A stretch of DNA of 17,144 bases, from contig JBGQGY010000083.1 in the NCBI GenBank assembly GCA_041497675.1, forward strand, positions 1 to 17,144, read 5' to 3'. A program made the translations under genes and the position numbers. Shown one piece after another: positions 1 through 17,144 of the stretch (positions are counted from its first letter, which is position 1; each line of letters starts with the position of its first letter). Source of the DNA: a bacterium (GTDB taxonomy: Bacteria; Sysuimicrobiota; Sysuimicrobiia; Sysuimicrobiales; Humicultoraceae). The notes beneath the pieces were generated by a model, which saw only the letters and a list, made by a program, of their open reading frames with translations, was not told the origin of the DNA and did no database searches.

Positions 1-1036
1 CCACCGTGTCTTCCACCGTGATCCCGTTCGACGCATGGATATTCATGAAGTTGTTGTCGGACCGCCAGATCGATGCGCCCCGCACGGACATCCCCCGGGA
101 CGTATCCGCCATCAAGTGGAAGTGCACCGGGTACCGGCCCAGACACCCAAAGTCCCCCAGATCCCGGAACTCCGCGTACCCAATGCTCCCGCTGGCTCCT
201 GCCTGGTAGATCGTGTGCCCTTGCATGGTCCGCCCTGGGTACTTACTCGTCACCACCACGTTGCGGGTCAGCAAGGCCACCTCGCCCACCGTCTGGCCGC
301 TCGCGTCGTGCGCGAACTGCAGTCCCGCACTCAACGTCAGTTCCGTGGTCGTTCCCCGCCGCACGACCTGCTGGATCTGCCGCTCATCATATTGGGGGGT
401 GGTCCGGTTATTGGCCTCATTCCCCATGGCCGTCGAGGTGAGCACCACCCAGGACCCTACCGTCCAATCACTCACGTCGTCAGCCACCTGTACCACTGTC
501 GCGCCGGCCGCCGCGGGCGCCGCCAGCTTCGTCCACGTCACCCGCACCGGGGTGCCCTGGATATCCCACCGGCCGGACACCCACACGCCCGTATCGCCTT
601 CCACAAATGCCGTTCCCCCAGTGCACGTCGCCCCCGAGGCGATCACCAACCGCAACTCCGCCGTCACGGTCCCCGGGATCGGGCTCCCCGGCGTCCCCAT
701 GTCCAGCGTCCCGCCCCGATCCACAATCACGTTCCCCACATCCAACCGCGTCGCCCGGTCCCGCGCAAACGCCAGGGTCCCCTGGATTTGCAGCCGGCCA
801 ATCTCCACGTCGCTGTGGACGTCATACGCGACCTGGTGCCCGGTCCCGATGAGGACCGACTCGCCGCGCACGGGCAGCCGACTTACACTCCACACCCCGG
901 GGTCGGACCAGCGCCCACTGCGGGTCGTGGAGACTTGCGGGACTTGTGCGCGAACCTCTGGGATTTGCGGGGTGACGACCATCGATAGTGCGAGCAGGGT
1001 AGCACACGAGAAAATCAGGATGTGGCGGGCATTCAA
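1..1036 (-). CDS. Secreted G8 domain-containing protein with a CEMIP/TMEM2/fibrocystin-L-like beta-helix region; its 3' end runs off the window start
   Basis: Manual minus-strand translation from TTG at 1036 (SD-like GAAAGGGGG about 7 nt upstream) is open for 345 codons to the window edge: MNARHILIFSCATLLALSMVVTPQIPEVRAQ (signal-like), SGRWSDPGVW...V.I..GHQV.YD (G8 start), GGTLDMGT, TWTKLA, DVSDWTVGSWVVLTST, GEVALLTRNVVV, YAEFRDLG, LGRYPVHFH, SIWRSDNNFMNIHASNGITVEDTV. The + strand ORFs 35..988 and 213..1136 are its antisense shadows. Confidence 0.88.
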   Translation of the reverse strand, partial: MNARHILIFSCATLLALSMVVTPQIPEVRAQVPQVSTTRSGRWSDPGVWSVSRLPVRGESVLIGTGHQVAYDVHSDVEIGRLQIQGTLAFARDRATRLDVGNVIVDRGGTLDMGTPGSPIPGTVTAELRLVIASGATCTGGTAFVEGDTGVWVSGRWDIQGTPVRVTWTKLAAPAAAGATVVQVADDVSDWTVGSWVVLTSTAMGNEANNRTTPQYDERQIQQVVRRGTTTELTLSAGLQFAHDASGQTVGEVALLTRNVVVTSKYPGRTMQGHTIYQAGASGSIGYAEFRDLGDFGCLGRYPVHFHLMADTSRGMSVRGASIWRSDNNFMNIHASNGITVEDTV

Positions 1037-1225
1037 TGCTTGGCCCCCTTTCGACAACAGACGCACTGCAGGAGGCGCAGTACCGCCGTTGCGGGAGATT
1101 TGGAACTGCACGCGAAGGGGGGGAGTTTCCTGCTAAGCCCCTCTCCGGCCGGGCGAGAACTGCTAGCAGGGCGGTCAACCGTCCCGACATGAAGTGTGTC
1201 ACTGATCACGGGTGTTGGACAATAC

Positions 1226-1256
1226 AGATTGGCTCTAAATTGGGTGGAAATTGGGT
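1226..1256. promoter_or_regulatory. Three direct repeats phased at 11 bp (AGATTGGCT, AAATTGGGT, AAATTGGGT) in the divergent intergenic region; possible transcription-factor site
   Basis: Repeats start at 1226, 1237 and 1248 in an AT-richer stretch between the divergent G8 gene and the M20 operon. The function is inferred. Confidence 0.35.
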
Positions 1257-1373
1257 CAATGATGGAGTTTTCTTGCACTGTCGCCTACCTCTCAAAGGAA
1301 GAAACGGGCGGACGGCAGAAGACCATCGCACACCGGCCGTTCACACGATCTTGAGCACGAGGGAGGAGCCACG

Positions 1374-2732
1374 GTGCGCACCCGCTTGCTGGACCGCGTC
1401 TTGCGTGAGGCCGATCGATCGCGCAAGGAGGTACTCAATCTCACCAGCGCCATTGTTGGTCTCGATACCACGAATACCGGAGCGCCGGATTCCGGCAACG
1501 AGGCGATCGTCGCCGAGTTTCTCGAGGACTATCTACGGGGTGAGGGACTCTCGGCGATCACCCTCATCGGACGCACGCCGTCACGGCAGAATCTCGTGGC
1601 CTCGCTCCCCGGAAAACGGCGAGGCTGTGGGCTGCTGCTTCTGTCGCACAGCGATGTCGTCCCCGCGGGTGATCTCTCAACGTGGACGTCGCCTCCCTTT
1701 ACACCCACGATCAAGAATGGCCGGCTCTATGGCCGAGGATCGGCCGATATGAAGGGCACGGCCGCGGCCGAGGTCGTCGCGCTGCTGGTGGCGCATCGGC
1801 TCGGGCTTTCGTTGCGGAAAGAGGTACGGCTCGTCTGCTTCGCGGACGAGGAGACCGGTGGGTCGTTCGGCTCCGGGTGGATGCGCAAGGAGCATCCCGA
1901 TCTGTTGCGAGCCGACGTCGCGCTGAATGAAGGCGGTGGCCGTCGCCATCGGCAGGGCCGCCATCTCCACTACGGCGTGGCATGGAACGAGAAGGGACGG
2001 CACGAGGTCACCGTGACCTTTTCGGGAACCGGGGGGCATGCCGCGACCCCGTGGCGGGGAGACAACGCGATCGCCTACGCGGCCGAATTTGTCGATCGCG
2101 TCAGAACACAGCAACCGGAACCAGTGTTCGATAAGCGGTTGCTGTCGGGCTTCCGGTGGGTACCTGGATTCGAGACCGTTCGCCCGGATGGGCTCCAAGC
2201 ATTTCTCGACCGGCTCGCCAAACACAATGAGTCGCTGGCGAGCGAGATGCGCGCACTCACGCGCACGACGGTCACACCGACGATCGTGCGCGGAGGGGTC
2301 AAGTCCAACAGCGTCCCCGACCGGTGCGAGGTTGTCTGTGACGTCCGATCGCTGCCACAGCACGACCGGGCATACGTGGCGCGCTATCTGAAGGCCCGCG
2401 CTAAAGGCCTGCCGGCGAAAATCACGCTAATCACGACGGCGTCGTCGAAACCCGTCCGGTCCAGCGCGCGGCTGACGGCGCTGATCGGGCAGGCGCTGAA
2501 GGTGGCGTCGGGCAAACCCGCTGAGGTCTTTCCGACACTGACGGTGGGCTTCACCGATTCCCGATTCGTCCGCGAAGTTGGAACACCCGCCCTGGGGTTC
2601 GCCCCGGAGCATCCGAATCGCACGGACAGCGCAGACGGCGTCCACGGGGCCAACGAGTCCGTGCCGATCGCCGATCTCCACTTTCGAGCCCGGTATTTTG
2701 CCGCCGCCATCGCCCTGGCGGCGGGCGCGTGA
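1374..2732 (+). CDS. M20/M25/M40 family metallohydrolase (ArgE/DapE/aminoacylase-like)
   Basis: GTG start after the strong SD GAGGGAGGAG. Motifs [50 protein letters not shown] and VHGANE give a complete H/D/EE/E/H metal-ligand set. No signal peptide. Confidence 0.92.
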
Positions 2733-2941
2733 GCAGCGCCGACGCGTTGGAACTGAGCGGCGTGCTGGTCGCGCTGGCCGGACGCGCCGGCGTGGCGATC
2801 GACCAGGCCGCGGCGGCCCGTCTGACTCCGATCCTGGCCTCGGTGTTGTCGGACTGGACGGTGCTCACAAATGGCGCGGCCCGGCGGGTCGAGCCGATGT
2901 CGATCGGACGGTGGCCGGAGGACAGCCGTGGGCGCGCTTGA
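2729..2941 (+). CDS. Small (70 aa) protein, putative GatC/AtzG/HpxX-like amidase accessory subunit
   Basis: GTG start overlaps the M20 stop (GTGA) and the stop overlaps the amidase start. Sequence looks like a helical hairpin ([28 protein letters not shown]) with a C-terminal VEP motif reminiscent of GatC. The family call is inferred from size, pattern and position. Confidence 0.6.
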
Positions 2942-4349
2942 CGCCGACCAGTTCACCCTCGCCAGTCTGGCGCGGGCGATCCGGGCGCGCAAGATCTCTC
3001 CCGTCGAGATCACAAGGATATGTCTGAAGCGGATCGAGCGGCTTGATCCCAGCCTGAACGCCTTCATCACGGTGACGGCCGACCGCGCGCTGGCGGATGC
3101 CAGACGCGCAGAGCGGGAAATTGCGCGCGGCGGGTGGCGCAGCCCGTTGCATGGCGTCCCGATCGCCATCAAAGACATCTTCGCCACCAAGAGCATCCGC
3201 ACGACGTGCGGCTCGCGGGTGTTGCGTGACTGGATCCCGGATCATGACGCGACTGTCGTGCGGCGTCTGGCGCAGGCCGGCATGGTGTTGCTCGGCAAGC
3301 TCAACATGAGCGAGTTCGCATACGCGGGCGTGCATCCCGACGTCGGAGCGCCGCGCAACCCCTGGCACCTTGACCGGTTCACCGGCGGGTCCAGCAGCGG
3401 GTCGGGGGCAGCGGTCGCCGCCGGGCTCTGCTTTGGATCGCTCGGCACGGACACCGGCGGGTCGATCCGGGGGCCGGCGGCGCATTGTGGCATCGTAGGC
3501 TTGAAACCAACGTACGGGCTGGTCAGCCGGGCGGGTGTTGTCCCGCTCTCATGGTCGCTGGATCACGCGGGCCCAATGGCGCGCACCGCCGAAGACACGT
3601 CGATGCTGCTCGATGTGATCGCCGGATTTGATCAGGCCGATCCCACCTCGGCGAATCTTAGGCGCGGGCGCCCGCAATCGCTGCGGACGCTGGCACGCAA
3701 TGTGCGGCGGCTCCGCGTGGGTGTCCTGCGCGAGTTTCTGGGCGGGAGCACCGAGGCCGACGTCGCCTCCTGCGTGCGCGCGGCCGTGACGACGCTGGGG
3801 CGTCTGGTGCGGAGCGTGGAAGAGGTTGCCCTCCCGCACGCCGACGAGATCGTGCCGGCCTGGTCGGCCATCTGCGTCGCGGAAGCGACAGCCTATCATC
3901 AGCACACGCTGGCACGGCAACCGGAAGACTACGGCGATCTCGTCCGCGACCGCCTTCAGGTCGGCCTCGCGGTCCCCGCCGTCGAATACCTCCAGGCTCA
4001 GCGGGTGCGGCGGACGATCACCAGCGCTCTTGCCGCCTTGTTCGACCGCGTGGATCTCCTCGTGCTGCCTTCCATGCTCACCGAGGCGTCAACGATCGAG
4101 GCGGCGACGTCTACGCACGGCTCGTGGGAGGTACTCAAAGATCGCATCCGGTCGACCGCGCCCGCCAACTTGACCGGCCTGCCGGCGGTGTCTGTGCCGT
4201 GCGGGTTCACGACGTCGGGGCTGCCGGTCGGCCTGCAGATCGTCGGACCGCACTTCGCCGACCGGACCGTCCTGGCTGCGGCGCATGTCTACGAGCAAGA
4301 GGCAGGCTGGTCGACGCGGCGGCCCAGTCTGCAGCGCGTCGCATCGTGA
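2928..4349 (+). CDS. Amidase-signature family amidase (GatA/AtzE-like)
   Basis: Likely start is GTG at 2928, behind GGAGG, rather than the ORF-track start at 2871. Motifs PLHGVPIAIKD (catalytic Lys), GKLNMSEFA, TGGSSSGSGAAVAAG, GSLGTDTGGSIRGPA (Ser-cisSer-Lys triad), GLKPTYGLVSR, NLTGLPAVSVP and GLPVGLQIVG. Confidence 0.93.
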   Translation: MGALDADQFTLASLARAIRARKISPVEITRICLKRIERLDPSLNAFITVTADRALADARRAEREIARGGWRSPLHGVPIAIKDIFATKSIRTTCGSRVLRDWIPDHDATVVRRLAQAGMVLLGKLNMSEFAYAGVHPDVGAPRNPWHLDRFTGGSSSGSGAAVAAGLCFGSLGTDTGGSIRGPAAHCGIVGLKPTYGLVSRAGVVPLSWSLDHAGPMARTAEDTSMLLDVIAGFDQADPTSANLRRGRPQSLRTLARNVRRLRVGVLREFLGGSTEADVASCVRAAVTTLGRLVRSVEEVALPHADEIVPAWSAICVAEATAYHQHTLARQPEDYGDLVRDRLQVGLAVPAVEYLQAQRVRRTITSALAALFDRVDLLVLPSMLTEASTIEAATSTHGSWEVLKDRIRSTAPANLTGLPAVSVPCGFTTSGLPVGLQIVGPHFADRTVLAAAHVYEQEAGWSTRRPSLQRVAS

Positions 4350-4358
4350 ACGCCTCGG

Positions 4359-5972
4359 CTACCGGCGCACCCCGAGCACGCGCAGCGCGGTCTCCGCGGC
4401 CTTGCGCCCCGTCTCGGCGCCGCCGTTCATGTACCCCTGATAGTCGAGGCTACAGTGCTCACCGGCGAAGAGCACGTTCCCGACGCGCATGGCTTCGGCG
4501 CCGCGGATACCCGTCCACTGGCCTGGGCGATAACACGCGTAGCTTCCCTTCGTAAACGGATAGGTCGGCCAGTGCCAGCGCGCGCCTCTCTCGCCGCGCG
4601 CGGCGCCAACGCCCGGAAACACGCGATCGGCGCCCGGCACCAAGCGGGCGGTCTGCTCGTCCACCGTCCCCTGCCCCACGAGCAGCCCCGGTCGTCCACC
4701 CGAGAACAGCGTGACCCCGCCCACCGGGCCCGGCTGTCCCCTGCTGTTATCCCAACAGAGTTGGAATCCCACGTCCGAGTATGCTGACCCGGAGTATCCC
4801 GCGGCACGCCACGGACGCTCCAGCAGCCCGAGCATCAGTTTCGCATTCGTGCCGTAGCCCAGCTCGCGGATGGCCTTCCTTTTGATGGCGGGCATCTCGA
4901 CGCCGATCTCGACCTCACGCAGCATCGTAAACGGCACGGCGAGGATCACGACATCGGCCACGACCTCGGTTGATCCGGCACCGCGTTGGTCAAATGTGAG
5001 CGCGAGCGCCCGGCCACGCGCGCGCAGCGCCGTCAGACGCTGACCGTACACGATCCGCCCGTCGAGACGCCTGGCCAGCGCGAGCGGGATCTGCTGATTG
5101 CCGCCGCGCACTTTGTACCGTTCATCGCTGTCGCCGACGATCTGAAAGCCCCCGGACAGATCGGTGCCGATGAGCGTGATGAAGTTCAGCGCGGACTGCT
5201 CGCCGGCATCGAGCCCGAACTCCGTGACGTAGGCGACTTCCAGCAATTGGCCGATCCACCCGACGGCGCCGATCCGCCGGAGGTAGTCGGCCAGCGACAA
5301 GCGGTCCAGGCCTGCGGCGCCGCCCGGGTGTTGAAAATCGATCCGCTCAGCGAGCCTGGCGGCGTCGGCGGCAATCTGCCGGGCAATCGACCGGAACGCC
5401 TGGACGACGTCGACCTCGGTATAGTGGCGGCCGCCGAAGAAATACGCGTCCTTGCGGCCCGCCTCGCCTGGGCCTTTCATGTCCATCAACTCGAGGCCGA
5501 ACTCTTTGACCAGCGCGAGCAGATCCTCGTGGTCGCTGTTGATGAACTCCCCGCCAAACTCGGTCACTAGTCCCGGTGCGATCGCGTCCCGGACGGAAAA
5601 CATCCGGCCTCCCGCGCGGGTCGTCGCCTCGTAGACGGTCGCGGTCACGCCGCCGGCCCGCAGATACTGGGCGGCCGTCAGGCCGGCGACTCCACCGCCG
5701 ACGATCACCACCCGCGCCGTAGACCGCGTCTCTGCACCCACAGCGAGAGGCCTCAACGGCCCGATCAGGGTCCGGGCGCCGGCGACCGCGGCCACAGCCG
5801 CAGAGGTCTGCAGAAACTGCCGGCGGGTCAGGCGCTCCTGGCGCAGGCCGATCAGGTCGTCGACCGGAGGCGCTCCTCGAGCGTTCGCCGCCGCGGCCAG
5901 CCCCACTGCCCGGCGGAGGGCTGCGAAAAGTGGAGTTCGAGAGCCGGTGTTGACGTGTATTGATCTACCCAT
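4359..5972 (-). CDS. Flavin monoamine oxidase / L-amino-acid oxidase family protein with a twin-arginine (Tat) motif
   Basis: LTRRQFLQ followed by a hydrophobic stretch; FAD-binding VVIVGGGVAGL..A, YEATTRAGGR, EFGGEFI; C-terminal FAGEHCS...GYMNGGAETG. The exact start is uncertain because no clear SD precedes the ATG. Confidence 0.9.
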   Translation of the reverse strand: MGRSIHVNTGSRTPLFAALRRAVGLAAAANARGAPPVDDLIGLRQERLTRRQFLQTSAAVAAVAGARTLIGPLRPLAVGAETRSTARVVIVGGGVAGLTAAQYLRAGGVTATVYEATTRAGGRMFSVRDAIAPGLVTEFGGEFINSDHEDLLALVKEFGLELMDMKGPGEAGRKDAYFFGGRHYTEVDVVQAFRSIARQIAADAARLAERIDFQHPGGAAGLDRLSLADYLRRIGAVGWIGQLLEVAYVTEFGLDAGEQSALNFITLIGTDLSGGFQIVGDSDERYKVRGGNQQIPLALARRLDGRIVYGQRLTALRARGRALALTFDQRGAGSTEVVADVVILAVPFTMLREVEIGVEMPAIKRKAIRELGYGTNAKLMLGLLERPWRAAGYSGSAYSDVGFQLCWDNSRGQPGPVGGVTLFSGGRPGLLVGQGTVDEQTARLVPGADRVFPGVGAARGERGARWHWPTYPFTKGSYACYRPGQWTGIRGAEAMRVGNVLFAGEHCSLDYQGYMNGGAETGRKAAETALRVLGVRR

Positions 5973-6097
5973 ATATGGAAGGCCCTGTTCAAGGACCTCG
6001 AGGGGTCTCCCTCCTCAATGCTCATGATGTTGCCAGAATTGCGGGCAAACCCTCTGCGCCTGCGGGTATTCCCTCACCGGCCGACGGTGGCTTCTGA

Positions 6098-6127
6098 TTG
6101 ACCGGACTTTTGGGCAAATGAAACAAT
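6098..6127 (+). promoter_or_regulatory. Possible sigma70-type promoter for the halogenase operon
   Basis: TTGACC at 6098-6103, an 18-nt spacer ending in TGA (extended -10-like), then AACAAT at 6122-6127, about 45 nt upstream of the ATG at 6172. The -10 match is imperfect. Confidence 0.3.
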
Positions 6128-6171
6128 CGAGGGACCCGAACAGGGTTCGAGCCCTACGGAGGAGATCTGGG

Positions 6172-7545
6172 ATGCGAACGGACGTCCTCATCGTCGGCGG
6201 CGGGCCGGCAGGTGCGACAGGTGCGATGTTTCTCGCCGCCGAGGGTATTCGGCCGATTATCGTCGAGCGCGAACCATTCCCGCGCTACCACATTGGCGAG
6301 TCGATGACCGGCGAATGCGGGGCCGTCCTTCGGGATTTGGGTCTCGAACAGAGAATGCTCGCCGACGAGCACCCGGTGAAGCAGGGAGTCAAGGTCTACA
6401 GCCCTAACGGGAAAACCGAGTGGTTCGTCCCCGTGATGGGACGGGACGCGAATTGGACGCTGTTCGACCAGTTCACCTGGCAGGTGCGGCGCAGCAATTT
6501 CGACCAGATGCTGCTGGACGAGGCGGTCGCGCGCGGGGCGACTATTCTGCGCGGCACGGCCCTCAAACCCCTGCTGCGTGACGATGGCTCGGTGCGCGGC
6601 GCGCAGATCCGCATGGCCGACGGCGGCACCGTAGACGTGGAGTCGGAGATGTTGCTGGACTGCTCGGGTCAGGCCACGTTCCTGGCCAACGCCGGTGTGA
6701 CGGGGCCCAAATATCTCGGCAGCTACGACAAACAGATCGCCATCTTCTCGCAGGTCACCGGAGCCGCCCGCGACGATGGCACGACCCGCGACGCCCACAA
6801 GGATAACACCCTGATCTTCTATGAGAAGAAGTACCATTGGGCGTGGCTCATCCCACTCGACGGGGACGTCGTGAGCGTCGGCGTCGTGGTGCCGGCCGCC
6901 TACTTCCTGGAAAAGAGGGAGACGAAAAAGACCTTCCTCGTGCGAGAACTACACGAGATGAATGCTGACCTGAAGCGACGTTTGCCTGAGATCACCCTGA
7001 TCGAAGACGTTCACGTGATACCGAACTACTCGTTCCAGGTGAGGCAGTTCTGCGGCAAGGGGTTCATGTGTATCGGGGACGCGCACCGGTTCCTCGACCC
7101 GATCTTCTCCTTCGGCCTGTACGTCTCGATGAAAGAGGCGCAGTTTGCTGCCCCGCTCATCAAAGCGTATCTGGCCGGGGCGCAGCGTGATGATGACAAT
7201 CCCTTCGCGTCGCACCAGTTGCGCTGCGAGAAAGGGATCGACGTCTTGGAGGACACCATCGACCTGTTCTGGGAGCAGCCTTTTGCATTCGCGGCGTTCG
7301 TACACGCCCGTTACCGCGAGTACTTTACCGACATCCTGGCCGGGCGCGTCTACGAGCGGCAGCCTTCGCCGGCCGTGACGGCCGTTCGCAAGATGCTCAA
7401 GCGCGAGGAAGAACGCAACCGCTCCTACCAGGCGCAGGATCTCTACTCCATGCCCATCGGGTCGCGCTTCCATCCCGAGCGGAGCGCGCTCTGGGAGCCG
7501 AACTCGACGGTCGAGACCACGGAAGCCTGGATGGGACCACGGTGA
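6172..7545 (+). CDS. Flavin-dependent halogenase-like FAD oxidoreductase (PltA/CndH-type, about 457 aa)
   Basis: ATG at 6172 after GGAGGAG. Motifs DVLIVGGGPAG, FPRYHIGES, Lys70 in HPVKQG at the position expected for the catalytic Lys, QVRRSNFD.MLL..A, WAWLIP (the WxWxIP halogenase motif, 6838-6855), SVGVV and GDAHRFLDPIFSFG (FxDPxxSxG). Halogenase activity itself is inferred. Confidence 0.8.
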   Translation: MRTDVLIVGGGPAGATGAMFLAAEGIRPIIVEREPFPRYHIGESMTGECGAVLRDLGLEQRMLADEHPVKQGVKVYSPNGKTEWFVPVMGRDANWTLFDQFTWQVRRSNFDQMLLDEAVARGATILRGTALKPLLRDDGSVRGAQIRMADGGTVDVESEMLLDCSGQATFLANAGVTGPKYLGSYDKQIAIFSQVTGAARDDGTTRDAHKDNTLIFYEKKYHWAWLIPLDGDVVSVGVVVPAAYFLEKRETKKTFLVRELHEMNADLKRRLPEITLIEDVHVIPNYSFQVRQFCGKGFMCIGDAHRFLDPIFSFGLYVSMKEAQFAAPLIKAYLAGAQRDDDNPFASHQLRCEKGIDVLEDTIDLFWEQPFAFAAFVHARYREYFTDILAGRVYERQPSPAVTAVRKMLKREEERNRSYQAQDLYSMPIGSRFHPERSALWEPNSTVETTEAWMGPR

Positions 7546-8567
7546 GCAGACTGGCTCTTTGGGTAAAGTGGGCCACCGGTGCGGCGGTCGTCGCCATGGC
7601 GCTGTTGGCGGCGGCGGCGGCGCCTCCCCCACAGGCACTGCGGGTCGGCGGTCTCCCTGTCACGTGCAACCTCACGCTTCCGGTCGCCTGTCATGCGATC
7701 GCACACGCGTCCAGAACCGGCCAGTTGGTGGTCGGCGAGCTGGCGGAGTATCAGAAATTCACCGGCTGGCCCGAACTCAAGGAAGCGTTCATGGCCGGGA
7801 AAGTCAAGGCGGCCTACTTCCTGGCGCCCCTCGCTATGGACCTCGCCGATAGGGGAATCCCAGTAAAGATCGTGGCGCTGGGTCATCGCTCCGGCGCCGT
7901 GATCATGGTCAAGACCGATTCGCCAGTCAAGAACATGAAGGATCTCAAGGGCAAACGGATCGCCATTCCGAGCCGGTTCGCGGTCGACCACCTGTTTGTG
8001 CGCCGCATGCTGAAGCAAAGCGGCATGACACCCGCGGACGTGCAGTTCGTGGAGATGAACCCGCCGGATATGCCGGCCGCGCTCTACGCGGGGGCGGTCA
8101 CCGCGTACGCAACCGGCGAGCCGTTCGGCGCGGTCGCGGAACTCGCAGGCTATGGGCGCCCGCTCTACCTGACCCGAAACGAGTGGCCAGACTACATCTG
8201 TTGCGTCCTGACGGTCCGTCAGGAGTTGATCGAGACGAATCGGCCTCTCGTCCAGCAACTCGTAAACTACGTGATATCCGCCGGCGCGTGGCTCCAGGCG
8301 TCGCCAAACAACCGCCTCGTCGCCGCGGATCTGGCGGCCGACAGGCGCTACTTCAACCAGAAGGCCGAAGTGCTGCGACTCGTCATGACCCGCCCGCCGG
8401 ACCGGGTCACCTATGGTGATCTCAAGGTCGCCCGATCCGAGCTCGATGTGCTGATGCGGCTTGCCCTGGAAGCCGGCATCATTGCGCACCCAGTCCCCTA
8501 CGAGAAATACGTGGACGAGAGCTTCATCAAGAACTACAAACCGGTCGAAATCCGGATCGACCGATGA
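7542..8567 (+). CDS. ABC transporter substrate-binding protein 1, NitT/TauT (SsuA/NMT1/NrtA-like) family
   Basis: GTG start overlaps the halogenase stop (GTGA). Ala-rich Sec-type signal without a lipobox. Motifs LRVGGLPVTCNLTLPVAC, WPELKEA...G, DLKGKRIAIP, PPDMPAAL..G, GEPF and WPDYICCVL. Confidence 0.9.
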   Translation: MSRLALWVKWATGAAVVAMALLAAAAAPPPQALRVGGLPVTCNLTLPVACHAIAHASRTGQLVVGELAEYQKFTGWPELKEAFMAGKVKAAYFLAPLAMDLADRGIPVKIVALGHRSGAVIMVKTDSPVKNMKDLKGKRIAIPSRFAVDHLFVRRMLKQSGMTPADVQFVEMNPPDMPAALYAGAVTAYATGEPFGAVAELAGYGRPLYLTRNEWPDYICCVLTVRQELIETNRPLVQQLVNYVISAGAWLQASPNNRLVAADLAADRRYFNQKAEVLRLVMTRPPDRVTYGDLKVARSELDVLMRLALEAGIIAHPVPYEKYVDESFIKNYKPVEIRIDR

Positions 8568-8595
8568 AAGTGTGTTCGGTGGGGGACGAGGCCCG

Positions 8596-9219
8596 ATGGA
8601 TAGCCTGATGCGCTGGCTCGCAGCCATAGCCATCGCCGCGGTGATCGCGCCCGGCGGGATCGGGTGGCTGGCCGGCAAACCAGCGTACGCGTTCCACGGG
8701 ATCACCACCGAAGCGCCGCAGGCCGCCGAGTTCGCGTTGACCGCGCAGGACGGCGCCCGCGTCCGCCTCAGCGACTTTCGGGGGAAGATGGTGCTGCTCT
8801 ACTTTGGGTACACAAACTGCCCGGGCATCTGTCCGACGACGCTCGCCGAGATCAACCGGGCCCTCACGTCCCTGGGCCGCTCGGCGGCACGGGTTCAAGT
8901 GATGATGGTCACCGTTGACCCGGAACGCGATACGCCCGCGCGACTTGCCACGTACATGCCGCACTTCAACCCGGCGTTCCTCGGGCTGACCGGGACGCCG
9001 CGGGAGGTCGCCGCCGTCGCTGCCAAGTACGGCATCTACTTTAAGAAGACTGAAGAAACCGGCAGGGGTGACTACCTCGTTGATCACACGAGTATGGTGA
9101 TTGTCATAGACTCGGCCGGGCGCGTCCGCCTCCTCTTCCCGTTCGGCACGACGGTCGAGGATATGACATCCGACCTGGTCCACCTGCTCGGTCCGGGGAC
9201 AGGGAGGAGCCGAGGGTGA
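8596..9219 (+). CDS. SCO1/SenC family copper chaperone
   Basis: ATG at 8596 is more plausible than the ORF-track start at 8461, which lies inside SBP1. N-terminal hydrophobic anchor; LSDFRGK..LLYFGYTNCPGICP (CxxxC), VTVDPERDTP, YLVDHT (conserved His ligand). Confidence 0.93.
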   Translation: MDSLMRWLAAIAIAAVIAPGGIGWLAGKPAYAFHGITTEAPQAAEFALTAQDGARVRLSDFRGKMVLLYFGYTNCPGICPTTLAEINRALTSLGRSAARVQVMMVTVDPERDTPARLATYMPHFNPAFLGLTGTPREVAAVAAKYGIYFKKTEETGRGDYLVDHTSMVIVIDSAGRVRLLFPFGTTVEDMTSDLVHLLGPGTGRSRG

Positions 9220-9659
9220 GCAAGAATCTGGCGATGTGGGTCGTGGGTGCTATCACGGCCGCCGCGCTGCTGACGACCGGCGTGGCTGCGAGTCCCAAGA
9301 TCACAGTACAGGAGGTCTGGGCGAGACCGCTGCCGCCAGTAGTAGAGTCGGCGGAACTGTACATGGTCATCCGCAACGACGGCACAGATGCGGATCGGCT
9401 GGTCGGTGCATCGTCGCCGGCGTGCGGCATGATGGTGCTCTACGAACGTTACCGCACGCCCAAGGGCACGATGAGTATGCGTGAGACAGGTCCCATCTCG
9501 ATTCCGGCGGGCCAGCGAGTTGAATTGAAGGTGAATGGGCATCATGTTATGTGTATGGAGCGTAAACGGGAGTTCAAGGCGGGCGTTTCGTTCCCCCTGA
9601 CGCTGAAGTTCGAGAAATCCGGAGACGTCAAGGTCCAGCTCACGGTCCAGAATCGATAG
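9216..9659 (+). CDS. PCuAC (DR1885-like) periplasmic copper chaperone with an atypical first ligand
   Basis: GTG start overlaps the SCO stop. Signal peptide; VWAR, YMVIRNDG..DRLVGASSP, MSMR, ISIPAG..VEL...GHHVM, FPLTLKFEKSG. M88-x21-H110-x-M112 is intact, but the usual ELHE reads VLYE. Confidence 0.88.
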   Translation: MSKNLAMWVVGAITAAALLTTGVAASPKITVQEVWARPLPPVVESAELYMVIRNDGTDADRLVGASSPACGMMVLYERYRTPKGTMSMRETGPISIPAGQRVELKVNGHHVMCMERKREFKAGVSFPLTLKFEKSGDVKVQLTVQNR

Positions 9660-9665
9660 ACGGAA

Positions 9666-9695
9666 GCCGGCTCCCCCAAGCCGGCGAGGAGGAGG
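9666..9695 (+). promoter_or_regulatory. 7-bp GC hairpin directly followed by a very strong Shine-Dalgarno sequence for SBP2
   Basis: GCCGGCT-CCCCCA-AGCCGGC (9666-9685), then GAGGAGGAGG (9686-9695) and ATG at 9699. There is no U-tract, so it is not a terminator. Confidence 0.45.
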
Positions 9696-9698
9696 ACC

Positions 9699-10748
9699 AT
9701 GGACTCAGGGATTCACCGCATCGGACGCGCGTGGGTGATGTGGGCGGTGAGCGTCGCGGCGGTGGTTGCGGGTCTGCTCTTGGTCGGAGCAGCGGCAGCC
9801 GCGCCGTCGACCGAACCGCTAAAGGTCGGCGGGCTGCCCGTCACCTGTAACCTCACGCTCCCGGTCGCCTGTCATGCCCTCGCGAACGCTACCAAAGCGG
9901 GACAGTCCATCGTCGGATCCGCCGCGGAGTACCTTAGGTTCACCGGCTGGCCGGAACTGAAGGAGTCATTGATCACGGGACGAGTGAAGGTCGCCTACTT
10001 CCTGGCCCCTCTGGCGATGGAACTCGCCGAAAACAACATCCCGGTGAAGGTCGTGGCGCTCGGCCACCGTTCCGGCGCCGTCATCATGGTCAAGACCGAC
10101 TCGCCGATCAAGGGCATGAAAGACCTCAAAGGCATGCGGATCGCCATTCCCAGCCGGTTCGCCGTCGACCATCTCTTCGTCCGGCGGATGCTTAAGAAGA
10201 ACGGCATGACGGCAGCGGATGTGCAGTTCGTGGAGATGAACCCACCGGACATGCCGGCTGCCCTGTATGCGGGGGCGGTGGCGGCGTTTGCGACCGGCGA
10301 ACCGTTCGGCGCGGTGGCGGAGATGGCCGGATACGCCCGGCCCCTCTACATGACCCGGAACGAGTGGCCCAACTACATCTGCTGCGTCTTGACGGTGCGG
10401 CAAGAGCTCATTGACGAGGATCGGGCCCAGGTCCAGCAGCTCGTGAACTATGTGATGTCGGCAGGAATATGGCTGCAGGCGTCACAGAGCAACCGCAACC
10501 TGGGCGCCGAGGTGGCGGCTGGCCCACGCTACTTCAACCAGAAACCCGAAGTCCTCAGGTTCGTCATGAATAATCCGCCCGACAGGGTGACGTACGGCGA
10601 CCTGCGGGTCGTCCGAGCCGAGTTCGACGAGCTGATGCTGCTCGCCCGCGAGGCCGGCATCATCTCGCGCCGTGTCCCGTACGAGAAGTACGTAGACGAA
10701 AGCTTCGTCCGCAACTTCAAACGGGTGGTGATCAAGATTGACAGGTAA
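9699..10748 (+). CDS. ABC transporter substrate-binding protein 2, NitT/TauT family; paralog of SBP1
   Basis: Strong SD, signal peptide and the same motifs as SBP1 (LKVGGLPVTCNLTLPVAC, WPNYICCVL). By hand count, about 238 of 309 mature residues (~77%) are identical to SBP1 with no gaps. Confidence 0.92.
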   Translation: MDSGIHRIGRAWVMWAVSVAAVVAGLLLVGAAAAAPSTEPLKVGGLPVTCNLTLPVACHALANATKAGQSIVGSAAEYLRFTGWPELKESLITGRVKVAYFLAPLAMELAENNIPVKVVALGHRSGAVIMVKTDSPIKGMKDLKGMRIAIPSRFAVDHLFVRRMLKKNGMTAADVQFVEMNPPDMPAALYAGAVAAFATGEPFGAVAEMAGYARPLYMTRNEWPNYICCVLTVRQELIDEDRAQVQQLVNYVMSAGIWLQASQSNRNLGAEVAAGPRYFNQKPEVLRFVMNNPPDRVTYGDLRVVRAEFDELMLLAREAGIISRRVPYEKYVDESFVRNFKRVVIKIDR

Positions 10749-11496
10749 GTGGGGGATTCTGGCCCCTGCCGGCCTGATCGCGCTGCTGGTCGCAGCCTGG
10801 TGGGGTATGGTGGCGGCCAGCGGCAGCCCGATCATCCCCACACCGTGGCAGGTGACCCTGGGGCTCGTGGAACTGGCCCGCCAGGGGGTGCTCCTCCAGC
10901 ACGTCACGGCCTCGCTCTACCGCGTGGGTGTGGGCTACCTTTTGGCCGTCGCGCTCGCCGTTCCCCTGGGCCTCACGATGGGACGGGTCAGCGGCGTCTT
11001 CGCAGCCGTCAACCCCGTGATCCAACTGCTGCGGCCGATCTCGCCCATCGCCTGGATCCCCCTGGCCATCCTCTGGTTTGGCGTGGGAGACCTGTCACCG
11101 ATCTTCTTGATCTTCCTTGCCTCGTTCTTTCCCATGGTGGTGTACTCGGCCGCCGGCGTCCACACTATCGAACGGCAGTACATGCGGGCCTCCCAAAACT
11201 TCGGAGTCTCGGGACTCAAGCTCCTCCGCCTCGTCATCCTGCCCGGCGCGCTCCCGCAGATCATCGTGGGGATGCGCATCAGCATCGGGGTGGCCTGGCT
11301 GGTGGTCGTGGCCGCCGAGATGATCGCGCTGTCGGCTGGCCTGGGGTTTCTGATCATGGATTCCCGGAACGCCGGGAACCGCTATGACCTCGTGGTGGCC
11401 GGGATGGTCCTGATCGGCGTGATCGGGCTCCTGCTCGATAGCGTCATGCGGCGTCTCGAACGGCTCAAAGCGGTGCAGTGGCGCTATGCCCGATAG
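10738..11496 (+). CDS. ABC transporter permease, NitT/TauT (SsuC/TauC-like)
   Basis: Multiple TM segments; IIPTPWQV, LRPISPIAWIPLAILWFG, VILPGALPQIIVGMR, AWLVVVAAEM, GLGFLIMDSR. The TTG start overlaps the SBP2 end by 11 nt. Confidence 0.93.
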   Translation: MTGKWGILAPAGLIALLVAAWWGMVAASGSPIIPTPWQVTLGLVELARQGVLLQHVTASLYRVGVGYLLAVALAVPLGLTMGRVSGVFAAVNPVIQLLRPISPIAWIPLAILWFGVGDLSPIFLIFLASFFPMVVYSAAGVHTIERQYMRASQNFGVSGLKLLRLVILPGALPQIIVGMRISIGVAWLVVVAAEMIALSAGLGFLIMDSRNAGNRYDLVVAGMVLIGVIGLLLDSVMRRLERLKAVQWRYAR

Positions 11497-12250
11497 GATC
11501 GCCGTCCGTGGCCTCTCGAAGGGCTTTCCAACCCGGCAGGGGCCGCTGGCCGTGCTGGAAGGGATCGACTTCGCCGTCGCCGATGGCGAGTTCGTGGCCA
11601 TCGTGGGCCCCAGCGGTTGCGGCAAGACGACCCTGCTGAACATGATCGCCGGGTTCGAGCGCCCGGACCGCGGAGAGGTCACCGTGGACGGCTCGCCGGT
11701 ACGCGGGCCAAGTCCCAAGGGCATCGTGATCTCCCAACAGGGGTCGGTCTTTCCCTGGCTCACAGTGCGCGGCAACCTGACATTCGGACTCGATGGCGCC
11801 CCTGCGGCGGAACGCCGCCGCATTGCCGATCACTACATCGCGCTAGTCGGTCTGGAAGGTTTCGAGGGCGCCTACCCCTTCGAACTCTCTGGCGGGATGC
11901 TCAAGCGCGTGGAGGTGGCCCGCGCCCTCGCGGTCCGGCCGGAGATCCTCTACATGGACGAACCGTTTGCGGCGCTCGATGCGCTCACCCGGTTTCGGAT
12001 GCGGATCGAGCTTCTTCGAATCCTCTCGCGCGAGCGTCACACCAGTCTGCTGGTGACGCATGATGTGGAAGAGGCTATTCAGCTGGCAGACCGCATCCTG
12101 ATCCTCACGGCACGCCCCGCGACGATCAGCTCGGTCGTCAGCGTCTCAGTGCCCCACCCTCGCAAGCTGTCGAGTCCGGAAGTCGTGGACCTCAAGGAAC
12201 ACATCCTGCGCGAACTGGGAGTAGAGGCGCTGTCCTCAAACGCTCTCTAA
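11486..12250 (+). CDS. ABC transporter ATP-binding protein, NitT/TauT (SsuB/TauB-like)
   Basis: Walker A GPSGCGKTT, signature LSGGM, Walker B/D-loop ILYMDEPFAALD, H-loop LVTHDVEEAI. Overlaps the permease end by 11 nt. Confidence 0.95.
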   Translation: MPDRIAVRGLSKGFPTRQGPLAVLEGIDFAVADGEFVAIVGPSGCGKTTLLNMIAGFERPDRGEVTVDGSPVRGPSPKGIVISQQGSVFPWLTVRGNLTFGLDGAPAAERRRIADHYIALVGLEGFEGAYPFELSGGMLKRVEVARALAVRPEILYMDEPFAALDALTRFRMRIELLRILSRERHTSLLVTHDVEEAIQLADRILILTARPATISSVVSVSVPHPRKLSSPEVVDLKEHILRELGVEALSSNAL

Positions 12251-12303
12251 CCACGCACGACTCTCGAAGTTGTGGTCAGACCTGCCAGCCATAAGGGAAT
12301 TCC

Positions 12304-12328
12304 ATAGTTGGCAACAATAGTTGGCAAC
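12304..12328. repeat. Perfect tandem 12-bp direct repeat ATAGTTGGCAAC, each unit containing the palindrome GTTG-G-CAAC; putative operator
   Basis: Copies at 12304-12315 and 12317-12328, separated by 1 nt, about 45 nt upstream of the likely namZ-like start. Confidence 0.6.
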
Positions 12329-12373
12329 CGATTGAGAGAGGCGTCTGAGATCATCGTGAAGAAGAAAGAATGC

Positions 12374-13618
12374 ATGAAGCCTGCGGTATGGCGCCCGACG
12401 ACCGCGCTCGGCTTCGTCCTGCTTCTCGCCGCCCTCGGCGCGACGGCCCCAGCCCCCTCACCCGCGGTCGCGCAGCCGCCGGCGGTTCGCCCGGGCGTCG
12501 ACGTGCTGGTTGCCGATCCGGCGATCCTGCGGGGCAAACGCGTGGGGTTGGTGACCCATCAGGCCGGCATTGCCGCCGACGGCCGGTCGACCGCGGTGGT
12601 GCTGGCGGGCACACCAGGGATTCGTCTGACCGCCCTCTTTGCGCCCGAACATGGGATCGACGGCACGTACGACGCCGGCGAGCCGGTGCCGAACAACATC
12701 GTCAGCCGCACCCCGGTCTTCAGTCTTTTTGGCGGAACGTTTCAGCCGACGAGACAGATGATGGATCGGGTCGATGTGTTCGTGGTCGACCTGCAAGACG
12801 TGGGGGTGCGGCCGTTTACCTACGTGTCGACCATGGCCCTGGTCATGACCGCGGCCCGCCAGGCGGGCAAACCGGTGGTCGTGCTCGACCGCCCCAATCC
12901 GCAGGGCGGCCAGATCGTTGACGGTCCCGTGCTCGAGCCGGAGTTTCGATCATTTATCGGTCCCTATCCCATTCCGTACGTACACGGCATGACCATCGGA
13001 GAACTCGCGCTCCTGTTCAACCGCGCGTTCGGGATCGGCGCCGATCTGACCGTGATCAAGATGCAGGGGTGGACGCGCCGGATGGTCTGGACCGACACCG
13101 GGCTGCCGTGGGTGAATCCCTCGCCTGGTATCACCGGCCCCGAAGCCGTGTTCCACTACGCGGCCACGGGCCCTGTCGACGGCACGAACGTCTGGAACGC
13201 CGTGGCCACCGATTCGCGGTTCCAGGCCTTGCTTGCCCCATGGATCGATGGACCGATCCTCTCGGACGCTCTCAACCAACAGAAGCTGCCTGGCGTGACT
13301 TTCACGCCTTCCGCCATCCCCCATCCCCGTACCGGGGAGGTCTGGCGAGGCGTCCGCCTGCACATTACCGATCCCTCAACGTTTAGACCCTCTACAACTA
13401 TCGTGACCGTCCTGTCAGAAATCCACCGTCTCTATGGAAAACAGATGGCGTTCACCCAACCGCGGCGTGGCCCCTACCTGTTCGACCTAGTCTGGGGAAC
13501 CAAGGATCTGCGTATCGCCATCGCCCGCGGCGACCGACCGGCTGACATCGTGTCCCGGTGGCAGCCCGCGCTCGGCCGCTTCCAGAAGCTCCGGGAGGCC
13601 TCTCTCCTGTACGAGTAA
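12374..13618 (+). CDS. namZ: DUF1343 family exo-beta-N-acetylmuramidase (NamZ/YbbC-like), secreted
   Basis: Likely ATG at 12374, followed by a signal peptide. Motifs GKRVGLVTHQ, ALFAPEHG, DLQDVGVR.FTY.STM, VLDRPNP, VHGMTIGELA, GLPWVNPSP, and C-terminal F...R...LLY. Confidence 0.88.
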   Translation: MKPAVWRPTTALGFVLLLAALGATAPAPSPAVAQPPAVRPGVDVLVADPAILRGKRVGLVTHQAGIAADGRSTAVVLAGTPGIRLTALFAPEHGIDGTYDAGEPVPNNIVSRTPVFSLFGGTFQPTRQMMDRVDVFVVDLQDVGVRPFTYVSTMALVMTAARQAGKPVVVLDRPNPQGGQIVDGPVLEPEFRSFIGPYPIPYVHGMTIGELALLFNRAFGIGADLTVIKMQGWTRRMVWTDTGLPWVNPSPGITGPEAVFHYAATGPVDGTNVWNAVATDSRFQALLAPWIDGPILSDALNQQKLPGVTFTPSAIPHPRTGEVWRGVRLHITDPSTFRPSTTIVTVLSEIHRLYGKQMAFTQPRRGPYLFDLVWGTKDLRIAIARGDRPADIVSRWQPALGRFQKLREASLLYE

Positions 13619-13754
13619 GACACAATGCCGGCCGTGGGACGCATCACGCGGGCCACGATCTTCCTTGTCAACATCCCGCTGCGCATGAAGGTAGAGCACG
13701 CGCTGGCGTCAAGATAACAGGAAACCCTCGAAGCGAGAAGAATACAGTCGGCGC

Positions 13755-14879
13755 ATGACTCATGCCATCGTCATCGGCGCCGGCGTCGTCGGCACCTCGA
13801 TCGCGTTTCGCCTCGCGCAGGCCGGTACCAGGGTCACGATCCTCGAGGCCGGGTACGTCGGCGGCGGTACGTCTGGCGCGAGTTTTGCCTGGATCAACGC
13901 CAACAACAAGCCGCCCCGCGCCTACCACGACCTGAACGTCGCCGGCATGCAGGCCCACGTGGCGCTGGCCGATGAGTTCGGGCGCGCCCCCTGGTGGCAT
14001 CGATCGGGCAACATCGAATGGTATCTTGACGACGCAAAACGCGCGGCCCAGCGCGAGAAGATCGAGCGTCTCCGCGCATGGGGCTATGACGTCGAATGGC
14101 TGACGGCGGCACAACTGCGTGATCTCGAGCCGGATATCGATCCCGCGGCGGTCGCCGGCGCGCCCGTAGCCTTGTACCCGGGCGAGGGCTGGGTCGATCC
14201 GGTCGTGTTCGCCCACGCGATGGCGGAAGCGGCGGTGCGCCACGGCGCGGTGCTGCGGACCGGCGTGAAGGTTGACCGGCTCGAGCGCGCGGGTGCAAAG
14301 GTCACCGGCGTCCTGTGCGCCGGCGGCGAGCGGCTTGGCGCGGACGTCGTCGTGAACTGCGCGGGGCATTGGGCCAACCACGTCGTCGACCCGGACATGC
14401 GCATCCCGGAGTCGCCCACGCGGGGATTCCTGGTCTTCACGGCGCCGGCGCCGACGTGTCTCCGCGCGATCCTGCATGCTCCACAATGCCACATCCGCCC
14501 CGACGGCGGCGGCCGCCTGATGTTGCACATCGAAGAAACCGACCGGACCACGACGGGTACGACGCTGCCCGAGACCCTACCCGCAGCCCACGACGTCGTT
14601 CGGCACGCGGCGATGGTGTTGCCGGGCATTCGCGGCGTCGAGCCCGAGGCAGTGCGGGTCGGAACGCGCCCGATCCCTGCCGACAGCTACCCGGCCATCG
14701 GCCCGATGAAGGGGATCGGTGGCTATTATCTCGCGGTCAGCCACAGCGCCGTCACCCTCGCGCCGTTCTTCGGTCGTGCGGTCGCGGCCGAAGTCGCCCA
14801 CGACCGATCCGAACCATTGCTGGCGCCGTATCGGCCCGATCGTTTTGCGGCCGCCCGGGGCGCGGCGACCACTGCTTGA
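13755..14879 (+). CDS. FAD-dependent oxidoreductase, DAO family (glycine/D-amino-acid/sarcosine oxidase-like)
   Basis: AIVIGAGVVGTSIA..LA, GGGTSGASFAWINA, EGWVDP, VVNCAG.W, VGTRPIPADSYPAIG, SHSAVTLAP..G, PYRPDRF. Confidence 0.9.
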   Translation: MTHAIVIGAGVVGTSIAFRLAQAGTRVTILEAGYVGGGTSGASFAWINANNKPPRAYHDLNVAGMQAHVALADEFGRAPWWHRSGNIEWYLDDAKRAAQREKIERLRAWGYDVEWLTAAQLRDLEPDIDPAAVAGAPVALYPGEGWVDPVVFAHAMAEAAVRHGAVLRTGVKVDRLERAGAKVTGVLCAGGERLGADVVVNCAGHWANHVVDPDMRIPESPTRGFLVFTAPAPTCLRAILHAPQCHIRPDGGGRLMLHIEETDRTTTGTTLPETLPAAHDVVRHAAMVLPGIRGVEPEAVRVGTRPIPADSYPAIGPMKGIGGYYLAVSHSAVTLAPFFGRAVAAEVAHDRSEPLLAPYRPDRFAAARGAATTA

Positions 14880-14891
14880 GGGAGGATCCGT

Positions 14892-16259
14892 ATGACGGAC
14901 GGCGTTGAACGACAAATCGTATCTGATCTCTTTCTCTCTCGCAACGGGCTCGAGTTCGTCGAAGAGCTCGTGGACCGGTTCGGCCCGCGCTTTGGGGGCA
15001 CCGAGCAGGAGCGCCGGGCCGCGGAGTACATCCGTGACCGCTTCGCCCAGATCGGCGTCGATCGGGCAGACACCGAGACGTTCACCTGCGCGGGCTGGAC
15101 GCGCAAGGAGACGCGCCTCACGGTGGTCGCACCGGCGTCACAGGACATCGCCTGCATCGCGCTGCCGTTCTGCCCGCCGGGTGAAGTCGAGGGCCCGCTG
15201 ATTTTCCTCGGCGACGGTGATCCCCAGAGCTATGTCGTGCGTCGCGACGAGTTGCGCGGCGCGATGGCGATGGCGACGACTGCGCAGCCCCGCTTCTTTT
15301 CGCGCCAGATGCACCGCTGCGAGAAACTGGGCCGGGCGCTGGCCGAGGGAGCGATAGGGTTCATCTGGATGCGCGGCGAGGCCGGAGGCCTGCCCGAGAC
15401 CGGGTCGGCGCGCTTTGGTCACCCGTGTGAGGTCCCGGCCATCGGCGTGTCCTACGAAGCCGGTCAGGCGATGGTGCGCATGAGCCGCAATGGGCCCGTG
15501 CGCGTCAAGATCACCTCGACAAATCAGAACCACCCCGTGACCTCCGCGAACGTAGTGGCCGAGTTCCGGGGGCAGCAGCACCCCGACGAGATCATCCTGC
15601 TCGGCGCCCACTACGACGGCCACGATATCAGCCAGGCGGCGATGGACAACGCGACCGGGGTCGCCGTGGTGCTCGAGGCCGCGCGGGCCATCGCGCCGCA
15701 CAAAGGGCAGTTGCGCCGGACGGTGCGGTGCGTCGCGTTCGCGCAGGAAGAAATGGGCTTGCTCGGTGCACGCGACTACGCGGGTCGCCACCAGGCTGAG
15801 CGGATCCGCTTCATGCTGAACCTGGACGGGGCCGGCCGAAGCATCAACGCCTCGCTCCAGTTGCAGGGATGGCCCGAGGCGATCCGCTGGTTTCGGGGGC
15901 TGTTCGACCAGATGCTCGATCCCGACGTTGCGGTCGGCGACCAGCTCGGCATGTACTCCGACATGTTCCCGTTCGCGCTCCACGGGATCCCGGCGGCGAC
16001 AATGAGTTCGCGGACGGTTGGATCGTCCGAAGCCGCGGTGCGCGGGTTCGGTCATACGGCGATGGATTCGCTCGACAAGGTCTCGGCGCGGCTGATCCAG
16101 CTCGAGGCGGTCCGGGTGGCGCGGCTGACGCTGCGGCTGGCGACCATGGACGACATCCCGCTCGCCAGGAAGAGTCCGGCGGATATCAGGGTACAACTCA
16201 AGGCGCTGGGTCTGGATGAGGTGCTGCGTTACGAAGGGCGGCCGTTGCCCGCCGGCTAG
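14892..16259 (+). CDS. M28 family metallopeptidase with a PA domain, no signal peptide
   Basis: SD GAGGGAGGA; 12 nt after the DAO gene. Motifs GPRFGGTEQE..AA, NVVAE, LGAHYDGHD, AMDNATG, FAQEEMGLLG, LNLD, SDMFPF and GHTAMDSLDKV. Confidence 0.9.
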   Translation: MTDGVERQIVSDLFLSRNGLEFVEELVDRFGPRFGGTEQERRAAEYIRDRFAQIGVDRADTETFTCAGWTRKETRLTVVAPASQDIACIALPFCPPGEVEGPLIFLGDGDPQSYVVRRDELRGAMAMATTAQPRFFSRQMHRCEKLGRALAEGAIGFIWMRGEAGGLPETGSARFGHPCEVPAIGVSYEAGQAMVRMSRNGPVRVKITSTNQNHPVTSANVVAEFRGQQHPDEIILLGAHYDGHDISQAAMDNATGVAVVLEAARAIAPHKGQLRRTVRCVAFAQEEMGLLGARDYAGRHQAERIRFMLNLDGAGRSINASLQLQGWPEAIRWFRGLFDQMLDPDVAVGDQLGMYSDMFPFALHGIPAATMSSRTVGSSEAAVRGFGHTAMDSLDKVSARLIQLEAVRVARLTLRLATMDDIPLARKSPADIRVQLKALGLDEVLRYEGRPLPAG

Positions 16260-16341
16260 ACTGAGTCCTTGTGTGGCTGCGAAGCGTGTGCAAGAATCGC
16301 AGCGGATAGTTGGCTAACATTGAATGAGGAGGGCGATACCG

Positions 16342-16905
16342 ATGCAGGTCAGGAGATTCACCAAGACGCTGGTGTTGGTCGTGTGCGTGTGTCTTGCGTC
16401 GACGTTGATGCTGCCGAGCGCGGGTCACGCCAAGACCGCGCAGGAGATCGACGCGGGCGTGAACGCGGTCCTCGACCGGTTCACGAAGCAGGTGAAGAAC
16501 GCCAACCAGTTCCTTCAGACCGCCAAGGGCGTGCTGGTGTTTGCCGGGGTGTTCAAGGCCGGCATCGGCATCGGCGGGGAGTACGGTGAGGGCGCGCTCC
16601 GCATCGGCGGCAAGACCGCCGCATACTACAGCATCGGCGCTGCCTCCATCGGGCTCCAGTTCGGCGCGCAGAAGAAGGACATCATCATCGTGTTTCTCCA
16701 GGAAGAGGCGCTCAAGAAGTTTCAGGTGAGCCAGGGCTGGCAGGTCGGTGTGGATGGATCCGTGGTCATCGTCGACCTGGGCGCCGGCGCCTCGATCGAC
16801 ACGACCAAGATCAATCAGCCGGTCGTGGGATTCGTCATCGGCCAAAAGGGCCTGATGTACAACTTGACCCTGGAAGGGTCCAAGATCTCCAAACTCAACA
16901 AGTAA
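16342..16905 (+). CDS. YSC84/SYLF lipid-binding domain family secreted protein
   Basis: ATG at 16342 after GAGGAGGG; signal peptide ending GHA. Motifs AKGVLVF..V.KAGIGIGGEYGEGAL, YYSIGAASIGLQFGAQ, GWQVGVDGSV and QKGLMYNLTLEGSKISK. Confidence 0.88.
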   Translation: MQVRRFTKTLVLVVCVCLASTLMLPSAGHAKTAQEIDAGVNAVLDRFTKQVKNANQFLQTAKGVLVFAGVFKAGIGIGGEYGEGALRIGGKTAAYYSIGAASIGLQFGAQKKDIIIVFLQEEALKKFQVSQGWQVGVDGSVVIVDLGAGASIDTTKINQPVVGFVIGQKGLMYNLTLEGSKISKLNK

Positions 16906-16928
16906 GCGACCCGCCGCGCGGCGGGCCT

Positions 16929-16967
16929 GGGGTCTGGGGGCGATCATCCCCCGGGCCCCTTGTCTTT
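16929..16967 (+). terminator. Rho-independent terminator after the YSC84 gene
   Basis: Stem GGGGTCTGGGGG (16929-16940) / CCCCCGGGCCCC (16948-16959) with two G-U pairs and a 7-nt loop, followed by TTGTCTTT. Preceded by a perfect 16-nt palindrome, CCCGCCGCGCGGCGGG (16910-16925). Confidence 0.7.
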
Positions 16968-17006
16968 GCGGGCGCCCACCGGGGCATACACCTACCGGGC
17001 CAACAT

Positions 17007-17144
17007 ATGTCAAAGTCGGCGTTGTTCACCGATCAACTTGCTCGAGCATACCGGGAAGCCCGGGTGCTTGTCCTTGGCGACCGTACTCCCAAGGTCGACC
17101 GCGCATTTGCGCTCCATCGGGAGTTCCTCGCCTTACGGGCCTCA
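17007..17144 (+). CDS. Possible 5' end of an unknown protein that runs off the window
   Basis: ATG at 17007 is open for 46 codons to the edge (MSKSALFTDQLARAYREARVLVLGDRTPKVDRAFALHREFLALRAS). No clear SD and no recognisable motif. Confidence 0.3.
   Translation, partial: MSKSALFTDQLARAYREARVLVLGDRTPKVDRAFALHREFLALRAS

What the first reader, a model, noticed from the sequence alone, without database searches (positions are those of the whole stretch)
6172..12250. Seven-gene operon coupling a flavin-dependent halogenase, two copper chaperones (SCO + PCuAC) and a two-SBP NitT/TauT ABC importer: candidate undescribed system
Seen in sequence: halogenase-SBP1-SCO-PCuAC-SBP2-permease-ATPase lie on one strand. 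There are GTGA stop/start overlaps at 7542-7545 and 9216-9219, 11-nt overlaps at 10738-10748 and 11486-11496, and gaps of only 28 and 39 nt elsewhere, which points to one transcript. Established: SCO and PCuAC normally load Cu into CuA or other cuproenzyme sites; NitT/TauT transporters carry anions or small organics; flavin halogenases normally sit in NRPS/PKS/RiPP clusters. No cuproenzyme, carrier protein, NRPS/PKS or flavin reductase is present in the window. I know no characterised pathway with this combination. Inferred alternatives: (a) the chaperones load Cu into Cys-ligated SBPs, which capture a halide or pseudohalide (Cl-/Br-/I-/SCN-) for the cytoplasmic halogenase; (b) the importer takes up Cu or a Cu-metallophore that the FAD enzyme makes, modifies or unloads; (c) the importer brings in the aromatic substrate of the enzyme.
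Basis: partly seen in the sequence, partly recalled or inferred. Interest (0 to 1): 0.85.

Follow-up and report, generated by a model that had tools for sequence, protein, structure and literature searches.

The report
Copper-armed uptake pump feeding halogenases
This operon joins a halogenating enzyme to an uptake pump whose sulfur-rich binding proteins come with their own copper chaperones; the pump's motor is fused to halogenases in other bacteria, so it most likely imports scarce bromide or iodide, a job I know no such pump to have.

Summary
The seven-gene operon is real and recurs intact in a second genus. The conserved unit is smaller: SBP–SCO–(PCuAC and/or a cupredoxin-like protein)–permease–ATPase. 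SCO directly follows the SBP in 45 of 50 informative groups. The SBP resembles zinc-bound 3UN6 with a Cys3-His set; one Cys codon is TGA, probably selenocysteine, in 22 of 73 homologues. The halogenase is Bmp2-like, and its likely pyrrolyl-carrier pathway lies on another contig. The tie to halogenases is strong: all 23 listed long forms of this ATPase subfamily carry a halogenase domain (0 of 97 other long ATPases), from three subfamilies on separate branches. Best reading (0.5): a copper-loaded binding protein captures bromide or iodide for halogenases. Metal, cargo and halogenase activity are inferred, not shown. Against: most relatives of this halogenase lack the pump (75 of 76 loci), and one large clade of the module has no halogenase nearby. 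The scan noted this module before on other DNA (e1-5229110, e1-4568508, e1-5170810).

The parts
6040..6127 (+). Predicted promoter (-35 at 6098, extended -10 ending at 6127) with two upstream imperfect 16-bp palindromes at 6040-6055 and 6061-6076
   Evidence: The only + strand promoter-like hit in 5800-12500. Conserved before the halogenase in G006, L107 and G001 and directly before SCO in G012, which has no halogenase in the operon.
6172..7545 (+). Bmp2-like flavin-dependent halogenase, 457 aa, no signal peptide; Lys70 and WxWxIP (223-228)
   Evidence: Best PDB match 5BVA at E 7e-72, next family at 1e-40. K70 in 75 of 76 and WxWxIP in 76 of 76 family alignments.
7542..8567 (+). SBP1: NMT1-like binding protein with a predicted Cys42/His115/Cys220/Cys221 metal site; Cys42 codon at 7665
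   Evidence: Residues invariant in the homologues covering them (80 of 80, 121 of 121). Fold closest to 3UN6, TM 0.90. The aligned codon is TGA in 22 of 73 homologous loci.
8596..9219 (+). SCO1/SenC copper chaperone or thiol reductase (C75-x3-C79, H164); the only SCO found in the genome
   Evidence: Directly follows the SBP in 45 of 50 informative groups.
9216..9659 (+). PCuAC copper chaperone; Tyr76 stands where the usual first His ligand is (motif recalled), while M86/M88, H110 and M112 are kept; the only PCuAC found in the genome
9699..10748 (+). SBP2: lineage-specific duplicate of SBP1 (76% identical) with the same Cys/His set; Cys codon at 9846
10738..11496 (+). NitT/TauT-type permease; no conserved Cys among 36 family alignments
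   Evidence: Present in 27 of 27 informative groups.
11486..12250 (+). ABC ATPase; its subfamily is fused to halogenases of three different subfamilies in other organisms

Best explanation
The operon encodes an ATP-driven importer that supplies halide, most likely scarce bromide or iodide, to flavin-dependent halogenases. SCO keeps the SBP's cleft cysteines reduced and/or carries copper, and PCuAC loads Cu(I) into a Cys3-His site (Sec-Cys2-His in relatives). The soft metal's open position binds a soft anion (I- > Br- >> Cl-) and hands it to an anion-type permease. In the cytoplasm the Bmp2-like enzyme uses FADH2, O2 and the halide on a pyrrole-2-carboxyl group tethered to a carrier protein made by the proline cassette on contig C2. 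SHOWN: operon anatomy, module conservation, conserved Cys/His and in-frame TGA, repeated linkage and fusion with halogenases, and the pyrrole cassette in the genome. INFERRED: that the metal is copper, that it stays on the SBP, that the cargo is halide, and that the enzyme halogenates a pyrrolyl carrier.
For: (1) Fusions. Among the 120 listed long relatives of the ATPase (of 246), 23 of 23 with at least 60% identity carry a halogenase domain, against 0 of 97 below that. They fall into three types (14, 8, 1) that are 28-34% identical to each other and sit on separate, supported ATPase branches among unfused genes. One type (P0240) joins a 72% match of the window's ATPase to a 66% match of its halogenase. 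(2) Neighbours. Halogenase-like genes lie within -6/+8 kb in 8 of 54 de-duplicated SBP groups; two of the 8 are the window's own lineage. A rough chance expectation is 0.2-1.1 (the upper densities are assumed). They are scattered on the SBP tree and include PrnA-type enzymes (L147) and a whole dehydrogenase-ligase-ACP-halogenase run before the SBP (L127). Halide is the one outside co-substrate these enzymes share. (3) Genome profile. The SBP occurs in 3 of 94 genomes of the phylum, and all three are among the 4 of 94 that carry the C2-type halogenase cassette. The fourth has the orthologous halogenase cut at a contig end. (4) Copper. SCO follows the SBP in 45 of 50 groups, and PCuAC or a cupredoxin-fold protein in 27 of 31. 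Four SBPs without an adjacent SCO carry an insert with 6-10 Met instead. (5) Literature. 3UN6-like SBPs are modelled with a metal held by two Cys and one or two His and group with small-anion binders (PMC13592312 section 2.5). Bmp2 is listed as using Br and I (PMC8407142 table passage). (6) The permease has no conserved Cys and resembles anion permeases.
Against: The halogenase family does not need this pump. It is absent from 75 of 76 halogenase loci and was not found in 10 of 10 tested halogenase-bearing genomes of other phyla, nor with G011 or G069. A large, well-supported SBP clade has no halogenase within 10 kb in any of its long loci (L140, L141, L153, L155, L175, L181, L182), and I could not search those genomes. 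The four co-occurring genomes all belong to one family, so they are not independent. The closest solved SBP holds zinc, not copper. The operon's SCO and PCuAC are the only copies found in a genome that has CuA enzymes. The PCuAC lacks its usual first His. The cupredoxin-like partner in other organisms is not explained by simple halide capture.
Confidence: 0.5

Rival explanations
1. Importer of copper or a copper chelate. The Cys/Sec-rich SBP binds Cu itself or a Cu complex of a small (halo)pyrrole-type ligand made by the linked enzymes, and SCO, PCuAC and the cupredoxin-like protein distribute the copper.
For: Every accessory gene of the module is a copper-handling family. Met-rich inserts appear in SCO-less SBPs. 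Many modules have no halogenase nearby.
Against: Flavin halogenases need no copper (established knowledge), so this does not explain three separate ATPase-halogenase fusions. The permease has no conserved Cys. SCO and PCuAC act outside the membrane, where import is not needed.
Confidence: 0.22
2. Importer of an organic substrate of the halogenase, or recapture of its halogenated product, through a metal-assisted binding site.
For: Related folds bind sulfonates, PQQ and pyrimidines. Fusion of transporter and enzyme suits channelling of an organic substrate. SBP1 and SBP2 could differ in ligand.
Against: The likely substrate is made from proline on a carrier protein inside the cell. SBP cleft residues are invariant across loci whose halogenases are about 30% identical and of different substrate classes.
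Confidence: 0.13
3. Housekeeping copper supply for cytochrome c oxidase and nitrous oxide reductase; the halogenase is a passenger that landed behind the same promoter.
For: These are the only SCO and PCuAC found in G000, which has COX and NosZ. G012 has the module and promoter without the halogenase.
Against: SCO occurs in 62 of 94 genomes of the phylum but this SBP in only 3. G019 (92% complete) has COX2 and no SCO found. G012 still carries a halogenase cassette elsewhere. Fusions recur.
Confidence: 0.08
4. The SBP with its copper partners is a surface redox catalyst that converts another halogen species (for example iodate or hypohalite) to halide, which the pump then imports.
For: A Sec/Cys position, a thioredoxin-fold SCO and a cupredoxin-like protein would together allow electron transfer.
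Against: There is no electron source in the module. The cupredoxin-like protein is missing from G000, and in most of its copies Gln stands where the upstream His ligand is expected.
Confidence: 0.07

Closest known systems
NitT/TauT-family ABC importers (SsuABC, TauABC, NrtABCD, CmpABCD)
   Same: Same SBP fold, permease and ATPase families. CmpA uses a metal to bind its anion (recalled; a liganded structure is listed).
   Different: All subunits fall below the curated cut-offs of the named families. None of those systems has a Cys3-His/Sec cleft, dedicated copper chaperones or halogenase fusions, as far as I recall.
3UN6-like metal SBPs: S. aureus 3UN6, clade B CODH-associated SBPs, SaoX of the SAO system
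   Same: Best structural match (TM 0.90). His/Cys-Cys cleft. SaoX has four converging Cys and occasional Sec (bioRxiv 2022.07.06.499078 passages).
   Different: A His of 3UN6 aligns with Cys42, the Sec position here. SaoX score is 67.5 against a cut-off of 300. The partners are SCO/PCuAC and halogenases, not CODH or the SAO lyase.
Bmp2 and other pyrrolyl-carrier halogenases (PltA, Mpy16)
   Same: Closest solved enzyme. Catalytic Lys position, WxWxIP and the Fx.Px.Sx.G tunnel motif are present. A proline ligase, prolyl-carrier dehydrogenase and ACP are in the genome.
   Different: The carrier genes are on another contig. At the three positions changed in the Bmp2 triple mutant the enzyme has F/V/L rather than Y/F/A (read from the alignment), so the degree of halogenation and the halide preference are open.
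SCO + PCuAC maturation of CuA (Thermus, Streptomyces sco operon)
   Same: Same two chaperones. A reductase-plus-Cu(I)-donor division of labour is described for Thermus (PMC3603459 passages).
   Different: No CuA protein in the operon. The proposed client is a transporter binding protein.

Membership tests
Flavin-dependent halogenase, carrier-dependent (Bmp2/PltA type) | FAD-binding GxGxxG and WxWxIP motifs | tested here: met
   N-terminal glycine motif; WxWxIP at 223-228, in 76 of 76 family alignments
Flavin-dependent halogenase, carrier-dependent (Bmp2/PltA type) | Catalytic lysine | tested here: met
   K70 aligns with the Bmp2 lysine (its catalytic role is recalled); kept in 75 of 76
Flavin-dependent halogenase, carrier-dependent (Bmp2/PltA type) | Cognate carrier-protein pathway | tested here: inconclusive
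   None in the operon. A cassette is on C2 but has its own halogenase. An ACP is adjacent in 35 of 76 family loci.
Flavin-dependent halogenase, carrier-dependent (Bmp2/PltA type) | Halogenation activity and halide used | not testable with these tools
   Needs an assay
QhpG/LodB/GoxB protein-modifying flavin monooxygenases | Curated score and adjacent quinoprotein gene | tested here: not met
   Scores 109 of 240, 87.6 of 400 and 61.1 of 400; no such gene in the window
SsuABC/TauABC/NrtABCD | Curated family cut-offs for SBP, permease and ATPase | tested here: not met
   SsuA 126.6 of 163.5; NtrB 139.1 of 209; NtrCD 215.7 of 291.8; TauC 164.8 of 342
NitT/TauT superfamily importer (broad sense) | NMT1-like SBP, BPD_transp_1 permease and ABC ATPase in one operon | tested here: met
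SAO system (SaoX/SaoP/SaoA) | Curated cut-offs and the nine-gene context | tested here: not met
   SaoX 67.5 of 300, SaoP 172.8 of 295, SaoA 202.2 of 360; no other SAO genes in the window
SCO/PCuAC copper chaperones | SCO CxxxC plus His | tested here: met
   C75, C79 and H164 invariant in 53 aligned sequences
SCO/PCuAC copper chaperones | PCuAC His/Met ligand set (motif recalled) | tested here: inconclusive
   Pfam cut-off passed, but Tyr76 replaces the first His
Selenoprotein | In-frame TGA with a downstream hairpin | tested here: not met
   Both window SBPs have Cys codons. TGA is in 22 of 73 homologous loci, with a somewhat stronger hairpin (median -10.7 vs -8.6 kcal/mol; related sequences).

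The most novel reading that the evidence does not exclude
A primary active importer for bromide or iodide, in which SCO and PCuAC mature a copper(I)-thiolate or selenolate site on a transport binding protein instead of an enzyme. It lets soil bacteria choose scarce heavy halides over chloride and pass them to halogenases, in some lineages through an ATPase-halogenase fusion.
Probability: 0.42. Interest if true: 0.88.

Novelty: new variant of a known kind. Interest (0 to 1): 0.75.

Why it matters
How land bacteria supply bromide or iodide to halogenases that prefer them is, to my knowledge, unanswered, and I recall no ABC importer for halides. If the reading holds, it gives a directly testable halide-selective uptake system, a new client class for SCO/PCuAC chaperones, and a new selenoprotein family among the relatives. 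It would also give a genome marker for bromo- or iodo-metabolite pathways in uncultured soil bacteria and a tool to steer halide choice in engineered halogenation. If the cargo is copper instead, it is still an undescribed copper-handling importer.

Tried and rejected
- SBP1 plus SCO complex prediction: no verdict (score 0.00); not used as evidence either way.
- RNA runs: none was listed.
- Rfam: no match in the window and 8 loci, so no known riboswitch.
- Plasmids: only distant SBPs, 26-34% identical in the listed rows. Viral contigs: none.
- SBP profile in 251 genomes of another halogenase-rich phylum: not found, so that co-occurrence test had no power.
- The Pfam carrier-protein search found one ACP in G000, which first suggested no carrier pathway. 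This was rejected after reading C2, whose ACP the model misses.
- Shared operator with the C97 halogenase paralogue, which follows a LuxR-type two-component pair: suggestive only. The consensus was built from these same sites, permuted arms give 0-5 genome hits against 3, and G012 has the boxes but the regulator was not found there.
- QhpG/LodB-type monooxygenase reading: rejected on scores.
- Downstream NamZ gene (12308-13618): not counted as part, because it is not next to the operon in G006.
- Wider contig context of the halogenase-free SBP clade could not be searched.
- Literature searches returned no description of this module; I saw listings and abstract starts only, and most subscription papers are not held. 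The enediyne paper PMC11658463 is not held; only its title in a reference list was seen. Supplements were not read.
Full report
Observation. Pfam gives halogenase, NMT1-like SBP twice, SCO, PCuAC, permease and ATPase. No subunit reaches a curated NCBIfam cut-off for a named system. A single promoter-like site lies at 6098-6127 and is conserved before the halogenase in three relatives. The same leader sits directly before SCO in G012, whose operon lacks the halogenase and SBP1. The halogenase therefore lies between the module's own promoter and the module. That supports one transcript; no RNA data were available.

What is conserved. The full seven-gene order recurs in G006 and in part on short metagenome contigs of the same lineage (L107, L108, L110). 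From the halogenase side the link is weak. Of 76 loci (best 80 kept of 130 relatives) only one has this pump, while 35 have an ACP, 21 a cation/proton antiporter and 7 a different SBP with Cys, His and Cys-Cys. From the SBP side the link to copper genes is very strong. The 80 metagenome loci (of 131) collapse to 54 groups. SCO directly follows the SBP in 45 of 50 groups with enough sequence, PCuAC or a 150-aa protein follows in 27 of 31, and the permease in 27 of 27. The 150-aa protein has an invariant Cys-x2-His and folds like amicyanin; it was not found in G000. Named SBP homologues come from Massilia, Telluria, Lysobacter, Luteimonas, Steroidobacter and an Armatimonadota-labelled genome. 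The conserved unit is thus SBP-SCO-(PCuAC/cupredoxin-like)-permease-ATPase. The two SBPs here are sister paralogues.

The binding protein. Its closest structure is zinc-bound S. aureus 3UN6. C42, H115, C220 and C221 are invariant in all homologues covering them and align with His, His, Cys, Cys of 3UN6. A paper on clade B CODH describes such SBPs as modelled with a metal held by two Cys and one or two His, related to small-anion binders, cargo unknown (PMC13592312, section 2.5 and passages read). I had no coordinates, so the site's geometry is inferred. Both window copies use Cys although G000 has SelA. Five TGA-type SBPs carry an insert with 6-10 Met; four of them have no adjacent SCO and one is too short to tell. 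Together this points to a soft-metal, most likely Cu(I), site. A 2026 selenoproteome review lists SaoX and SaoB and, in the passages found, no such family (PMC13188914).

The halogenase. Its best solved relative is Bmp2 (5BVA, E 7e-72), which a review lists as a carrier-dependent pyrrole halogenase using Br and I (PMC8407142, passages). K70 and WxWxIP are kept. G000 contig C2 carries an acyl-CoA dehydrogenase closest to a prolyl-ACP dehydrogenase (E 4e-128), a ligase whose best stand-alone match is an L-proline-carrier ligase (E 2.5e-98; large NRPSs score higher overall), an ACP, a second halogenase, two hydrolase-fold proteins and a polysaccharide flippase. A flavin reductase is on C7. The likely substrate is therefore pyrrolyl-ACP made in trans; this is inferred.

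The link between pump and halogenases. First, gene fusions. L138 and L151 have the ATPase and a halogenase in one frame. A search for long forms of the ATPase listed 120 of 246 hits; all 23 with at least 60% identity carry a halogenase domain and none of the other 97 does. One of the 23 is truncated. They form three types, 28-34% identical to each other, on three separate supported branches. One type fuses close relatives of both window genes, and its cluster holds a second fused member from another source. Second, neighbours: 8 of 54 groups have a halogenase-like gene nearby, of at least five kinds, scattered on the tree; a rough expectation is 0.2-1.1. Third, within the phylum the SBP is in 3 of 94 genomes and the C2-type halogenase in 4 of 94, including all three; these genomes are kin. 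Against a strict link: 10 of 10 tested halogenase-bearing genomes of other phyla lack the SBP, G011 and G069 have the halogenase family without it, and one large SBP clade has no halogenase within 10 kb.

Mechanism. A transporter recruited independently to unrelated halogenases should carry what they all need from outside, which is halide; carrier-bound substrates are made inside. An ATP-driven high-affinity system makes most sense for scarce Br- or I-, and Cu(I)-thiolate or selenolate centres prefer those over Cl- (general chemistry). SCO and PCuAC would mature this site as they do CuA (PMC3603459, passages). The permease lacks conserved Cys and resembles anion permeases. I put this at 0.5, copper or copper-chelate import at 0.22, organic cargo at 0.13, housekeeping copper supply at 0.08 and a redox variant at 0.07. 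The housekeeping reading has real support, since these are the only SCO and PCuAC found in a genome with COX and NosZ, and they may serve both roles.

Novelty. Every part belongs to a known family, but my searches (listings only) found no description of the module or of the fusions. The scan's earlier notes saw the module on other DNA and read it as copper uptake or as undecided; note e1-1376459 describes the C2 cassette. This report adds the three independent fusions, the co-occurrence in the phylum, the shared promoter and the Met-insert pattern. Verdict: a real, conserved, undescribed variant of NitT/TauT importer tied to halogenases; its cargo is untested.

Noticed in passing
L109, L112, L113, L129, L133/L134 (next to the SBP): ASPIC/UnbV and NQR2/RnfD-like (UnbU-like) genes, sometimes fused, flank the module in 7 of 54 groups, mostly TGA-type SBPs. 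Related proteins act in enediyne pathways that pass through an iodinated intermediate (recalled; only the paper's title was seen), which would fit iodide supply.
   Followed up: partly
L026, L077, L088, L089, L090, L092, L097: A second, distant NMT1-like SBP family (about 22% identical where aligned) with conserved Cys, His and Cys-Cys, plus a C-terminal Cys-Cys tail, lies near the same halogenase family in Chthoniobacterales. It may be a parallel solution.
   Followed up: partly
21 of 76 halogenase loci (e.g. L034, L037): Na+/H+ exchanger-family transporters recur next to this halogenase family.
   Followed up: no
G000:C2:32100-43500 (L024:7129-18456): Proline-to-pyrrole carrier cassette with halogenase, two hydrolase-fold proteins, a flippase and DUF6798-type membrane proteins; conserved in G001, G006 and G012. 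It suggests halopyrrole decoration of a surface glycan.
   Followed up: partly
G000:C97:7851-11328: A 69% identical halogenase paralogue follows a HisKA_3 sensor and a LuxR-type regulator, with a perfect copy of the palindrome seen upstream of the window operon.
   Followed up: partly
L190:8897-10267 (G069): A member of the same halogenase family with one internal TAG sits inside an ACP/hydrolase cluster in a genome without the SBP.
   Followed up: no
G000:C23:23800-29400: NosZ, NosD and an ABC ATPase gene (nitrous oxide reductase cluster).
   Followed up: no
window 4359-5972 (-): Divergent Tat-signal flavin amine oxidoreductase shares the intergenic region with the operon; it is not at this position in G006.
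   Followed up: no
window 2-1111 (-): G8 plus CEMIP beta-helix protein, cut by the contig end.
   Followed up: no
L106:6188-11228 (G012): NicO-type metal transporter, TPR protein and DUF4331 genes lie upstream of the module in G012.
   Followed up: no
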